This document shows positions 1 to 64,000 of a stretch of DNA of 64,000 nucleotides, one piece after another (position 1 is the stretch's first letter; each line of letters starts with the position of its first letter). The stretch is from Sphingomonadales bacterium. Lineage in GTDB: Bacteria; Pseudomonadota; Alphaproteobacteria; Sphingomonadales; Sphingomonadaceae. The position numbers and the translations under genes are program-made. The notes beneath the pieces are model-generated. The model was not told the DNA's origin. It saw only the letters and a list, made by a program, of their open reading frames with translations, and made no database searches. The stretch lies in contig JAYUIX010000160.1 in NCBI GenBank assembly GCA_043765635.1, positions 641 through 64,640 on the forward strand, read 5' to 3'.

Positions 1-307
1 CCAGCATGATCCCCATAACAACCAGTTCAATGCGCCGCTGCCCCCATTCAAAAAAAAGCAGTGCCGCCGCCAACGCGAAAGCGGGCGCGATCACCACCCC
101 CCGGATGATGTGGGTGGTATCGGCGTTAAGCGGATCAATCAGCCGATCATAAATAAAGAAACAATAATAAAAGAGCCCGCCAAAAAGCAGAAACAACTGC
201 GACCATATAATATTGTTACGCACATATTGTTTGGCGAAACACGCCTCATCCAATGGGTTTTCAAAAATCAACCCAAAGCGGATCAGCAATTGGTTCAGAG
301 CCGTCAC
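1..307 (-). CDS. membrane protein, N-terminal part only (gene runs off the left edge)
   Basis: The minus-strand frame is open from GTG (307-305) to position 1: VTALNQLLIRFGLIFENPLDEACFAKQYVRNNIIWSQLFLLFGGLFYYCFFIYDRLIDPLNADTTHIIRGVVIAPAFALAAALLFFEW... It has several hydrophobic TM-like stretches. The GTGA overlaps the stop of the upstream TauD-like gene. It is absent from the ORF track because no stop lies in the window. Confidence 0.4.
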   Translation of the reverse strand, partial: MTALNQLLIRFGLIFENPLDEACFAKQYVRNNIIWSQLFLLFGGLFYYCFFIYDRLIDPLNADTTHIIRGVVIAPAFALAAALLFFEWGQRRIELVVMGIML

Positions 308-1140
308 GCCGCAGCAATCGTTGTGCGGTGGAGCAGGCGGTGATGGCCATCATAGCCCCCGGTTGCCGCATGAAGCAGTGAACGGTTATCCCACATCAAA
401 AGCATTTCCGCTGACCATTTATGGCGATATTGAAACACTTCTTGCCCCTGCCACTGATAAAGTTCGATGAGCAGCGGGAGCGCTTCTGCGTCATCCATCC
501 CCTCAATTCCGATGATATAGCCAAAGCAGCTAAACAGCCCCTCACGCCCGGTTTCGGGGTGCGCCCGGATTATCGGGTGGTGCTGCGTTGCCTCCGCATC
601 GCTCGATGGGCGGATATCCATTGAGCGCTTGGGCGCGTCGCCATCACCGTAAAACCCGTCGGGGGCATAGGCGCGTTTGGCCGAATGGATCGCGCTGCGC
701 CCTTCGATCCGCGCGCGCAGATCAGGCGGCATGGCATCAAGTGCGGCATGTTGATTGGCGAAGAAGGTATCGCCGCCCACCGGCGGAATGCGAATCGCGT
801 AAAGGCATGTTCCCGCCGGTGGCCGCGCCTGAAAACTCCAATCACTATGCCAGTTTTCGGCAAACAGCGGCGAAGTTTCATCGGCCAACCGTTCGACCGC
901 GATGATATGATCCCGCCCCGCAATGGGCGCAATAAACGGATCATCGCCAAAGCCGCCAAAAGCAAGCGTGAAGCATTCAAGATCATCATCTGACAGTCGT
1001 TGATCAGGAAACGCGAGGACATGATGCTCAAGCCAAGCGCTCCGAATCTCTGCCACAAGATCAACACTGATCGGCTGTGATAGATCAACCCCCGTTACAC
1101 TGGCACCGCATGCTTGACCCGAAGAGGTTACATTGATCAC
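304..1140 (-). CDS. TauD/TfdA-family Fe(II)/2-oxoglutarate dioxygenase
   Basis: 278-aa ORF with the family's typical layout: GVDLSQP near the N-terminus, the WHSDWSF metal-binding region, and a C-terminal MWDNRSLLH..R motif. Confidence 0.8.
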   Translation of the reverse strand: MINVTSSGQACGASVTGVDLSQPISVDLVAEIRSAWLEHHVLAFPDQRLSDDDLECFTLAFGGFGDDPFIAPIAGRDHIIAVERLADETSPLFAENWHSDWSFQARPPAGTCLYAIRIPPVGGDTFFANQHAALDAMPPDLRARIEGRSAIHSAKRAYAPDGFYGDGDAPKRSMDIRPSSDAEATQHHPIIRAHPETGREGLFSCFGYIIGIEGMDDAEALPLLIELYQWQGQEVFQYRHKWSAEMLLMWDNRSLLHAATGGYDGHHRLLHRTTIAAA

Positions 1141-1149
1141 AAAGCAAAG

Positions 1150-1542
1150 CTAGCGCGGGCGGTGCTGCGTGCCAAGCCCGGCTGTGATGAACAGCGCGCT
1201 AGCTTCGCCGTCAACGTCAACGGTATGCCATGCGCCGGGCGGGTTGATCGCATATTCGCCGGGGCCAATCATCGCCGTAGCGGTGCTACCATCGGCCATT
1301 TCCTGATGCATCGTCATTGATCCGCTGATGCAGAGGACAACCTCAGCACCGTTTGGGTGCATTTCCCACATCGGCCAGCTTTCGGCAAAGCGGTACATCG
1401 TCACCAATCGCCCCTCAGCCCCGTCAGCCGCATATCGATCAATATAAGCGTCGTACCAATCCATCGCATTGGTGAATTCAGGTTGGATAATCGCAGTTGC
1501 GCCAAGGCCCAAATGGATCGGATAATCATATATGCTGGGCAT
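1150..1542 (-). CDS. cupin domain protein
   Basis: Small ORF with a cupin-like beta-barrel region (GEYAINPPGAWHTVDV). I chose ATG 1542 because GGGAG lies 8 nt upstream; the track start at 1548 is TTG. Confidence 0.6.
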   Translation of the reverse strand: MPSIYDYPIHLGLGATAIIQPEFTNAMDWYDAYIDRYAADGAEGRLVTMYRFAESWPMWEMHPNGAEVVLCISGSMTMHQEMADGSTATAMIGPGEYAINPPGAWHTVDVDGEASALFITAGLGTQHRPR

Positions 1543-1593
1543 CTTCAAAACTCCCGGATTTCTGGGAAAGTTGACACTGAATCCGTATGTTGA

Positions 1594-1971
1594 TTAGGCC
1601 GCAGCGCCCATCACAAATGCATTGAGCTTGTTGCCATCGGGATCACGAAAATAGGCGGCAAAAAATCCGCCACCGCGCAAGCCCGGTGCGCCCTCGCAAG
1701 TGCCCCCGTAGGCAAGCGCAATATCGTAAAGCCGCTGCACCTGCGCTTCGTCCTTCGCCTCAAGCGCAACCATCACGCCGTTGCCAACGCTTGCCGTATT
1801 GCCATCAAAAGGGCGCATTACCGCAACCCCAGCGCCGCCGCCTGGCGTACCCCAAGCGATATAATTCTCTGCCTCCATCATCCGGCCAGTGGCCATGTCG
1901 GCCGCAATCGCATCATAAAACTTGGCGGCCCGCGCGATATCGTTGGTGCCAAGCGTGACATAGCCGATCAT
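1594..1971 (-). CDS. VOC (glyoxalase/bleomycin-resistance/dioxygenase) family protein
   Basis: 125 aa with MIGYVTLGTNDIARAAKFYD at the N-terminus and FRDPDGNKL at the C-terminus, both typical of the VOC fold. AAGGAGAG RBS lies upstream. Confidence 0.75.
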   Translation of the reverse strand: MIGYVTLGTNDIARAAKFYDAIAADMATGRMMEAENYIAWGTPGGGAGVAVMRPFDGNTASVGNGVMVALEAKDEAQVQRLYDIALAYGGTCEGAPGLRGGGFFAAYFRDPDGNKLNAFVMGAAA

Positions 1972-2016
1972 CAGTCTCTCCTTCTGTTAAATAAGAACAT
2001 TAGATGAACATAAAAG

Positions 2017-3024
2017 CTAAGTCAACTTTGCGTTTGCCGCCAGCTTTATTTTTTGACGACGCATGGCAGCGCCTGCAAAGCCAAACCCTATGATCATCAT
2101 CATCCATGTGGCAGGTTCAGGAACCGCAACACCGGGAAACGGAAAAGGCGTAAAATCGACTTCAATCGGTGGCGCGGTGATGAACCCGGCGAATGCACGC
2201 GCATAGTCAAAGCCAGAGCTTGAGCTAATACTCCAATCAGTTATCAAATTGCCTTGACCGTCGCGCAAAGATTCAATCCCGCCCCATGTATAGCCAAGAT
2301 TGTTGCAAGATCCGCTTCCAGAGTTTGCCGGCCCAATGTTGGATAGCCGTGCGAAGCAAAACAATTCAAACTGGAACGGATTATAAATGCCTGAATTGGT
2401 AAATGGCAGAACACCCAAATAATCGCCGTCGATTGTTTTGGAGATCGAACCGCCAATCGTGCCATCAAGTGAGACAGAGTCGCCAGCCGAAAATATGGTA
2501 AACGAATTTGTGTCGGGGAAAATACCAAAGACGTTAAAATTGCCAAATGCAGATGCCGTACCCGCATTGGCAGCAGCCATAATCTGGCCGGTTACGTTGA
2601 CCCGAAATGTGGCAAACAGCGGCCCCGTAACCATAGTGTTAACGCGGATAAAATCATAGGTGAATATACGTGATATCGCGACAGGTTCGCTTTTGTCTGG
2701 GTCAATAAAGCCAAAACGGACATCTCCCGGCGGTGTATTGGCGCCTTGAACGAAGGCGATTGATCCGGTTGTAGAGGTGCCCCGGCCAAAACCGACGTTA
2801 AGCTGCACCGATGAGATGCTTCCGCCATTTTCCAATTGATCGGAGCCAGTGATGATATTCTCGTTGGCCGAGAAAATTGTGAATTTATCACTGAACGGCT
2901 TATTCGGCGTCCCCGCAGCATTTAATATTGAGATCGCTGGCGGCCCGACACTCGCCGTTCCCCTATCCGCCATTGCTGGCGTTGTGACGCACAATATTGC
3001 CGTTGCTGCCAGAATCAAACGCAT
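2017..3024 (-). CDS. PEP-CTERM (PEPxxWA-type) sorting-domain secreted protein
   Basis: N-terminal signal peptide MRLILAATAILCVTTPAMA. The C-terminus reads VPEPATWMMMIIGFGFAGAAMRRQK, i.e. PEP motif, TM helix and basic tail. ATG 3024 has GGGGAGAA upstream. G+C looks lower than in the neighbours. Confidence 0.75.
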   Translation of the reverse strand: MRLILAATAILCVTTPAMADRGTASVGPPAISILNAAGTPNKPFSDKFTIFSANENIITGSDQLENGGSISSVQLNVGFGRGTSTTGSIAFVQGANTPPGDVRFGFIDPDKSEPVAISRIFTYDFIRVNTMVTGPLFATFRVNVTGQIMAAANAGTASAFGNFNVFGIFPDTNSFTIFSAGDSVSLDGTIGGSISKTIDGDYLGVLPFTNSGIYNPFQFELFCFARLSNIGPANSGSGSCNNLGYTWGGIESLRDGQGNLITDWSISSSSGFDYARAFAGFITAPPIEVDFTPFPFPGVAVPEPATWMMMIIGFGFAGAAMRRQKIKLAANAKLT

Positions 3025-3121
3025 CTTATTCTCCCCTTGAACAAACAAGATTTACCAAATTTGTGGTTGATACCACCCCCCTGTCAAGCAATATTCGGTT
3101 AACCATAATTGCGCCTGTCAA

Positions 3122-3739
3122 TCACGCCGAAGCGCTTGGACGCGCTGAAACGCGCGCGTGCCATGCCGAGAGCGCTGGCATATCATCAGGCATCCCCGCA
3201 CCAATGAAGGTTGCAAAATCAATCGTGGTGAGGAGAAGAATGTCGGCCATCGAATAATGATCACCGGCCAGATACACGCTACCCTCAAGCACAGCGTCAA
3301 ACCGGCGCATCGCGGCTACTGCGTGGGGGCGGTTGCTTTCGCCAAACTCCTTATACTGTGGCTTCACCACACGCGCGGTGAAGGGGTGGCTATGCCGCCA
3401 GATATTGGCAATCGGCATCATCAGTGTGAGTTCAACGCGACGCATCCACATATCGATTTCTGCAATGCTGACCGGATCAGTGCCAAACAGAGGTGGCTCT
3501 GGGTGCAGCGCCTCAAAATAGCGGCAGATTGCCACACTCTCGCCAATCATCCGCCCGTCATCAAGTGCGAGTACCGGCAACTGCCCCGGCGGATATTTGC
3601 CAACAAAATCGGCCGCCTTATGCTCGCCCGTAACAATCGAAAGCGACTGCACCGGCACGCTCAAGCATTTCTCAGCGAGATAAATACGGACGCGGCGCGG
3701 ATTGGGCGCAGGGTTTGGAGCATCATAGAGGATCGGCAT
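3122..3739 (-). CDS. glutathione S-transferase
   Basis: N-terminal thioredoxin-like GST domain (MPILYDAPNPAPNPRRVRIYLAEK...QLPVLALDDG) followed by a helical C-terminal domain. An alternative TTG start lies at 3763. Confidence 0.8.
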   Translation of the reverse strand: MPILYDAPNPAPNPRRVRIYLAEKCLSVPVQSLSIVTGEHKAADFVGKYPPGQLPVLALDDGRMIGESVAICRYFEALHPEPPLFGTDPVSIAEIDMWMRRVELTLMMPIANIWRHSHPFTARVVKPQYKEFGESNRPHAVAAMRRFDAVLEGSVYLAGDHYSMADILLLTTIDFATFIGAGMPDDMPALSAWHARVSARPSASA

Positions 3740-3770
3740 CGCAAGAGTGTGGAGTGCGGTCAAGGCGCGG

Positions 3771-5345
3771 TCAAGTTACCATCCGTTGCAGTGTTTCGAT
3801 CCGGTCGGCTTCGCTTGCAGGCTTATCATAGCGGATACGCTTGATTCGGGGAAAGCGCATCGCAAGCCCTGATTTGTGGCGCTTGCTGATGTGGATTGAA
3901 TCGAAGGCAACCTCAAGCACAAGCTTTTTCTCAACCTCGCACACGGGCCCGAATTTCTGGATGACATTCTGGCGGACGAATTTGTCGAGGTCTTTGAGTT
4001 CTTCATCGGAAAAACCCGAATAGGCCTTCCCGACAGGAAGAAGCGCGCCGGCATCATCCCAGCAGCCAAAGGTGTAATCCGAATAAAACGAGGCGCGCCG
4101 CCCATTGCCGCGCTGGGCGTACATCATGACGCAGTCAGCAACAAGCGGCTCACGCTTCCACTTATACCATTCCCCCGATTTGCGCCCGCTGACGTAAATG
4201 CTGTCACGCCGTTTGAGCATGACACCCTCGATTGCGCTGTCACGCGCATTGGCGCGCAGGATTTCTAGCGAAGGAAAATCATCGGCCAATATGATTTGCG
4301 AGAGATCGAAATACTCAGCAGGTAGCATTGGAACCATTGTTGCAAGCCGTGCGCGCCGCTGTGTCCAGGCAAGCGCGCGCAAATCTTCCACGCCGTCGGC
4401 CAATATGTCATAAAGACGGACGAACGCAGGCGACTCAGCGCGCATTTTGACGGTCACACTCTTGCGACCCAGCCGCTGCTGGAGCGCATTGAAACTTCCC
4501 GCCTCGCCGCCTTGGGCGGTGCCACGGATCATCAATTCGCCGTCGACTGCACCAATAACATTGAAGTTCTCGGTAATTTCAGGGAAGGATGCGCTGATAT
4601 CGTCACCGCCCCGGCTGAACAGCTTTGCGCCTTCTGCTGTTCGGACAATCTGGACGCGAATGCCGTCCCATTTCCATTCGGCGACATAATCATCAAGCGA
4701 GACAATGTGATCCTCTAGCGGGTGCGCGAGCATGAACGGCCGGAAAAAGGCTTTGGACGCGATGTCGGGACGTTCCGCGCGGCCTTCGGCCCAGTCGAAC
4801 AATTCTGCGAAGGGGGCGGCGGTCGCGTGCCAGACCTCGTCCACTGCGTCCACATTAAGGCCGAATGCATCTGCGAAAGCCTGCTTTGCCAGCCGCGCCG
4901 ACACCCCAACCCGGATGCCGCCGTTGACCAGCTTGAGCAGCGCATAACGGCTTTCTTCACTGACACTATTAAGCAGCTCGGCCAGCGCCACCAGCACAGT
5001 GGCACGGCTGGCAGCGGAGAGTGTTTCGATGATGGTCGTCAGGCTGATATCAACATGGCTTGCTTGTCCCTCACGATCCGGCCAGATCAGCGCGACGGTC
5101 TCGGCGGTGTCACCAATATATTCGCGGCTTATCCGCAGAAGTACCGGATCAACCCGTTCTTCAGCCATCGCGCGGATGCGTGATGAGGTGATGTCAGGCA
5201 GGCTCATCGCGCCGGTTAGTGCGGCAAGTGCCCAGCCCCGGTCAGGATCAGGGGTTTGGCGGAGATAATTACTGATCAAGTGCAGTTTCGTGTTGCGTGA
5301 ACGCGTGTAAATGAGGTGGTCAATCAAAGTCGCGAAGGCTCTCAC
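3771..5345 (-). CDS. ATP-dependent DNA ligase (ligase-associated DNA damage response type)
   Basis: 524 aa with the adenylation motif I AEWKWDGIR (KxDG) and an OB-fold C-terminus. It starts 3 nt after the stop of the MBL exonuclease gene, which is its usual partner. Confidence 0.9.
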   Translation of the reverse strand: MRAFATLIDHLIYTRSRNTKLHLISNYLRQTPDPDRGWALAALTGAMSLPDITSSRIRAMAEERVDPVLLRISREYIGDTAETVALIWPDREGQASHVDISLTTIIETLSAASRATVLVALAELLNSVSEESRYALLKLVNGGIRVGVSARLAKQAFADAFGLNVDAVDEVWHATAAPFAELFDWAEGRAERPDIASKAFFRPFMLAHPLEDHIVSLDDYVAEWKWDGIRVQIVRTAEGAKLFSRGGDDISASFPEITENFNVIGAVDGELMIRGTAQGGEAGSFNALQQRLGRKSVTVKMRAESPAFVRLYDILADGVEDLRALAWTQRRARLATMVPMLPAEYFDLSQIILADDFPSLEILRANARDSAIEGVMLKRRDSIYVSGRKSGEWYKWKREPLVADCVMMYAQRGNGRRASFYSDYTFGCWDDAGALLPVGKAYSGFSDEELKDLDKFVRQNVIQKFGPVCEVEKKLVLEVAFDSIHISKRHKSGLAMRFPRIKRIRYDKPASEADRIETLQRMVT

Positions 5346-5348
5346 CGC

Positions 5349-6350
5349 TTACCCCTCTTCATCTTCTTCAGCGCGACCAACCAATTTCAAGGCGCGTGCC
5401 TTCATCTGACGCAATTCGCACCAGCGGATCAGTGCGTCCTCACTGCCATGCGTCACCCATGTTTGAGCAGGCTTGAGCTCGGTAAGTGTTGCGGTCAGCT
5501 CATCCCAGTCAGCATGATCTGAAATGATCAGCGGCAGTTCGACATTCCTTTGTCGCGCGCGCTGGCGTGATCGCATCCACCCCGATGCCATTGCAGTAAT
5601 GGGATCGGGCAAACGCCTGCTCCAGCGGTCACTCAGCGCCGAGGGTGGGCTCAATATAATCTGACCTGCGAGTTCGTCTTTGGTGACATCGCTCACGAGC
5701 CGCAAATCACCAAGTTCAACCCCGAGCGTTTCATAAAGCCGGCACATTTTCTCAAGTGCGCCGTGTAGATAGAGTGGCGCATGATAGCCTGCGCGGCGTA
5801 GTTCAGCGATCACCCGCTGCGCCTTGCCAAGCGCATAAGCCCCGACAAGGACACTACGGTCAGGCGACTGAGCCGCCGCCTCAATCAATTTGGCAATTTC
5901 ACCCGCAATCGGCGGATGGCGGAATACGGGCAATGCAAACGTCGCTTCAGTAATGAAGATATCGCAGGGCACTGCTTCGAACGCGGCGCAGGTAGGATCA
6001 AACCGGCGCTTGAAGTCACCAGTGATCACCACGGTTTCGCCGCGATACACAAACCTGATTTGCGATGATCCAAGCACATGCCCGGCAGGGTGAAAACTTA
6101 TCTGGACGCCCGCTTCATCAAAGGTTTCGCGGTAAGCGACTGCACGGCTTTCAGTTTCACCGTAGCGCAGGCGCATAATGGCCAGCGTCTCAGGCGTTGC
6201 GGTTACATGGCCGTGTCCCGAACGCGCGTGATCGGCATGGCCATGCGTCACAAGAACGCGTGCCTTGGGTATGGAGGGGTCAACCCAAAGATCACAAGGG
6301 CGAATATAAATGCCCTCACGCGACGGTTCGATCCAGTGCGGCTCAGACAC
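5349..6350 (-). CDS. ligase-associated DNA damage response exonuclease (metallo-beta-lactamase / beta-CASP fold)
   Basis: Contains the HGHADHA motif and an MBL fold. It lies directly upstream of, and is coupled to, the ATP-dependent ligase. Confidence 0.85.
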   Translation of the reverse strand: MSEPHWIEPSREGIYIRPCDLWVDPSIPKARVLVTHGHADHARSGHGHVTATPETLAIMRLRYGETESRAVAYRETFDEAGVQISFHPAGHVLGSSQIRFVYRGETVVITGDFKRRFDPTCAAFEAVPCDIFITEATFALPVFRHPPIAGEIAKLIEAAAQSPDRSVLVGAYALGKAQRVIAELRRAGYHAPLYLHGALEKMCRLYETLGVELGDLRLVSDVTKDELAGQIILSPPSALSDRWSRRLPDPITAMASGWMRSRQRARQRNVELPLIISDHADWDELTATLTELKPAQTWVTHGSEDALIRWCELRQMKARALKLVGRAEEDEEG

Positions 6351-6364
6351 GGGGCGTGCTTGCG

Positions 6365-6853
6365 TTAAAGCGTCGTCTCGGCATATTGGCCGCTTACACT
6401 ATCGCGCACATCTTGGCCAAGCAGCATTTTGACAACGTTGAATGTCCCCATTTCAGCGCCCCAGATTGAGGCATCGCCCAGTTCCATGCGAATAAGCATG
6501 AGGTTTGGATCGGATTTGCCATCTGGAAACCATGCTGCAACCGTATTGTCCCAAAGCTTGTCCTTAACGTCTTCGCTCATCTCTTCAACCAAAGTTCCGG
6601 CAAAGCGGGCAAACAGCGAATGATCTTTTGCCGCATATGTGCCTGTCGCCTCGCCAAGGGCGGCAAAGCGGTTATCGCGCGACGTGAAAAACCAGATTGC
6701 GCTGTTGGCATCTTTATCAAGCTGTGCTGTCATCGGCGCTGCAGAAGCAGGATCATCATTGCGCGTCAGCATTACGAACGGCGATTTTGCCAACGCCTGC
6801 CAGAATGCGGTTTTCATGTCTTCGGTTGTATCGGTTTTTTCTATGAGCGTCAT
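6365..6853 (-). CDS. pyridoxamine 5'-phosphate oxidase-like FMN-binding protein (general stress protein 26 family)
   Basis: The sequence pattern (SPFVMLTR...AIWFFTS...DKLWDNTVAAWFPDGKSDPNLMLIRM) resembles GSP26/YdaG-like proteins. I chose ATG 6853 because the track start at 6895 lies upstream of the promoter-like motif. Confidence 0.75.
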   Translation of the reverse strand: MTLIEKTDTTEDMKTAFWQALAKSPFVMLTRNDDPASAAPMTAQLDKDANSAIWFFTSRDNRFAALGEATGTYAAKDHSLFARFAGTLVEEMSEDVKDKLWDNTVAAWFPDGKSDPNLMLIRMELGDASIWGAEMGTFNVVKMLLGQDVRDSVSGQYAETTL

Positions 6854-6881
6854 GATTGTTCTCCTTTGACCTTTTGCTTTC

Positions 6882-6906
6882 AACGAGTGAAGCACGGGGA
6901 GGTTCC
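6882..6906 (-). promoter_or_regulatory. EcfG-type (general stress) promoter motif GGAAC-N16-CGTT
   Basis: The plus strand reads AACG (6882-6885), 16 nt, then GTTCC (6902-6906), which is GGAAC-N16-CGTT on the minus strand. The -10 element lies 29 nt upstream of ATG 6853. Confidence 0.7.
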
Positions 6907-6956
6907 GATATCGGCGACACCCATTTTCAAATTAGCTATAGCATTGGAAGAGGTTT

Positions 6957-6971
6957 GAACATATAAAGAAC
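6957..6971. promoter_or_regulatory. alphaproteobacterial LexA (SOS) box GAAC-N7-GAAC
   Basis: GAACatataaaGAAC ends 3 nt before ATG 6974 of the radical-SAM putative DNA repair gene. Confidence 0.55.
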
Positions 6972-6973
6972 AA

Positions 6974-8209
6974 ATGTCAGTAAAAACACTTCAGGAAAAA
7001 CTCGCCATTTTAAGCGATGCCGCAAAATATGACGCATCATGTGCCTCAAGCGGGACGGGCAAACGCAATTCGCGTGACGGCAAGGGCTTGGGTTCAACCG
7101 AAGGCAGCGGAATTTGCCATTCCTATGCGCCTGACGGGCGCTGCATCTCGCTCCTCAAAATCCTTATGACCAATTTCTGTATTTTCGATTGCGCCTATTG
7201 CATCAACCGCGTCTCAAGCAATGTCGAGCGGGCGCGCTTTTCGGTCGAGGAAATTATTTCGCTGACGACTGAGTTTTATCGGCGCAATTATATTGAGGGT
7301 CTGTTCCTGTCATCGGGGATTATCAAATCGCCTGATGCGACGATGGCGGCGATGGTGCGCGTTGCGCGTGAGCTTCGTCTCACCCATAATTTCCGTGGAT
7401 ATATCCATTTGAAGACGATCCCCGATGCCGCGCCCGAATTGCTTGAGGAAGCCGGACTTTATGCCGACCGGCTGTCAATTAATGTTGAATTGCCAACGGA
7501 CGCAGGCGTTGCGCGGCTTGCCCCTGAAAAAAGCCCGCAGCGGATCAGGCAGGCAATGGCAGGGCTGCGTCAGAAGATTGAAGAACATAGCGATCCAACG
7601 CTCCAGACCAAGCGCGTCAAAAAATTCGCGCCGGCGGGGCAAAGTACACAATTGATTGTCGGCGCTGATGAGGCTGATGATACGACGATCCTTACCGGCG
7701 CGCATCAGCTTTATAATGATTACCGCCTGCGCCGGGTTTATTATTCGGGGTTCAGCCCAATTCCCGATGCAAGCAACATCCTGCCGCTCATCCGGCCCCC
7801 GCTGCTGCGCGAACACCGGCTTTATCAGGCTGACTGGATGCTGCGTTTCTACGGCTTTTCGGTTGGAGAGATTGCGCAAGGCGCGCAGAGCGGAATGCTT
7901 GACCTTGCGATTGATCCAAAGCTTGCGTGGGCTCTTGCGCGGCGTGACCAATTTCCGGTTGACGTCAATCGCGCACCGCGTGAGCTTTTGATGCGCATCC
8001 CCGGCATTGGCGGACGCACAGTGTCGCGCATATTGTCAACGCGCCGCTGGAAAACGCTCACTTACGATGATTTGATCCGGATGGGTGCACGGATGAAAAA
8101 TGCCAAGGCTTTCATTATTACGCGCGATTGGTCTCCGGCAAAACTCACTGACGCGAGCAATCTCCGTGCGCGTTTTGCAGCACCTGCCGAACAGCTAAGC
8201 CTCATTTGA
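6974..8209 (+). CDS. putative DNA modification/repair radical SAM protein
   Basis: Contains the CxxxCxxC cluster motif (CIFDCAYCINR) and a C-terminal helix-hairpin-helix-like region (LMRIPGIGGRTVSRIL). It is paired with a DUF4130 gene, as in the TIGR03916/TIGR03915 pair. Confidence 0.85.
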   Translation: MSVKTLQEKLAILSDAAKYDASCASSGTGKRNSRDGKGLGSTEGSGICHSYAPDGRCISLLKILMTNFCIFDCAYCINRVSSNVERARFSVEEIISLTTEFYRRNYIEGLFLSSGIIKSPDATMAAMVRVARELRLTHNFRGYIHLKTIPDAAPELLEEAGLYADRLSINVELPTDAGVARLAPEKSPQRIRQAMAGLRQKIEEHSDPTLQTKRVKKFAPAGQSTQLIVGADEADDTTILTGAHQLYNDYRLRRVYYSGFSPIPDASNILPLIRPPLLREHRLYQADWMLRFYGFSVGEIAQGAQSGMLDLAIDPKLAWALARRDQFPVDVNRAPRELLMRIPGIGGRTVSRILSTRRWKTLTYDDLIRMGARMKNAKAFIITRDWSPAKLTDASNLRARFAAPAEQLSLI

Positions 8210-9051
8210 TGCAAGAGATTATTCTGCCCGCAATTGGTTTTGCCAAGGCGTGGCGTAGCCGCGCCAGAAGGCTTGTCGAACGCCAAGTACCGCCAGAACA
8301 AATTGTCTGGCGGTCAGAAGACGATCAAGCGCTACTCGCGCTTGGAGGAGAGTCAGCAGACAGTGTCGCGCCCGCTCAAAGCGCGGTGCGGGTACCAAAA
8401 AACTTTATTGACCTCGCCGAAACCGCGCTCTGCGCTGACGTTCCCGATCGCTTTGCCTTGCCTTACGCGTTGTTGTGGCGATTGCAGACCGAGCGAGGCT
8501 TGCTCTCGATCCAGTCCGACCCTCAAGTCGCGCGGCTTCACGACTATACCAAGCGTGTGCGCCGCGATGCGCACAAGATGAAAGCCTTTGTGCGTTTCCG
8601 TGAAATCGGGGCTGGCAAAACCGAGAGGCGACGTTTTGTCGCCTGGTTTGAGTCCGATCATTTCACGCTTGAGCGCACTGCGCCCTTTTTTGCGCGCCGC
8701 TTTGGTGACATGGATTGGTCCATCCTGACACCCAGGCTTTGTGTGCACTGTCTCGGCGGGGTGCTAAAGCTTGAGGCTGGGACTGCAAAACCGGATATGC
8801 CGGTTGATGGTGCCGATGATCTGTGGCGCACTTATTTTGCAAATATCTTCAATCCCGCGCGGTTGAAGGTGAAGGCGATGCAGTCTGAAATGCCCAAGAA
8901 ATATTGGAAAAACCTGCCCGAAGCAGAGCTGATCCCGGCGCTTATCGCCTCTGCTGAAGCCCGCGTCCATGCAATGCGCGCGGCGGCACCAAGCGAGCCG
9001 CCATCACGTGCGGCGCGGATCAAAGCCGCCGTCAAAGCCTCTCAAGCATGA
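8209..9051 (+). CDS. DUF4130-domain putative DNA repair protein (partner of the radical SAM protein)
   Basis: ATG 8209 overlaps the upstream stop (TGATG). The conserved C-terminal region reads HKMKAFVRFRE...FVAWFESDHFTLE...FARRF. No uracil-DNA glycosylase domain is fused. Confidence 0.75.
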   Translation: MQEIILPAIGFAKAWRSRARRLVERQVPPEQIVWRSEDDQALLALGGESADSVAPAQSAVRVPKNFIDLAETALCADVPDRFALPYALLWRLQTERGLLSIQSDPQVARLHDYTKRVRRDAHKMKAFVRFREIGAGKTERRRFVAWFESDHFTLERTAPFFARRFGDMDWSILTPRLCVHCLGGVLKLEAGTAKPDMPVDGADDLWRTYFANIFNPARLKVKAMQSEMPKKYWKNLPEAELIPALIASAEARVHAMRAAAPSEPPSRAARIKAAVKASQA

Positions 9052-10526
9052 CGCGACTTGCGCCATAAGCGCCATTTGGACATGCTGCGAAAAAGCCCTC
9101 GTTTTTCAAGCACTTCAAAAGCTTCCTGTGGCCCTTCAGGATCAAGAATTTCATTATCGGCGAGCCATTTTTCAACCTCGTTCAGATTGGGGATCTCATA
9201 GGGCACGAGTGTTTTGCCCTTCCCGCGCATTGCCTCAATCGCCACAATCAACGATTTTTTCTCGGCAATCGTGGCTGTAATTTTGGAGATTTCGACCCCG
9301 AGATGTTCGGCAAGCAGGTCGTTTCGGATATCGGCTATCGTCGTGTTTACCTTGCCCCGCCGTTTCGTGCGGACATCAATTGCAATATCACATTCGCTGT
9401 CAAGCCGCATTGAACGGTTGTTGAGATTGGATGATCCAATGCGCAAAACAGTGTCATCGGCAATCAGAATTTTGGCATGAACATAAATTGGCGCACCCGA
9501 CTTTGTCACTGGATGATAAATACGGAGTCTATCCTGGTGATCATGGATTTTAAGTGCACGAAAAATGCGTGCGCGCGCCGTATCCATTGCGATTGGTTCA
9601 AGCCAGCCATCGGCTGTAAACGGATTGATAATGACAATTTCAGGGCCATTTTTCTCTTCAAGCCGCTTAAGCATCGCCTCGGCAATTTTGCGCGAGCAAA
9701 AATACTGGCTTTCAATATAAATAGTGCTTTTTGCGCGAGCAATCTGATCAAGATATAGCGCTTCGATCCCGTGGTGCGCGGGACGATCCGGCATTTCAGG
9801 AAGCGTCGTGGCGATTGTCACCGCGACATTGTTAAACTGTTTTTCGAGCGCCTCAGGCCAGCAATCGCCACCATCCTTTACTTTTGGTAATTTTTCACCC
9901 GTAGCCCACTTCCACCGTTCCAACGCCAACTGTGCCAGCGTCTCTGCGGCCTCACCCTGAAGTGCGGTTGAAGCGTCGTGCCACGGAGGATAAGCCGTGC
10001 CGTTGGGAAGCTTGCGCGCAGGCATGTCATCATCATGTGCGCGCGTATCCCAACGCGCCGATGTCACGTCTATCCCGCCGCAAAAGGCAAAAGCCTTGTC
10101 AATGATGATCATTTTTTGATGGTGCGATCCGCCAGCGGGATGATGTCCATCAAGCTTTGTATGAATTCGGGGGTGCCGCATCCACTTGAGAATGGTGAGC
10201 GGCGTGATCCCGCGAAATATCGAGGTAATGGCACCAAAATCCCAGCGTAACAGATAGACTTCCAATTCGGGATTTTTCTCGACAAGCGCGTAAATAAATT
10301 CGCCGACAAGGCGTGGGCCGTTCACACCTTCGGCAGGATCGCCAAGCGCAATCCGCGCATCAAAATCCCACCCGATGAGCATGATGCGCTTTCTCGCATT
10401 TGCCATAGCGGCACGGGCATGACGGAAATAATCATCGGCATCAATGATTACCGAGACATAATCAGCCATTGCAATAAGGGCTGAGTCGGTATTGGGAGGG
10501 CACTTTTTTTGATTTGGATCAGCCAT
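9042..10526 (-). CDS. phospholipase D-like protein with two HKD motifs
   Basis: Two HxK(x)4D motifs are present: HHQKMIIID and HAKILIADD...GSSNLNNRS. The 3' end overlaps the convergent DUF4130 gene by 10 nt. Confidence 0.85.
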   Translation of the reverse strand: MADPNQKKCPPNTDSALIAMADYVSVIIDADDYFRHARAAMANARKRIMLIGWDFDARIALGDPAEGVNGPRLVGEFIYALVEKNPELEVYLLRWDFGAITSIFRGITPLTILKWMRHPRIHTKLDGHHPAGGSHHQKMIIIDKAFAFCGGIDVTSARWDTRAHDDDMPARKLPNGTAYPPWHDASTALQGEAAETLAQLALERWKWATGEKLPKVKDGGDCWPEALEKQFNNVAVTIATTLPEMPDRPAHHGIEALYLDQIARAKSTIYIESQYFCSRKIAEAMLKRLEEKNGPEIVIINPFTADGWLEPIAMDTARARIFRALKIHDHQDRLRIYHPVTKSGAPIYVHAKILIADDTVLRIGSSNLNNRSMRLDSECDIAIDVRTKRRGKVNTTIADIRNDLLAEHLGVEISKITATIAEKKSLIVAIEAMRGKGKTLVPYEIPNLNEVEKWLADNEILDPEGPQEAFEVLEKRGLFRSMSKWRLWRKSRHA

Positions 10527-10562
10527 AACTCACCATCATTATTCACCGTGCGTACCGTGCCG

Positions 10563-10587
10563 GGAACATTACGCAAAGATAATCGTT
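10563..10587 (+). promoter_or_regulatory. EcfG-type promoter motif GGAAC-N16-CGTT with no downstream protein gene
   Basis: GGAAC lies at 10563-10567 and CGTT at 10584-10587. The motif points into the ORF-poor gap and is antisense to the region upstream of the PLD-like gene. Confidence 0.5.
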
Positions 10588-10593
10588 GTGCTG

Positions 10594-10657
10594 CTATCCT
10601 CCATGCCAATTGCACGGCGGTCGAATTCGAAAATTCCACAATTTTGCCGATTTTTTT
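10594..10657 (+). ncRNA. candidate small RNA 1 (approximate ends)
   Basis: It would start a few nt after the -10 element. CCUCC lies at 10598-10602. An imperfect hairpin (CGGCGG 10615-10620 with UUGCCG 10644-10649, inner GAAUU/AAUUC) is followed by seven U (10651-10657). There is no SD-preceded ORF. Confidence 0.3.
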
Positions 10658-10779
10658 CGTTATCTTGTGGATCGATAAAAGATGGTGGCGGGTCATTTTC
10701 AACCTGTTTGAACTTGGGACAGAGCCCGTCATCATTTTTTTATCATCATCCTTATGCTTCCTTCATGCTCCATATTAGC

Positions 10780-10876
10780 TCAATAATAATTGACCCCGCG
10801 CATGGATATGCGCGGGGCCGGGAGACTACTCATTATCAGCTTTGTCGGGGTGGAGAGGTAACCAAGCCGATAACGA
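10780..10876 (-). ncRNA. candidate small RNA 2, embedded in the crp/fnr 3' region (approximate ends)
   Basis: It would run from the EcfG-type promoter at 10883-10907 to the hairpin at 10794-10817 plus a U-rich tail. It contains UACCUCUCCACCCC (complement of 10847-10860). Only a 17-codon ORF without an SD is present. Confidence 0.35.
10794..10817 (-). terminator. intrinsic terminator-like hairpin downstream of crp/fnr
   Basis: On the minus strand, CCCCGCGCA-UAUCCA-UGCGCGGGG is followed by UCAAUUAUUAUU. Confidence 0.6.
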
Positions 10877-10882
10877 GAATAT

Positions 10883-10907
10883 AACGCGCAACGCTGATCA
10901 TTGTTCC
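10883..10907 (-). promoter_or_regulatory. EcfG-type promoter motif GGAAC-N16-CGTT between the crp/fnr stop and its terminator
   Basis: The plus strand reads AACG (10883-10886), 16 nt, then GTTCC (10903-10907). The crp/fnr stop is at 10917. Confidence 0.5.
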
Positions 10908-10916
10908 AATCCCATT

Positions 10917-11666
10917 TTAAATGAATGGGCGCGGTGCTCCTGGTTCATGATCATAATGGGCGAAATGGCGAGCAGCCTCCATATCTGGCACACGAATATC
11001 GTTAAGTGTCCATTCAATGATTTCTGACCGCCTGAGCGACTGCAACGTTCGGTTGGCATGAACGATTGAAAGCCCCAGCGTATCGGCAATCTGGGTTTGC
11101 GTAATTGAGATGTCGAGTTTGTTTTTCTTGACAATGCCAGTCTCGACGCCCCTGGTAATCAAGAAAAGCGCCAAGTATGCAATGCGTTCGCGCGCTGTAC
11201 GGCGGCCGATAGACACCAGATGTTCGTCCAGTGCTGCCTCTTCCTTGGCGGCAAGCCAAGTGAGATCATAACCAAGTTTGGGCTGTTCGCGGAACAGTTC
11301 AATAATCCGGTCACGCGAAAAAACACACAGTGTGGCCTCACCAAGCGCCTCAACCCCGTGCATCAACGGATCATCCATCGCCCCCTGTACCCCGATAAAA
11401 TCGCCTGGAAACACATAATTGACAATTTGACGGCGGCCATCCTCAAGGATTTTGAAGCGAAACAATATGCCTTTGAGGACGGTGTAAAGATGCGGGCTGA
11501 TCGAGCCTTGCACCAGCACCTGCGTGCCCTTGCTGACTGACATCTCTCCCTGTTTGAAATCCTGCATGAATTTGATCTGATTTGCATCAAGTGGCCGCAA
11601 GCCTTCACACGCAAGCAATGGGCACTGTGAGCATAATATGCGTATTGCCGCCGTCCGGATGGTCAT
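10917..11666 (-). CDS. Crp/Fnr family transcriptional regulator
   Basis: cNMP-binding-like beta-roll followed by a C-terminal HTH (ISITQTQIADTLGLSIVHANRTLQSLR). The N-terminus carries cysteines (CSQCPLLAC). Confidence 0.85.
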   Translation of the reverse strand: MTIRTAAIRILCSQCPLLACEGLRPLDANQIKFMQDFKQGEMSVSKGTQVLVQGSISPHLYTVLKGILFRFKILEDGRRQIVNYVFPGDFIGVQGAMDDPLMHGVEALGEATLCVFSRDRIIELFREQPKLGYDLTWLAAKEEAALDEHLVSIGRRTARERIAYLALFLITRGVETGIVKKNKLDISITQTQIADTLGLSIVHANRTLQSLRRSEIIEWTLNDIRVPDMEAARHFAHYDHEPGAPRPFI

Positions 11667-11756
11667 ATTTGTTCCTATATCAAATGATAATGCGGCAATT
11701 TTAATCGCCCCCTATGAAGTTGGCGCAGTCGGATTTGACTGCGACGGGAGGCTAAA

Positions 11757-12179
11757 TTGGAACGCTACAGCTTAAACGGTTACCGGATCCTTGTGGTCGA
11801 GGATAGCGCATTGATTGCGCTTGATATTGAAATCAGTCTCAGCGAGTTGGGCGCTAGCGTTTTTGTCGTTGCTAATCAGGCATCCGCCTTGCAACTGTTA
11901 TCGGAAAAGCGCTTCGATTTTGCTGTGGTTGACCTCGATCTCAATGGCACGCCCAGTAAACTACTGACTCAAGAATTGGTTGCAGAAAACTGCCCCTTTG
12001 TGATCTTAAGCGGATCAACCCATGCTCATGCTGAAAGCGTGTTTGGCAAGGTGTATTTCTTATCAAAACCCTTCGATATGTTCGCGCTTGCAGAATTAAT
12101 TATTCGCCGGGTAGAACCGTGCACAACATTTCCGTGTTATAAGCCAAAACATAATCTGATAAATGTGCCATTGGTTTGA
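11757..12179 (+). CDS. single-domain response regulator (receiver only)
   Basis: Receiver features: ILVVEDS, phospho-acceptor context FDFAVVDLDL, and SKPF. TTG start with GGGAGG 7 nt upstream. Adjacent to phyR. Confidence 0.8.
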   Translation: MERYSLNGYRILVVEDSALIALDIEISLSELGASVFVVANQASALQLLSEKRFDFAVVDLDLNGTPSKLLTQELVAENCPFVILSGSTHAHAESVFGKVYFLSKPFDMFALAELIIRRVEPCTTFPCYKPKHNLINVPLV

Positions 12180-12186
12180 AAATTAG

Positions 12187-12211
12187 GGAACCAATCTCCG
12201 CGACGGGCGTT
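12187..12211 (+). promoter_or_regulatory. EcfG-type promoter motif GGAAC-N16-CGTT upstream of phyR
   Basis: GGAAC lies at 12187-12191 and CGTT at 12208-12211, 38 nt before ATG 12249. Confidence 0.75.
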
Positions 12212-12248
12212 TAAGTTAAGGAATGTTTTGGGTCAGGGAGAGTGATTA

Positions 12249-13040
12249 ATGTCAGTTGCGCAGATGGTCGGGTCGCACCTTCCCTATCTACGTCGTTACG
12301 CGCGTGCGCTTACTGGATCTCAATCAAGCGGTGACGCATTCGTTCGCGCGACACTTGAAGCAGCAATTTTGGATAAGGCATTGCATGCGCAGATCAGTTT
12401 GGGACGTCAGCATCTTTATGCCGTTTTCAATCGCATATGGTCTGGCGCGCATGAAGAGCCTGTTCCGCCCACCTCGTTTGAAAACGCGCATGAGCTGGTT
12501 GCACAAGCACGCCTTTCAAAAATGACCCCGCTTGCACGGCAAGCATTGCTGCTCACAACACTTGAGGATTTTTCACCGGGGGACGCGGCGATTGTAATGG
12601 GAATTGACGCGGCCGAAGTGAGCGCGCTTGCCCAGTCGGCGATGGATGAAATTGCCGCCGAGTCATCGACAGATGTTCTTATTATTGAAGATGAACCACT
12701 GATTTCAATGCAACTTGAGGTTTTGGTCGAAGACCTTGGACATACTGTTTTTGGAACAGCCTCCACCCGAACGCAGGCTCTGGCGCTGGTTGCCGAACGC
12801 AGACCGGGACTTGTACTTGCCGATATTCAGCTTGCCGATGGCAGTTCGGGAATTGACACAGTTAATGATATTCTTGAACAGTTTCCTGTTCCGGTCATTT
12901 TCATCACTGCCTTTCCGGAGAAGCTGTTGACCGGCGATCGTCCCGAGCCAACCTATCTCGTCACAAAGCCATTTCAGGATGCAACGGTACAGGCAGCGAT
13001 TAGTCAGGCAATGTTTTTCGCCTCAAGCCAGCCCATTTGA
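12249..13040 (+). CDS. phyR: anti-anti-sigma factor / response regulator PhyR
   Basis: N-terminal ECF-sigma-like domain followed by a C-terminal receiver (VLIIEDEPLISMQLE...LVLADIQLADGSSG...VTKPF). It is located next to nepR-ecfG and preceded by an EcfG-type promoter. Confidence 0.9.
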   Translation: MSVAQMVGSHLPYLRRYARALTGSQSSGDAFVRATLEAAILDKALHAQISLGRQHLYAVFNRIWSGAHEEPVPPTSFENAHELVAQARLSKMTPLARQALLLTTLEDFSPGDAAIVMGIDAAEVSALAQSAMDEIAAESSTDVLIIEDEPLISMQLEVLVEDLGHTVFGTASTRTQALALVAERRPGLVLADIQLADGSSGIDTVNDILEQFPVPVIFITAFPEKLLTGDRPEPTYLVTKPFQDATVQAAISQAMFFASSQPI

Positions 13041-13043
13041 AAA

Positions 13044-14726
13044 CTAACGGTTCTGGGATAGTGTAAAGCCGTTCTGTGTTCGTACGGGGACGATAATTTC
13101 GCAGCGGACACCCTCGTCAAGGAAATCAAGCGCCACTTTTGAATTCAGTTCGTAAGAAATGATTTTTTCAATCAGGTTGGTGCCAAAGCCCGATTTTTGC
13201 GGCTTGGCAACTTCCGGGCCTTGCGTTTCTTGCCAGATGATTTTGACTTTTTCCAAGTCTTCGCGCGTCCACGTAATTGATACTTTCCCGTCCGGGACGC
13301 TGAGTGCGCCGTATTTGGTCGCATTGGTTGCAAGTTCGTGAATGGCAAGTCCAAGTGAGAGCGCATCATTGGGGGCAAGCACGACCTCGGGGCCGGCTAT
13401 ATCAAGCCGGCTGTCTTCAAATGCAAAATAAGGTGCCATTTCCGCGTTAATCACCGCGCGCAACGGTGTGGCCGCCCACTGCGAATTTGTGAGGATATCA
13501 TGCGTTGCCGAAATTGCCCGCACCCGCCCGGTAAGTGCCTCAACATAACTATCGATATCAGCGGCACCACGTTTCGTAAGCGAAATAATTGAAATCACGT
13601 TGGCCAGCGTGTTTTTAACGCGGTGATTAAGTTCACGTGTCAGCGTTGACCGGATGGCAACCTGTTCGGCCTGAATTGCGAACGCCCGCCGATCTTCTTC
13701 GGCGCGCAGAATGACAAGGCGGGTCAACAGAAGCAAGAGCACCGCCACCGCCAAACCGGCAAGCATCGTCCCCTGCCCGCGACTGCTCCAAGCACCGAGG
13801 AGTGCTGGTCTGGTGCTTAAAATCCACGTGCGCCCGGCAATGTTGATTGGCCGCTCAATCGAATCCTCGCTGCCCGGAATATCTGACGCAGTGGAATAAA
13901 GCAGGTTGGCCTCGGTTTTTTGGCTGTCATACACATGGAAGTGCAGGCCCAGTCTGGGTAATAGTAAAAGCGCAGAATCGATAAATTCTTTTGCCCTGAA
14001 CGGGCTGTAAACAAACCCGCGCAGCTTCGCCGAACGCATGGCTGGCGAAAAATTCGAGGCGTCTTCTGTGTAAACCGGCATAAAGATGAGGAAACCGGGG
14101 CCGCCTGAAGATTCTCCGTCCTGAACCAAGGTTACGATGCCACTCACTGTTGGCTTGGCCGTGCGTAGTGCGGAAACCATTGCCTTGCGCCGCACCGCTT
14201 CACTGAACATATTAAAGCCCATAGCTTTCAGATTTCCTGGCGTTTGCGGTTCAAGATATAGTATCGCGTGACGGCGAAGCTTCGCGTCCTGGGGCGGTGG
14301 CCATAGACGGTAATTAGCAATCCCCAATGCGCGGCCCCGTGCTTCAATCGAGGAAGCCTGGTCGGGCGCGAACGCAATTGACCAGCCGATGCCGCTGCCA
14401 CCGCGGTAATTCTCATCAAGCCTCAATTCGGAAACAAAGCGCTTGAACAAGGGTTTAGGCACGTCGCCAAGTGTTTCAAACAAGGCGGCTCCCGCCCGCA
14501 AAAAAGCGATATTAGCAATAACCCGGCGTTCGATCGCCACGGCAAGTTCAGTTGCCTTCATTGAAGCTTCGACCTCGCTGCGCTTTCGTTCGGAACGTTC
14601 AATTTCATAAACGCTGTAACCAGTCAGCAGCATTGTAAGGACAAAGACAATTACAGGCGCAACCCGGGGGTAACGTACCAACCATCCGGTCATGTCAGTA
14701 GATTTGAAGCTATCTCTAAGCGCCAA
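13044..14726 (-). CDS. HWE/HisKA_2-family sensor histidine kinase with periplasmic CHASE-like sensor
   Basis: Two TM segments flank a domain of about 270 aa. The H-box is ELNHRVKNTLANV and the ATPase region is HELATNATKYGAL. The gene converges on phyR with a 3-nt gap. TTG start with AGGGGA upstream; an alternative ATG lies at 14693. Confidence 0.85.
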   Translation of the reverse strand: MALRDSFKSTDMTGWLVRYPRVAPVIVFVLTMLLTGYSVYEIERSERKRSEVEASMKATELAVAIERRVIANIAFLRAGAALFETLGDVPKPLFKRFVSELRLDENYRGGSGIGWSIAFAPDQASSIEARGRALGIANYRLWPPPQDAKLRRHAILYLEPQTPGNLKAMGFNMFSEAVRRKAMVSALRTAKPTVSGIVTLVQDGESSGGPGFLIFMPVYTEDASNFSPAMRSAKLRGFVYSPFRAKEFIDSALLLLPRLGLHFHVYDSQKTEANLLYSTASDIPGSEDSIERPINIAGRTWILSTRPALLGAWSSRGQGTMLAGLAVAVLLLLLTRLVILRAEEDRRAFAIQAEQVAIRSTLTRELNHRVKNTLANVISIISLTKRGAADIDSYVEALTGRVRAISATHDILTNSQWAATPLRAVINAEMAPYFAFEDSRLDIAGPEVVLAPNDALSLGLAIHELATNATKYGALSVPDGKVSITWTREDLEKVKIIWQETQGPEVAKPQKSGFGTNLIEKIISYELNSKVALDFLDEGVRCEIIVPVRTQNGFTLSQNR

Positions 14727-14790
14727 TGCGCTGTCCCCTATTTAATCCCGGTTCTCCGGTGAACGCCGCGACATGCAAGCACATATAATG

Positions 14791-14815
14791 GGAACCAACA
14801 TCGCCCGAGAACGTT
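14791..14815 (+). promoter_or_regulatory. EcfG-type promoter motif GGAAC-N16-CGTT upstream of dps
   Basis: GGAAC lies at 14791-14795 and CGTT at 14812-14815, 39 nt before ATG 14854. Confidence 0.75.
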
Positions 14816-14853
14816 CCCAATTATATCGATTTCACATAAACGAGGATAAAGTT

Positions 14854-15360
14854 ATGTCCAACCCAGCCTTAGATCAAGCTCCCAAAGTATCATCCCTCAA
14901 AACAGGTATAAGTAAAAATGATACCAAGGTAGTTGCCGAGGCGGTTTCAAACGCACTTGCCGACAGCTTTACGCTTTATCTCAAAACGCTTGGCGTTCAT
15001 TGGAATGTCGTTGGCGCATCTTTCTACGGTCTCCATAAGCTTACTCAAGCGCAATATGAAGACCTTGATGCTGCAATTGACGCAATGGCCGAACGTGTTC
15101 GTGCGCTTGGTCATCTGGCACCTGCAAGCTTTGGCGATTTTGCCAAACGCAGTGTGATCAAAAGTGAGTCCACAATTGCTACTGCTGATGAAATGATCAA
15201 CGAATTGGTTGCCGACAATGAGGCAATCGCCCGGCGGATGCGTGAGGCTGTCAAAATTGCCGATGACGCAGACGATGTTTTCACTGCTGACATGCTCACT
15301 GCGCGTATTGGTGTCCATGAACAAAATATCTGGATGCTAAGCGCTCATAATGCTGGTTGA
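14854..15360 (+). CDS. dps: Dps family DNA starvation/stationary-phase protection protein
   Basis: Ferritin-like Dps signature (FTLYLKTLGVHWNVVG...HKLTQAQYEDLDAAIDAMAERVRALG). GAGGA RBS upstream. The track start at 14773 lies upstream of the promoter motif. Confidence 0.9.
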   Translation: MSNPALDQAPKVSSLKTGISKNDTKVVAEAVSNALADSFTLYLKTLGVHWNVVGASFYGLHKLTQAQYEDLDAAIDAMAERVRALGHLAPASFGDFAKRSVIKSESTIATADEMINELVADNEAIARRMREAVKIADDADDVFTADMLTARIGVHEQNIWMLSAHNAG

Positions 15361-15412
15361 TCCCAAAATGCCACACACTCCAAATCTGTCTGATTGATAC
15401 AAAGGAAATAAC

Positions 15413-15625
15413 GTGCAACTGCACAACATACCCACAACGGATGGTGCTTTTGGTATGACAGGTAAACTTGATCCCGCACGTAACGGTGCAAAAGATCAAT
15501 CCGCTGTAAAAAAACCGGGATGGGCCGACGGTCTCCAAAAGCTTTACAATTCGGTTGTTGATGAGCCTCTTCCCGACGCGTTTGAGGAGTTGCTTAGAAA
15601 ACTGGATCAAAGTGATGAAGGCTGA
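15413..15625 (+). CDS. nepR: anti-sigma factor NepR
   Basis: 70-aa protein carrying the NepR signature LQKLYNSVVDEPLPDAFEELLRKLD. GTG start. It overlaps the ecfG start. Confidence 0.8.
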   Translation: MQLHNIPTTDGAFGMTGKLDPARNGAKDQSAVKKPGWADGLQKLYNSVVDEPLPDAFEELLRKLDQSDEG

Positions 15626-16214
15626 AACCAGCACGGAGCAATCACGGTCTGCCGATTTCAAACGGCGTCTGGCTGATGTCATTCCGCATCTCCGCGCCTT
15701 TGCGCGCGGGTTATGTGGTCGGCCCGATATGGCAGATGATCTTGTTCAGGAAACGATGCTCAAAGCATGGTCAGCACGTGAGCGGTTTGAAGAGGGCACG
15801 AATATGCGCGCCTGGACGTTCGTGATTCTGCGCAACACTTATCTTTCCGAAATCAGGCGCAACCGCTTTACTGGCGACTATGACGAAAGCGTTGCCGAGC
15901 GGATCATGGTTGTGAAGGCAGGTCAGGAAGGCCCGATGCACCTTGCCGATCTTCACCGCGCACTGCTCAAACTGCCGCAGGAACGGCGTGAGGCCTTGCT
16001 GCTTGTTGGCGCTGGCGGATTTAGTTATGAAGAAGCTGCCGCAATCTGCAACTGTGCGGTCGGCACAATGAAAAGCCGCGTTGGCCGCGCGCGCGCCGCA
16101 CTCACCCGAATGCTTGAAGGTGATGATATGCCCGCCTACCAAGCATCGGACACCCGCACAGCACATGCTGACATTATTGCGGAAATGAACTTGGTTGCTG
16201 GCCGGGCTGCCTAA
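15615..16214 (+). CDS. ecfG: ECF sigma factor EcfG (general stress response sigma)
   Basis: Sigma-70 region 2 (DLVQETMLKAWSARERFEEGTNMRAWTFVILRNTYLSEIRR) and region 4 (LPQERREALLLVGAGGFSYEEAAAICNCAVGTMKSRVGRARAAL). ATG 15615 overlaps the nepR 3' end. The track start is 15555. Confidence 0.9.
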   Translation: MKAETSTEQSRSADFKRRLADVIPHLRAFARGLCGRPDMADDLVQETMLKAWSARERFEEGTNMRAWTFVILRNTYLSEIRRNRFTGDYDESVAERIMVVKAGQEGPMHLADLHRALLKLPQERREALLLVGAGGFSYEEAAAICNCAVGTMKSRVGRARAALTRMLEGDDMPAYQASDTRTAHADIIAEMNLVAGRAA

Positions 16215-16241
16215 AGGCCGCCCGTCGAGCGCAAACTTGGT

Positions 16242-16862
16242 TTAAGCGCGGGGGTAAACCCACGGCGTTTCGCAGACAAAATTTTCATTTGCAAATGACC
16301 AGTTGAACAGTTTCTCAACAACAGCGTTTACATATTTGGGCCGTTGGTTTTGCTGGTCAAGATAATAGGCATGTTCCCACACATCAATCGTCAGCAGCGG
16401 CTTTACGCCAAGCGTTAACGGCGTTCCTGCATCATGGGTTTCGAGAAGTGCTGGCTTATCCTCACTCATCACCAGCCACACCCATCCCGATCCGAAATGT
16501 GCCTCAGCCATCATCGCCATTTCGGCGCGAAGTTCATTAAGGCCGCCAAATTCTGAAACAATCGCAGTTTCAAGTTTGGGGTTGGGGGCGGACTGCTTTT
16601 CGGGCGCAATACTCTCCCAATAAAAGGCGTGGTTCCACGCCTGCGCTGCTGGATTAAACAGCTCGGCATCACCGTCTTGTTCAGCCGCCATAATAATCTC
16701 TTCAAGCGAGGCGCTATCAAGACGCCCGCCCTCAATCGCGGCATTGGTTTTATCAACATAGGATTTCTGATGCTTGCCGTGATGAAGCTCCACAGTTGCT
16801 GCCGAGATATGCGGTGCCAGCGCCGACGGCGCAAAGGGCAATTGTGCGAGGATAATCGACAT
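16242..16862 (-). CDS. sodB: Fe/Mn superoxide dismutase
   Basis: Canonical motifs are present: LPFAPSALAPHIS...ELHHGKHQ and DVWEHAYYLDQQNQRPKYV. Confidence 0.9.
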   Translation of the reverse strand: MSIILAQLPFAPSALAPHISAATVELHHGKHQKSYVDKTNAAIEGGRLDSASLEEIIMAAEQDGDAELFNPAAQAWNHAFYWESIAPEKQSAPNPKLETAIVSEFGGLNELRAEMAMMAEAHFGSGWVWLVMSEDKPALLETHDAGTPLTLGVKPLLTIDVWEHAYYLDQQNQRPKYVNAVVEKLFNWSFANENFVCETPWVYPRA

Positions 16863-16930
16863 TTTTTAGGGTTCCTTCTGTCTCTAATCTAACATTTGAG
16901 ATCAATCAAAGTTGCAAGCGCCATAAAAAA

Positions 16931-16955
16931 GGGCAGTCGTAAAAAACGACCGCCC
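16931..16955 (-). terminator. intrinsic terminator after the lipoprotein gene (bidirectional hairpin)
   Basis: GGGCAGTCGT-aaaaa-ACGACCGCCC is flanked by an A-run on one side and a T-run on the other. Confidence 0.65.
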
Positions 16956-16981
16956 TGATTTTTCAACTGGCTTAGTTGAAT

Positions 16982-17317
16982 TTACTTGCCATCAGCCGCA
17001 TTACGAACGGCATCGGCCTTATTCTCCATCGCATCAGCTTTCATTTCAGCCGCATCGCGCACTGCATCTGCTTTGTTTTCCATATTTTGCTCAGTCGCGG
17101 AGTCAACACCGTCAGCCTTATTATCCATCATGTCAGCCTTGCTTTCCATGGCATCGGCATTGATGTCTGCGGCGTCGCGCGTAACGTCAGCCTGATCTTC
17201 CATCTTATCAGCCGTCACTTCGGCTTCCTGCTCAGCCTTTGTTCCACAGGCCGAAAGCGTCAGGCCAAGAGCAACCGCACTCGCGGCAATTGCGATTTTT
17301 TTGATATTCTGATTCAT
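16982..17317 (-). CDS. lipoprotein with acidic 11-residue repeats (LEA-like)
   Basis: MNQNIKKIAIAASAVALGLTLSAC contains a lipobox (LSAC). It is followed by roughly 11-mer periodic repeats: ENKADAVRDAA / EMKADAMENKA / DAVRNAADGK. The track ORF (to 17464) extends through the intergenic gap. Confidence 0.65.
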   Translation of the reverse strand: MNQNIKKIAIAASAVALGLTLSACGTKAEQEAEVTADKMEDQADVTRDAADINADAMESKADMMDNKADGVDSATEQNMENKADAVRDAAEMKADAMENKADAVRNAADGK

Positions 17318-17345
17318 AATAATTCCTTCGATTAAAAAAACGGGT

Positions 17346-17615
17346 TTAACGAACCGACCCGCGACGGATAAGGTTAACGATCCCAAGCAATACGACCGCA
17401 CCGAGAAACGAAACAAACAGCGATTTGATATCAAGTGCGCCCGACGTAATCGGCGATCCGCCAATCAGTGGTGTGATGAGAAATCCTGCGAGCATCGCGC
17501 CGACAATGCCAACCACGATATTAAGGATGATGCCCTGCTGACCATCAGTGCGCATAACCATGCTTGCAAGCCAGCCGAGCACGCCGCCAACGACGAGGAG
17601 GATAATAAGGTTCAT
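17346..17615 (-). CDS. GlsB/YeaQ/YmgE family stress-response membrane protein
   Basis: MNLIILLVVGGVLGWLASMVMRTDGQQGIILNIVVGIVGAMLAGFL... is a typical transglycosylase-associated/GlsB family sequence. I chose ATG 17615. Confidence 0.8.
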   Translation of the reverse strand: MNLIILLVVGGVLGWLASMVMRTDGQQGIILNIVVGIVGAMLAGFLITPLIGGSPITSGALDIKSLFVSFLGAVVLLGIVNLIRRGSVR

Positions 17616-17642
17616 AATGTTTCTCCGTTTGTGATGGGGAGA

Positions 17643-17667
17643 TAACTGTCTGTGAGGTGAACAGTTC
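17643..17667 (-). promoter_or_regulatory. EcfG-like promoter motif, 8/9 match (GGAAC-N16-AGTT)
   Basis: The plus strand reads AACT (17643-17646), 16 nt, then GTTCC (17663-17667), 28 nt upstream of ATG 17615. Confidence 0.4.
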
Positions 17668-17701
17668 CCACGGCTTTGCTTAAAAGCGATGAAAATACGC
17701 T

Positions 17702-17726
17702 GGAACCAAAGCGAAAACGGCGTGTT
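17702..17726 (+). promoter_or_regulatory. EcfG-like promoter motif, 8/9 match (GGAAC-N16-TGTT)
   Basis: GGAAC lies at 17702-17706 and TGTT at 17723-17726, 26 nt upstream of ATG 17752. It is divergent from the previous motif. Confidence 0.35.
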
Positions 17727-17751
17727 TAGAGGTGAACAAGGACATAATTTC

Positions 17752-17916
17752 ATGCAGAATATTCAAGATGACCCGGTTAAGCTCAGTACCATTGAGGCCC
17801 GCGCAGGTCGGACACCGCACATCGTGCGTTATGTGCTCGGGTTTTCGCTGCTGTTGACGATTATTGGCATGGTGGCAGTTTTGGGCTTTGGGTTCACGCT
17901 GACCGGGGCGCTTTAA
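17752..17916 (+). CDS. small single-pass membrane protein (54 aa), hypothetical
   Basis: MQNIQDDPVKLSTIEARAGRTPHIVRYVLGFSLLLTIIGMVAVLGFGFTLTGAL has one clear TM helix. The start was chosen downstream of the promoter-like motif. Confidence 0.45.
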   Translation: MQNIQDDPVKLSTIEARAGRTPHIVRYVLGFSLLLTIIGMVAVLGFGFTLTGAL

Positions 17917-18022
17917 GCGCAGATCGGTTCAGATTTTCTCTTTGATATTGGCTTGTCACCTGCTGGGAATTGTAATTGAAGGCGATTGAGCCTTCTATCA
18001 TCAATTCGCGCCTATCGTTTCC

Positions 18023-19825
18023 TCACCCCAATCCCGCACACGCCTTCTCAAGCCATGTCTTCGCATCGCCTTCAAACTGCGGGCCTACCACAGTAAGCAC
18101 TTGTGCGTGGTAATCATCCCACCAGCGGAGTTCATCGCGGTTCATGATCGACGTATCGACCAGCGTCCGGTCAATCGGGGCAAACGTTAATGTTTCGAAG
18201 CCAAAGTAACGCCCCTCTGCGCCTGCGATTTCGCGTTCCTCAACCAGCACAAGATTTTCGATGCGGATGCCGTATTCGCCCGTTTTGTAATATCCCGGTT
18301 CGTTTGAAAGGAACATGCCGGGGAGCAAAGGCTCGTCAGTGCCCGCCTGACCGCCGGAGAATTTCCCGATCCGCTGTGGCCCTTCATGCACGGCGAGGAA
18401 GCTGCCGACGCCGTGACCCGTGCCGTGGGCATAATCGACGCCTGCCGCCCAAAGATGCATCCGTGCGAGTGTATCGAGTTGTGCGCCGCGTGTCCCTTCG
18501 GGGAAGGTCGCCGTTGCCAGCGCGATATGGCCTTTCAGTACGCGGGTGAAGCGATCTTTCATTTCCGCAGTCGGCTCGCCTGGCCCGACCCACACGGTGC
18601 GCGTCACGTCGGTCGTTCCGTCCAGATATTGCCCGCCTGAGTCGACTAGGTAGACACTTGAGGGATCAATCCGGCGGTTGGTCGTGTCATCAACCTTATA
18701 ATGGCAGATCGCGCCGTTGGGGCCAGCGCCCGAGATTGTGTCGAACGACAAGTCCTTGAGCTTACCCGTCGCCACGCGGAAATCGCGCAGTTTGGCGGCG
18801 GCTGAAAGTTCAGTCAGTTCGCCCTTAGGTGCCTCGCCTTCGAGCCAGTGGAGGAAGCGGCTGAGAGCTGCTCCGTCACGTTTTTGCGCAGCGCGGTGGC
18901 CAGCTTGTTCAACCGGGTTTTTCTGCGCCTTGGGCAGGATCGTTGGATCGCGCAGCGGCACAATCTGCGCGCCGCCCGCTGCTAGTTCGTCAAAGATTGC
19001 GGCAACCGCACGGTCTGGATCAACCGCGATGCGCTTACCCTTCATATCCCCAAGCGCAGGCGCAAACGCCGAGCGCGGATGGATACGCACCGCATTGCCA
19101 AGATGTTGGCGCACTGCATCGTCCACCTTCTCCGGCTCAACATATAGGTCAGCCGTGCCGTCTGCGCCAAGCATAGCAAACGAGAGCGCGACGGGGGTGT
19201 GCGACACATCGTCCCCACGAATATTGAACGTCCACGCCACTGAATCGAGCGCTGAAATTACAGCGGCATCAAGATTGTGCGCAGTCAACCAATCGGCCAC
19301 TGCCGCGCGCTTCTGAGCTGAGCTTTGCCCGCTATACTGGTCGTCAAGCACAATTATCTTCGCGCTTGATGGCGCTGGCTGTTCAGCCCACACCGCATCA
19401 ACTGGGTTGCGATCCACCGCGACCAGCTTAGCCCCTTTTTCAGCAAGCGCCTTTGTCGCTGCCTCGGCCCAGCCTTTGGTGTGCACCCACGGGTCATAGC
19501 CAATCCGCCCACCAACCGCTGCATGTTCGGCCAGCCAATCGGCAATGCTTGTTTCGGGCACGCCAACATATTGCCAGTGCTTGGCCGATACTTGTTCACG
19601 AACCTGGATCGTGTAGCGGCCATCGGTAAAAATCGCAGCCTCTTCACTCATCACCACAGCCGTTCCAGCCGATCCGCCAAAGCCCGTCAGCCAGCCAAGC
19701 CGCTGCGCATATTCGCCGACATATTCGGACATATGTTCATCACATATCGGCACGACAAAACCGTCAAGATGGTCAGACTTTAACTGCTCACGCAGCGCGG
19801 CGAGGCGATCTTCGTAGGTGGACAT
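18023..19825 (-). CDS. pepP: aminopeptidase P family (M24B Xaa-Pro aminopeptidase)
   Basis: 600 aa with a creatinase-like N-terminal domain and the M24 catalytic core (DSGGQY...DVTRT, HGTGHGVG, NEPGYY, IRIEN). Confidence 0.9.
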   Translation of the reverse strand: MSTYEDRLAALREQLKSDHLDGFVVPICDEHMSEYVGEYAQRLGWLTGFGGSAGTAVVMSEEAAIFTDGRYTIQVREQVSAKHWQYVGVPETSIADWLAEHAAVGGRIGYDPWVHTKGWAEAATKALAEKGAKLVAVDRNPVDAVWAEQPAPSSAKIIVLDDQYSGQSSAQKRAAVADWLTAHNLDAAVISALDSVAWTFNIRGDDVSHTPVALSFAMLGADGTADLYVEPEKVDDAVRQHLGNAVRIHPRSAFAPALGDMKGKRIAVDPDRAVAAIFDELAAGGAQIVPLRDPTILPKAQKNPVEQAGHRAAQKRDGAALSRFLHWLEGEAPKGELTELSAAAKLRDFRVATGKLKDLSFDTISGAGPNGAICHYKVDDTTNRRIDPSSVYLVDSGGQYLDGTTDVTRTVWVGPGEPTAEMKDRFTRVLKGHIALATATFPEGTRGAQLDTLARMHLWAAGVDYAHGTGHGVGSFLAVHEGPQRIGKFSGGQAGTDEPLLPGMFLSNEPGYYKTGEYGIRIENLVLVEEREIAGAEGRYFGFETLTFAPIDRTLVDTSIMNRDELRWWDDYHAQVLTVVGPQFEGDAKTWLEKACAGLG

Positions 19826-19827
19826 GG

Positions 19828-20250
19828 CTATTGCGGCTCCCAGGGGTTGAGAAGTTTGACGCCAAGCGGCGCGAAATCGGCGGTGTTGCGGGTAACGACC
19901 GTAAGATTATGGACAAGTGCTGTGGCGGCGATGAAGGCATCAAGTTCGGGGCGTGGATCGGGGACATGCAATGCAGCGCACTGCGTCACGACGGCTTGAT
20001 TTACATCAAGAATACGTCCGGCAAGCGAGGGGATAACTGACTGATCAAGCCAGACGCGAAGCATATTGCCCTGTTCGGCGTCCCTGTACGCCATGCGCCT
20101 TTGGCCGCGTTCAAGCTCAAGCAAAGTGATCACCGAGATAAACTGAAGCTGGCTGGAAATTCTCTTGGCCCAAGCGGCAACTTGAGCATTCCCCTTGCCA
20201 GTCCCAATCCGGCGGAATTCGGAGAGAACATTGGTATCGATCAAATACAT
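19828..20250 (-). CDS. vapC: type II toxin VapC (PIN domain ribonuclease)
   Basis: MYLIDTNVLSE... contains the PIN acidic residues. TAATG overlaps the upstream antitoxin gene. Confidence 0.85.
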   Translation of the reverse strand: MYLIDTNVLSEFRRIGTGKGNAQVAAWAKRISSQLQFISVITLLELERGQRRMAYRDAEQGNMLRVWLDQSVIPSLAGRILDVNQAVVTQCAALHVPDPRPELDAFIAATALVHNLTVVTRNTADFAPLGVKLLNPWEPQ

Positions 20251-20516
20251 TAGGAAAGATCAATCTCGCGGTTTGAAATCTCTTTTGATCGCGGAAGCAG
20301 CCATTCCTCGTCATCAATATGCGCGGTCTCGGGGCTGGCGAGGAGTTCAGCAAGGCTAGGCTCCTTGCCGAGCAGCCGCCGATACTCGTCATGCGTCAGC
20401 AGGACATGCTCAAACTTGCCGCGCTCAGTTATGAACACTGGCCCGCTGCGCGCCGCGCGCTTAGCGCGACCGACGTCTTGGTTGAATTCTCGGCTGGAAA
20501 GTGTCGTTATACCCAT
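20250..20516 (-). CDS. type II antitoxin, Phd/YefM family
   Basis: 88 aa; LSSREFNQDVGRAKRAARSGPVFITERGKFEHVLLTHDEYRRL is typical of Phd/YefM. It is coupled to vapC. Confidence 0.8.
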   Translation of the reverse strand: MGITTLSSREFNQDVGRAKRAARSGPVFITERGKFEHVLLTHDEYRRLLGKEPSLAELLASPETAHIDDEEWLLPRSKEISNREIDLS

Positions 20517-20517
20517 A

Positions 20518-20537
20518 ATGTAGCAACATTACTACAT
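20518..20537. promoter_or_regulatory. inverted repeat ATGTAG-N8-CTACAT, candidate TA operator
   Basis: Perfect 6-bp arms lie immediately upstream of the antitoxin start codon. Confidence 0.4.
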
Positions 20538-20592
20538 TCTCTGTTTATGGTCAATCTTTGCACTCTGCTGACAAACGGCTAGACCCGCGATT

Positions 20593-22740
20593 ATGACACA
20601 TCGATTCCTCATTGTGCTTGCCGCTGCCTGCGTTCTTGCTACCCCCACACTTGCCCAGAAAGCCCCCCAGAAAGCTCTAATGACTGATATTTCAAAACCG
20701 CCCGTCGCCGCCAAAAAAACCTACAGCTACACGCGCCACGGCGTTACTATCAGCGATGATTATCATTGGCTCAAGGACGAGGGCTATCCCAAGGTCAATG
20801 ATGTTCCAGTGCTTGATTATCTCAAAGCTGAGAACGCCTATTTCGAAGCACAGATGAAGCCGCACGCCGCGCGGGTCGAAACGATTTTCGCTGAGATGAA
20901 GGCGCGGCTCAAGGAGGATGAATCGACCGTTCCACAGAAAGACGGTGCGTATTTCTATTGGGAAAGTTACGAAAAAGGCGCGCAGTATAAAAAATGGATG
21001 CGCAAACCCGTCGCGGGCGGCCCTGATGAAGTGATGCTTGACGAAGCCAAGCTCGCCGAGGGCAAAGAGTATTTCCGCCTCGGCGCGCTCAGCGTCAGCC
21101 GCGATGACCGAATGATGGCGTATTCGACCGATACCGACGGATCGGAGCGCTTCACTGTCCGTTTCCGTGATCTAAGCACTGCCAAGGAGCTTCCCGAGAC
21201 GATCCCCGGCATCAATGGCAGCCTCGTCTTCAGTGCCGATGGCAAGCACTTGCTCTACACCCCGGTTAATGCGCAGTGGCGATCCGAAAAGGCCATGCTC
21301 CATACCTTTGGCACGCCGGTTTCTGCAGATAAAGTGCTTTACCAAGAAGCCGACCAAGGATTCCAAGTTGACATCAGCAGCACTCAGTCGGACAAATATA
21401 TCGTCATCTCAACCGGCAATATTGCGACGAGCGAGCTCCGCTTGATCCCCGCGAGTGATCCGCTCGCCAAGCATATTCTCATTCGCGCTCGCAAGGTTGG
21501 CGTTGAATATGATGTTGAGGAGCATGAGGGCACGCTCTTCATCCACACCAATGATACCAGCACTCAGTTTCGGTTGGTGACGGCAAGCCTCGACACGCCC
21601 GGCGAATGGTTTGAGCGGATTGCCCCGTCCAAAGATTTCTACATGACGGGGGTAATGACCTTTGCTGATTTTTTCGTGGTTGAGGGGCGTGATCGTGGCC
21701 TCGATCAGATTGAGATCCACAGCTATGCAGGCGGCGCGCCAAAGCGGGTGCCCTTTCCTGAGGCGAGCTATTCGGCAGGCCTTGATGACAACCCCGAATA
21801 TAAGATCAGCAAGCTCCGGCTTTCTTATGAGTCGATGGTCACACCCGATACGGTGTTTGATTATGACCTAGCGGATGCGAAACTGACCTCGCTCAAGGTG
21901 CAGGAAATCCCAAGCGGTTATGACGCGAGTCAATACGTGACTGAACGCGTCGAAATCACCGCGCGCGATGGCACCAAGGTGCCGGTGTCTGTGGTTTACA
22001 AAAAAGGCTTTAAGAAAGACGGCAACGGCCCGCTCTATCTCTATGCCTACGGCGCTTACGGCTATGCGATCCCGCCGGGATTTTCGACCGTGCGGCTGTC
22101 CTATCTTGATCGCGGTTTTGCTTATGCCATCGCGCATATTCGCGGCGGCGATGATCTGGGCCAGCAGTGGCAGCTTGACGGCAAGCTCACCAAGCGCACC
22201 AACACCTTCAATGATTTTGTCGATAGCGCCAAGGGGCTGATTGACCTCGGTTTTGCGAGAGCAGGCCGCGTCGTGGCCGCAGGAGGCTCCGCTGGCGGCG
22301 AACTGATGGGCGTCGTCGTCAACACCAATCCAGAGCTGTGGGGTGCGGTCGCGGCGCATGTGCCCTTTGTTGATGTGCTGAATACGATGCAGGATGAGAG
22401 CCTGCCGCTGACACCGGGCGAATGGCCCGAATGGGGCAACCCGATCACCGACAAGGCCGCGTTTGACCTGATCCGCAGCTACTCCCCCTATGATCAAGTG
22501 AAGCCGCAGAAATATCCGCCACTGTTTGTGACGGCAGGCCTCAACGACCCCCGTGTAACCTATTGGGAACCCGCCAAATGGGTCGCCAAATTGCGAAGCG
22601 TGAAGACCGACAACAATATCCTGATGCTCAAAACCAACATGGGCGCAGGGCATGGCGGCAAATCAGGCCGATTTGAAAGTTTGAGAGAGGATGCGGAAGA
22701 AGTGGCGTTCTTTCTGTGGCAATTGGGGATGGTGGAGTGA
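20593..22740 (+). CDS. ptrB: oligopeptidase B (S9A prolyl oligopeptidase family)
   Basis: 715 aa with a signal peptide, beta-propeller and catalytic domain. The active-site serine is in GGSAGGELMG, and a GAGHGG region lies near the C-terminus. Confidence 0.9.
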   Translation: MTHRFLIVLAAACVLATPTLAQKAPQKALMTDISKPPVAAKKTYSYTRHGVTISDDYHWLKDEGYPKVNDVPVLDYLKAENAYFEAQMKPHAARVETIFAEMKARLKEDESTVPQKDGAYFYWESYEKGAQYKKWMRKPVAGGPDEVMLDEAKLAEGKEYFRLGALSVSRDDRMMAYSTDTDGSERFTVRFRDLSTAKELPETIPGINGSLVFSADGKHLLYTPVNAQWRSEKAMLHTFGTPVSADKVLYQEADQGFQVDISSTQSDKYIVISTGNIATSELRLIPASDPLAKHILIRARKVGVEYDVEEHEGTLFIHTNDTSTQFRLVTASLDTPGEWFERIAPSKDFYMTGVMTFADFFVVEGRDRGLDQIEIHSYAGGAPKRVPFPEASYSAGLDDNPEYKISKLRLSYESMVTPDTVFDYDLADAKLTSLKVQEIPSGYDASQYVTERVEITARDGTKVPVSVVYKKGFKKDGNGPLYLYAYGAYGYAIPPGFSTVRLSYLDRGFAYAIAHIRGGDDLGQQWQLDGKLTKRTNTFNDFVDSAKGLIDLGFARAGRVVAAGGSAGGELMGVVVNTNPELWGAVAAHVPFVDVLNTMQDESLPLTPGEWPEWGNPITDKAAFDLIRSYSPYDQVKPQKYPPLFVTAGLNDPRVTYWEPAKWVAKLRSVKTDNNILMLKTNMGAGHGGKSGRFESLREDAEEVAFFLWQLGMVE
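22705..22737 (+). repeat. direct repeat copy 1 (native 3' end of ptrB)
   Basis: GCGTTCTTTCTGTGGCAATTGGGGATGGTGGAG is identical at 30 of 33 positions to 23197-23229. Confidence 0.85.
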
Positions 22741-22744
22741 GGGG

Positions 22745-22856
22745 GAACGGCTAACCCCTCCCCGCTCGCCCTGAGCTTGTCGAAGGGCTGTCTTTTTCTT
22801 TCAACCGCGTGCAGAAGAGAAAGGACAAGGCTTCGACAGGCTCAGCCCGAACGGTT
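22745..22856. repeat. REP-like imperfect palindromic element
   Basis: The arm CCGCTCGCCCTGAGCTTGTCGAAGGGCTGTC...TTTC faces GAAAGGACAAGGCTTCGACAGGCTCAGCCCGAACGG, with the shared core CTGAGC(Y)TGTCGAAG. It lies just after the ptrB stop. Confidence 0.6.
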
Positions 22857-22880
22857 TAATTTGATGTCATCGGTTTAGAA

Positions 22881-23177
22881 ATGACTATGGAAATCGCCAT
22901 GCACAGCCCAAGCCATATCGGCGCATTTGTGCGCGAAATTGTTGAGGGGCATGATCTTAACGTGTCCTCAGCTTCACGCGTTTTAGGAGTAACACGTCAG
23001 ACGCTTTCGATCCTGATCAACGAACATGGCGGCCTCTCCTCCGACATGGCGCTGCGCATCGAAAAGGCGTTTGGGGTACGAATGGACACCCTCCTCAAAA
23101 TGCAAACCGCATGGGAGATAGCCGAGGCGCGCAAGCGTGAGGGCGCGTTTGATATACAGAGATATATGGCGGCTTAG
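22881..23177 (+). CDS. HigA-family antitoxin-like XRE HTH protein (no cognate toxin upstream)
   Basis: SHIGAFVREIVEGHDLNVSSASRVLGVTRQTLSILINEHGGLSSDMALRIEKAFGVRMDTLLKMQTAWEIAEA shows the HigA/VapI pattern. Confidence 0.8.
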   Translation: MTMEIAMHSPSHIGAFVREIVEGHDLNVSSASRVLGVTRQTLSILINEHGGLSSDMALRIEKAFGVRMDTLLKMQTAWEIAEARKREGAFDIQRYMAA

Positions 23178-23196
23178 GGTAGATACAGAAAAAACA

Positions 23197-23229
23197 GCGT
23201 TTTTCCTGTGGCAATTGGGGATGGTAGAG
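23197..23229 (+). repeat. direct repeat copy 2 (duplicated ptrB 3' end)
   Basis: GCGTTTTTCCTGTGGCAATTGGGGATGGTAGAG lies in non-coding DNA directly upstream of the protease gene. Confidence 0.85.
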
Positions 23230-23234
23230 CAGGA

Positions 23235-24041
23235 ATGGCAAGTGATACTAACTTACTTAATCTGTCGAATGCCGAACAAATTCTCTATTCAACCGTATTT
23301 GTCGAGACGATAGACGGCGATTCTCGCGCAACTGGTACAGCATTTTTCCATCAGTTTACCATGCCCAACGGGCGCAGCGCAGTTTCTTTAGTTAGTTGTC
23401 GACATGTCTTGGGAGGAGCGCAGACCTTGCGCTTTTGGTGTCCCATTCAGAGAGCAGATGGACACCCCTCGGATCGACATGCCGATATCATGTTTCGATT
23501 GGATAGGAATGTAACAACACATCCAGATTCGGACATAGATTTGGCAGGAGTGATAATCCATCACATAGATAACGCGCCCTTTCTGAAAGGTGAAAAGCTA
23601 TTTTACCGCGCCCTCAGTGAGGCTTTGATCCCAGACCATTCGCAATGGGAAGACCTGAGCGTTGCAGACCCAATTTTTGTTCCCGGATGTCCGGCTGGTC
23701 TGTTCGAAAAGCAAGACAGAACACCATTTTTCAGAAGCGGTATTATAGCGAGCCTTCCCAGAGATTCACTAAGGCCGCACTTCTACATCGATATGCCTAC
23801 CATAAACGGGGCGTCTGGCTCTCCAGTCATCATTGACTCACATTTTTCATTCAATCGGGCAGGTGGCGGATACGAATTGCGGAATCGCTTTTACCTGATT
23901 GGGATTGTTACAGATGGCCTTGAATTCACTCATCAAAATGGAAACCAAGACCTGCACTTTGGGAAAGTCGTCCGAGCGAACAATTTGCGTCAACTCAATG
24001 CGGCGATCCTTAACGACACAAGAGAACGTGACACCGACTAA
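23235..24041 (+). CDS. trypsin-like (chymotrypsin-fold) serine peptidase, no signal peptide
   Basis: A candidate catalytic triad occurs in order: GTAFF...VSCRHVL (His), DSDIDLAGV (Asp), TINGASGSPVI (Ser in GxSGSP). I chose ATG 23235; the track start at 23208 lies inside the duplicated ptrB end. Confidence 0.7.
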   Translation: MASDTNLLNLSNAEQILYSTVFVETIDGDSRATGTAFFHQFTMPNGRSAVSLVSCRHVLGGAQTLRFWCPIQRADGHPSDRHADIMFRLDRNVTTHPDSDIDLAGVIIHHIDNAPFLKGEKLFYRALSEALIPDHSQWEDLSVADPIFVPGCPAGLFEKQDRTPFFRSGIIASLPRDSLRPHFYIDMPTINGASGSPVIIDSHFSFNRAGGGYELRNRFYLIGIVTDGLEFTHQNGNQDLHFGKVVRANNLRQLNAAILNDTRERDTD

Positions 24042-24050
24042 TTGAAGTTT

Positions 24051-24413
24051 TCACCCCACCCCATATTCCCGCACCAACAGCCGTTCGGGCACATGCCATT
24101 CCTTGGCGATGCGGCGGATCATTGGCAGGGTTAGTGCGCGCTGCCGTTTGAGGATTTCGGTTGCACGACTGTTGCCGATTAACTGGGCGAGGTCGGCGCG
24201 GGTGTGGCCGTCATGCGCCATTGCCGCCTCAATCGCCTCGACTGGATCCATTTCATCAAGCGGCCAGCGCTTTTCCTCATACGCCTCAATCAGCGTTGCC
24301 AACACATCAAGGCGATCACCGTCCGCCGTTCCCTCAGTCGCGCCCCAAAGCGCTTCGATCTCACGCAGTGCTGCCTCATGATCGGTGTCAGTTTTGATTG
24401 GTTTGATATCCAT
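24051..24413 (-). CDS. higA: type II antitoxin HigA (C-terminal HTH)
   Basis: The 120-aa architecture matches E. coli-type HigA: an N-terminal helical region and a C-terminal HTH (RADLAQLIGNSRATEILKRQRALTLPMIRRIAKEWHVP). It lies downstream of higB. Confidence 0.8.
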   Translation of the reverse strand: MDIKPIKTDTDHEAALREIEALWGATEGTADGDRLDVLATLIEAYEEKRWPLDEMDPVEAIEAAMAHDGHTRADLAQLIGNSRATEILKRQRALTLPMIRRIAKEWHVPERLLVREYGVG

Positions 24414-24423
24414 ATTTGCTTCC

Positions 24424-24726
24424 TTAAAATAACGTCACAGTCAGCGCGTTGATCCGGTCATATTCACCGTGGGTACCGATGAACTTCACAAACGCAATCG
24501 CCCGCCTGAAATCAAATGCGACGATCAGACGGTAATCCCCGCCGGCGACTTCAAAACGAACGCGCTCACCGTTTAAAGCCTTCGCCTTGGAAAAAGCCGC
24601 CTGAACATCACTTGCGCTCTGCCAGTCCGCCGCTTTCGTTACATTTTGCCAATGCGTCAGCGATGCCTTTGTTTCGGGATGCTTTTCCCAAAAGGCCACA
24701 AGCGTGCTGCGCGCAATTATTCTCAT
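24424..24726 (-). CDS. higB: type II toxin HigB (RelE-fold mRNA interferase)
   Basis: MRIIARSTLVAFWEKHPETKASLTHWQNVTKAADWQSASDV...RVRFEVAGGDYRLIVAFDFRRAIAFVKFIGTHGEYDRI is collinear with E. coli HigB. Confidence 0.85.
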   Translation of the reverse strand: MRIIARSTLVAFWEKHPETKASLTHWQNVTKAADWQSASDVQAAFSKAKALNGERVRFEVAGGDYRLIVAFDFRRAIAFVKFIGTHGEYDRINALTVTLF

Positions 24727-24741
24727 TAGGCCAACTATCAT

Positions 24742-24756
24742 TTCCCATAGCGGGAA
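24742..24756. promoter_or_regulatory. inverted repeat TTCCC-N5-GGGAA, possible higBA operator
   Basis: It lies 16 nt upstream of the higB ATG. The arms are short, so support is weak. Confidence 0.3.
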
Positions 24757-24804
24757 TCAAGCGCGAATTGACCTCGCATCCGCTACAGTCAATAAGCCTC
24801 CACC

Positions 24805-25200
24805 ATGTCCACCCCCTACACCCTCTCTATCACCGCTGCCCCATCGGACATTGACGAACTCGGCCATGTCAATAACGCCGTGTGGGTGCGGTGGATTCAG
24901 GATGTTTCGACCGCGCACTGGCTGTCGCTGGCGACGCCTGAGCAGAATGAGGCTTATATCTGGATCGTGACGCGGCATGAGATTGATTATCGTGGCAATA
25001 TCGCACTTGGCGAAAGCGTGACCGCGCGGACGTGGCTGAGCGAGATGCCGCGCGGCGCACGGTTTAATCGCAATGTTGATTTCACCAAATCTGACGGCAC
25101 TGTCATCGTTACTGCCAAAACCGCGTGGGCGCTGGTTGACCGGCCAAGCGGGCGGCTACTGCGCATTCGTGCTGATATCATTGAGCCTTTTATGGCTTGA
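24805..25200 (+). CDS. acyl-CoA thioesterase (hotdog fold, YbgC/4HBT-like)
   Basis: The motif DIDELGHVNNAVWVRW lies near the N-terminus. 131 aa. Confidence 0.8.
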   Translation: MSTPYTLSITAAPSDIDELGHVNNAVWVRWIQDVSTAHWLSLATPEQNEAYIWIVTRHEIDYRGNIALGESVTARTWLSEMPRGARFNRNVDFTKSDGTVIVTAKTAWALVDRPSGRLLRIRADIIEPFMA

Positions 25201-25207
25201 TAGATGG

Positions 25208-25523
25208 TGGTGCGGGCGGGGGGACTTGAACCCCCACGGGCAGAGCCCGACGGATTTTCTTACCAACTACGGTTTTCACCGCCGCCCTGCCAAGCAAGAC
25301 GTTTGGGGTCTGGACTATCCCTTCGCCGTGCCTCGGATATTCCCAAGGGTTAGGCGCTGCCCGTCTAGTCTCTACACCTTCCACGATGCTTTCGCGCCGC
25401 AGCTTGGCTCGGGATTGCCATTTTACAGGGTTCCCCGAATTTGAGCAGTTCTACGCCGCGCGTTTCCGCGTGGGCACTCAATTTGGTCTAAGTCCGTTGC
25501 GTCTACCATTCCGCCACGCCCGC
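25208..25523 (-). tRNA. trnL: tRNA-Leu(UAA) gene interrupted by a group I intron (exons 25523-25490 and 25258-25208)
   Basis: The joined exons give a perfect class II cloverleaf. Acceptor stem is GCGGGCG/CGCCCGC. Anticodon stem is ACGGA/UCCGU with loop CUUAAAA. The long variable arm is CGGGC-UCU-GCCCG. The T arm is GGGGG-UUCAAGU-CCCCC. CCA is encoded. Confidence 0.85.
25259..25489 (-). ncRNA. group I intron (IC3-like), 231 nt, no internal ORF
   Basis: It follows U34 and ends in G. The candidate IGS GAGUGCC (complement of 25473-25479) can pair with exon GGACUU. It contains a GAAA-capped hairpin (25459-25470). Core blocks are CAAAUUCGGGGAACC (25429-25443), GAGCCAAGC (25402-25410) and AAGGUGUAGAGACUAGACGG (25361-25380). 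Confidence 0.8.
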
Positions 25524-25589
25524 ATCGACCAAGCGGGGCTATAAGCGATTATCTGCGCCGCTGTGAAGCGCAATTACGCACACGCTGTC

Positions 25590-25868
25590 TTAGTTGTTCA
25601 AACGTGCGCGAATTTCTTTGCCGGGCTTGAAGTGTGGAACGCGCTTTGCTTTGATCTCAACGTCGATGCCCGTGCGCGGATTGCGACCGACACGAGCACC
25701 GCGTGACCGCGTTGAAAACGCACCAAACCCCCGCAGTTCGACGCGACCATCCTTGGCGAGATGTTCAGTGATAGTATCGAAAAATACGGAAACAATATTG
25801 TCGACTTCACGCAGCGACAGTCCCGGATTGGCTTTTACGAGTAACTGCACCAGCTCCGAACGGATCAT
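25590..25868 (-). CDS. ihfB: integration host factor subunit beta
   Basis: MIRSELVQLL...VELRGFGAFSTRSRGARVGRNPRTGIDVEIKAKRVPHFKPGKE is an HU/IHF fold. It lies downstream of rpsA, as is usual. Confidence 0.9.
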   Translation of the reverse strand: MIRSELVQLLVKANPGLSLREVDNIVSVFFDTITEHLAKDGRVELRGFGAFSTRSRGARVGRNPRTGIDVEIKAKRVPHFKPGKEIRARLNN

Positions 25869-26103
25869 ACTCACCCCCAAGGCGAGGTCAGCCACTATTC
25901 AATCAACTCCCACCATGGAAGTGATCACCGACACAATCCTATACATACCTGATAGTGATGATGTCTCGAAACAGCCTCGTCAATTGCCAATTTGTCGGAA
26001 ATCTGGGATTTTGCAAGCAAATATGAACAATGGCTGCAAATGCGGTTCAAGGCTAATTCGCCCGAATTGAAACTATCGGCCAAGATCAGACACTTGGATA
26101 GGG

Positions 26104-26140
26104 GGCTGCCCCGTCACAAATCCTTTGCAACGGGGCAGCC
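26104..26140 (-). terminator. stem-loop downstream of rpsA (possible terminator/processing site)
   Basis: A 10-bp GC-rich stem (GGCTGCCCCG/CGGGGCAGCC) encloses a 17-nt loop. No clear U-tract follows. Confidence 0.35.
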
Positions 26141-26153
26141 AATATGGCCTGAT

Positions 26154-27875
26154 TTACTTTTTGGTATCGCGTGCTTTGAGCGCTTCACCAAGGATATCGC
26201 CAAGTGATGCACCCGAATCGGATGAACCATATTGCGCCACGGCTTGCTTCTCTTCGGCAAGCTGCATCGCCTTGACTGAGAAGTTCGGCTTCTTCGAACG
26301 ATCAAAGCCAATCACCATCGCGTCAAACTTCTGGCCAACTTGAAAACGGTCGGGACGCTGCTCATCACGGTCACGGCCAAGGTCGGTGCGTTTGATAAAG
26401 CCCGTTGCGCCGTCATCGCCGGCTTGTACTTCAAGCCCGCCATCGCGCACTTCAAGCACAGTCACCGTCACAACCGCATTCTTGTTAAGCCCTGAAGCTG
26501 CCGAAGTGGTTGCACCGCCGCCAACGGCTGGCGCGCCCTTTTCAAGCTGCTTGATGCCAAGCGAGATGCGTTCTTTTTCAACGTCAATATCAAGGACAAT
26601 GGCGGTAACGCTTTCACCCTTGCGGTGAAGATTAAGCGCGTCTTCGCCCGAAATGCCCCACGCGATGTCGGACATGTGCACCATGCCGTCAACGTCGCCG
26701 TCAAGCCCGATGAACAGGCCGAATTCAGTCGCATTTTTGACTTCGCCTTCAATCTGGCTGCCAACTGGATGCTCGGCCGCAAAGGCTTCCCACGGATTGT
26801 TGACGGCTTGCTTGAGGCCAAGCGAAATGCGGCGCTTTTCAGTATCAACTTCAAGAACGATAACATCAACCTCTTGGCTCGTCGAAACGATCTTGCCGGG
26901 GTGGACGTTCTTCTTCGTCCAGCTCATTTCTGAAACATGGACGAGCCCTTCAATACCGGCTTCAAGCTCAACAAACGCACCATATTCAGTGATGTTGGTG
27001 ACGCGGCCCGAAAGCTTCGTACCCACTGGATAATTGGCGACTGCGGCTTCCCACGGATCGCTTTCAAGCTGTTTCATGCCAAGCGAGATACGCTGCGTAT
27101 CTTTATTGATGCGGATGATCTGCACCTTGACCGAATCGCCAATCGCGATGATTTCGCTTGGGTGCGCAACGCGCTTGTAGCTGATGTCGGTGACGTGGAG
27201 CAGGCCGTCAATCCCGCCAAGATCAACGAACGCGCCGTAATCAGTGATATTCTTGACGATGCCATCAATCACCTGACCTTCAGCAAGCGTTGAGATCAAG
27301 CCAGTGCGTGCCTCTGCGCGGGTTTCTTCAAGGATTGCGCGGCGCGAAACAACGATGTTGCCCCGGCGACGATCCATTTTGAGGATCTGGAATGGCTGAA
27401 CAATATCCATCAGCGGGGTGACATCGCGCACGGGGCGGATATCGACTTGGCTGCCGGGCAGGAACGCAACTGCGCCTGAAAGGTCAACGGTAAAGCCACC
27501 TTTGACGCGGCCAAAGATTACGCCGTCAACACGGGCAGACTCAGTGAATTCGGCTTCAAGCTTATCCCATGCGGCTTCGCGGCGAGCGCGGTCACGGCTG
27601 AGCATCGCTTCGCCATTTGAATTTTCAACGCGGTCAACAAACACTTCGACTTCGTCGCCAACCTTGAGGTCAGCCTTCTGACCCGGGGCTGCAAATTCGC
27701 GAAGTGGCACGCGGCCTTCGGATTTAAGGCCAACATCAATGACGGCCATGTCATTTTCGATTGCGGTGATGATGCCTTTAACCACCCGGCCTTCAAAGCC
27801 TTGATCTTCACCACCGAGTGATTCGTTAAGGAGTGCCGCGAAATCATCGCGCGTTGGGTTTGCCGAAGAGGCCAT
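26154..27875 (-). CDS. rpsA: 30S ribosomal protein S1
   Basis: 573 aa with six S1 repeats (for example GAFVDLGGIDGLLHVTDIS and GAFVELEAGIEGLVHVSEMS). Confidence 0.95.
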   Translation of the reverse strand: MASSANPTRDDFAALLNESLGGEDQGFEGRVVKGIITAIENDMAVIDVGLKSEGRVPLREFAAPGQKADLKVGDEVEVFVDRVENSNGEAMLSRDRARREAAWDKLEAEFTESARVDGVIFGRVKGGFTVDLSGAVAFLPGSQVDIRPVRDVTPLMDIVQPFQILKMDRRRGNIVVSRRAILEETRAEARTGLISTLAEGQVIDGIVKNITDYGAFVDLGGIDGLLHVTDISYKRVAHPSEIIAIGDSVKVQIIRINKDTQRISLGMKQLESDPWEAAVANYPVGTKLSGRVTNITEYGAFVELEAGIEGLVHVSEMSWTKKNVHPGKIVSTSQEVDVIVLEVDTEKRRISLGLKQAVNNPWEAFAAEHPVGSQIEGEVKNATEFGLFIGLDGDVDGMVHMSDIAWGISGEDALNLHRKGESVTAIVLDIDVEKERISLGIKQLEKGAPAVGGGATTSAASGLNKNAVVTVTVLEVRDGGLEVQAGDDGATGFIKRTDLGRDRDEQRPDRFQVGQKFDAMVIGFDRSKKPNFSVKAMQLAEEKQAVAQYGSSDSGASLGDILGEALKARDTKK

Positions 27876-28011
27876 GTGTTAGAGTTCCTATATCAATTTT
27901 TCCGGCCAAGCGGTTGGTTCCGCTGGTCTTGTTTGGCCGAACTGCCGTGCCCACACCATATGAACACAGCATCCACCGAGCAATATCGATAGGGGGACGG
28001 GGAGTAGCGCT

Positions 28012-28623
28012 TCAGCGCCTGATCCGGGCCTCCACAAGCGCAATCGCCCGCTGGATGGCGGCGGCTATAGTCAAATCACTGGTATCAAGCAAGTCAGCAT
28101 CGGGTGCTTGCCGCAATGGCGCATCGCTGCGCCCCGAATCGCGGACATCGCGGGCTTGAATGTCTGCAAGAATGGCTGCGTAATCGCGAGAGGTATCATC
28201 GCCGTGCCGCCTGCCCGCACGCACCTGTGCGCTTGCCGTGACAAACAGCTTCGCATCCGCCTCTGGCGCAATCACAGTGCCGATATCGCGACCATCAAGC
28301 ACCGCCCCCGCCGATTGACGCGCAAAATCCTGCTGTCGTTTGAGAAGGGCCGCACGCACCGCTGGGTGGATCGACACTCGCGAGGCAAGCCCACCCGCCG
28401 CCTCACTGCGCAATTCAGGATCGGCGAAGAGAGCGTCGTCGAAGCCAGACCTAGCCAGCGCATCGGCTTCGCTGTCTGGATCACCCCCCGCCCGCGCCGT
28501 CGCCACGCCAACCGCACGGTAAAGCAGCCCTGTATCAAGATGCGGCAGGCCGAAACGTGACGCAAGCGCCCGTGCAATCGTGCCCTTGCCCGAGGCTGCG
28601 GGGCCATCAACCGCAATGATCAA
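28012..28623 (-). CDS. cmk: cytidylate kinase
   Basis: IIAVDGPAASGKGT P-loop; sits in the cmk-rpsA synteny. TTG start. Confidence 0.9.
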   Translation of the reverse strand: MIIAVDGPAASGKGTIARALASRFGLPHLDTGLLYRAVGVATARAGGDPDSEADALARSGFDDALFADPELRSEAAGGLASRVSIHPAVRAALLKRQQDFARQSAGAVLDGRDIGTVIAPEADAKLFVTASAQVRAGRRHGDDTSRDYAAILADIQARDVRDSGRSDAPLRQAPDADLLDTSDLTIAAAIQRAIALVEARIRR

Positions 28624-28693
28624 AGCGGAATATCTAACGTTTTCATATGATTATTTAGAATGTTTGCAAACAAGCATCTAAACATTTGATATA

Positions 28694-29041
28694 TTATCGC
28701 AAAGAGTTTGATGCTATACTGCATGTTGGCACATATATAAGACCTGTTAACGCAGCACTACAAAACATCGTCCGCCCGGTATTTGTATCAATTATATAGA
28801 CAACACCCAATGAATCAGCGACCAATCTTGTTGCAGAAGAAACGTTAGGAAACGTAGAAACGGACTGGCAAGTAGTTGGACTATTAATGCCTTGCTGACG
28901 GCTACAAAATGAAATAACCCCCGACACATTGTTTAAAACAAACAAGGAGCTCCCCTTGCTGAGGCTAGGAGCTGGAACAAAAGCAGCAAAAGCAGCTATC
29001 GTTAGATTAAACCCAAAAAATATCGCAACAAAATATTTCAT
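28694..29041 (-). CDS. small secreted protein, hypothetical (AT-rich insert)
   Basis: Signal peptide MKYFVAIFFGFNLTIAAFAAF; four Cys in the mature part. GAGGA RBS upstream. No family recognised. Confidence 0.5.
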   Translation of the reverse strand: MKYFVAIFFGFNLTIAAFAAFVPAPSLSKGSSLFVLNNVSGVISFCSRQQGINSPTTCQSVSTFPNVSSATRLVADSLGVVYIIDTNTGRTMFCSAALTGLIYVPTCSIASNSLR

Positions 29042-29172
29042 TTTACTTATCCTCTTTGATTATAACATAAGTTTTTTTTAATAGGTGTCAAGCACTCAAA
29101 ATATTGATCGTCGCACGGGCGATTACGCTTTTGCCTGACGTTGTCGAGCCATAGACCGCGTAATCATTCTGG

Positions 29173-29415
29173 CTACTTTCTAAGCGCCTGGATCAACCCC
29201 ACCAAAGCGATTCCGCCCCACGCCACTTCCAAAACTACAGCGGCAAGGTTGAAATTCACTGAAAGTGAGATCAGCAGCAGCACTGCACCAATCAGGTTGA
29301 GCGCATTAAACAGGAGCTTGTTCAACACCTGCACCATATTCGCGTAAATGAACGCGCCGATGAAAAGCGCACTGCCGAAAATGCCAATGATGTCAGCGGC
29401 GAGCGAACTGATCAC
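29173..29415 (-). CDS. small three-TM membrane protein, hypothetical
   Basis: 80 aa and very hydrophobic (IIGIFGSALFIGAFIY..., LIGAVLLLISL, VVLEVAWGGIALVGLI). GTGA overlaps the aroA stop. Confidence 0.55.
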   Translation of the reverse strand: MISSLAADIIGIFGSALFIGAFIYANMVQVLNKLLFNALNLIGAVLLLISLSVNFNLAAVVLEVAWGGIALVGLIQALRK

Positions 29416-30728
29416 TGCGCCAGACCTTCGACCAATTCAACAAAGTTTGGAAAGCTTGTTGCGACCGGAGCTATATCATCAACCACGATTCCGTCTTTAG
29501 CCATTAGTCCTGCCACGGCGAAGCTCATCGCGATTCGGTGATCAAGTTCAGCGGCAATGGTTGTGCCGCCCACAAAGGCTTCGCCGTCGCGGCCTTCAAC
29601 GATCAGGCCGTCGGGCAATTCTTCAGCCGCAACACCAATTGCGCGTAGCCCCTTGGCCATCACCGCGATCCGATCTGATTCCTTGACGCGAAGTTCCTCA
29701 AGCCCGCGAAAGACGCTGCGCCCCTTCGCCAGTGCTGCCGCGATAAATAGGATTGGGAATTCATCGACCATGCTTGGGACGATTGCTGGATCAGTCTCAA
29801 TGCCCGTGAGTGCCGAGTAAGTGACGGTCAGATCAGCCACAGGTTCGCCGCCGACGATACGCTGCTGGCCGTAGCTGATGTCAGCCCCCATCGCCTCAAG
29901 CACCTTAAATATCCCCGCGCGCGTGGTGTTCAGCCCAACATTCGCAATCGTCACGCACGACCCCGACACGATCAGCGCGGCGACGGCGAAGAAGGCGGCA
30001 GAAGAAGGATCGCCTGGAACGACAATGTTCTGCGGTTTGAGCTCAGCCTCACCGCGAATCGCTATCGTCCGCACGCCTGCGCTATCAGTCTCAACGGTCA
30101 GCTCGGCACCAAATCCGGCGAGCATCCGCTCACTATGATCGCGCGTTGGCACTGGTTCAATCACGCGTGTGATTCCGGCGGTGTTAAGGCCCGCCAGCAG
30201 AATTGCACTCTTCACCTGAGCCGAGGCGACTGGAAGGCGGTACGTAATCGGCACCGCTGGACAGGCGCCGCGCAGCATCAGTGGCAGGCGGTCACCCGAT
30301 GTTGCAGTAATACCTGCCCCCATGAGTGAGAGCGGATCAATCACACGTGCCATTGGGCGTTTCGACAGTGAGGCATCGCCAATAAAAGTCGCGGTAATCG
30401 GGTGTGACGCGATCAATCCCATCAACAGCCGGGTTGAGGTGCCACTATTGCCCATATCAAGTGCTGTCTGCGGCTGCATCAGCCCGCCAACGCCAACGCC
30501 GTGGACATGCCAAATGCCTTGGTGCTCGCGGACGATATCCGCTCCCATCGCGCGCATTGCAGCGGCTGTTGCAAGCACGTCATGTCCTTCAAGCAGTCCC
30601 TCAACCCGACTTTCACCTACTGCAAGTGCCGAGAGCATCAGCGCACGGTGCGAGATGGATTTGTCGCCCGGAACGGTAATTGTTCCGATCAATGGTGGGC
30701 TTTTGCGAAATGTGGCAGGACTAGTCAT
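29412..30728 (-). CDS. aroA: 3-phosphoshikimate 1-carboxyvinyltransferase (EPSP synthase)
   Basis: 438 aa with the motifs VPGDKSISHRALML, GNSGTSTRLL and a DHRIAMSFAV C-terminus. Confidence 0.95.
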   Translation of the reverse strand: MTSPATFRKSPPLIGTITVPGDKSISHRALMLSALAVGESRVEGLLEGHDVLATAAAMRAMGADIVREHQGIWHVHGVGVGGLMQPQTALDMGNSGTSTRLLMGLIASHPITATFIGDASLSKRPMARVIDPLSLMGAGITATSGDRLPLMLRGACPAVPITYRLPVASAQVKSAILLAGLNTAGITRVIEPVPTRDHSERMLAGFGAELTVETDSAGVRTIAIRGEAELKPQNIVVPGDPSSAAFFAVAALIVSGSCVTIANVGLNTTRAGIFKVLEAMGADISYGQQRIVGGEPVADLTVTYSALTGIETDPAIVPSMVDEFPILFIAAALAKGRSVFRGLEELRVKESDRIAVMAKGLRAIGVAAEELPDGLIVEGRDGEAFVGGTTIAAELDHRIAMSFAVAGLMAKDGIVVDDIAPVATSFPNFVELVEGLAQ

Positions 30729-30829
30729 ATGATAAGCGCTTTTGACAGCGGCGCTATGCTATGGCAAGGCGCACCGCGATTGGCAGGCGATGCCTGCCAC
30801 AGGTCATTTATAAAAAGGTTTTGAGACTT

Positions 30830-31150
30830 ATGGTGAAGCCTGAATGGGGCACCAAGCGCAGTTGTCCGAAATGCGGGACGCGCTTTTACGATTTGACAAA
30901 GGACGAACCCGTTGTCTGCATTTCATGCGGCAATAATTGGGTTCCAGAGCCGATTCTCAAGTCCAAACAGCCAATGCCGTTTGAAGAAGTCAAGAAAGTC
31001 GATCCCAACGCAGCCGACTCTGATCTTGGTGATGATTTGGCCGAACTTGAAGTCGATGAAGATGCCGAAATCTCTCCTGATGATGAGGTCGATATCGGCG
31101 GCGATGATGATTTGGGTGTTGATACTGGTGAAACCCAAACCGACGTTTGA
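30830..31150 (+). CDS. TIGR02300-family zinc-ribbon protein (FYDLN, acidic tail)
   Basis: MVKPEWGTKRSCPKCGTRFYDLTKDEPVVCISCG is followed by a strongly acidic C-terminus. Confidence 0.8.
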   Translation: MVKPEWGTKRSCPKCGTRFYDLTKDEPVVCISCGNNWVPEPILKSKQPMPFEEVKKVDPNAADSDLGDDLAELEVDEDAEISPDDEVDIGGDDDLGVDTGETQTDV

Positions 31151-31194
31151 TATGTTGATTTCGGAGCGGCGCCTACCTAAAAGCGTCTCTCATT

Positions 31195-31270
31195 GGGGCC
31201 TTAGCTCAGTTGGTAGAGCGCTTCGCTGGCAGCGAAGAGGTCAGCGGTTCGAACCCGCTAGGCTCCACCA
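31195..31270 (+). tRNA. tRNA-Ala(GGC)
   Basis: 76-nt cloverleaf with a G3:U70 pair, anticodon loop CUGGCAG, T loop TTCGAAC, and encoded CCA. Confidence 0.95.
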
Positions 31271-31314
31271 GTTTTCGCCTTAAAAATCGCGCGGGGCGCG
31301 ATTTTGGCGAAAAC
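31271..31314. terminator. nested hairpin between tRNA-Ala and the convergent GGDEF-EAL gene
   Basis: The outer stem GTTTTCGCC/GGCGAAAAC encloses ATCGCG-CGGGG-CGCGAT, which is followed by TTTT. Confidence 0.55.
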
Positions 31315-31357
31315 TCCTGAGCGATTGTGAAGGGAGCGTCCGCTAGTCCTATACGCT

Positions 31358-33946
31358 TCAAGCAGCATTCCGTCGGGCTGCGATTCCTTCACGTGATGGC
31401 GATGCAGTTGGCTTTGAGAACAGATAGCCCTGCATTTGCGTACAACCAAGATCGTGCATTTTCGCCATTTCTTCAGGCGTCTCCACGCCCTCGGCAGTGG
31501 TTTTCATACCCAAGTCTTTGGCAAGTGAAACAATTGCCTTAATGATTGCGATGCTGTCTAGTGATCCCTTGGCAGCCGATTTGACAAATGATCGATCGAC
31601 CTTGATCGTTGAGAAGGCTGCACGGCGCAAATAACCAAGCGAAGAATAACCAGTGCCAAAATCATCAAGCGCTAGACTCACGCCAATTGCACGGAGCCTT
31701 GCAAGTGCCTCGTCGCCGTTACTGCCTTGGCGCAGGAACACGCTCTCCGTCACTTCAAGCTCAAGCCGATTCGCGTTTAGTCCGCTTGCGGCAAGCGCAT
31801 GGACAACACTTGCCAAAAGCCCGTCACCTTCAACTTGAAAACTTGAGAGGTTGACCGACAATTGGATATGTTCAGGCCAGTTTGCCGCTTCAGCACAAGC
31901 CGAACGGAGTACCCAATCGCCAATTTGATTAATAAGGCCGGCCTCTTCGGCAATTGGAACGAAAAGCGCGGGCGAAATAAAGCCGCGCGTTGGATGTTCC
32001 CAACGCAGCAGCGCTTCATGACCAACAATGGCCTGATCATGCGCGCCGACTATGGTTTGATAGACAACCGAAATCTGACCCTTTTCAAGTGCATCGCGCA
32101 GATCGTTTTCGATTAAGCGCCGCTCATCAACCTCGGATTGCATCGCTGGCTGATAGCGTATGCAGCAGCCACGCCCACTGCCTTTGCCATGATAAAGCGC
32201 AAGATCAGCGCTGCGTGTCAAGGTCTTGATATCCTGACCATCGTCAGGGCCTACTGCTATACCAACCGTTGCCCCCACTGCTACCGAAGTGTCATCGACA
32301 ATCCGTGCTGCGCTGAGCTGTGCGATGATCTGGTTGCCAAGATCAGCAAGTTCTGCGTCGCTTCCTGCGTTTGGCACGACAACCGCAAATTCATCACCGC
32401 CAAGCCGAACCGCGTGGCCATGATTGCCGACGGCGTTTTCAAGCGAGCGCGCAACCGCACAAAGCAAGCCGTCACCAGCGCTATGGCCAAATGTGTCATT
32501 AACCCATTTGAAACGGTCAAGATCAACCAACAGAATGGCGCAGCGCTGACCCGCCGCAATTGAATCGGCCAATTCTTTTTCAAACAGCGGATGAAAATAA
32601 GCCCGGTTGGCAAGGCCGGTGAGCAAATCATGATTGGCCGCATAACTGAGCCTGGCATTGGCCGCGCTGACTTCCTTGCGCCGACGCCGTCCGCTTAAAT
32701 ACGCAAATGTGATCGCAAAAATGACGGTTACTGATGCAACGCCGCCAAATACCGTAATTTGCACGACGCCGCGCAACCGATTCTGTGACTGTGCCAGTGC
32801 CAGTTCGCGTTGTACCTTTTGTGCCTCAAGCTTTGAGATCTGGAGCCGCTGGTTGGCGGTGTCAAATCGCGCGCTGACCAGCGCTGAATTGGTTGACGCG
32901 GCAAGCTCTCGCCCGCTGTCATCAAGCCGTTTAAACGCTTTTAGATGGGCATAAGCTTTTTCTGATTGGCCAAGCGCTGCATAAATTTGCGCGGCTGTCT
33001 CGTGAAAATCACGGTAGCCCATAGGTGACTTTTCAAGATCAACATTTTCAAAGGCACGCTCCGCCCAAGGCACTGCACGCTTGGCATCACCGCGCGCAAA
33101 GATGATTTGCGCTGATGTGCCCCATAAATAGGGGCGCTCCTCTGCGGCAGTGCCATTGGCCAGACGCAACGCTTGTGCAACTGATGCTTCGGCCTTGCCA
33201 AGTCGGCCGTCCATAAACTGCGCCGACGCAATATTCGATAAAATATGCACTTCAAGCAGCGGACTTTCCATCGTGCGCGCAATCTTCATCGCGGCATTAT
33301 ATTCGCGCTCAGCTTGGGCAAACTGGCCCATGTCCTTGAGCGCATTGCCACGGTTATTGTGAAGCGAGACGGTAACTGCGGGATCATCCTTATATACCGA
33401 CTGCGCCTGATCATAGTAGCGTAAGCTTCGCGCATAGTCGCGTGCGTCATAATATAGCGAACCAATATTCTGAAGCGCCATCGCTTGGCCGCGTGCCTCT
33501 CCGCGTTTTTGATAAATGGCAAAAGCCTGATGCAAGGTAATGAGCGCAATCTGCACTTTGCCCGTCTTTGAAGCAATTGAAGCAGTTGAACGCAGCAGAT
33601 CGCCGTGCAGTTTTGAATAGGGTTCCAACCGCATAACCGTTGCCAGTGCGCCTGCGACAATAGGTGTTGCTTCGGTGGGTTTGCCGAGTCGCGTCAGCGC
33701 TTCGCCCTGAAGCCATTCACTGGTTGCGCGCGCAATCGCGCCTTTCCCAACCGGGAGCGATTTGGCGAGCACGCCAGCCGCCCGCGCATTGGCCAGCGCG
33801 ACTTCAGGATCTGACATCATTGATGCCTTGGTGCTGGCGATACGCTCTGCGAATTGCTGATCAAGCGGCAAAATCCTCGCAGCAGCCGGCACGGAGCCGA
33901 TACTTGCGAGCAGCATTGCTAGCAGTGATAGCCGGCGCTTCATCAT
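31358..33946 (-). CDS. TPR-repeat sensor with GGDEF and EAL domains (c-di-GMP turnover)
   Basis: Signal peptide, TPR-like periplasmic region and TM segment. The GGDEF motif is RLGGDEFAVVV. The EAL motif is HEALLRW, with DDFGTGYSSL also present. Confidence 0.9.
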   Translation of the reverse strand: MMKRRLSLLAMLLASIGSVPAAARILPLDQQFAERIASTKASMMSDPEVALANARAAGVLAKSLPVGKGAIARATSEWLQGEALTRLGKPTEATPIVAGALATVMRLEPYSKLHGDLLRSTASIASKTGKVQIALITLHQAFAIYQKRGEARGQAMALQNIGSLYYDARDYARSLRYYDQAQSVYKDDPAVTVSLHNNRGNALKDMGQFAQAEREYNAAMKIARTMESPLLEVHILSNIASAQFMDGRLGKAEASVAQALRLANGTAAEERPYLWGTSAQIIFARGDAKRAVPWAERAFENVDLEKSPMGYRDFHETAAQIYAALGQSEKAYAHLKAFKRLDDSGRELAASTNSALVSARFDTANQRLQISKLEAQKVQRELALAQSQNRLRGVVQITVFGGVASVTVIFAITFAYLSGRRRRKEVSAANARLSYAANHDLLTGLANRAYFHPLFEKELADSIAAGQRCAILLVDLDRFKWVNDTFGHSAGDGLLCAVARSLENAVGNHGHAVRLGGDEFAVVVPNAGSDAELADLGNQIIAQLSAARIVDDTSVAVGATVGIAVGPDDGQDIKTLTRSADLALYHGKGSGRGCCIRYQPAMQSEVDERRLIENDLRDALEKGQISVVYQTIVGAHDQAIVGHEALLRWEHPTRGFISPALFVPIAEEAGLINQIGDWVLRSACAEAANWPEHIQLSVNLSSFQVEGDGLLASVVHALAASGLNANRLELEVTESVFLRQGSNGDEALARLRAIGVSLALDDFGTGYSSLGYLRRAAFSTIKVDRSFVKSAAKGSLDSIAIIKAIVSLAKDLGMKTTAEGVETPEEMAKMHDLGCTQMQGYLFSKPTASPSREGIAARRNAA

Positions 33947-34009
33947 GCTTCCACCTACACTTTGATGCGCGCACGCCTCAAAGATACATGATCGCCCTAA
34001 TTGGGATCA

Positions 34010-36868
34010 CTAGAAGCCAAGCCTTACCCGACCACCTATTACCATTCCGTCAATACCGTTCTTCGAAGCTGCATTATATTCGGCACGGCCAAAGAAACTA
34101 ATCTCACCTCCTGCTACAATTGGTGCAGCATAGAGTAGCTCACCCGTAAAGCGTCGGCTATTGTCCGAGATATCGAAACTCTGTGTTGCATCGCCTAATT
34201 CACCAGTGTTGCGGTCAACGATCTGTGCGCCGGTAAAAGCCAGATCGCCGCGCTCGATATGGAGCGGCTGAGCAACTGCAATGCGGAAAATATCGTTCCG
34301 CCCCATCAGGCCGCGCTTGGTGAATGACGCGGCAAAGGCCGAACTCAGCACTGCGCCATCGGTCGACAACGCTTGACGACCACGACCGTTAGTACGCGTC
34401 ATTGCCGCCGTCATTGAAGTGGCAAAGGTCATGTTGCCGGGCAAATTCATGCTGGCGCCAAAGGTCGCGGTTTCACTTGACGAACCCTTGCTTAAATCGC
34501 TTGCTTCGGTTGATTGGACGCCGAGCAGGCCGTTGGCCTCGTGCAGCTTGGTATAGTCAAGCGTAAGCGTGATGGCTTCGCTCGCCTGATGCGCAACACG
34601 CAGGTTGAGCGCGCTGGCACGGTACGGATCAACCTCGCGAAGCTGATTGCGGTCGCTGTCGCTCAGCGCAAGATCGCGCGAGTGGACGAGTGTGCGCTCG
34701 GTCATGCCAATGCCGACACGTGTTGCGGCGCCGATGGCCATGTCAGCCCCCATGAACGCGCCGCCCGAGGCAAGCCCGAGCAGCGGATTGACGCCGCCAT
34801 TGCCCGCATCATAATCGCTCGTCAGGTTAAAGCCTTTTTGACCGGCAAGCGCACGTCCGCCGCTGCCATGCCCGCCGCTAAAGCCAAAGCGACCTCCGGG
34901 ATCGCTGACCTTGACCGAGGTATAGCGCGAACTGGCAACGCCCGTTTTTGAAACATAATTCGCAGGGCTGGAACCTTGGAACGAATAACTCCATCCATTT
35001 GGATCACGCGTGCCAAAGCTTGTAATATCAGTAAACGGCACTTCGTCATTGATCCAGTCAGTCAGCCGGTCAGTGATATAATCCTGAAAATATTCTTCCG
35101 AGCCGCCAATTCTCGTTGTCTGGCCAACAAGCCGTGATGATACCGGAATGGCAAAGTCACGGTAAGTACTGCCAATATCTTCAAAAGCGTAGAAAAAGAC
35201 ACCATTGGCCTCCCACGCGGGCTTTACCCCGCCAGCCTTGATTGCCGCAGCAGTGCGATAAGCACCTTTGTTCTTTCCATCGCGGAACTGATAGAAACTG
35301 AGCTTGTCAAAATTAATTGGCGACTGTGCTGCTTCAACATCAACCAGCCCGCGCCCATAGACCTCATCGGTGCCCGGCGCACCGAGATCCTTTGCGGTCG
35401 ACAGGACAATATCAACGCTTTCCTTGGGATGGTTGGCAAGCCACGGCCAGCGATCATGAAGCAGCGCAATCGTTCCAGAAACAAGTGGTGCAGCAAAAGA
35501 CGTGCCCGAAGCACGGCCAAGCCCGCCTTTGCCATCCGAAACAAGCAGAAGCTCTCCGGGTGCAACCAAGAAGCGGTCTGCCAATTTTGATCCGGCAAGA
35601 CAGACGCCACTTTGAAGCAGGCACGCACTTCCAGGGCGGTTCGAGAAGTCGGAAATTTTACCGCCGGGATCTACTGAACCGACGATAATCAATGCCGGAT
35701 TAATTGCCATATTCCAAGCGATATTCTTGGTCTGGGTCGATCCGTCATTACCCGCGGCAATCACGAACACCGTATTATTTCCGGCCGCCGCAACCGCTGG
35801 ATTGCTGAAAATATTGTTCCATTCGCTGTGCAGTGTCCACCCTTTGACGCCGAGCGAGACGTTGATTACGCTCGCGCGCTTGCTCTTAAGGTTTATAATA
35901 CCGGAGCGGACATCGTCCCACGATGCGGTGCCGCTTGCATCGAACGGATTGTAGGCAACAACCGATGCATTGGGGGCGATGCCTTGCACACCCTTTCCGT
36001 CATGCGCGGCAACGAGCAGGCTTGCCACTGCTGTGCCGTGTCCGCTCGCCGAGTCCTTATAGCCGCCGGTTGAAGTGAGATTATTCGCGATGTCAGCATC
36101 ATTGACGACGGCGGCGTCAAGCAGGCCAATCACGCTGTCCGCACCCGATCCTTGACGCTGGGTCAAAGTTGGGTTCCAGTTGATTGTCCTCATCCAGTGA
36201 TCAACATGATCAACTCCGGAAAATGCATTCAGACCATCATACCAATCAAATGCAAGTTGAGAGCGCTGCGACGCCGATAACTTGGCAAAACTCGCAGGAT
36301 CAGTGAGTGAAAGACCGTATTTGGTCAGCAGCCTGTCAAGAAAGCCACCTTTGAAATCCTTGCCTGATTTGCCTTTGACACGGACGCCCCAGAATTTTTC
36401 GGCATTGGCGCTCATGTTTTGAAACAGCGTTACAACCTGTTGATATTGCGGTGCGCTCGCCTTGGCATTGCCCAGCGTCGTTAAAGCGGTGTCGAGTACT
36501 GTCCAATCAGTCGCAAATTGCGTCCAAAAACCGCTCACAGATGCAACTGTTATTGGTGAGGTGGTAGTAAACGGGTCTAGGCTGCCACGAAATGGATCAA
36601 GGCTGCCTCTGAACGGATCAAGGCTGCCGCGAAACGGGTCAATGTTGCCACGGAATGGATCAAGGCTGCCGCGAAACGGGTCAAGCGCACCCCGAAAGGG
36701 ATCAAGCGCTCCGCGATGCGGGGTTACTGACCGCTCCTGCATCAATACAGTTGGGTCAACCGGCAAGCTTTGCGCCAAAACTGGCATCGCGCTGCCAAGC
36801 ATGGCTATTGCCAATGTCGACATCCCTACCTGTGAAAATTGTTCAAACCGCATGCGCCCGCCCCACAT
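34010..36868 (-). CDS. autotransporter with subtilisin-like (S8) passenger domain
   Basis: S8 triad contexts are IGLLDAAV, GHGTAVAS and SGTSFAAP. The C-terminal beta-barrel ends in ...RVRLGF. An N-terminal heptad repeat block is present. Confidence 0.85.
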   Translation of the reverse strand: MWGGRMRFEQFSQVGMSTLAIAMLGSAMPVLAQSLPVDPTVLMQERSVTPHRGALDPFRGALDPFRGSLDPFRGNIDPFRGSLDPFRGSLDPFRGSLDPFTTTSPITVASVSGFWTQFATDWTVLDTALTTLGNAKASAPQYQQVVTLFQNMSANAEKFWGVRVKGKSGKDFKGGFLDRLLTKYGLSLTDPASFAKLSASQRSQLAFDWYDGLNAFSGVDHVDHWMRTINWNPTLTQRQGSGADSVIGLLDAAVVNDADIANNLTSTGGYKDSASGHGTAVASLLVAAHDGKGVQGIAPNASVVAYNPFDASGTASWDDVRSGIINLKSKRASVINVSLGVKGWTLHSEWNNIFSNPAVAAAGNNTVFVIAAGNDGSTQTKNIAWNMAINPALIIVGSVDPGGKISDFSNRPGSACLLQSGVCLAGSKLADRFLVAPGELLLVSDGKGGLGRASGTSFAAPLVSGTIALLHDRWPWLANHPKESVDIVLSTAKDLGAPGTDEVYGRGLVDVEAAQSPINFDKLSFYQFRDGKNKGAYRTAAAIKAGGVKPAWEANGVFFYAFEDIGSTYRDFAIPVSSRLVGQTTRIGGSEEYFQDYITDRLTDWINDEVPFTDITSFGTRDPNGWSYSFQGSSPANYVSKTGVASSRYTSVKVSDPGGRFGFSGGHGSGGRALAGQKGFNLTSDYDAGNGGVNPLLGLASGGAFMGADMAIGAATRVGIGMTERTLVHSRDLALSDSDRNQLREVDPYRASALNLRVAHQASEAITLTLDYTKLHEANGLLGVQSTEASDLSKGSSSETATFGASMNLPGNMTFATSMTAAMTRTNGRGRQALSTDGAVLSSAFAASFTKRGLMGRNDIFRIAVAQPLHIERGDLAFTGAQIVDRNTGELGDATQSFDISDNSRRFTGELLYAAPIVAGGEISFFGRAEYNAASKNGIDGMVIGGRVRLGF
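36569..36715 (-). repeat. seven tandem 21-nt (heptapeptide RG[ASN][LI]DPF) coding repeats
   Basis: The protein reads RGALDPF RGALDPF RGSLDPF RGNIDPF RGSLDPF RGSLDPF RGSLDPF directly after the signal peptide of the autotransporter. Confidence 0.85.
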
Positions 36869-37011
36869 ATAATCTTTGTTCCTGATGGCACTGTTACTGT
36901 CGGGAGATTACTCGGAGCCTATGCTGCTAGGTTAAGGGGATATTAGCCATGATCATCTAAGTATCTGATTTTATAAGGTATTATCATATCATTTAATGTT
37001 ATGGGGCTATT

Positions 37012-38598
37012 TCAGCCCAAATCGGCCAAAATAAAATCGGCGCAACGTTCACCAATCATCATGCTTGGTGCATTAGTGTTACCGCTGATCAGGCGCGGCA
37101 TAATTGAAGCGTCGGCAATATAAAGCCCCTCAATCCCGCGTACCCGCAGCCGCGTATCACATACTGCGTTTTCGTCTGACCCCATCCGTGCAGTACCCAC
37201 CGGATGATAGACGGTATCCGCGCGCGCGCGAATCATCGCTTCAAGCGCAACGTCATCATTGATTGGGGTATTGTAACGATCAACACCGCCAAAGGCAGCC
37301 AGCGGCCCGCTCGTCAAAATCCGGTGCATTACGCGGATGCCGTCTTTTAACACTACCATATCGCGGTCATCAGTGAGGAATGCTGGATCAATAAGCGGGG
37401 CTGAACGCGGATTGGTATCGGCCAGCCGCACCGTGCCCTCGCTGTAGGGGCGAAGGACGCAGACATGGCATGAGAAGCCGATACCAACCACGTTAGTACG
37501 GCCATGATCTTCCAGCATAGCTGGCACAAAATGAAGCTGGACATCGGGCACTTCAACATCGGGGCTTGATTTTAGGAACCCGCCCGCTTCAGCATAAGGC
37601 GTGGTCAACGTACCCGTGCGGAAGCGCAGCCACTCAACCAGCGCTTTGGCCGTTCGTGCAATCGCTCTAGGCGTGCTCCCCATCATGATATTGCCGCCGG
37701 TTTTGAAGCTCGACACATAATCAATATGATCTTGCAAATGACTGCCCACCGCAGGGCGATCAACACGTACGGGAATCCCAAGCGAACGCAAATGATCTGC
37801 TGGGCCAATCCCTGAAAGCATCAGCGTTTGCGGCGTACCGTAAACCCCGCCAGCAAGGATCACCGCACGGCGCGCGCGCACCTGCCTAGGCGTTTTGCCT
37901 TGGGCATATTTCACCCCAACCGCGCGATCATTTTCGATGATCAGTGTTTCGACGAGTGCAACAGTACGCACATCAAGCCGCCCGGCCGCACGTTGCGGCG
38001 CCACATACGCCCGCGCGGATGTCCAGCGCTCGCCGTTTTTCTGTGTCGTCTGATACAGCCCTACGCCTTCAAACTGCGCACCATTAAAATCTGGGTTGCG
38101 CGGCAGTTGGAGTTCAGCAGCACTTTCAATGAACGCCAGGCTACCGGGGTTTGGCCATTTCTGATCGCTGACCGAGAGCGGGCCGGCGTCGCCGTGATAA
38201 TCATCTCCGCCGCGCACGTTATTTTCGGCACGTTTGAAATAGGGCAGAACATCCTTGTACGCCCAGCCATTGCAGCCAAGTGCTGCCCAATTGTCGTAAT
38301 CCCATGCACAACCCCGTATATAGACCATCGCGTTGATTGCCGATGATCCACCAAGCCCCTTGCCGCGCGGCTGAAACCCGGTGCGGCCATTCAGCCCGCG
38401 CTGAGGCACTGTATCAAATTTCCAATTCGTTGCGGCGGGAAGAAAGGGCATCAACCCTGGCGCACGCACACGGATCTGATCATTCTGGCCGCCTGCTTCA
38501 AGCAAACAGACGGTGTATTTGCCGCCTTCGCTCAGTCGTCCCGCGACCGCACTTCCGCCCGAGCCGCCGCCAACGACGACAAAATCAAACTCATCCAT
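37012..38598 (-). CDS. GMC family oxidoreductase (choline dehydrogenase-like)
   Basis: N-terminal FAD fold (FDFVVVGGGSGGSAVAGRLSE) and the GMC signature regions. Confidence 0.9.
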   Translation of the reverse strand: MDEFDFVVVGGGSGGSAVAGRLSEGGKYTVCLLEAGGQNDQIRVRAPGLMPFLPAATNWKFDTVPQRGLNGRTGFQPRGKGLGGSSAINAMVYIRGCAWDYDNWAALGCNGWAYKDVLPYFKRAENNVRGGDDYHGDAGPLSVSDQKWPNPGSLAFIESAAELQLPRNPDFNGAQFEGVGLYQTTQKNGERWTSARAYVAPQRAAGRLDVRTVALVETLIIENDRAVGVKYAQGKTPRQVRARRAVILAGGVYGTPQTLMLSGIGPADHLRSLGIPVRVDRPAVGSHLQDHIDYVSSFKTGGNIMMGSTPRAIARTAKALVEWLRFRTGTLTTPYAEAGGFLKSSPDVEVPDVQLHFVPAMLEDHGRTNVVGIGFSCHVCVLRPYSEGTVRLADTNPRSAPLIDPAFLTDDRDMVVLKDGIRVMHRILTSGPLAAFGGVDRYNTPINDDVALEAMIRARADTVYHPVGTARMGSDENAVCDTRLRVRGIEGLYIADASIMPRLISGNTNAPSMMIGERCADFILADLG

Positions 38599-39478
38599 CG
38601 CGGCTCTGCTCCCAACGCATTCTAATCATGTCCGATGTGTCGCGTGACCCATCATGGCTCCACCCCGGCGGGCCGAAAAGATAGCCAAGCTTTGTCTTGA
38701 ACGGCGTACGCCATAAATCTTGTACTATCCCCGCCCATTCATGGAACACGCCCCACAGCAAGTTGAAATTGCCGAGCTGCTTGACGATCCCGTAGCGGAT
38801 TGGTTCGCCCTCAACCTCAGGCGCGAAGGTGCCAAACATCTTGTCCCACACGATAAACGTGCCCGCGTAATTGCGATCAAGATAGCGCGGATTGACGGCG
38901 TGGTGAACGCGGTGGTGGCTCGGCGTGTTCATCACCGCCTCAAACCAGCGCGGGAAACGCCCTATTGCTTCAGTATGAATCCAGAACTGATAGATCAGAT
39001 TAAGCGCACCGCAAAACAGCAGCATCGCAGGGTGGAATCCAATAAAAGCAAGCGGCAGGCGGAAAATGAAACCAGCCGCGAAAAAGCCAGTCCATGACTG
39101 ACGCAGTGCGGTTGAGAGATTATAATGCTGGCTTGAATGATGATTAACATGGCTCGCCCAGAACCAACGCACGCGGTGCGCCGTACGGTGGAAAGCGTAA
39201 TAAGCAAGATCGTCAAGAATGAAGCACAGCCCCCACGCCCACCATGTCCAAGGGATCGTAATTGGGCGGATGGCATAGGCAGAGTAAGCCACGCCGATCA
39301 TGATCCCGCCAAACAACACCCCGGCAACCGTGCTGCCAAAACCGAACAGCAACGAATTGAGTGTATCCTTGGGCTCATATTTGTCAGGAGCGCGGCGCTT
39401 TGCCCAGATCATCTCAATTATGATCAGCGCGACAAACAAGGGAATCGCATATTGCACCGGATCGGGCAGCTTTTCCAT
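38591..39478 (-). CDS. sterol desaturase / fatty acid hydroxylase family membrane protein
   Basis: Histidine boxes HRTAH, HVNHH and HHRVHH, with several TM helices. Confidence 0.85.
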   Translation of the reverse strand: MEKLPDPVQYAIPLFVALIIIEMIWAKRRAPDKYEPKDTLNSLLFGFGSTVAGVLFGGIMIGVAYSAYAIRPITIPWTWWAWGLCFILDDLAYYAFHRTAHRVRWFWASHVNHHSSQHYNLSTALRQSWTGFFAAGFIFRLPLAFIGFHPAMLLFCGALNLIYQFWIHTEAIGRFPRWFEAVMNTPSHHRVHHAVNPRYLDRNYAGTFIVWDKMFGTFAPEVEGEPIRYGIVKQLGNFNLLWGVFHEWAGIVQDLWRTPFKTKLGYLFGPPGWSHDGSRDTSDMIRMRWEQSRDG

Positions 39479-39480
39479 AT

Positions 39481-39891
39481 TCAGGCCTTAGCCGTCGGAA
39501 TATGGCGAAGGCCACTCGCCCAACATTGTGCCTTGTCACCAAGGTTGAGCGTAACCGGCGCGCAATCAGGTTCGCGCAGGTCAATCGTCAGCAGCTTATG
39601 GTCAAGCCGCCCCTCAATCGGCGGGGTAACGAGCCGCGTCACGAATTTATTGCCTTTGATCATAATCAAAACGTGGCGGCCCTCTCGGTCTCGCACCAAG
39701 GCTGAATAGCCCGCTCGGTCAATCGCTGCATCAACGCCTGCAAAGCCATAAATACCCTCATGGGCAAGGCTGATTGCGTGAGCAGTATCTGTGATGCGTA
39801 TATCGCCGCCCAATCCAATCCACCGCGCCAGCCAGCCAAGCGCCATCACCGTAGCAAGTGAGGCCGCCATCTGGATCGCGAGTGCAGTCAT
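39481..39891 (-). CDS. hypothetical membrane-anchored protein
   Basis: 136 aa with an N-terminal TM helix (LAIQMAASLATVMALGWLA). It is tightly packed in the operon. No family recognised. Confidence 0.5.
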   Translation of the reverse strand: MTALAIQMAASLATVMALGWLARWIGLGGDIRITDTAHAISLAHEGIYGFAGVDAAIDRAGYSALVRDREGRHVLIMIKGNKFVTRLVTPPIEGRLDHKLLTIDLREPDCAPVTLNLGDKAQCWASGLRHIPTAKA

Positions 39892-40319
39892 GCCTGTCCC
39901 TTGAACATATCAAGCAGTGGGCGGATCGGTGAAAGATCATAGCCTGCCTCTGCCGCAGTTGCTGACAGCGTTTCGGGATCGGCCCCCGTCTTTGCCTGCG
40001 CCAAAGCCCAGAGCAAAGTTGAGCGTGTGCCCGAACGACAATAAGCGAGGATTTTGCCATCAACCTGCCTAAGCGCATCGACCATCGCATCAACCTGTGG
40101 CTGGCTAAAACCGCTATGGCCGACTGGAATGGCAACATAATTCATGCCCGCCGCACGTGCCGCTGCTTCAATTAGCTTGCCCGGTGTCTGATCATGCGAC
40201 TCGTCTTCGGGGCGATTGTTGATAATCAGCGTAACGCCAAGACCAGCGGCTTCCGCTACGGCTTTCGTATCAATTTGCGGGGCCACGAAAACGGCATCAG
40301 TCAGCGCAATAAATGTCAT
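39888..40319 (-). CDS. TIGR01244/DUF442-like phosphatase-fold protein
   Basis: VFVAPQIDTKAVAEAAGLGVTLIINNRPEDE...AYCRSGTRS has the Cx5R-like loop typical of this family. Confidence 0.7.
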   Translation of the reverse strand: MTFIALTDAVFVAPQIDTKAVAEAAGLGVTLIINNRPEDESHDQTPGKLIEAAARAAGMNYVAIPVGHSGFSQPQVDAMVDALRQVDGKILAYCRSGTRSTLLWALAQAKTGADPETLSATAAEAGYDLSPIRPLLDMFKGQA

Positions 40320-40470
40320 GCCAGCCTCTCTAGCGCAGCGTAATCGGGTTGCAATGCCGTCATATACCTAAGGTGCTTTTTTGACGGAGCGCCGTCGTTC
40401 GGAAAACATTCACCTTCGCTGTGTCACAACGTTTAGATGTCGGGGTCAAAACGACACGGAGTAGTTGAGT

Positions 40471-40893
40471 ATGCGTAAGATCTCATCATTATTGCTATTT
40501 GCCGCAGCGCTTGTTCCGGCCACAGCCCAAGCCAACAATGGTCGCGGCGAACTTGCCCGCGACCGACAGGATATCCGCGAGGAACGGCGCGAACTTAATC
40601 GTGCTTATCGCAGCGGCGACCGGCGTGACATTCGGGACGAACGCGAAGATTTGCGAGAAGCACGTCAGGAATATCGCGAAGATTTAAATGATCGGCGTGG
40701 CTATGCTTACCGTCGCGGCGGTCGGTTAGCGCCAGCCTATTACAGCTCGCGCTATGTTATTTCCCAGCCTTGGCGGTACAAGCTGGCCCGCCCGGTTGGT
40801 TATGACCGATGGGTGCGGCGCTCAAACGACGCGATCCTCGTTAACACGCGCAGCGGCACAATCCGTTTCGTTCATCGCGGTTATTTCCGCTAG
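40471..40893 (+). CDS. RcnB-like periplasmic protein with charged repeat region
   Basis: Signal peptide, then RD/RE-rich repeats (DRQDIREERRELNRAYRSGDRRDIRDEREDLREARQEYRED). The C-terminus is RcnB-type (GYDRWVRRSNDAILVNTRSGTI). Confidence 0.65.
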   Translation: MRKISSLLLFAAALVPATAQANNGRGELARDRQDIREERRELNRAYRSGDRRDIRDEREDLREARQEYREDLNDRRGYAYRRGGRLAPAYYSSRYVISQPWRYKLARPVGYDRWVRRSNDAILVNTRSGTIRFVHRGYFR

Positions 40894-41022
40894 GTACGCG
40901 GGCGGCCCACAAAATGTGGGCCGCCTTCGGTCGACCCATATGCCGTGTTGATCGAAGATTTTTGCTTTTTTCGCACGTCGCGTTACGCGCTGATCAATTC
41001 AGATTTGCCCGGAGCACTGACT

Positions 41023-42831
41023 ATGACTGTTAAATTTGCCACTTTATTACTAGCCAGCTTTGCTCCGCTAACCATTGCCAGTCCTGCAATTGCAGCGACA
41101 GAAACCGAAGCCAAGGCCGATCCTGCGGCTACACTTAAAAAACTATTTGCTGACAGCGATGAAGACAGCCTGCGCCGTAATCCCGTAACCGCGCTGTTTC
41201 GCGGCGACATGCGCTATGCCGATAAACTGGGCGACTTGATCACTGATGCCTATTATGAGGGCGAACGCCGCGCCGCCGTAAATGAACTTGCCCGACTGGC
41301 GAAGGTCAATCGTGCCCTGCTCGGCGCAACTGATAAAATCGCTTACGACGTCTTCAAATCGAATACCGAACTTGCTCTGCGCGGTTATGCGCCTGATATG
41401 CTGTCACTCTCAAAAGTGCGACCGATTGATCATTTCTTTGGGTATCAGGTATTTTATCCAGAGTTCGCTTCGGGACAGGGGGCGGCACCATTTAATACGG
41501 TTGCCGATTATGAGAATAATCTCAAGCGCCACCGCGATTACATCATCTTCATGGATCGCGCGATTGGACGCTTCCGCGAAGGCATGAAATCAGGCGTTGT
41601 TCACCCAAAACTGATCGTCAATAATATGATCGGTCAATTTGACCTTCAGGTTTCCCAGGGCATTGAAGGCTCAACCTTTTATGCCCCGGCCAAGAAATTC
41701 CCTGACGCGATCAGTGCCGCCGATCAGGCACGGCTTAAAGCCGAATATGCAAGTGTAATTCGCGACGGGATCACCCCGGCGCACATGCGGATGCGCGATT
41801 TCCTCAAAAACGAATATCTGCCCGTGGCACGCGACGGTGTTGGCCTTGTCCACATGAAGGGCGGCGCTGCTTTTTATAATTATCAGATTCTTTCAAATAC
41901 AACGCTGCCGCTCACTGCCAATTATATTCACAATCTTGGCCTTTCTGAGGTTGCGCGCATCAAGCGCGAGATGGACGCGATCCGCGTTCAAACGGGTTTC
42001 AAAGGCACGCTTGCTGAATTTTTTGTCTATCTGCGCAGCGACCCCAAGTTCAAACTCGCTACCAAGGAAGCGCTGCGCGACGGCTATTACGCCATTGGCA
42101 AACGCGTTGACATGCGGATTGGTGAGCAGTTTTCGACGCTCCCCAAGTCAACGCTCGAAATCCGGCCAGTCCCTGAATATAGCGAGAAAACGGCGGCCGG
42201 CGGATCATATCAGCAGGGCACGCCTGACGGATCGCGTGCGGGCATTTTCTATTTCAACAGCTATGACCTGCCCTCCCGCACCACACCCGGCATGGAAACG
42301 CTTTACCTCCATGAGGCAGCCCCTGGCCATCATTTCCAGATCAGCCTGGCCCAAGAAAATACCGCGCTCCCTGCATTTATGCGCTTTGGCGGTAATACCG
42401 CCTATGTCGAGGGTTGGGCGCTTTATGCCGAGTCACTTTACAAAGAACTTGGCATGGAAAGTGATCCTTACCAACGCTTTGGCGGGCTAGACGATGAAAT
42501 GCTCCGCGCGATGCGGCTTGTGGTTGACAGCGGGCTTCATGCGAAGGGCTGGACGCGTGACCGGGCGATCAAATATATGCTCGACAATTCAAGCATGGGC
42601 GAAACCGATGCCCGTGTTGAGGTTGAGCGCTATATCGCGATTCCGGGACAAGCGCTTGCCTATAAGATTGGCCAGCTCACCATCCTGCGCTTGAAAGCCA
42701 AAGCAAATTCCACGCTCGGTGCAAAGTTTGATGCGCGCAAATTCCACGCCCAAGTGCTGATGACCGGCGCACTACCAATGACGGTGCTTGAAAAGAAGAT
42801 CAATGACTGGATTGCAGGCGGGGGGAAATAA
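41023..42831 (+). CDS. DUF885 family protein (secreted)
   Basis: Signal peptide MTVKFATLLLASFAPLTIASPAIA. The conserved C-terminal region contains HEAAPGHHFQ and a metalloprotease-like HExxH-related motif typical of DUF885. Confidence 0.8.
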   Translation: MTVKFATLLLASFAPLTIASPAIAATETEAKADPAATLKKLFADSDEDSLRRNPVTALFRGDMRYADKLGDLITDAYYEGERRAAVNELARLAKVNRALLGATDKIAYDVFKSNTELALRGYAPDMLSLSKVRPIDHFFGYQVFYPEFASGQGAAPFNTVADYENNLKRHRDYIIFMDRAIGRFREGMKSGVVHPKLIVNNMIGQFDLQVSQGIEGSTFYAPAKKFPDAISAADQARLKAEYASVIRDGITPAHMRMRDFLKNEYLPVARDGVGLVHMKGGAAFYNYQILSNTTLPLTANYIHNLGLSEVARIKREMDAIRVQTGFKGTLAEFFVYLRSDPKFKLATKEALRDGYYAIGKRVDMRIGEQFSTLPKSTLEIRPVPEYSEKTAAGGSYQQGTPDGSRAGIFYFNSYDLPSRTTPGMETLYLHEAAPGHHFQISLAQENTALPAFMRFGGNTAYVEGWALYAESLYKELGMESDPYQRFGGLDDEMLRAMRLVVDSGLHAKGWTRDRAIKYMLDNSSMGETDARVEVERYIAIPGQALAYKIGQLTILRLKAKANSTLGAKFDARKFHAQVLMTGALPMTVLEKKINDWIAGGGK

Positions 42832-43594
42832 GCCCCTCAACAATTGCATAGGTGCGTTCATTATCGACATCGATTGCATTGCGCCCGTCGCTCAGGATGA
42901 CGGGTGCAATCTTCAGCCCGATGCGCCGTGAAATTCTTGCAAGGGCACTCGGCAGCGAAATCAAGCCCATGCGCAGCAGCAGCAAATTGATCAAGCCAAA
43001 GGCCTCAATAATCCGTCCCGCTTTTTTGGCAAACTGGCCACCGCCCCTGAAAATCTCAGCGCCTTTAAGCGCATGATGCCCTGCCATCGCATAGAGATTG
43101 CAATTTGAATAAGCCGCATCGGCAAATGTGTAAAAACGGCGCTGCGCATCAGGATGGATAGCAAGCACAACCTCGCGCTTTGCCATCGCAATCGCAACGT
43201 CAGCACCCCTCATCACACACTGGGCAATCGCATCAAGCGCATCGGGGGTAAGCAGTGCATTGTCAGCAGTGGTGATGATAATCGGGCCGTCATGCCCCCG
43301 CGCCGCGCCGATAACGCTATCCGCCAGATTATCGGCTGAGGCGCAACAACGCACTGGTGCCAGCCCAGGCGGCAAAGCGTCAATCACGCCCTGCACCTGA
43401 TCAAATATTTCGGGTTCAACCGAGATGATAATATCACGCGCGACCGAATGCGCCGCCGCCGTTTCGATCACATGGCGGATCAGTGGTACTCCGGCGATTG
43501 GCACCAGACATTTATGCGAAATACCATAAAGACTGGCAAGCGGGTCAATCACGCCCGCGCGCTGTGCAGCGAGGATAATAATCCGTGCCGCCAT
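42800..43594 (-). CDS. nucleotidyltransferase family protein (MobA-like NTP transferase fold)
   Basis: N-terminal IIILAAQRAG...KCLVPIAGVPLIRHV is typical of GT-A/NTP_transf_3. It starts 1 nt after the ATP-grasp stop. It overlaps the convergent DUF885 gene by 32 nt. Confidence 0.7.
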   Translation of the reverse strand: MAARIIILAAQRAGVIDPLASLYGISHKCLVPIAGVPLIRHVIETAAAHSVARDIIISVEPEIFDQVQGVIDALPPGLAPVRCCASADNLADSVIGAARGHDGPIIITTADNALLTPDALDAIAQCVMRGADVAIAMAKREVVLAIHPDAQRRFYTFADAAYSNCNLYAMAGHHALKGAEIFRGGGQFAKKAGRIIEAFGLINLLLLRMGLISLPSALARISRRIGLKIAPVILSDGRNAIDVDNERTYAIVEGLISPRLQSSH

Positions 43595-43595
43595 A

Positions 43596-44642
43596 TCAGG
43601 CGGCGAGCATGTTCTGATACTTGACCAGACCGTGCCGTACGAGGCTTTCGCTCAAAATCGTTTCAATAAGCTGATCATGCGTCCAGCCGAGCAAGGACGC
43701 CGAACGACCGAAAACTTTTTCTGACCAGAGATTGCAATTAAGATTAACCTCAAGGAAGTTGATCTCGCCAGTCTCTGAATTAAGCCGAAACTCAAACCTG
43801 CCATAATCGAACGGGTGGAACACCGCTGCCATTCGCCTTGTATATTCTGTGATCCGCGGCGCAAATTCGGGATCATCAAAGGTGACGAGGCTATATTTGT
43901 TTGAGCGGTCAACCAGATCGCGCTTTTCCTGATAAGTGCGCAGATGCGCCGGGTCGGCTTGTTCAAACAGCATCATCGGCATGACGGCGGGCACCGCATC
44001 GGCCATGATTACCGGCACTTCAACATCGCTGCCATCAAGGAAAGGCTCGACAATGGCATCATGGCCTTCGTCATGAATGGCACATACGGCTTGGGCAACG
44101 CCTGCCCAGCTTGCCGCATCGCGTACGCCCCAGCTTGCCGACGAGGCATTGGGTTTGATCACCATCCGCTGCGCCACCGGGCAGATCGCTTCATCAACCG
44201 GAGCCCCGCGCCGATAAATCGCCCACGGTGCTGTCGGCACACCACGCGCCTGCGCCTCAAGCTTGGTCAGATGCTTGTCATCCGAAAGTCCGCGCAATAT
44301 GGGGGAAGCGCCAAGAAAAGGAATGCCAAGCCGCGTGCAGAGCAAAGGCAGCAGCATTTCGCTGTTCATAAAGCCACCGCGATTAAGCAATGGGAAAACA
44401 AAATCGCACCCCGGATCGGCAAATAATGCTTCGTAGCTATCGGCAAGCGAGAGTTTGACCCCAAGGCTTTCAAGTGCGGTGCGCATCTCACGGTGATAGG
44501 GCGCGTGGTTGCCATCGGTGTGGTGCAACCCACCCTGCCAAAACACATGTTTGGCAATAAAAAGGATATGAATGCCCGCCTTTGCCTCACCCGAAAGCGA
44601 AACATAACGCGGCATGACCAGCGGGAGTCGTGAATTGATCAT
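43596..44642 (-). CDS. ATP-grasp enzyme (D-alanine--D-alanine ligase-like)
   Basis: Ddl-like layout: GIPFLGASPILRGLSDDKHLTKLEAQARGVPTAPW, IKPNASSASWGV, and EINFLEVNLNCNL. The start is uncertain. I chose ATG 44642 because the track start at 44762 would place the AT-rich palindromic control region inside the gene and overlap the divergent gene. Confidence 0.7.
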   Translation of the reverse strand: MINSRLPLVMPRYVSLSGEAKAGIHILFIAKHVFWQGGLHHTDGNHAPYHREMRTALESLGVKLSLADSYEALFADPGCDFVFPLLNRGGFMNSEMLLPLLCTRLGIPFLGASPILRGLSDDKHLTKLEAQARGVPTAPWAIYRRGAPVDEAICPVAQRMVIKPNASSASWGVRDAASWAGVAQAVCAIHDEGHDAIVEPFLDGSDVEVPVIMADAVPAVMPMMLFEQADPAHLRTYQEKRDLVDRSNKYSLVTFDDPEFAPRITEYTRRMAAVFHPFDYGRFEFRLNSETGEINFLEVNLNCNLWSEKVFGRSASLLGWTHDQLIETILSESLVRHGLVKYQNMLAA

Positions 44643-44674
44643 CTCCCTAATATTGCAAACCGAGGTGACAAATC

Positions 44675-44693
44675 GATGACGCTGAGCGTCATC
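44675..44693. promoter_or_regulatory. perfect 19-bp palindrome GATGACGCT-G-AGCGTCATC (candidate operator)
   Basis: It lies in the AT-rich stretch between the divergent ATP-grasp and PLP-enzyme genes. Confidence 0.5.
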
Positions 44694-44750
44694 AAGATGC
44701 AGCAAATTTAAGCTAGTGTTGATATAAGATTTGAGCTTGAGCGGTAGATA

Positions 44751-46199
44751 ATGCCAATTCATGACGTTGACCCTGCCTTTCTCAGTCGAATGCTCACCAG
44801 CGGCGGTGATCGCCGCATATGGGTGCCCGCAGGTGGTGATATTAACATCTACGGCGCATCGCCATTCCCGCGTGATTTACTTGGTTATTCAGCATCAACC
44901 GCCAACGATATCTCGCTTGGTGCTTTTGAACATTTGCGTAATGTTGTGGTGAACTGGCAACTTGGTCACGCACTTGGCGGGGCGGCCTATGCAACCGCAC
45001 TTGATGTGCTGCGCATGCGAATTCGTTCGGCTTACCATCTTGATTCAGAAGTCGATATCGTCTTTGCGCCGTCGGGCACTGACCTTGAATATGTCGCACT
45101 TCACTTGGCGCGCGCACGAAGCGGCCAACCCGTCACCAACATCCTGCTTGGCGCTGACGAAGTTGGCAGCGGTTGCTTGCTGTCAGCACAAGGCCGCTAT
45201 TTCGCGAGCGAAACTGCACTTGTTGAACGATTTGATAAGGGCGCTGCGGTTGCAGGATTAAGCGATACGTTCGTCACGGATATTCCCGTGCGCGGAGCGG
45301 GTGGTCAGCCAAAAAGTTCGTCTGAGATTGGTGAGGCCATCGCAAACGCCGCGCGCGCCGCTCATGCTCAAAATCGTCATCCACTTGCGCATATTGTCCA
45401 CGGATCAAAAACCGCACTTGTCTTGCCCGATATTGCGACGGTTGATGCTCTGCGCCAGAATTTCAGTGACACGCTCTCGCTTGTCGTTGATGCGTGTCAG
45501 GCGCGGATCAGTGCCGCATCGCTCAATGCTTATCTGGAACGCGGTGCCACCGTCTTGATGACGGGATCAAAATTCATGGGCGGCCCGCCTTTTTCAGGTT
45601 TTGCCATCGTGCCACGCAGCATGGCTTCAGATCAGTCCTTACCGACAGGGCTTTCAAATATTTTCCGGCGTGGCGAATGGCCGAGTGATTGGGCGGGATG
45701 TGATGCTCTCCCCGCCGACGCCAATCCTGGACTGCTGCTTCGGCTTGAAGCAGCTCTCTTTGAGCTTGACCGTTTTGCCGCACTCACGCCCAAGTCGTGC
45801 CACACCGTCATCTCAGGTTTTGTGCGTACCGTGCAGAACTGCGCCCACGAACTTGGGGCGCGTCTGATCATGTCAAACGCTGATGGCGCAGACCATGTGC
45901 TTGAGAATGCGACGCTTGCGACGCTTGATCTCTCAGTTTTGCCATGCCAGCCCGATTTCGCGATGGCGCAGCGCTGGCAACGGGTATTGGCAGCGCGCGG
46001 CATTCGTGTTGGCCAGCCTGTAAAATGCGTCAAATTGACTGATGGCCGCTGGGGCGGGACGCTGAGGCTGAGTCTTTCAATGCCGTTGATCGTTGCGTTG
46101 GCAGGGCTTGAACCTTCTGCAATGCAATCAAAACTTAATCAGGACATGCAGCGGATCATCTCCGTTCTTCATCCCGCAATGCGACTGATCGCGGCCTAA
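44751..46199 (+). CDS. fold-type I (class V aminotransferase-like) PLP-dependent enzyme, function unknown
   Basis: Motifs occur in the NifS/class V order: FAPSGTDLEYVAL, VVDACQA, and TGSKFMGGPPFSG (candidate PLP lysine). Confidence 0.6.
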   Translation: MPIHDVDPAFLSRMLTSGGDRRIWVPAGGDINIYGASPFPRDLLGYSASTANDISLGAFEHLRNVVVNWQLGHALGGAAYATALDVLRMRIRSAYHLDSEVDIVFAPSGTDLEYVALHLARARSGQPVTNILLGADEVGSGCLLSAQGRYFASETALVERFDKGAAVAGLSDTFVTDIPVRGAGGQPKSSSEIGEAIANAARAAHAQNRHPLAHIVHGSKTALVLPDIATVDALRQNFSDTLSLVVDACQARISAASLNAYLERGATVLMTGSKFMGGPPFSGFAIVPRSMASDQSLPTGLSNIFRRGEWPSDWAGCDALPADANPGLLLRLEAALFELDRFAALTPKSCHTVISGFVRTVQNCAHELGARLIMSNADGADHVLENATLATLDLSVLPCQPDFAMAQRWQRVLAARGIRVGQPVKCVKLTDGRWGGTLRLSLSMPLIVALAGLEPSAMQSKLNQDMQRIISVLHPAMRLIAA

Positions 46200-46202
46200 G
46201 CC

Positions 46203-46570
46203 TCACCCACATTCATCACGCACGGGGTGCGCTGGCATCCTGTCGGGGGCAGCAAATGGCTGGCGGAAGGTAAAAGCCTCGGCGCTTAGCCCGCGTACTT
46301 TAAGGAGCGCGATCCGTTCAAACCGCTCCTTGCGGCGACCCATGAAAGATAGATGATCGCTCTGGCAATACACAAACGCCGCCAACGCATCGACATCACG
46401 CCACAGCGACATGTTGACGAGCAATTGCGGATCGCTTTCATCGAGTACAAGGTCAGTCGCGTCACTGCCGTCACCAATCAATCGTCAAATGAACCCGTCC
46501 GCAGCTTCGGCATGGGCGTTGACGGGATCAAGCGCCCGACATTGATCTGGGCAAGGGTATAACCGTTCAT
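46203..46570 (-). pseudogene. degenerate DUF3291-family gene
   Basis: ATG (46570-46568) overlaps the lysK stop (ATGA). The N-terminal MNGYTLAQINVGRL is in one frame and ...LDPVNAHAEAADGFI*RLIGDGSDATD... in another. An in-frame TGA (46485-46487) replaces the W of the GF[VI]WRL motif. The C-terminal part appears shortened. Confidence 0.6.
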
Positions 46571-48120
46571 GCAAAAGCTTCCGCAATCAATTTACGGCTG
46601 TTTTCAAGACCGTATAGCGCGATGAAACTGCCCATGCGCGGGCCGGCGCTGCTCCCCAATAGCGTTTCATACAGCGCCTTGAACCAATCGCGCAGATTTT
46701 CAAAGCCGCCCTCTTTGCCGATGGCGTAGATGATATTTTGGATGTCCTCAGCGGTTGCGTCTTTAGGCAGGCCCGCGAGCTCAGCGTCAAGCCGCGTGAG
46801 TGCCGCCGCCTCAATGCCCTGAGGCTTTCGCCGCACAAGCGTTGGCGCGACAACATCACGGTTATAGGCAATCGCATGGCCGATCAGCGCGTCTAGCTCA
46901 GGATATTTTTCTGCACTGGCATCCGCGACATAATTGCCGAGATAGCCCCACACCTGATCCGCTGTTGCGCCACCGCCCAAAACTCCGCAAAGATTGAGCA
47001 ACAATCCAAAGGTTACTGGCGGAACGTCCACCGGCACGCTGCCGTTGTGGATATGGTGGACGGGGTTGCCGAGGCGCTTGTCGAGCGGCTGATCATGCCA
47101 AGCGCTGCGGAACTGGAAATATTCATCCACCGCGCGCGGTATGATCCCCATGTGAAGCTGCTTTGCGCTTTTAGGTTCACGGTACGCATAAAAAGACACG
47201 CTTTCGGGCGGGCCGTAGGTTAGCCATTCTTCAAGCGCGAGGCCGTTGCCCTTGCTCTTTGAAATCTTCTCGCCCTTTTCATCAAGGAACATTTCATAGA
47301 TCAGCCCTTCGGGCTTGCGACCGCCAAGCACCTGAGCAATTTTGCCGCTTTGCGTTCCTGAGTCAGTCAAATCCTTACCGTACATTTCATAATCAACGCC
47401 AAGCGCGACCCAGCGCATCGCCCAGTCAACCTTCCACTGGAGCTTGGCCTTGCCGCCCAGAATCGACTGCGTTACACGTTCGCCGTCATCGTCAAACGCG
47501 ATCAGGCCCGCACTAGCGTCCACCACTTCCACTGGCACTTGCAGGACAATCCCGCTCTTTTCGCTGATTGGCAGGATTGGCGAATACGTCGCCGCCCGCT
47601 CCTTACGCAGCGTGGGGAGCATGATGTCCATGATCCCCTGATAGTTGCGCAGCACGTTCTTGAGCGCATGATCAAACGTGCCACTTTCATATTGGCTAGA
47701 TGAGGAGATGAATTCATAATCAAAGCCAAACCGATCAAGAAAATCGCGCAGCATCGCATTATTATGTGCGGCAAAGCTTTCATGCGTGCCAAACGGATCG
47801 GGAATCCGGCTGAGCGGCTTGCCAAGATATTCAGTTAGCATCGCCTGATTGGGGACATTGTCAGGCACCTTGCGAAGGCCGTCCATATCATCGGAAAATT
47901 CGATCAGCCGCGTTGGGATATCCGACATCGCTTGAAACGCATGGCGCACCATCGTTGTCCGCAGCACTTCGTTGAAAGTGCCAATATGCGGCAGGCCTGA
48001 CGGGCCGTAACCTGTTTCAAACACAACAGGCTTGTCCGGGCGCACCCGCTTGAGCAGCTTGCGCGCTTCTTCATAAGGCCAGGCTTTGGATACAAGTGCG
48101 GTAGTGCGGAGATCAGTCAC
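46567..48120 (-). CDS. lysK: lysine--tRNA ligase, class I
   Basis: 517 aa with SGLPHIGTFNEV (HIGH-like) and KISKSKGNG (KMSKS-like), a class I LysRS layout common in Alphaproteobacteria. Confidence 0.9.
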   Translation of the reverse strand: MTDLRTTALVSKAWPYEEARKLLKRVRPDKPVVFETGYGPSGLPHIGTFNEVLRTTMVRHAFQAMSDIPTRLIEFSDDMDGLRKVPDNVPNQAMLTEYLGKPLSRIPDPFGTHESFAAHNNAMLRDFLDRFGFDYEFISSSSQYESGTFDHALKNVLRNYQGIMDIMLPTLRKERAATYSPILPISEKSGIVLQVPVEVVDASAGLIAFDDDGERVTQSILGGKAKLQWKVDWAMRWVALGVDYEMYGKDLTDSGTQSGKIAQVLGGRKPEGLIYEMFLDEKGEKISKSKGNGLALEEWLTYGPPESVSFYAYREPKSAKQLHMGIIPRAVDEYFQFRSAWHDQPLDKRLGNPVHHIHNGSVPVDVPPVTFGLLLNLCGVLGGGATADQVWGYLGNYVADASAEKYPELDALIGHAIAYNRDVVAPTLVRRKPQGIEAAALTRLDAELAGLPKDATAEDIQNIIYAIGKEGGFENLRDWFKALYETLLGSSAGPRMGSFIALYGLENSRKLIAEAFA

Positions 48121-48152
48121 TTCAGGTTGCTCTTTCGTTCACTCTAGGCCAA

Positions 48153-50876
48153 ATGAGGCTCGTGATGCCTCCTTTGCCTTATCCCGCGCTCCATGCAAGC
48201 CATGCCGGTATCTGGATTGCCGACACGAACGGCGAAACCCGGCGGATCGGGCGCGGTGAGGCAATTGCGCGCGCGGGCGAAACCCCGGTGATCCTGATGA
48301 ATGCGCCGCTCATCGGTGAACGACTTGGTTATCCCGAGCTTTCGGGGTTTGATCTGCTTGAGCTGTTCGCGTTCCTCCACCCCGCGCAGTTCATTGTCCC
48401 AACGCCAAAGGGGCTGGCCGGCGTGCTCAGTCTTGGCATTCCACAGGGTGATGAAGCAGTTCCACAGCTTCTCCAAAACGCCGTCAACATGATGCTAGAT
48501 CGACTCGCGGCGCACTGGCCCGAGCGCGAGGGCGCGTGGGACGCGCTGCAATCGCTCGCGCGGCTGCGCTGGCCTTGGGCGCGGATCGTGGGCGATTATG
48601 TTGCGATGCCTGAAAAAGCCGAACGCTGGCTCTTTTCAAAACTCCCCGAATGGGATGAAACTGCACCAAGGCCTGCGCCGCGCACGGTCACGCTTGCTGA
48701 AGCGCAAGTACTTAAACGGCTTGATGACCTTACCGGGCACGGCGCTGAGCTCCGTCCCGGACAGCGCGATTATGCCAGCGCTAATGTCGCCGCGTTCAAT
48801 CCCCGATTGCGTAAAGACTCGCCCAATCTTGTCCTTGCTGAGGCGGGCACCGGGATTGGCAAGACGCTTGGCTATTTGGCACCTGCCTCGCTATGGGCAG
48901 CCCAAGCCGGGGGGGCTGTTTGGATTTCAACCTTTACCAAGGCGCTTCAACGTCAGCTTGATAGCGAAAGCGCCCGGCTGTTCCCCGATCCTGCCACACG
49001 CCGCACCAAGGTTGTGGTGCGCAAGGGGCGCGAGAATTATCTGTGCCTGCTCAATCTTGAGGATGCGCTTCAGGGCGGCTTTGCGGGACGAGCGGCGGTG
49101 CTGGCGCATCTGGTGGCGCGTTGGGCGGCGTACACGCGCGACGGCGACATGGTTGGCGGCGATCTGCCCGGTTGGCTGCCAACGCTGTTTCGCCGTAACG
49201 GCGCGACTGCACTCACTGACCGGCGCGGGGAATGCGTTTATGCTGGCTGCCCGCATTACCGCAAATGCTTTATCGAACATAGCGCGCGCGCAAGTGCGGG
49301 CGCTGATCTGGTTATCGCCAACCATGCGCTTGTCATGGTCAATGCCGCGCGCGGGCGAGAGGCGGCAAACAAGCCGACACGGATTATTTTTGATGAAGGC
49401 CATCACATAACCGACGCAGCCGACGGGATGTTCGCCGCAGCCCTGACTGGGCAAGAAGCAATTGAGCTGCGCCGCTGGATCATCGGCCCTGAAGCGGGTG
49501 CACGCGGGCGGCGACGCGGGCTTGCGGCCCGACTTGCCGACGTCGCAAGCTATGACGGTGAGGGTGGCATTGCGATTGCGGCAGCCGCCCATGCAGCCGC
49601 CGCTTTGCCAGGCGATGGCTGGCTCGCCCGGATAAGCGAAGGCGATCCATTTGGGCCGATCGAAGCATTGCTGGCCGCCGTTCGCACACAAGTTTATGCG
49701 CGCGCCGAGGCCGAAGATGCAGGTTACGGCCTTGAAACCGAAGCAGCAGGGCTTGATGGCAATCTGATCACGGCGGTCGAACCAGCGGTTAAAGCGCTTG
49801 AGGCAATATTGCGGCCGTTGATTGTGATCGGCCAGCGGCTTGAGGCAGTGATTGAGGAAGCGCCCGACTGGCTTGATGGCCAGGCTCGCGCACGCGTTGA
49901 AGGCGCAATTGCAAGCCTTGGCTGGCGGCGGGATGCGCTGGTGGCGTGGCTGTCACTGTTGTCGCGGCTCGGCGGCCCGGCTGACCCGCTGTTTGTTGAC
50001 TGGCTCGCGGTTGACCGTATTGAGGGCCGCGAATTTGATATCGGGCTGCACCGCCACTGGCTTGATCCCACGATCCCCTTTGCCGAAACCGTGCTGAAAC
50101 CTGCACACGGCGTGATAATCACTTCGGCAACGCTGCGCGGAGGCGAGGATTGGGCTGCAGCCGAGGCCAAAAGTGGTGCTGCGCATCTTAGCGGGGTTCC
50201 GCTCCATTTCGTTGCGCCAAGCCCGTTTGATTATGCGCGGCAAAGCGCTGTCCTGATCGTGACTGACATCAAGCGCGGCGATATACCCCAGCTTGCCGGG
50301 GCCTATGCCAAGCTGATCGCAGCGGCAGGCGGCGGCACGCTCGGGCTGTTCACTGCAATCCGGCGGCTGCGCGCGGTTCATGCGCGCATCGCAGACAGAC
50401 TCGCACGTGACGGCCTGCCGTTGTACGCGCAGCATGTTGATCCGATTGATACCGGGACACTCGTTGATATTTTCCGCGATGATCCGCGGGCCAGCCTGAT
50501 CGGCACTGATGCGCTGCGTGACGGGGTTGATGTGCCGGGAAGCTCGCTTCGCCAAGTAATTATGGAGGGTGTGCCGTGGCCAAAGCCTACCGTACTTCAC
50601 GCCGCGCGCAAAGCGGCAGGCGGGGGTAGCGCCTATGATGACCGCCTGATCCGCGCGCGGCTTGCCCAGGCCTTCGGGCGGCTGATCCGCCGGGCTGATG
50701 ACCACGGGGTGTTTGTGCTGCTTTCATCAGCGGTGCCGTCACGCCTGCTGACAGCGTTTCCCCCGGGAACACCAATCCACCGGATGACGCTTGACGAAGC
50801 CGCTACGCATGTCAGCATGATGTCGAATGCAGTGCCCTTGGTTACCACGGCACTGGGGGAGGATTTGAACACATGA
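48153..50876 (+). CDS. DinG/Rad3-like ATP-dependent DNA helicase
   Basis: 907 aa with Walker A (AEAGTGIGKT), DEGHH (DEAH-like), a Cys-rich insertion (CLLN...GECVYAGCPHYRKC) and C-terminal helicase motifs. The start could be ATG 48165. Confidence 0.8.
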   Translation: MRLVMPPLPYPALHASHAGIWIADTNGETRRIGRGEAIARAGETPVILMNAPLIGERLGYPELSGFDLLELFAFLHPAQFIVPTPKGLAGVLSLGIPQGDEAVPQLLQNAVNMMLDRLAAHWPEREGAWDALQSLARLRWPWARIVGDYVAMPEKAERWLFSKLPEWDETAPRPAPRTVTLAEAQVLKRLDDLTGHGAELRPGQRDYASANVAAFNPRLRKDSPNLVLAEAGTGIGKTLGYLAPASLWAAQAGGAVWISTFTKALQRQLDSESARLFPDPATRRTKVVVRKGRENYLCLLNLEDALQGGFAGRAAVLAHLVARWAAYTRDGDMVGGDLPGWLPTLFRRNGATALTDRRGECVYAGCPHYRKCFIEHSARASAGADLVIANHALVMVNAARGREAANKPTRIIFDEGHHITDAADGMFAAALTGQEAIELRRWIIGPEAGARGRRRGLAARLADVASYDGEGGIAIAAAAHAAAALPGDGWLARISEGDPFGPIEALLAAVRTQVYARAEAEDAGYGLETEAAGLDGNLITAVEPAVKALEAILRPLIVIGQRLEAVIEEAPDWLDGQARARVEGAIASLGWRRDALVAWLSLLSRLGGPADPLFVDWLAVDRIEGREFDIGLHRHWLDPTIPFAETVLKPAHGVIITSATLRGGEDWAAAEAKSGAAHLSGVPLHFVAPSPFDYARQSAVLIVTDIKRGDIPQLAGAYAKLIAAAGGGTLGLFTAIRRLRAVHARIADRLARDGLPLYAQHVDPIDTGTLVDIFRDDPRASLIGTDALRDGVDVPGSSLRQVIMEGVPWPKPTVLHAARKAAGGGSAYDDRLIRARLAQAFGRLIRRADDHGVFVLLSSAVPSRLLTAFPPGTPIHRMTLDEAATHVSMMSNAVPLVTTALGEDLNT

Positions 50877-51415
50877 AAACACTGACGCTATTTCGCCACG
50901 GCAAATCGGGCTGGGACTCACCCGTCTCACGTGACTTTGATCGACCAATCAACGAACGGGGTACGCGCGGATCAAAACTGATGGGCTCCCACGCGCGCAA
51001 TCTTGGCCTTAATTGGGATCATGTTGTTTCATCGCCTGCTGTGCGCTGCACTGAAACGCTTGATGCTTTCTGGGAAGGGTTTGGCCGTATCCTACATCCC
51101 AATTGGGATCGGCGTATCTATCTTGCCTCGGGCGCAACCTTGCTTGATGTCGTGCAGGAACTGCCTGATGAGGCCGCGCGCGTGATCATGTGCGGGCATA
51201 ATCCCGGGCTTGAGGATTTGGCGTTAATGCTTGTGCCTGACGAGAAGGGCAATGACCTGCGCAATAACCTTGAAATGAAATTCCCGACTGCAAGCCTTGC
51301 CGAAATGCGGTTTGATGTCGAATGTTGGAATAATCTCAAAACGGGAAGCGCGATGTTAACCCGCTTCATCCGCCCGCGCGATCTTGATTCTGCACTCGGG
51401 CCCGAGGCAGACTGA
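50873..51415 (+). CDS. histidine phosphatase family protein (SixA-like)
   Basis: LTLFRHGKSGW contains the RHG motif. ATGA overlaps the helicase stop. Confidence 0.75.
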   Translation: MKTLTLFRHGKSGWDSPVSRDFDRPINERGTRGSKLMGSHARNLGLNWDHVVSSPAVRCTETLDAFWEGFGRILHPNWDRRIYLASGATLLDVVQELPDEAARVIMCGHNPGLEDLALMLVPDEKGNDLRNNLEMKFPTASLAEMRFDVECWNNLKTGSAMLTRFIRPRDLDSALGPEAD

Positions 51416-51417
51416 TC

Positions 51418-51927
51418 ATGCTATCCATGCGCCGTGCAACACCCGCCGACGCTGCAAAACTTTCGCTGGTCGGAGGGGCGTCATTCCTTGAAAGCTTTGC
51501 TGACGATCATCCCGGCGATGATCTGGTCAATCATGTGCATGATCGTCATTCAGTGGCGTCGTATCAGAATTGGCTTGGCGATCCCGCCTGTGCGCTGTGG
51601 ATCGTTGAAGAGGCGCTTGGTGCTCCGGTGGGTTATGCCATGCTTGGCCCTGGCGAACTTCCCGGCGCAACAATGAATGATTTCGAGATCAAGCGCATTT
51701 ATGTGCTGCGCCGCTGGCACGGCGGCGGGCATGGCAAGCGGCTTTTCTTGGAATGTAGCAAGGAAGCCCGCCAACGCGGGGCTGCACGGTTGCTGCTGGC
51801 AGTTTACACTGCCAATCAACTGGCACAGCAATTTTACACTCGCCAGGGCATGTCAGTCATCGGCGAAACCGTTTTCAGGGTCGGCGAAACTGAATTTACC
51901 GATCTCGTTATGGCAATGGATCTTTAG
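51418..51927 (+). CDS. GNAT family N-acetyltransferase
   Basis: The acetyl-CoA binding region reads RIYVLRRWHGGGHGKRLF. Confidence 0.8.
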   Translation: MLSMRRATPADAAKLSLVGGASFLESFADDHPGDDLVNHVHDRHSVASYQNWLGDPACALWIVEEALGAPVGYAMLGPGELPGATMNDFEIKRIYVLRRWHGGGHGKRLFLECSKEARQRGAARLLLAVYTANQLAQQFYTRQGMSVIGETVFRVGETEFTDLVMAMDL

Positions 51928-51936
51928 GGTCAGGAC

Positions 51937-52317
51937 CTAAATCCGCGCGGCGACATCATCTTCGGCCAATGCCTTGGCCAGCCGGTTGCGGATGGCAATG
52001 AGTGCTGGGATGAGCGACAATTGAACTGGCGCACGCTCTGGTCTTAGCTGCGGAGCGGCAACCGCTTCGGTCTCACCTGACAGAAGCTTTTGTACGCCTT
52101 TGACAGTGTAGCTTTCATGATTGAGCAACTGATTAATCCGTGTCGCCAGCGCCACATCTTCAGGGCGGTAATAGCGCCGGTTGCCCGCGCGCTGGAGCGG
52201 GCGAAGCTGGGGAAAACGCGTTTCCCAGTAGCGCAAGATATGCTGCGGCAGCCCGAGATCCTTTGCGAGTTCGCCAATCGTGCGAAAGGCCTGCGCGCTT
52301 TTGGGTGGTGCCGCCAT
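51937..52317 (-). CDS. MerR family transcriptional regulator
   Basis: [30 protein letters not shown] is the MerR HTH. It lies immediately downstream of ihfA. Confidence 0.8.
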
Positions 52318-52319
52318 GA

Positions 52320-52619
52320 TCAATCTGCCTCGGCAATGCGCTCAGTCATTTTTGGACTGGCACGAAAAGTGAGTACCCGGCGCGGCGGAATCGCGACCTC
52401 AACCCCGGTCATTGGATTGCGGCCAACGCGTTGTGGCTTGTCACGCAGAACAAAGCTCCCGAACCCTGAAATCTTGACATTGTCTCCTTTGGCAAGCGCA
52501 TTTCCCATTTGAGACAATATTGTTTCAACAAGATCAGCACATTCCGCTCGCGACAAACCAATTTCACTATAAATTGCTTCAGATAAGTCAGCACGCGTCA
52601 AACTCCCCGCGTCCGCCAT
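52320..52619 (-). CDS. ihfA: integration host factor subunit alpha
   Basis: [29 protein letters not shown]...[37 protein letters not shown]. Confidence 0.9.
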
Positions 52620-52712
52620 AAATACTCCCCTTTTACGCTTACATTGGAGCATCCTTTATCGCACTTGGCGCGAAGGTCAATTCTAAGGCAATGGTTTGTT
52701 TACCTAACCCGC

Positions 52713-53672
52713 CTATATTCGCAGGGCGCAGGCACCCCAAGTAAACCCGCCGCCCATTGCTTCAAGCACGATCAAATCACCCTGTTTTATTCGCCCGTCG
52801 CGCACCGCCAGATCAAGCGCGAGCGGCACTGAAGCCGCCGATGTGTTGGCGTGCATATCAACTGTCACGATCACTTTTGCCGGATCAAGCCCCAGCTTGC
52901 GCGCAGTTGCATCAAGGATGCGGGCATTGGCCTGATGCGGTACGACCCAATCAACATCGGCTGCTTTTAACCCTGCGGTATCAAGAACTTCAGTCATCAC
53001 ATTTGCCAGATTGGTAACGGCGTGACGAAATACTTCTGGGCCACGCATCCGCAGCTTGCCAACAGTTCCCGTTGTTGAAGGCCCGCCATCTACATAAAGC
53101 AATTGGTTATAGCGACCGTCGGCATGAAGTTTTGAGGCGAGTATCCCGGCAGTGCCCGTTTCGGCTTGCAAAACAACCGCGCCTGCGCCGTCTCCGAATA
53201 ACACACATGTCGCGCGATCCTCCCAATCCAATATTCGACTGAAGGTTTCGGCCCCGATTACCAGCGCAGTTTTTGCGGCTCCCCCGCGAATCATGTTGTC
53301 AGCAACGGTAAGCGCATAGAGAAACCCCGAACACACCGCCGCGACATCAAAAGCGATGCAATCGCCGATTTCGAGCGCGGCCTGAACCTTAGTTGCACTG
53401 GCCGGGAAGGTTTGATCAGGCGTGGCCGTCGCAAGGATAATCATATCAATTTGATTTGCGGTCATTCCGGCGGCATCCAGAGCATTCTGCGCCGCCTGTG
53501 TCGCAAGTGTCGCTGTGGTTTCACCTTCGCTGGCTAAATGGCGGAAGCGGATGCCGGTGCGTTCGACAATCCAGCTATCCGATGTATCAACTTGTTCAAC
53601 GAGTTCAAAGTTTGACACCCGCCGCGCGGGAAGTGCCGAACCCGTTCCCTTGATCGCTGCGCGTACGGTCAC
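52713..53672 (-). CDS. fabH: beta-ketoacyl-ACP synthase III
   Basis: Active-site contexts are AAVCSGF (Cys), VPHQAN (His) and [12 protein letters not shown] (Asn). Confidence 0.9.
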
Positions 53673-54703
53673 GCTTGTCCTGCCCTGACATAGGCAAGGT
53701 CATCAGTAATCCGCTGGGTAATCTTGTTGCTGACAAGTTTGGCGGCAACACCAATGGCATTGGCAACACCAAGATCGTTTGCACTGCCGTGGCTTTTGAC
53801 GACAATCCCGTTGAGGCCCAGAAATACCGCACCATTATGGTTATTGGGATCAAGATGATGGCGCAGTAGCTCGGTTGCAGGCCGTGAAATCAGGAAACCG
53901 AATTTTGAACGGATCGAGCTTGTAAAGGCACGGCGAAGCAAGTCCGTCACAAAACGTGCCGTCCCCTCCATTGTCTTCAGTGATATATTTCCCGAAAATC
54001 CGTCACAAACAACAACATCAGTATCGCCGCGCGAAATCTTGTCGCCTTCGATAAAACCCTGAAAGTTCATATGGAGATGCTTTGAGTCGCGCAACACGGT
54101 TGCGGCGTCGCGAATCTCGTCAGTGCCCTTCAAATCTTCAGTGCCGATATTGAGCAGCGAAACGCGTGGCTTTTCTAGCGCAAGCACGATCCGCGCGTAA
54201 ACCGCACCCATCACCGCAAATTCGACCAGATTACGCGTCTCACATTCGGTGTTCGCGCCTAAATCAAGCATAACATAATCGGTTTTGCCAAGACTTGGCA
54301 AAAGTGCGGCAAGTGCCGGCCGATCAATTCCGGGCATCGTGCGCAGTGCCAATTTTGACATCGCCATCAGCGCGCCGGTATTGCCCGCAGAAACTGCGGC
54401 ACCAGCACGTCCTTGTTTTACCGCGTCAATCGCAATTCCCATTGAAGTGGTCTTGGCACGGCGGATGGCTTGCGATGCTTTATCACTGCCTGAAATGACA
54501 TCGTTTGCATGAATAATTGTTGACGCGCTGCGAAGTGCGGGGTGCGCCGACAATGCGGAATTGATTGCAGTGCTATCCCCTACCAGATCAAACATCATTG
54601 TAGGTGCACGGGAGAGCGCAAGCGCTGCTCCGGCCAGCATCACAGTCACACCCTCGTCGCCACCCATCGCATCAATTGCCAAGCGCGGGGCGTCGTTCAC
54701 CAA
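53669..54703 (-). CDS. plsX: phosphate acyltransferase PlsX
   Basis: [11 protein letters not shown] at the N-terminus and C-terminal [13 protein letters not shown], in the rpmF-plsX-fabH synteny. Confidence 0.9.
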
Positions 54704-54736
54704 GTCAATTTTCCGAGATCGCAGGCGTCAACAAGA

Positions 54737-54916
54737 TCAACTGGCGACAGCGATGACTTCACGGCCATTATAAAAGCCGCACGCATTGCACATATTGTGC
54801 GGACGCTTCAGCTCGCCACAATTTGAGCATTCCTGATACGCCTCAACGGGAAGCGAATCGTGGCTGCGGCGCATATTGCGCTTTGATGGCGAAGTTTTTC
54901 TCTTTGGAACGGCCAT
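54737..54916 (-). CDS. rpmF: 50S ribosomal protein L32
   Basis: I translated [59 protein letters not shown] (59 aa) myself. It is below the ORF-track length cutoff. Confidence 0.9.
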
Positions 54917-55116
54917 TTCGGCACCTGTCTCTTATCTGTTAGCAATGGATGATGATAAATTCGGCTACCCCATTCATACCGCAACTCTATCAGCCGCAGA
55001 CCGAAACGGCCAGACATATCATGTGTGAGAGCGCGCCTATACCGATTCTTGCCATAGTTGCAAGTGGCGCACCGCCGTGGCACGACAAGCTTGAATATAA
55101 GCAGGGACATTAGACC

Positions 55117-55557
55117 ATGATTTTACCAATCACACTCACCGCCGCTGGGGCGGCGGCGCTCATCAATCTATGGCTCGCGATCCGCGTTGGCCAAGTGCGC
55201 ACGAAAGAAAAGGTCTCAATCGGCGATGGCGGCAATGAAAATGTCATCCGCCGGATGCGCGCGCACGCCAATTTTACTGAGTTTACACCATTCATTCTAA
55301 TTTTGATTGCTGCCATTGAGTTGGCAACGGGAACCTCAACATGGCTCTGGGCTGTGTCAAGCCTGTACCTTGTGGGGCGCTTGCTTCATGCCTTTGGAAT
55401 GGACGGTTTCATGCCCGGCCGGATGATTGGCACGATCATCTCGATGGTCTCATTGCTCGGGCTTGGCGGCTACGCGATTTATGTGGCGCATACAAGCGAC
55501 GGCGCGGTCAGTGAAATCACACCGGGCGCTGCGATTGAAGCGGTGCCTGTCGGCTAA
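55117..55557 (+). CDS. MAPEG family membrane protein
   Basis: 146 aa with four TM helices and the RRMRAHANFTEFTPF motif. Confidence 0.75.
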   Translation: MILPITLTAAGAAALINLWLAIRVGQVRTKEKVSIGDGGNENVIRRMRAHANFTEFTPFILILIAAIELATGTSTWLWAVSSLYLVGRLLHAFGMDGFMPGRMIGTIISMVSLLGLGGYAIYVAHTSDGAVSEITPGAAIEAVPVG

Positions 55558-56210
55558 GCCAGCATCATATCGCTCACATAAGCGTTCGTTTTCCGCTCCT
55601 GAGCAAAAGTAGACATTGGCCCGTGGCCGGGAACGAACGCTGTGTCCCCGCCCAGCGGCCATAGTCGGGTAGTGATCGCGTTGATCAGATCGTCATGGCA
55701 GCCCATCGGAAAATCAGTGCGGCCAATCGACCCCTGAAACAAAACATCGCCGACAATCGCGAGCTTTGACGGCGCGTGATGAAACACGACGTGGCCAGGC
55801 GTGTGGCCGGGGCAATGATAGACATCAAGCGTGAGATTGCCGACAGTCACTTGATCGCCGTTTTCAAGCCAGCGGTCTGGCTCAAACACCTGCGCGTTCA
55901 TCCCGTATTGCTGGCCGTCTTCGCCGAGCCTTGAAATCCAGAAGCGGTCGGCCTCATGCGGCCCTTCAATCGGTACGCCGAGTTCCTGCGCCAGAATGCC
56001 CGCCTGCCCGCAATGATCCAGATGGCCGTGGGTGATAATGATTTTCTCAATCGTCACGCCTTGACTTGCCGCAGCTGCCTTCAATCGGTCAAGATCGCCG
56101 CCGGGATCACTGAACGCGCCGCGCATCGTCTGGGTACACCAGATAAGCGTGCAATTCTGCTGAAGCGGCGTCACCGGAATGATTGCGGCCTTCATTGGCG
56201 GTTGGGTCAT
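55554..56210 (-). CDS. MBL-fold metallo-hydrolase (glyoxalase II-like)
   Basis: Contains the THGHLDH motif. 218 aa. Confidence 0.8.
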   Translation of the reverse strand: MTQPPMKAAIIPVTPLQQNCTLIWCTQTMRGAFSDPGGDLDRLKAAAASQGVTIEKIIITHGHLDHCGQAGILAQELGVPIEGPHEADRFWISRLGEDGQQYGMNAQVFEPDRWLENGDQVTVGNLTLDVYHCPGHTPGHVVFHHAPSKLAIVGDVLFQGSIGRTDFPMGCHDDLINAITTRLWPLGGDTAFVPGHGPMSTFAQERKTNAYVSDMMLA

Positions 56211-57100
56211 ATCGTATCTTTCTCAAAAACGCGGCTTACCAACCGATTAAGCAGGTCTGCCCGCAAAGCATCATTGTCCACCGCACTCAGATAGGTGATC
56301 GGCGCGCCGTTTACATCAGCACCGCAGACAAGATGCGCAACCTCGCCACTGTTGTCGATGGCGGCCTGCCAATGATGCACCGTGAAAAGTTCAGGGACAA
56401 ACAACCAACCGACAGCAAGCGTATCAAAGGGCGTAAAGCCGGGCGTGCCGAGATGCTGCTGCCAATTGGCGAGCCATCCGCGCGCGCTTGCCGCAAGCCA
56501 CTGCGCGCCCTCATCGCCGCGCGCCGCAATCCAGTCGAGATGGCTTTGCGTCATCCACATATGCGCGCAGACTTCCCATCCGGCAAATACCAGCGGTAGT
56601 CCAAGCGCGAGTACGGCGGCAGTCGCGCTAACATCTCGTTCAAAATTGGCATCGCGAAACGGCTTTTCTTGAGTGGCGCTGACGCGAAACTCTTGGCCCG
56701 CCCGACGACCGCCAACAAAAACGATTGACTCGATGTTCGCATGGTTGACGCCGGATCGCGCTAAAGCTGCGGCAATCGTCGTGAACGGCCCAAGCGCCAA
56801 TATAGTAATTGGCCCTGCGTTAATCGCATCAACAAGCGGGCCGACGGCTTCGCTATCGCACCCACCCTCAACGCCTTCGCCGCACCAGACGGGAATATCA
56901 GTGCGCCCTGTTTGCCGAACAATCTCCTGCGCCATTGGATAGGCGTGGGAAAGCTCACAATTGCCGAACACTGCTGAAACGCCGACAATATCAAGTTCAG
57001 GCGAACGCAACGCCTGAAACAGCGCGAACGCATCATCGACTTCGCCATTACCTGCGGTCACCGCAGGGTCAGTATCAATCCAAACGCGTCGCTGTGTCAT
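56207..57100 (-). CDS. nucleoside hydrolase
   Basis: The N-terminal VWIDTDPAV...DDAFAL matches the DxDxxxDD fingerprint. Confidence 0.8.
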   Translation of the reverse strand: MTQRRVWIDTDPAVTAGNGEVDDAFALFQALRSPELDIVGVSAVFGNCELSHAYPMAQEIVRQTGRTDIPVWCGEGVEGGCDSEAVGPLVDAINAGPITILALGPFTTIAAALARSGVNHANIESIVFVGGRRAGQEFRVSATQEKPFRDANFERDVSATAAVLALGLPLVFAGWEVCAHMWMTQSHLDWIAARGDEGAQWLAASARGWLANWQQHLGTPGFTPFDTLAVGWLFVPELFTVHHWQAAIDNSGEVAHLVCGADVNGAPITYLSAVDNDALRADLLNRLVSRVFEKDTI

Positions 57101-57276
57101 GCTATTACCGCTCTGTTGTTATATGCGTAACAGCCGTAGGCGATTAGACAGGATCAACGCCATAGGGCCTTAAAAAATAATGAGGCGTCGTTGCCCGGCC
57201 ACCTGATGGCAGGCATCAACACGCAGCGGTAAAATGAGCAATGTACCGTTCATCACCAACTGTGGTATGAACCCTT

Positions 57277-57873
57277 ATGGAATTTAACCGAAGAGCATTT
57301 CTCGGGTCGGCTATGATTGGTGCAGCCGCTTTGGGTGCTTCGCCAACAGTCGCGTCGGTAGTTGGGCAGCGTTCACCAAATTTGCTGGCGAAGGCCCGCG
57401 CCGCGCTTGTTCAACACAGGAATTATATTACAAATACCGACATAATAGCGATTGCCGATTTTACGCTCGCATCACGGCAACCGCGTTTTCATTTGATCGA
57501 TATCGCAAGTGGCCAGACAACAAGCCTGCTCGTCGCGCATGGTCGCGGCTCAGACCCCGCCAATATTGGCTTTGTTGAGCGTTTTTCAAACCAGCCCGGC
57601 TCTTACGCAACGTCAAATGGCAGCTATGTCACTGGCGACGCCTATGTTGGGAAGCATGGCCGTTCACGTCGCCTGATTGGGCTTGATCCAGAAAATGACC
57701 AAGCGTTGCCGCGTGCTATTGTCATTCACGCCGCGCCTTATGTAACGCATGAGATGGCGAAAACACACGGGCGCGTTGGACGGAGCCAAGGCTGCTTCAC
57801 TGTGACACAGGTTGATCTTGAAATGGTGCTTGAACGCCTTGGCCCAGGGCGTTTGCTCTTCGCGGGCAAATAG
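57277..57873 (+). CDS. L,D-transpeptidase catalytic-domain family protein (Tat signal)
   Basis: Twin-arginine leader (NRRAFLGSAMIGAAALGA) and active-site context GRSQGCFTV. Confidence 0.75.
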   Translation: MEFNRRAFLGSAMIGAAALGASPTVASVVGQRSPNLLAKARAALVQHRNYITNTDIIAIADFTLASRQPRFHLIDIASGQTTSLLVAHGRGSDPANIGFVERFSNQPGSYATSNGSYVTGDAYVGKHGRSRRLIGLDPENDQALPRAIVIHAAPYVTHEMAKTHGRVGRSQGCFTVTQVDLEMVLERLGPGRLLFAGK

Positions 57874-57874
57874 G

Positions 57875-58846
57875 ATGGCACGTTGCTTAGCAAGTTTTGT
57901 CGCGGTTGTAGGCATTTTGCTGTTGGGATCGCCGCAAGCGGCGGGTGCGCAAACGGCGGTTGATGGCCCGATTGAACAGCTCAAGCCCGGTGAATATTTC
58001 TGGGCACCCGAGATTGCGCCACAGGGGCCGGTCACGATTATAATAAGCCTCAAAACCCAGCGCGCTTATGTTTACCGCAACGGCGTACCCATTGGCGTAA
58101 CCTCGGTATCGACGGGCAAAGCGGGACACCGAACACCAACTGGCGTGTTCACGATCCTGCAAAAGGACGTTGATCACCGATCGAATATATATTCCAATGC
58201 GCCCATGCCGTTCATGCAGCGACTGACATGGGGCGGCATTGCTCTGCACGCGGGCAATTTGCCCGGCTATCCCGCTTCGCATGGATGCGTTCGGATGCCG
58301 CGCGAATTCGCCAAGCAGCTTTTCGGCGTTACCCGGCTGGGGCTAACCGTGGTCATCACTGATGATCCACTCGTTCCCGAGGTTGTTGCTGCGCCGAGCG
58401 TGTTTGCAAACGGCCAAGGCGACGCACAACAAAGCGGACTCTATTTTAGCTGGCGACCCGAAAAAGCCCCCGCCGGCCCGCTTTCGATTGTTGTCAGCGG
58501 GCGTGATCGCAAAATGATTGTCCTGCGTAACGGTGTGCAAATTGGATCAAGCAGCATCCGCATCGACGGGCCGGTGAGCGAAACTCAGGCATTCACGCTG
58601 CGCGGCGTTGATGAAAAAGGGTTTCACTGGCTGCGTCTGCCGCTGCCGGGATTAACGCCTGCCCAAGCGGGTGAAATGACGCCTGAAGAACGAGCGCGGC
58701 TTCATTTGCCTGAAGCCTTCCGCGCGGTGCTTGCTGCTGCGCTTCAACCGGGGACGACTGTGCTGATTACCCGCGAATCGATCCGCAGCGGGGGAACCGC
58801 GAAACGACTGACGGTGCTGACATCGGATGGTGACACTAAAAAATGA
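57875..58846 (+). CDS. L,D-transpeptidase (YkuD domain)
   Basis: Signal peptide MARCLASFVAVVGILLLG. The YkuD motif is HAGNLPGYPASHGCVRMP. Confidence 0.8.
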   Translation: MARCLASFVAVVGILLLGSPQAAGAQTAVDGPIEQLKPGEYFWAPEIAPQGPVTIIISLKTQRAYVYRNGVPIGVTSVSTGKAGHRTPTGVFTILQKDVDHRSNIYSNAPMPFMQRLTWGGIALHAGNLPGYPASHGCVRMPREFAKQLFGVTRLGLTVVITDDPLVPEVVAAPSVFANGQGDAQQSGLYFSWRPEKAPAGPLSIVVSGRDRKMIVLRNGVQIGSSSIRIDGPVSETQAFTLRGVDEKGFHWLRLPLPGLTPAQAGEMTPEERARLHLPEAFRAVLAAALQPGTTVLITRESIRSGGTAKRLTVLTSDGDTKK

Positions 58847-58863
58847 GTTGGAAAAAATGAGAT

Positions 58864-58939
58864 TGGTGGAGCTTAGCGGAATCGAACCGCTGACCTCGTC
58901 ATTGCGAACGACGCGCTCTACCAACTGAGCTAAAGCCCC
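58864..58939 (-). tRNA. tRNA-Ala(CGC)
   Basis: The reverse complement folds as a 76-nt cloverleaf with G3:U70, anticodon loop UUCGCAA and encoded CCA. Confidence 0.95.
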
Positions 58940-59066
58940 ACAAATTAAGAGAGATATTAGCGCCTCCAAATCGGCGATGCAATGGCGCAAGGTGCCTTGC
59001 GCCAATCAAGTTTTGGATTAAAACGGATTGCATCTGTCTTCCCAAAATCAAAAAAGGATCACCCTC

Positions 59067-60062
59067 ATGGCCCAAGGCTGGCATTTCAAATCACGTCCGG
59101 GCGGCCTGCCCGCGCATGACAATTTTGAGCTGAAGACGCTCGCCGACGTGGCGCTTGGCGAAGGGCAAATCCGCGTGGCAAATAGCTGGCTTTCGGTTGA
59201 TCCCTATATGCGTGGCCGGATGAACGACACCAAAAGCTATGTCCCCGGTTTCGCGCTTGGCGAGGTGATGCAGGGTGGCGCGGTTGGTCGCGTGACCGAA
59301 AGCCGTGCTGAAGGGTTTGCGGTTGGCGATCTTGTCATGCACATGATGGGCTGGCGCGATGAGGCCGTAGTTGAAACCGCAGGGCCAACCGCTGCACAAA
59401 AGCTGCCAGAACTTGGTGTGCCTGATCAAACTTGGCTCCATAATCTCGGGCTGACCGGGGCGACGGCTTATTTCGGTTTGCTCAAAACCGCCGAGGCCAA
59501 AGCGGGTGATATCGTATTTGTGTCGGCAGCAGCAGGCGCAGTTGGTATGGCGGTGGTTCAAATTGCCAAGCAAAAGGGCATGACGGTGATCGGCTCGGCA
59601 GGCGGGGCCGATAAATGCGCGTGGGTCAAGCAACTCGGCGCTGACGCGTGCATTGATTATAAGGCTGGGCCAGTCCTCCCTCAACTCATCAAAGCCGCGC
59701 CCAAGGGCATCGACGTCTATTTTGACAATGTCGGCGGTGAACATCTTGACGCGGCATTTGCGACCGCGCGCGATTGGGCGCGCTTTGCAATTTGCGGAAT
59801 GATTGACGTTTATAATGACGGCAAACCAATGGAACTTAAATATTTGATCCGCACCATCCCGGCGCGCATCCGGATACAGGGCTTTATCTTCACTGATTAC
59901 ATCGCGCACATGGGCGAATTTATGGGCGAGATGGCACCGTGGGTTCTTGGTGGCGAAGTTAAAGCGCGCGAGACAGTCAATGAGGGGCTTGGTTCGAGCG
60001 TTGACGCCTTCCTCGGTCTGTTTTCGGGGAAGAACACTGGCAAGATGCTGGTTAAACTGTAG
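59067..60062 (+). CDS. NADP-dependent oxidoreductase (medium-chain reductase, YncB/PTGR-like)
   Basis: Nucleotide-binding motif VSAAAGAVGMAV. AAGGA RBS before ATG 59067. Confidence 0.85.
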   Translation: MAQGWHFKSRPGGLPAHDNFELKTLADVALGEGQIRVANSWLSVDPYMRGRMNDTKSYVPGFALGEVMQGGAVGRVTESRAEGFAVGDLVMHMMGWRDEAVVETAGPTAAQKLPELGVPDQTWLHNLGLTGATAYFGLLKTAEAKAGDIVFVSAAAGAVGMAVVQIAKQKGMTVIGSAGGADKCAWVKQLGADACIDYKAGPVLPQLIKAAPKGIDVYFDNVGGEHLDAAFATARDWARFAICGMIDVYNDGKPMELKYLIRTIPARIRIQGFIFTDYIAHMGEFMGEMAPWVLGGEVKARETVNEGLGSSVDAFLGLFSGKNTGKMLVKL

Positions 60063-60073
60063 GCAATAAAAAA

Positions 60074-60105
60074 GGCCCGGCATCGCGAGATACCGGGCCT
60101 TTTTT
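60074..60105. terminator. bidirectional intrinsic terminator
   Basis: GGCCCGG-N12-CCGGGCC is flanked by AAAAAA upstream and TTTTTT downstream. It serves the two convergent genes. Confidence 0.8.
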
Positions 60106-60122
60106 GAATTTACAGTGTCGCC

Positions 60123-60914
60123 TTACTGAAGCGGACTCAAATTGACCGCTGCATATTTGCCGCGACGATCAACCTCGATCTCAAATTCAAGCCGATCGCC
60201 CTCATTAAGGTTGGCCATGCCCGCGCGCTCAACCGCCGAGATATGAACAAACGCATCAGGCTGACCGTCATCACGCTGAACAAAGCCGAAGCCCTTCATC
60301 GCGTTGAAGAATTTAACAGTTCCAGTTGCTTTTTCACCTGTCAACTGACGCTGCGGGCCGCCGCGATCGCCGCCGCCACCACCAAAGCCGCCGCCAGCGG
60401 GGCGATCTGCACGATCGCCGCGATCACGCGGTGGGCCGCCGCTGGTTATGGCCATTGGTTCGCCGTCAATCTTGAGTTCGGTTGCCGAAACCTTGCCGCC
60501 ACGGTCAACCAGTGTGAAACCAAGTGGCTGACCATCGGCAAGACCTGAAAGACCTGCCTGTTCAACCGCTGAAATATGTACGAAAACATCTTCCCCGCCA
60601 TCATCGCGAACGACAAAGCCAAAGCCTTTTTGCGCGTTGAAGAATTTTACGACGCCAGTGCCTTCGCCAACGACTTGGGCTGGCATGGCTGGCCCGCGAG
60701 GCGCACCGCCACCACGAAAACCGCCGCCACCTGCGCCTGCGCCGCCACCGCCGAAGCGATCACCGCCGCCAAAGCCGCCGCCACCACCGCCAAATCGATC
60801 ACCGCCGCCGCCGAAGCTGCTTCCGCCGCCACCATATTGATCGTCACCGAAACTATCCCGCTTATCTCTGCCGCGTCCGCCGCGATCACCACGGCGCCCT
60901 TTATCGAAACTCAT
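60123..60914 (-). CDS. tandem cold-shock-domain protein with Gly/Arg-rich regions
   Basis: Two CSDs (GVVKFFNAQKGFGFVVRDDGGEDVFVHISAV and GTVKFFNAMKGFGFVQRDDGQPDAFVHISAV). They are preceded and separated by GGG/RGG low-complexity segments. Confidence 0.85.
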   Translation of the reverse strand: MSFDKGRRGDRGGRGRDKRDSFGDDQYGGGGSSFGGGGDRFGGGGGGFGGGDRFGGGGAGAGGGGFRGGGAPRGPAMPAQVVGEGTGVVKFFNAQKGFGFVVRDDGGEDVFVHISAVEQAGLSGLADGQPLGFTLVDRGGKVSATELKIDGEPMAITSGGPPRDRGDRADRPAGGGFGGGGGDRGGPQRQLTGEKATGTVKFFNAMKGFGFVQRDDGQPDAFVHISAVERAGMANLNEGDRLEFEIEVDRRGKYAAVNLSPLQ

Positions 60915-61166
60915 GCCAAAATTAACTTTCCGCAAAATTCGCCCGCATATTATTATAACTTGGCGTGCCGGACGAACAACACAAAGCTATGGCATAGAAT
61001 CGCAATAGGCCACCGACTCGGCTTATACCATAAATAGCAATACTGCGAGCGATTTTGATACAAGACTTGCAGCTTTGGTTAAGCACGGGCAAATGGCACA
61101 CTCATAGTGCGTCGCATCTGCTCAAAAGCGGCCTGCGTCGCGGACATTAGAAAGACCTAAGGCATA

Positions 61167-61784
61167 ATGGCCGTCCATTTCTACGAAGAAGATTTGCCCG
61201 AAAATATGTTTGGCGCTGGCCCAGTTGCGGTTGATACCGAAACAATGGGATTGCACCCGGGGCGTGACCGGCTTTGCCTTGTCCAGATTTCGGATGGCAG
61301 CGGCGATGAACATCTCGTGCGCTTTAGCCCTGGCAGTAATTATGCCGCGCCCAATCTTAAGGCTGTGCTTGCTGATTCGAATCGGCTTAAGCTTTATCAT
61401 TTCGCGCGCTTTGATCTGGCGTCGATCCACGCTTATCTCGGGATTATGGCCGCACCTGTCTATTGCACCAAGATTGCCTCGCGGCTGGTGCGCACTTATA
61501 CAGATCGCCACGGCCTCAAGGAGCTTGTCCGTGATCTTGTTGGGATTGATATCTCAAAGCAGCAACAATCTTCGGATTGGGGCGGGCCACTGATCAACGA
61601 TGCGCAGCGCGATTATGCCGCGTCCGACGTGCGTTATCTCCACCGGATGAAAGAGGCGCTTGATGCAAGGCTGATCCGTGAAGGCCGAATGGCAATGGCG
61701 CAGGCCTGCTTCGATTTTCTGCCGCACCGCGCTATGCTTGATCTTGCCGGATGGCCCGAAATTGATATTTTTGCCCATGCCTGA
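61167..61784 (+). CDS. 3'-5' exonuclease, RNase D-like (DEDD)
   Basis: VAVDTETMGL (Exo I), HFARFDL, and YAASDVRYL (Exo III). Confidence 0.8.
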   Translation: MAVHFYEEDLPENMFGAGPVAVDTETMGLHPGRDRLCLVQISDGSGDEHLVRFSPGSNYAAPNLKAVLADSNRLKLYHFARFDLASIHAYLGIMAAPVYCTKIASRLVRTYTDRHGLKELVRDLVGIDISKQQQSSDWGGPLINDAQRDYAASDVRYLHRMKEALDARLIREGRMAMAQACFDFLPHRAMLDLAGWPEIDIFAHA

Positions 61785-62409
61785 TATGCATAAAACTAGC
61801 CCGCGCCAGCGTTGGGCAGCCCCTGGGAGCCGCCACGACTGGATGATTCGTTTTTCGCGAATCATCCTGCCCTCGGGCGTTGGCGTGCTCGCCGCAATCC
61901 TAATCCTTGCGCCACTATCAGCGCGCGGCGATATCAGCTTCGTCCTTGCCAAAGATAGTGTTGCGCTTGCCAAGGAACGGATGCGGCTGACTGCAGCCAC
62001 CTATCGCGGCGAAGATGGCAAGGGCCAGCCATTCGTGCTGCGTGCCGGGTCTGCGGTGCAAACTTCATCGCTTGATCCAGTTGTGCGGCTGGGCGATTTA
62101 TCGGCCAACATCGCACTTGCTGATGGCCCCGCAACGCTCAAGGCCGATGCCGGTCGCTATGATATGAACCGCGAAACGCTGATGATTGACGGCCCGATCA
62201 GTTTTACCGCTGCTGACGGTTTCCAGCTTGATACCCGCGACGTTGCGGTGGGCCTCAAAACGCGCAAGCTTGCCAGCGGCGGATCTGTCAGCGGACGTTT
62301 ACCGATTGGCACCTTCACCGCCAACCAGATTAGCGCCGACCTGAACGCACGCACCGTCGTGCTGGAGGGGCGCGCGCGCTTGCATATTACCCAGCGCAGG
62401 GGCAAATAA
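61777..62409 (+). CDS. lptC: LPS export protein LptC
   Basis: N-terminal TM anchor followed by a beta-jellyroll-like region. It lies directly upstream of lptA-lptB-rpoN. ATG 61777 overlaps the rnd-like gene end. Confidence 0.7.
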   Translation: MPDMHKTSPRQRWAAPGSRHDWMIRFSRIILPSGVGVLAAILILAPLSARGDISFVLAKDSVALAKERMRLTAATYRGEDGKGQPFVLRAGSAVQTSSLDPVVRLGDLSANIALADGPATLKADAGRYDMNRETLMIDGPISFTAADGFQLDTRDVAVGLKTRKLASGGSVSGRLPIGTFTANQISADLNARTVVLEGRARLHITQRRGK

Positions 62410-62413
62410 GGCT

Positions 62414-62965
62414 ATGCGCCGCCTCACGCCCCTCCTTTTCGCACTTGTCCTTGCTGTCCCCGCCTCAGGGCAAGCGCTCAAAGATCATAATGCCAAGGCC
62501 GATGTGTTTTTTGATGCTGACCGAATCGAAGTGCAAGACCGCGCTGACCGTGCGATCCTTTCGGGCAATGTCCGTGTCCGCCAAGGGCCGCTGACACTCA
62601 ACGCCGCACGGTTGACCGTTGCCTATGCCAAAGCCGGCGGCAGCAATCGCGGCGGGGTTGATGTCGAACGGCTTGATGCGACCGGCGGCGTTGTCGTAAC
62701 CAGCGCGACCGAAACTGCGCGCGGCGATATTGCGATTTATGATCTTACCCGCCGGATCATCACCATGCTCGGCGATGTCACGCTCGTTCAGCGCCAGAAT
62801 GAACTGCGCGGCGGGCGGTTGGTGATTGATCTTAACACCGGGCGCTCAGTCGTTGATGGTCGCAGCATTGCCGGTGCGCCCGATGGCGCCATTGGCACCA
62901 GTGGCAATGGCCGCGTTTCAGGCCGCTTTACCGTGGCACCGCGCGACGAAGGTTCGGACAAGTAA
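62414..62965 (+). CDS. lptA: LPS transport periplasmic protein LptA (OstA-like)
   Basis: Signal peptide and OstA-N-type repeats (ADRIEVQDRADRAILSGNVRV...). Its position between lptC and lptB supports the call. Confidence 0.8.
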   Translation: MRRLTPLLFALVLAVPASGQALKDHNAKADVFFDADRIEVQDRADRAILSGNVRVRQGPLTLNAARLTVAYAKAGGSNRGGVDVERLDATGGVVVTSATETARGDIAIYDLTRRIITMLGDVTLVQRQNELRGGRLVIDLNTGRSVVDGRSIAGAPDGAIGTSGNGRVSGRFTVAPRDEGSDK

Positions 62966-63130
62966 AGCCTCATTGGCTTTACCCCATAATAATGCGGTGC
63001 TTTTTCGACAAACAGTCTCGCTCGCTCGCCTGACAGGCTCGCGCAACGCGAAAAGTCATGCAATAAGCTTGCCAAACTTTCAAAATTAACCATTTAAAAA
63101 CCAAGAATCGATAGCAAAACCACAGGAACA

Positions 63131-63907
63131 ATGATGAACGACATCCAAACCCGTGAACGCCCGACGCAAGAAACTGCTGATGATCAGGCAGGGCTTTCGA
63201 TCATTTCGATTGCCAAATCCTATGATAACCGGGTTGTCCTTTCCGATGTCTCGCTTTCGGTCGGGCGCGGAGAAGTTGTCGGCCTGCTTGGCCCCAATGG
63301 CGCGGGCAAAACAACCTGTTTTTATTCGGTAATGGGTCTGGTCAAGCCCGACGCGGGCCGCATCCTGCTTGACGGCGCGGATATCACCGCGCTCCCGATG
63401 TACCGCCGCGCGATCCTTGGGCTTGGCTATCTCCCCCAGGAAACCTCGATTTTTCGCGGGCTTTCGGTTGCCAAGAATATTAGCGCCGTGCTTGAATTGG
63501 TTGAGCCCGATAAAGCCGCGCGCGCTGACCGGCTTGAATTTCTCCTGAGTGAGTTTGGCCTTGAGAAACTGCGCAATTCAGCGGCTATGGCGCTTTCGGG
63601 TGGCGAACGGCGGCGCTGCGAAATCGCCCGCGCGCTTGCCGCCAATCCGTCAATCATGCTGCTTGATGAGCCCTTTGCCGGGATTGACCCGCTGTCGATT
63701 TCGGATATTCGCGATCTGATCAAGGATCTCAAAAAACGTGATATCGGCGTGTTGATCACTGATCATAACGTCCGTGAAACGCTCGAAATTGTTGACCGCG
63801 CCTGCATCATCTATGATGGCCGCGTGCTGTTTGCGGGCAGCCCCGAAGCCCTTGTTGCTGATGAAAATGTCCGCCGCCTGTATCTGGGCGAAAGTTTCAG
63901 CCTGTAA
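63131..63907 (+). CDS. lptB: LPS export ABC transporter ATP-binding protein LptB
   Basis: Walker A (GPNGAGKTT), ABC signature (LSGGERRR) and Walker B (IMLLDEPFAG). Confidence 0.95.
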   Translation: MMNDIQTRERPTQETADDQAGLSIISIAKSYDNRVVLSDVSLSVGRGEVVGLLGPNGAGKTTCFYSVMGLVKPDAGRILLDGADITALPMYRRAILGLGYLPQETSIFRGLSVAKNISAVLELVEPDKAARADRLEFLLSEFGLEKLRNSAAMALSGGERRRCEIARALAANPSIMLLDEPFAGIDPLSISDIRDLIKDLKKRDIGVLITDHNVRETLEIVDRACIIYDGRVLFAGSPEALVADENVRRLYLGESFSL

Positions 63908-63909
63908 CC

Positions 63910-64000
63910 ATGGCGATGGGGCCACGCCTTGATTTAAGGCAAAGCCAGTCGCTGGTGATGACGCCGCAATTGCAGCAGGCGATCAAGCTGCTCGCACTAT
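63910..64000 (+). CDS. rpoN: RNA polymerase sigma-54, N-terminal fragment (continues past the window)
   Basis: MAMGPRLDLRQSQSLVMTPQLQQAIKLLAL is the conserved sigma-54 region I. It follows lptB, as is usual. Confidence 0.8.
   Translation, partial: MAMGPRLDLRQSQSLVMTPQLQQAIKLLAL

Follow-up and report, generated by a model that had tools for sequence, protein, structure and literature searches.

The GSR of the Alphaproteobacteria has a characterised RNA arm in Caulobacter, the small RNA GsrN. Two other kinds of small RNA lend themselves to comparison with the locus described here: DapZ and MicL of the enterobacteria are 3′UTR sRNAs with their own promoter, and the loops of the alphaproteobacterial sRNA SuhB/MmgR are C-rich and anti-Shine-Dalgarno-like. 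In Sphingopyxis granuli TFA, SuhB/MmgR (alpha-r8, Rfam suhB) affects stress resistance, is controlled by a LysR-type regulator and has a regulon largely separate from the GSR (bioRxiv 10.64898/2025.12.09.693200). GsrN (ccna_R0081) was studied in Caulobacter crescentus by Tien, Fiebig and Crosson (2018; PMC5869019), and compensatory mutations proved that the six tandem cytosines in its loop pair with G-tracts, for example in the katG leader. Further marks of GsrN are EcfG/PhyR-dependent expression induced by stress and processing to a stable 5′ isoform. The gsrN gene adjoins ecfG-nepR-phyR in most Caulobacteraceae, and EcfG-regulated sRNAs are prevalent beside GSR loci in Caulobacteraceae and Rhizobiales; in Erythrobacter litoralis, the one sphingomonad relative examined, no gsrN-like gene was apparent (PMC5869019). 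Behind phyR, E. litoralis DSM 8509 has genes for a hypothetical protein and a desaturase, and crp is absent there. An earlier note on the DNA analysed here knew of no described equivalent at this type of locus, which does not hold, since GsrN homologues and EcfG-driven sRNAs typically adjoin GSR regulator genes (Tien et al., 2018; PMC5869019). The sphingomonad GSR regulon literature that we searched analyses coding genes only and mentions no such RNA.

Here, we followed up a minus-strand element (M, ~10877-10781) in a window of 64,000 nt, the whole stretch of DNA that was analysed, which belongs to a 3.05-Mb assembly of 242 contigs. Sequence and comparative evidence indicates that M is very probably an EcfG-dependent sRNA gene. 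Its fuller reading, which we consider likely, is that of a free-standing, EcfG-driven, GsrN-like sRNA gene that represents a divergent subtype of a phyR-tied family of the Sphingomonadaceae. M would resemble GsrN in its sigma-T/EcfG-type promoter (for M, judged from the sequence), its length of ~100 nt, its 5′ hairpin with an exposed C-rich loop and its terminator, and by analogy the proposed mechanism is the same, namely pairing of the loop with G-rich mRNA leaders. Unlike the shared design, a sequence or covariance-model relationship between M and GsrN was not detectable, so the proposed mechanism rests on design and not on homology. A cmscan with all 4227 Rfam families over positions 9500-13500 gave no relevant match at E <= 10, which also sets M apart from SuhB/MmgR, with which it shares the status of a putative alphaproteobacterial sRNA. 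The homologous loci in relatives gave nothing in an Rfam scan at E <= 1, and RF01529 (CC3552, 106 positions) had no match in the genome of M at E <= 1 and scored above its cut-off in Caulobacter vibrioides. The phyR-adjacent sRNA family was thus not found in Rfam and, as far as we searched, is undescribed in print.

M lies in the gap beyond a crp/fnr gene (ORF 10917-11666, minus strand; product with the Pfam domains cNMP_binding and HTH_Crp_2), 1.3 kb from phyR and 4.7 kb from ecfG, at the edge of a complete GSR locus. The order in the window is histidine kinase, phyR, receiver gene, crp and M, and the other genes of the locus are as follows.

11757-12179, plus strand: receiver-domain gene
12249-13040, plus strand: phyR
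13044-14726, minus strand: CHASE/HWE histidine kinase gene
14854-15360, plus strand: dps
15413-15625, plus strand: nepR
about 15624-16214, plus strand: ecfG
16242-16862, minus strand: Fe/Mn superoxide dismutase gene

A motif search of the window found GGAACAATGATCAGCGTTGCGCGTT, an exact match to the consensus GGAAC-N16-CGTT, at 10907-10883 on the minus strand. The earlier note had reported this motif just past the crp/fnr stop codon, and it is there as claimed, with 9 nt between the stop codon and GGAAC. Across the window, GGAAC-N15-17-CGTT occurs six times versus 1.39 expected, a count that none of 100 shuffles reached, and five of the six motifs fall within 8 kb around the PhyR/NepR/EcfG locus. 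Three of them precede the start positions of gsp26, phyR and dps by 28-38 nt and are therefore read as ordinary EcfG promoters. In the same genome, the variant with a TGTT box is found upstream of katE (a catalase gene) and of small membrane-protein genes. The parts of M, in the direction of its transcription, are listed below.

10908-10925, minus strand: A/T-rich stretch CATTTAAAATGGGATT upstream of the −35 box, overlapping the crp stop codon TAA (10917-10919); a possible UP-like element
10903-10907, minus strand: −35 box GGAAC of the EcfG-type promoter, invariant in 47 of 47 distinct homologous loci
10883-10886, minus strand: −10 box CGTT, 16 nt after the −35 box, a spacing present in 47 of 47 loci
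10874-10878, minus strand: predicted transcription start at the foot of the 5′ hairpin, placed by the position of the hairpin
10829-10877, minus strand: 5′ hairpin with a 14-bp outer stem, a G·A mismatch and a 3-bp inner stem (MFE and centroid fold)
10847-10859, minus strand: C-rich loop ACCUCUCCACCCC, 13 nt, unpaired in the MFE and centroid folds
10820-10828, minus strand: single-stranded linker UAGUCUCCC with a second short C-rich motif (fold)
10780-10819, minus strand: intrinsic terminator, a 12-bp G+C-rich hairpin (10819-10792) followed by the U-rich tail AAUUAUUAUUGA (10791-10780; terminator scan and fold)

The predicted RNA (10880-10780, minus strand) folds into two hairpins with a free energy of −44.3 kcal/mol (z = −7.46), and none of 200 shuffled sequences was as stable. 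The terminator scan returned a single terminator-like site on the minus strand within the gap, at 10819-10792 (12 pairs, nine of them G-C; loop of 4; tail AATTATTATT), in line with the claim that only one good terminator lies there. This anatomy gives a terminator-bounded RNA of ~95 nt between its predicted ends, which falls within the ~90-100 nt proposed beforehand, and the same architecture is kept in the homologues described below. The C-rich motif that the earlier note had pointed out is exposed in the fold as the unpaired 13-nt loop. The short motif UCCCG of the linker also occurs in the linker of the main subtype of the family (GAUCCCGAAAGG), and the terminator tail of M (AAUUAUUAUU) is less U-rich than that of the main subtype (U6-8).

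The only ORF in the predicted RNA is MSSLPAPRISMRGVNYY, which has 17 codons, starts with ATG and, as had been noted, has no Shine-Dalgarno sequence before it. Its presence would be the starting point for reading the region as the gene of a small protein, encoded by this ORF or another one. To this reading we give almost no weight: in the alignment the stop codon of the ORF is missing in the two closest relatives, the other subtypes have no counterpart of it, and the C-run of the loop counts 6 to 8 C depending on the homologue, so that any reading frame through the loop would shift.

A DNA similarity search matched the gap in two sister genomes only, at 86-87% identity; the nearest relatives are labelled "MAG: Sphingomonadales bacterium GFS_4306 / GFS_3822". 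In the sisters the −10 box is TGTT, the bases of the ACCUCUCCACCCC loop are invariant with one extra A on the 5′ side of the loop, and the stem differences are all one-sided and keep the pairing (U-A to U-G, G-U to G-C). Read from the opposite strand, the resulting G·U pairs would become C·A mismatches, and these changes thus point to the minus strand as the transcribed one. Covariance models built from M and the two sisters found nothing further in 51 genomes of the genus, and neither BLAST nor a motif search revealed a second copy of M in its own genome. An element restricted to this clade, as suggested by DNA similarity and by the models of the clade itself, was refuted by synteny through the crp protein. 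Immediately past the crp stop codon, the layout recurs in Novosphingobium-labelled MAGs (crp identity 68-71%) and in one metagenome contig. This second subtype consists of GGAAC, 16 nt, GGTT or CATT, a hairpin with another stem sequence and a long C-rich loop (UAACCCCUCCCGCCCCCCC), and a terminator. Of 401 genomes sampled from the order, 35 had a crp orthologue in a profile search, and all 29 crp loci that were fetched carry GGAAC-N16 followed by CATT, CGTT or CGTA. In the main subtype, the −10 box is followed after ~7 nt by the near-invariant UGUCACCGCCGAG-ACCCCCC(C)UCCCGUCCAAG-CGGCUGGUGAUACGAUCCCGAAAGG and then by a terminator with U6-8. A metagenome scan with the crp profile added one usable locus (L062). 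Synteny based on the PLD-like gene on the other side of the gap gave no such motifs near PLD homologues elsewhere.

M and the main subtype (UGUCACCGCCGAG-ACCCCCCCUCCCGUCCAAG-CGGCUGGUGAUA...) have in common the promoter type, the spacing and the distance to the hairpin; both also fold into two hairpins with a C-rich loop, carry UCCCG in the linker and lie in the locus of the histidine kinase and phyR. They differ in that the stem of M is longer and of another sequence, its loop is ACCUCUCCACCCC instead of a C7 run and its tail is less rich in U; furthermore, M lies in the second GSR locus of its genome, with crp and the receiver-domain gene between it and phyR. M is a divergent subtype that, besides its own genome, occurs in two sister species-level genomes only.

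We next consider the promoter across all 47 distinct loci. GGAAC and the 16-nt spacer were each found in 47 of 47, and the −10 boxes were CATT (36 loci), CGTT (4), CGTA (4), TGTT (2) and GGTT (1). The hairpin starts 7 nt past the −10 box in 44 of the 47 loci and 6 nt past it in M, within an overall range of 6-8 nt. In contrast to the boxes, the spacer sequence is variable, with a mean pairwise identity of 0.43, and this combination of invariant boxes with a variable spacer is the pattern of a promoter under selection. In addition, the 30 nt before GGAAC have 56% A+T versus 39% across the loci overall, and a run of at least four A or T lies upstream of GGAAC in 45 of the 47 loci. The core of the earlier proposal, an EcfG-type promoter that would drive a discrete, terminator-bounded RNA with an exposed C-rich motif in analogy to GsrN, is strongly supported by comparison, as promoter, architecture and place beside the stress locus are kept in the 47 loci.

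The predominance of CATT over the CGTT consensus raises the question of which sigma factor reads this promoter. AAC-containing −35 boxes are general among ECF sigma factors (PMC7083833), and the RNA gene could be real and conserved and yet be transcribed by another ECF sigma factor with a GGAAC-type −35 box, outside the EcfG regulon. We regard this as quite unlikely. In S. granuli TFA, GGAAC is nearly invariant and the −10 box of EcfG promoters is flexible: the boxes seen most often are CGTT, TGTT, CATT and GGTT, and promoters with each of the four were transcribed by EcfG1- or EcfG2-RNAP in vitro (PMC7083833). The same work lists CGTA at the phyR2 promoter and CATT at mltA2, which at ~300-fold is among the most strongly EcfG-dependent promoters listed (PMC7083833 supplement), and CATT-type boxes are also present at EcfG-dependent genes of Sphingomonas melonis Fr1 (PMC6599016). 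The box of M itself is the exact consensus. Moreover, in all 51 examined homologues with enough flanking sequence the RNA gene adjoins phyR, in the arrangement HWE kinase, phyR (divergent) and RNA gene, with or without crp. EcfG is thus favoured as the sigma factor for M and its homologues.

The position of M directly behind crp suggested a 3′UTR-embedded sRNA of the DapZ/MicL type in the earlier note. M is like this type in that it uses the same terminator as the crp mRNA upstream of it and has its promoter right where that gene ends; it is unlike this type in that the promoter starts 9 nt past the stop codon and not inside the coding sequence, in its evolutionary independence of crp, and in the sigma factor and bacterial group. 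The 3′UTR-embedded appearance stems from the shared terminator: the gap holds no terminator of crp's own, so crp transcripts must end at the terminator of M. This arrangement also fits a simpler explanation, by which there is no separate gene, the hairpins are the 3′UTR and terminator of crp/fnr, and GGAAC-N16-CGTT is there by chance; the genome as a whole contains 41 GGAAC/CGTT-type motifs, several of them within genes. This explanation is very unlikely, given that the same promoter and RNA stand beside phyR without crp in 10 of the 12 loci found with an RNA model, at 130-300 nt from phyR, and that across the 47 loci GGAAC and N16 are invariant at 6-8 nt from the hairpin although the spacer varies. 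In addition, genomes without a crp match in the profile search (G077, G080, G094 and G127) give strong RNA matches. The conserved partner is therefore phyR with the GSR locus: the RNA gene is an independent unit of this locus, crp is an insertion in a minority of genomes, and the likeness to DapZ and MicL turns out to be a local accident. In the lineage of M, an FNR-like crp would have been inserted between phyR and the RNA gene, with the consequence that crp transcripts would also run through M to its terminator.

A covariance model (R3) was built from 21 main-subtype sequences. In whole-genome searches, R3 gave one strong match (E <= 2e-13) in each of 54 of 150 sampled genomes of the GTDB family, from many genera. 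Searches of 40 genomes of the window's own genus gave nothing convincing, and when 150 other alphaproteobacterial families were searched, with one genome per family, only generic terminators were matched. With filters off in 75 kb, R3 found the second subtype (E = 4e-5 to 1.4e-3) as well as M and its two sisters (E = 6e-4 to 1.6e-3), each at the expected place and on the expected strand; M itself scored 23.2 bits (E = 5.7e-4). With the whole-genome filters M was below detection by R3, and its membership in the family therefore also rests on the intermediate second subtype, which is detected both by R3 and, at 22-38 bits, by a model from the clade of M alone (R1). Furthermore, five relatives from other subtypes fold into the same two-hairpin architecture.

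Base-pair changes were counted in a model-guided alignment of 15 distinct sequences from the three subtypes, which is fitted to the model and so favours the structure. A MAFFT alignment of the three subtypes misaligned the second subtype and was left out of the counts. In the 15-sequence alignment, 99.1% of cells were paired versus 73.2% in shuffles, and 18 of 22 pairs had changed on both sides. Cells with both-sided changes numbered 74 versus 15.1 in shuffles, none of 500 of which reached this number, and 0-17 in slid controls. The 5′ hairpin contributed 10 of 11 pairs changed on both sides, with 100% of cells paired, and the terminator helix 8 of 11. When only main-subtype sequences are compared, the 5′ hairpin shows hardly any variation, and covariation is seen in 7 of the 11 terminator pairs. 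A G·U pair near the base of the 5′ hairpin, kept in 12 of the 15 sequences, fits the minus strand only. Taken together, covariation supports the structure, by a margin that is large despite the model-fitted alignment. The check proposed in the earlier note, conservation of the promoter and hairpins in relatives, thus came out positive, with 47 distinct loci and 18 of 22 covarying pairs.

The loops of the homologues read ACCCCCC(C)UCCCGUCC in the main subtype and (A/U)ACCCCUCCCGCCCCCCC in the second subtype. Across the three subtypes the stems have been replaced and the loop form, CCYCUCC with a C-run, has been kept, a pattern that a seed for pairing would be expected to show. By analogy with GsrN (PMC5869019), the ACCUCUCCACCCC loop is presumed to serve as a seed that pairs with G-rich or Shine-Dalgarno-like mRNA sequences. 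The mechanism that we propose would begin with stress, upon which the PhyR-NepR partner switch would free sigma-EcfG. EcfG would then transcribe M from GGAAC-N16-CGTT, as sequence and comparison suggest, to give a predicted transcript of ~95 nt that starts at the foot of the 5′ hairpin (~10877-10874) and ends at the intrinsic terminator (~10781). The 13-nt loop, and perhaps the UCUCCC of the linker too, would pair with G-rich or Shine-Dalgarno-like stretches in mRNA leaders and alter the translation or stability of these mRNAs, forming a post-transcriptional arm of the EcfG regulon as GsrN does in Caulobacter.

Candidate targets were sought by computing loop duplex energies against ~9,600 candidate translation starts in the genome of M, a scan that is noisy and dominated by spurious ORFs. 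This target prediction with the loop, which the earlier note had also proposed, was crude and gave no convincing target; the top-ranking site (C120:1291) lies opposite a helicase gene, on the antisense strand. Comparison of the loop with the Shine-Dalgarno region of phyR for co-variation yielded only generic, unspecific complementarity of 6-7 bp. These outcomes would also fit a structured RNA with a job other than pairing, such as binding a protein, acting as a sponge, or acting in cis on the divergent phyR promoter or the upstream crp transcript. The near invariance of the main-subtype 5′ hairpin across dozens of genera, in stem and loop alike, exceeds the needs of a simple seed, and the fixed place beside phyR could reflect a cis role. 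We nevertheless judge such a job improbable, about as much as the use of another sigma factor, in view of the RNA's own promoter, strong terminator and single copy per genome. The compensatory change of the stems around a kept CCYCUCC and C-run is typical of a pairing loop, and the design is like that of GsrN, for which loop-target pairing was shown by compensatory mutations (PMC5869019). Pairing through the loop thus stays the preferred function for M.

With a structure backed by covariation and a constant position next to phyR in about a third of the sampled Sphingomonadaceae genomes, this family offers a well-defined object for study in culturable sphingomonads, a group with uses in bioremediation, plant protection and marine studies. 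Set beside GsrN, it suggests that an EcfG-driven sRNA with a C-rich loop is a recurrent, perhaps general, component of the GSR. The present locus extends the picture of the family by the crp-linked arrangement, by a divergent subtype that sits in a second GSR locus, and by documentation for the −10 boxes.

With respect to that second locus, the genome of M and its two sisters have two PhyR paralogues, whereas other members of the genus have one. The second PhyR of the genome of M (C2:20101-20856) is 46% identical to the PhyR of the window, and nepR-ecfG is divergent from it. An orphan motif near this other GSR locus (C2:19023) was considered as a second copy of the RNA gene and rejected, as it lies inside a gene and has no RNA-like structure. 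The PhyR of the window is 55-68% identical to the PhyRs that flank the RNA family elsewhere and 46-53% identical to those of its own genus. From this we infer that the window locus, including the RNA gene, represents a second GSR module, of the kind that carriers of the RNA family possess, either acquired or differentially retained. The crp-linked stress locus would then be a module of foreign type with which the RNA gene travelled.

The same gap holds a second exact GGAAC-N16-CGTT at 10563-10587 on the plus strand, convergent with M and unchanged in both sister genomes. Behind it lies a structured region of ~150 nt (10592-10745, plus strand; RNA ~10594-10745) that is 97% identical among the three genomes, the genome of M and its two sisters, in which alone it was found. 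Both partners of one pair in this region have changed (C-G to U-A), and a further change, from A-U to G-U, is compatible with the plus strand alone. A 1-nt indel in an A-run rules out the long ORFs of either strand. We interpret the region (P, 10563-10745, plus strand) as a putative second EcfG-type RNA gene, by which the second GSR module would have gained another orphan EcfG promoter and, with it, another structured RNA. A bolder reading pairs M with P as a two-RNA stress module acquired with the second GSR locus, in which M, as the GsrN equivalent of sphingomonads, would act back on the stress switch at its core, through the phyR or nepR-ecfG mRNAs. Such feedback would account for a gene locked to phyR across dozens of genera; we hold this reading to be rather unlikely, if somewhat less so than a non-pairing job. 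The RNA of P ends in a long hairpin (AUGGUGGCGGGU...GCCCGUCAUCAU) followed by U7 and would run antisense to the leader of the PLD-like gene, which starts at 10526.

We found that the genome carries two sets of general stress response (GSR; PhyR/NepR/EcfG) regulators, and the PhyR proteins of the two sets share 46% identity. The features concerned are as follows.

9042-10526, minus strand: PLD-like gene (phospholipase D-family)
10563-10745, plus strand: P, promoter and predicted RNA (orphan EcfG-type promoter, structured region, terminal hairpin and U7)
10917-11666, minus strand: crp/fnr, a regulator inserted into the stress locus
11757-16214: first GSR set (CHASE/HWE histidine kinase, phyR, receiver gene, crp, dps-nepR-ecfG)
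G000:C2:19110-20883, elsewhere in the same genome: second GSR set, genus-typical, on contig C2; nepR-ecfG and phyR are divergently oriented

The window PhyR shares 55-68% identity with the PhyR proteins flanking the phyR-adjacent sRNA family in other genera, whereas its identity to those of its own genus is 46-53%. In 14791-15625 (plus strand), no EcfG motif was found in front of nepR-ecfG, and the nearest one lies upstream of dps; thus, dps, nepR and ecfG may form a single EcfG-driven operon. In addition, the crp/fnr protein and its orthologues share four invariant cysteines (C12-x2-C15-x4-C20 and C114, alignment numbering) that recall the iron-sulphur cluster ligands of FNR, and the regulator may therefore sense oxygen or redox state.

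M is the predicted sRNA gene with an EcfG-type promoter directly 3' of crp/fnr, and the 30 nt upstream of each GGAAC were examined at its homologues (loci L070-L110; window counterpart, 10908-10925). Of the 47 homologous loci, 45 have a run of A and then a run of T (e.g. GAAAAAAATTTC) at 10-30 nt upstream of the -35 box, and this tract looks like an UP-like element preceding an ECF-type promoter.

The second orphan EcfG-type promoter of the window, GGAACATTACGCAAAGATAATCGTT, would drive P convergently with M and is unchanged in both sister genomes, the two closest relatives. Downstream of it lies a structured region of ~150 nt that is 97% conserved within the three-genome clade formed with these relatives, the only genomes in which the P region was found, and its 3' end is a long hairpin followed by U7 (about 10674-10744). 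An earlier note had put P at ~65 nt; judging from the conserved block and the terminator, ~150 nt is more likely. The predicted P RNA would lie antisense to the leader region of the PLD-like gene. Two other members of the genus (G031:C2 and G004:C15) have PLD-like genes with 45-48% identity at a distance of 3-8 kb or less from phyR, which hints at a recurring association of this phospholipase D-family gene with the stress locus.

Follow-up and report, generated by a model that had tools for sequence, protein, structure and literature searches.

The intron class that interrupts tRNA-Leu(UAA) genes has been known since 1990, and for the group I intron of the Azoarcus tRNA-Ile(CAU) gene a crystal structure has been solved. 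Paquin et al. reportedly described tRNA introns in cyanobacteria and alpha-purple bacteria in 1997 and 1999. Within the Proteobacteria, introns in tRNA-Leu(TAA) genes were reported in 2008 for 14 Burkholderia species in the context of tRNADB-CE (PMC2686568). Williams 2020 (10.1101/2020.01.27.920355) describes a screen of 80,413 bacterial genomes from which 5,292 tRNA genes split by group I introns resulted. According to this survey, Leu.3Ug, a class defined with Nostoc azollae as example, is one of four classical classes which together comprise 3,453 introns, and in the database cited there all four of them are assigned to IC3.

Here we describe a tRNA-Leu(UAA) gene that is split in the anticodon loop by a 231-nt group I intron and is encoded on the minus strand of a 64,000-nt stretch of a Sphingomonadales genome (the window). 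As judged from the sequence, we assign a probability of roughly 0.9 to the reading that the locus is a functional tRNA-Leu(UAA) gene of the chromosome into which an ORF-less IC3-type intron of the Leu.3Ug class is inserted at U34/A35.

The split gene, its product and its annotation

The 5'-exon (25490..25523, minus strand, 34 nt) comprises the 5' strand of the acceptor stem, the D arm, the 5' strand of the anticodon stem and C32 U33 U34. The 3'-exon (25208..25258, minus strand, 51 nt) starts with A35-A38 and continues with the 3' strand of the anticodon stem, a long variable arm, the T arm, the 3' strand of the acceptor stem, A73 and an encoded CCA. Between them lies the ORF-less, IC3-like intron of class Leu.3Ug (25259..25489, minus strand, 231 nt), whose position i is found at window coordinate 25490 minus i; U34 precedes it and G231 is its terminal nucleotide. 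ARAGORN with intron detection (-i) called a tRNA-Leu(taa) of 85 nt with a 231-nt intron at 34/35 ('gactt-Intron-aaaat') at this locus. The joined exons alone were likewise called by ARAGORN as tRNA-Leu(taa) of 85 nt, a class II cloverleaf with the anticodon loop CUUAAAA, a 7-bp acceptor stem, a long variable arm, A73 and the encoded CCA. The exon sequences and the three coordinate ranges are exactly those of the original prediction. Its 85-nt class II tRNA with anticodon UAA, split at U34/A35, is also what ARAGORN returned in the intron-detecting mode that had been proposed as a check, and the same call bears out an intron that follows a U and ends in G. In the ORFs of the window UUA and UUG are used at 2.7 and 13.2 per 1000 codons, respectively, and thus a tRNA-Leu(UAA) is needed.

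The expectation that default annotation would miss this gene proved right. Across the entire window, default-mode ARAGORN reported no tRNA genes other than two for tRNA-Ala, and thus none at the split locus, and an Rfam scan of the whole window at gathering thresholds reported nothing there either. In E-value mode, a search of 551 nt with the Rfam model Intron_gpI (RF00028) gave a match of 43.1 bits (E=1e-9) covering model positions 1-253 of 253. Hence, the covariance-model check that had been suggested yielded a significant hit over the full length, far above chance level, though one below the gathering score. The default whole-window scan was empty at this locus because 43.1 bits fall short of the gathering score of 50, which is an annotation threshold and no defining feature of group I introns. 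This cut-off was missed by 10 out of 11 clear relatives and reached by one, so that the low score reflects the model rather than the copy in the window. Williams 2020 (10.1101/2020.01.27.920355) states that none of the seeds of Intron_gpI is bacterial. Detection of group I introns is outside the design of tRNAscan-SE 2.0 (PMC8450103). For the window, the main consequence is a correction of the annotation: a real and probably essential tRNA gene is overlooked by default ARAGORN, by Rfam at the gathering score and by PGAP-style annotation, and since the split gene escapes default annotation, a genome like this one will seem to be devoid of tRNA-Leu(UAA).

The isotype calls of ARAGORN for split genes were unreliable as well. 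About 20 calls of 'Ser(aga/gga)' or 'Phe(aaa/gaa)' represented tRNA-Leu(UAA) genes with a boundary shifted by 1-2 bases. Boundaries were corrected by requiring the pattern stem-CUU/...G/AAAA-stem and re-calling the joined exons. In the window intron, GAAAA is present also in the P9b loop, in addition to the G/AAAA of the splice site.

Fold of the intron and its homologues

Helices were assigned by homology to the curated seed alignment published with Williams 2020 (10.1101/2020.01.27.920355) and to its consensus structure, and all assigned pairs are standard pairs in the window sequence. All elements are given here on the minus strand. P1 (25476..25493) is formed by exon ACUU and intron A1 G2 with U9-U14 (UUGAGU) and places a U34-G11 wobble at the 5' splice site. 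This helix (helix 1) is 98.4% paired, the pairs of its extension covary, and the U-G pair is invariant in 82 of 82 homologues. From the P1 proposed originally, the U-G wobble and the CUU/GAG pairs stand, and the additional GG/CC pairs lack support: they would require a bulge, and the exon stem varies (ACGGA, GCAGA, AGAGA) against a constant intron GUGC, so that they are without covariation. U9 and U10 could furthermore pair with A35 and A36 of the 3'-exon as a 2-bp P10.

P2 (25456..25473; intron 17-34; helices 2-3) is a CCACGCG-GAAA-CGCGCGG hairpin with a GAAA tetraloop, which shows compensatory changes in 6 of 6 pairs and is recovered by minimum free energy (MFE) folding. The strands of P3 are CUGCUC (25443..25448; intron 42-47) and GGGCAG (25357..25362; intron 128-133, placed by the covariation alignment). 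This helix 4 is 99.8% paired, with compensatory changes in three pairs. P4 (UCGGGG/UCCCGA; intron 52-57 with 76-81) encloses a minimal P5, and both together (25409..25438; helices 5-6) are 100% paired and found by MFE folding. P5 itself, CC...GG in the 12 nt CCUGUAAAAUGG (intron 61-72), is unusually small with two Watson-Crick pairs. P6 (GCC/GGU) and the GAAA-capped hairpin P6a follow at 25376..25408 (intron 82-114; helices 7-8); P6a is recovered by MFE folding, and changes between close strains mostly stay paired here.

The 5' strand of P7, G(A)GACUA (25366..25372; intron 118-124), lies inside the block GAAGGUGUAGAGACUAGACGG. Its pseudoknot partner UAGUCC (25312..25317; intron 173-178) was placed by homology and alignment, and P7 is thus pseudoknotted with P3. 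The P8/P8a hairpin (25324..25356; intron 134-166; helices 10-11), also found by MFE folding, contains an internal loop CCUAAC...GCACGG that resembles a tetraloop receptor and may act as one. The segment 25262..25309 (intron 181-228; helices 12-14) forms P9 (ACC/GGU), P9a (8 bp, UUG loop) and P9b (GCGGU-GAAA-ACCGU), the last two again in line with MFE folding. The last intron nucleotide, G231 (25259..25259), is the omega G, and both this G and U(-1) were found in 86 of 86 homologues.

The intron thus consists of P1-P9 only, without P5abc, P7.1/7.2 or an ORF in its 231 nt. MFE folding independently recovered P2, P4, P5, P6a, P7, P8, P9a and P9b, with a modest z-score of -1.79. With regard to the peripheral GAAA tetraloop-receptor contacts seen in Azoarcus (L2-P8 and L9-P5), the window intron has GAAA loops in P2 and P9b and the receptor-like loop in P8, but a P5 of only 12 nt. 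The sequence elements named in the original prediction, that is the GAGUGCC site (starting at intron position 11), the CGCG-GAAA-CGCG hairpin (corresponding to P2) and three core blocks, are all present.

When one genome for each GTDB species was searched with the 21-nt core, at least 120 loci were obtained. In at least 83 species these are tRNA-Leu(UAA) genes interrupted at the position seen in the window, all with U(-1) and omega G and with introns of 202-336 nt. The sphingomonads, at least 8 among the matches listed, were Sphingomonas yantingensis DSM 27244, S. canadensis FWC47, a Sphingobium, Novosphingobium, Croceibacterium, Pacificimonas and two Sphingomonadales MAGs. The matches listed also included other Alphaproteobacteria (Caulobacterales, Rhodobacterales, Bradyrhizobium and Methylocella), Beta- and Gammaproteobacteria (Burkholderia, Paraburkholderia and Rhodoferax; Halioglobus, Carnimonas and Microbulbifer) and, beyond the Proteobacteria, many Acidobacteriota, Binatia and Bacteroidia. 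The novelty in sphingomonad-like Alphaproteobacteria that had been implied for this locus therefore does not hold, since at least 83 other species, including at least 8 Sphingomonadales, carry the same split gene and cases in Proteobacteria have been published. The remaining listed loci were mostly alphaproteobacterial tRNA-Arg(CCU) genes (one from a betaproteobacterial Herbaspirillum MAG) and tRNA genes with a CAU anticodon, mainly from Betaproteobacteria, which correspond to the classical Agrobacterium and Azoarcus types.

For the analysis of covariation, 82 distinct split trnL(UAA) sequences were aligned and the structure of the window intron was projected onto the alignment. Among these homologues 93.7% of the cells were paired, in contrast to 31-43% with partners slid by 1-3 columns, a measure that is favoured over the slid controls by deriving the structure from one member of the alignment, the window sequence. 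Changes on both sides were found for 43 of 69 pairs (20-27 in the slid controls), and the covariation score was 0.321 compared to 0.05-0.065. None of 500 shuffles reached any of the five observed values. Covariation was seen in each of P3, P4, P6a, P8 and P9. In this set P7 and J6/7 do not vary and are uninformative, because they are part of the 21-nt core used as retrieval pattern; a plasmid homologue and the Arg.5Ug seeds have P7 as GACUG/CAGUC, which is a compensatory change. Between strains whose introns are 96% identical (loci L001 and L002/L058), 8 out of 9 changed pairs were still paired. At the level of comparative analysis, the intron fold is shown to be under selection.

From established group I chemistry and the crystallised Azoarcus relative we infer the catalytic steps and splicing in vivo. 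The split gene would be transcribed downstream of rpsA-ihfB, and the intron would fold into P1-P9 with the P3/P7 pseudoknot, exon ACUU pairing with the internal guide UUGAGU such that U34 is held in the U-G wobble. Free guanosine bound by P7 would attack the 5' splice site after U34, and the terminal G231 would then occupy the same guanosine site. The freed 3'-OH of U34 would attack the 3' splice site, with the exons presumably aligned by the tRNA body and the short AA/UU P10. Ligation would re-create the CUUAAAA anticodon loop, and once its ends are processed normally, an 85-nt tRNA reading UUA and UUG would result.

Related split tRNA-Leu(UAA) genes were also observed on mobile elements. With the split gene of the window as query, blastn against plasmids gave full-length matches of about 72% identity in 1,276 records, mostly conjugative resistance plasmids of Escherichia, Klebsiella, Salmonella and Acinetobacter. 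In pCTX-M3 the match is flanked on one side by a tmrB-like ATPase gene, which adjoins aac(3)-IId, and on the other by hypothetical genes and then ISCfr1, and it bears no annotated feature. This copy is an intact split tRNA-Leu(UAA) gene with a 213-nt intron, and the closest relatives of the plasmid copy are alphaproteobacterial, at 85% identity or less. Copies at 99% identity or more occur in 636 of 5,426 complete E. coli genomes; among the matches listed, none of 12 places carried an annotation at the copy. A literature search for a tRNA or intron beside tmrB/aac(3)-II found nothing relevant. The 21-nt core was found in at least 120 IMG/VR viral contigs as well, at least 60 of which carry Leu.3Ug genes whose introns are about 200 nt long; many of these genes are part of tRNA arrays. 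In deposited phage genomes, matches were limited to a few huge or jumbo phages. An intact unannotated split trnL(UAA) gene on a very common aminoglycoside-resistance module of clinical Enterobacteriaceae is a by-product of this study that may be of more practical interest.

Locus, inheritance and alternative explanations

On the same strand, 66 nt upstream of the split gene, lies an ihfB-like gene (Bac_DNA_binding, 92 aa; 25590..25868, minus strand), and rpsA, encoding ribosomal protein S1 (26154..27875, minus strand), serves as the upstream anchor of synteny. A scan for promoters and terminators around the gene gave nothing above chance. By eye, a candidate promoter TTCACA-N18-TATAGC, ending about 14 nt upstream of the tRNA, can be discerned. 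The exact RpsA protein of the window is also encoded on GCA_043747445.1 and two metagenome contigs, each time with the same neighbours; the split tRNA is likewise present on two of the three contigs, and the third ends inside the intron. The intron of the GTDB representative 'Sphingomonadales bacterium GFS_3822' is 96% identical. The order rpsA-ihfB-trnL(UAA), always with the intron, was found in S. yantingensis, S. canadensis, a Sphingobium and two Sphingomonadales MAGs, in one of which (BP_699) the spacing is wider and the tRNA is located about 1.6 kb beyond ihfB. In Novosphingobium ihfB-trnL was seen, the rpsA side being outside the stored block.

In a distance tree, the main grouping of the introns follows the host tRNA, and the next level follows the host taxon. 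The window intron is placed with Sphingomonadales introns and the published seed Ncf2.Leu.3Ug, the tRNA-Arg(CCU) introns nest among the Leu introns, and the cyanobacterial reference Sel1 is most distant. This fits vertical inheritance within the sphingomonads, together with the host gene, on a background of older transfers. Scanning metagenome contigs with the 23-mer of the spliced junction revealed at least 115 intronless tRNA-Leu(UAA) genes; among the intronless matches listed, none was beside a sphingomonad-like rpsA/ihfB and none was close to the spliced window tRNA.

A recent arrival of the intron or of the whole split gene from a phage, a plasmid or another phylum, instead of inheritance within the Sphingomonadales, would agree with near-relatives of this intron class in very different phyla, with relatives in phage-like contigs with tRNA arrays and on conjugative plasmids, and with the nested position of the tRNA-Arg(CCU) introns, which suggests past movement between sites. 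We nevertheless regard such an arrival as unlikely. The intron carries no homing endonuclease gene, for which 231 nt are too short, its local G+C of 0.57-0.59 does not stand out from the flanks, and it occupies the same syntenic locus in several sphingomonad genera. Moreover, its grouping with Sphingomonadales introns and with seed Ncf2, whose best match is from Sphingomonas canadensis, argues for descent within this order. Even less can be said for a relic, that is a decaying, unspliced split pseudogene whose work is done by an intact trnL(UAA) gene elsewhere. The analysis covered only 64 kb of the genome, which leaves room for such a second gene, and the Rfam score is below the gathering cut-off; this shortfall, however, is common to 10 of 11 relatives. 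A decaying copy is hardly to be reconciled with intact helices throughout, an intact U(-1), omega G and tRNA cloverleaf, the maintenance of pairing in 8 of 9 changed pairs between near-identical strains, and the conserved rpsA-ihfB-trnL position in several sphingomonad genera with the intron present every time. In Burkholderia it was the very lack of any other tRNA-Leu(TAA) gene that led to the intron-bearing one (PMC2686568). We therefore consider a relic very improbable.

A protein-spliced (bulge-helix-bulge) intron, another insertion such as a group II intron or an IS, or a chance pairing of two tRNA halves would account for nothing beyond an interrupted tRNA gene, and these possibilities are negligible. 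A bulge-helix-bulge intron was rejected by the insertion at 34/35 instead of 37/38. Against this type as well as a group II intron or an IS stand the full group I core with its covariation and the presence of U(-1) and omega G in all homologues, and an IS or other insertion is further contradicted by the lack of an ORF and of terminal repeats. Recurrence in at least 83 species dismisses a chance juxtaposition of tRNA halves. A further speculation goes beyond the favoured reading of a working split gene: this might be the sole tRNA-Leu(UAA) gene of the lineage, fixed at rpsA-ihfB before the sphingomonad genera diverged, with the need for guanosine and Mg2+ acting as a growth-state regulatory checkpoint beside S1. 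Taken as a whole, we give this little credence. If the gene were indeed the sole copy, decoding of UUA and of part of UUG would depend on a ribozyme.

Relation to described tRNA introns

The intron of the cyanobacterial and plastid tRNA-Leu(UAA) genes (Anabaena, Nostoc, Synechococcus) shares with the window intron the host tRNA, the U34/A35 site, IC3-type core blocks, the U-G wobble in P1, the omega G and the absence of an ORF. Thus, the insertion site (CUU/...g/AAAA, U34/A35) is that of the cyanobacterial trnL intron, as had been proposed. The Synechococcus seed Sel1, however, shows only about 57% identity over aligned positions (JC distance 0.61), P5 of the window intron is much shorter, and its host is an alphaproteobacterium.

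The assignment to subgroup IC3, made in the original prediction together with a core nearly identical to that of the Azoarcus and cyanobacterial introns, was upheld by the 21-nt core, the compact architecture and the identity to seed Ncf2.Leu.3Ug (81% over aligned positions). The block GAAGGUGUAGAGACUAGACGG is identical to the Azoarcus seed at 21 of 21 positions and to the Synechococcus tRNA-Leu intron at 20 of 21. The Azoarcus tRNA-Ile(CAU) intron (Ile2.5Ug) has the IC3 core and an identical J6/7-P7-J7/3 block in common with the window intron, and it is near-identical in the P3, P4 and P6 junction blocks and has GAAA tetraloops in P2 and P9. In contrast, it resides in another tRNA, is inserted after position 36 and not 34, and shares only about 59% overall identity. 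It contains canonical CCUAAG/UAUGG receptors in P5 and P8, whereas P5 of the window intron is reduced to CCUGUAAAAUGG. The Agrobacterium-type tRNA-Arg(CCU) introns (Arg.5Ug) resemble the window intron in their alphaproteobacterial hosts and IC3 core, with about 69% identity for seed Rur1, and differ in the host tRNA, the insertion site and P7, which is GACUG/CAGUC in the seeds Rur1 and Bbo3 compared to GACUA/UAGUC.

With the proteobacterial Leu.3Ug introns (Burkholderia, seed Ncf2) the window intron shares the class and a helix-by-helix architecture. Among the loci listed, Ncf2 itself is best matched by Sphingomonas canadensis (87%). The 21-nt core of the window also retrieved loci from Burkholderia and Paraburkholderia. 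In comparison to the window intron, the Burkholderia introns form a cluster of their own, in which P9 differs (GCGCAC/GUGUGA) and both P5 and P8 are longer. The window differs from these cases also in its host, an uncultured Sphingomonadales lineage.

For a specialist this gene is no surprise and it opens no long-standing question, as surveys have already established how widespread the class is beyond cyanobacteria. The class is far more common in Alphaproteobacteria and Acidobacteriota than the textbook list of Azoarcus, Agrobacterium and cyanobacteria suggests. The window intron is one more lineage in the known Leu.3Ug class, whose occurrence in Proteobacteria is known and which sphingomonads carry routinely.

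Strain-variable slot and other RNA matches in the window

The thioesterase gene (24805-25200, plus strand) is convergent with the split tRNA-Leu(UAA) gene, and the region past it is a strain-variable slot. Its cargo (window 22881-24741, compared with 13162-13946 of L001) differs between strains with identical rpsA. In the window it comprises a HigB-like toxin ORF (24424-24741, minus strand) with an adjoining 120-aa ORF, an HTH ORF, and a trypsin-like peptidase ORF in a stretch of low G+C content (23208-24041, about 0.47-0.49). L001, a contig with an rpsA identical to that of the window, carries a nucleotidyltransferase/HepT toxin-antitoxin pair in its place.

The only tRNAs given by default tools in the window were two ordinary tRNA-Ala genes with anticodons GGC (31195-31270, plus strand) and CGC (58864-58939, minus strand). 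The Rfam sRNA model LOOT weakly matched P8-P9 of the intron (25269-25356, minus strand) with 26.8 bits and E=0.004, below its gathering score of 46.4. This match is probably a by-product of common hairpin and GAAA-loop features and not a separate RNA.

Unusual relatives of the intron core

Searching with the 21-nt IC3 core (the J6/7-P7-J7/3 block of the window intron) also uncovered unusual arrangements. A contig of a MAG labelled 'Proteobacteria bacterium' (L012) carries one core on each strand, at 5651-5671 (plus) and 6129-6149 (minus), separated by about 480 nt. One lies within a split tRNA-Leu(UAA) gene; for the other, ARAGORN gave no tRNA. At three further loci (L016, L069, and L070) the core matches were located in long introns of 620-639 nt, whose host tRNAs were Leu(CAA) and Met(CAU) according to raw ARAGORN isotype calls, which were unreliable for split genes. 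These long introns probably carry an ORF, possibly encoding a homing endonuclease.

Viral contigs and phages

At least 120 IMG/VR viral contigs (L124-L243) contained the 21-nt core. In at least 60 cases the core belongs to a split tRNA-Leu(UAA) gene whose intron is compact, at about 198 nt, e.g. at 1078-1358 (minus strand) of L174 as well as in L163 and L196. Many of these genes are part of a tRNA array; among the matches listed, as many as 30 further tRNAs accompany the split gene on one sequence piece. According to a review of 2014, phage group I introns were until then known from protein-coding genes only (PMC3984707). Among deposited phage genomes, long matches were restricted to phages of the huge or jumbo kind, namely LR756501 and Agrobacterium phage Atu_ph07.

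Split tRNA-Leu(UAA) genes on plasmids

The 316-kb conjugative plasmids of Bradyrhizobium sp. ISRA43x (L245 and hits H1-H4) carry a split tRNA-Leu(UAA) gene with a 204-nt intron adjoining the trb conjugation genes. It shares 88-92% identity with chromosomal Bradyrhizobium and alphaproteobacterial copies.

An intact gene with a 213-nt group I intron of class Leu.3Ug was identified on plasmid pCTX-M3 (NC_004464.2, 61823-62121, plus strand, corresponding to 5001-5299 of L244; also hits H5-H37). This gene occurs on 1,276 PLSDB plasmids, whose hosts include Escherichia, Klebsiella, Salmonella, and Acinetobacter. Among 5,426 complete E. coli genomes, 636 contain it at 99% identity or more. None of the matches listed was annotated at this gene. 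Its neighbors are resistance genes encoding a tmrB-like ATPase and aac(3)-IId, and we found no mention of this split gene in the literature. Since its nearest relatives among the loci compared are alphaproteobacterial (identity of 85% or less), sequence similarity hints at an alphaproteobacterial donor of the aac(3)-IId/tmrB resistance module. The split gene of pCTX-M3 and that of the window belong to the same Leu.3Ug class and share about 72% identity.
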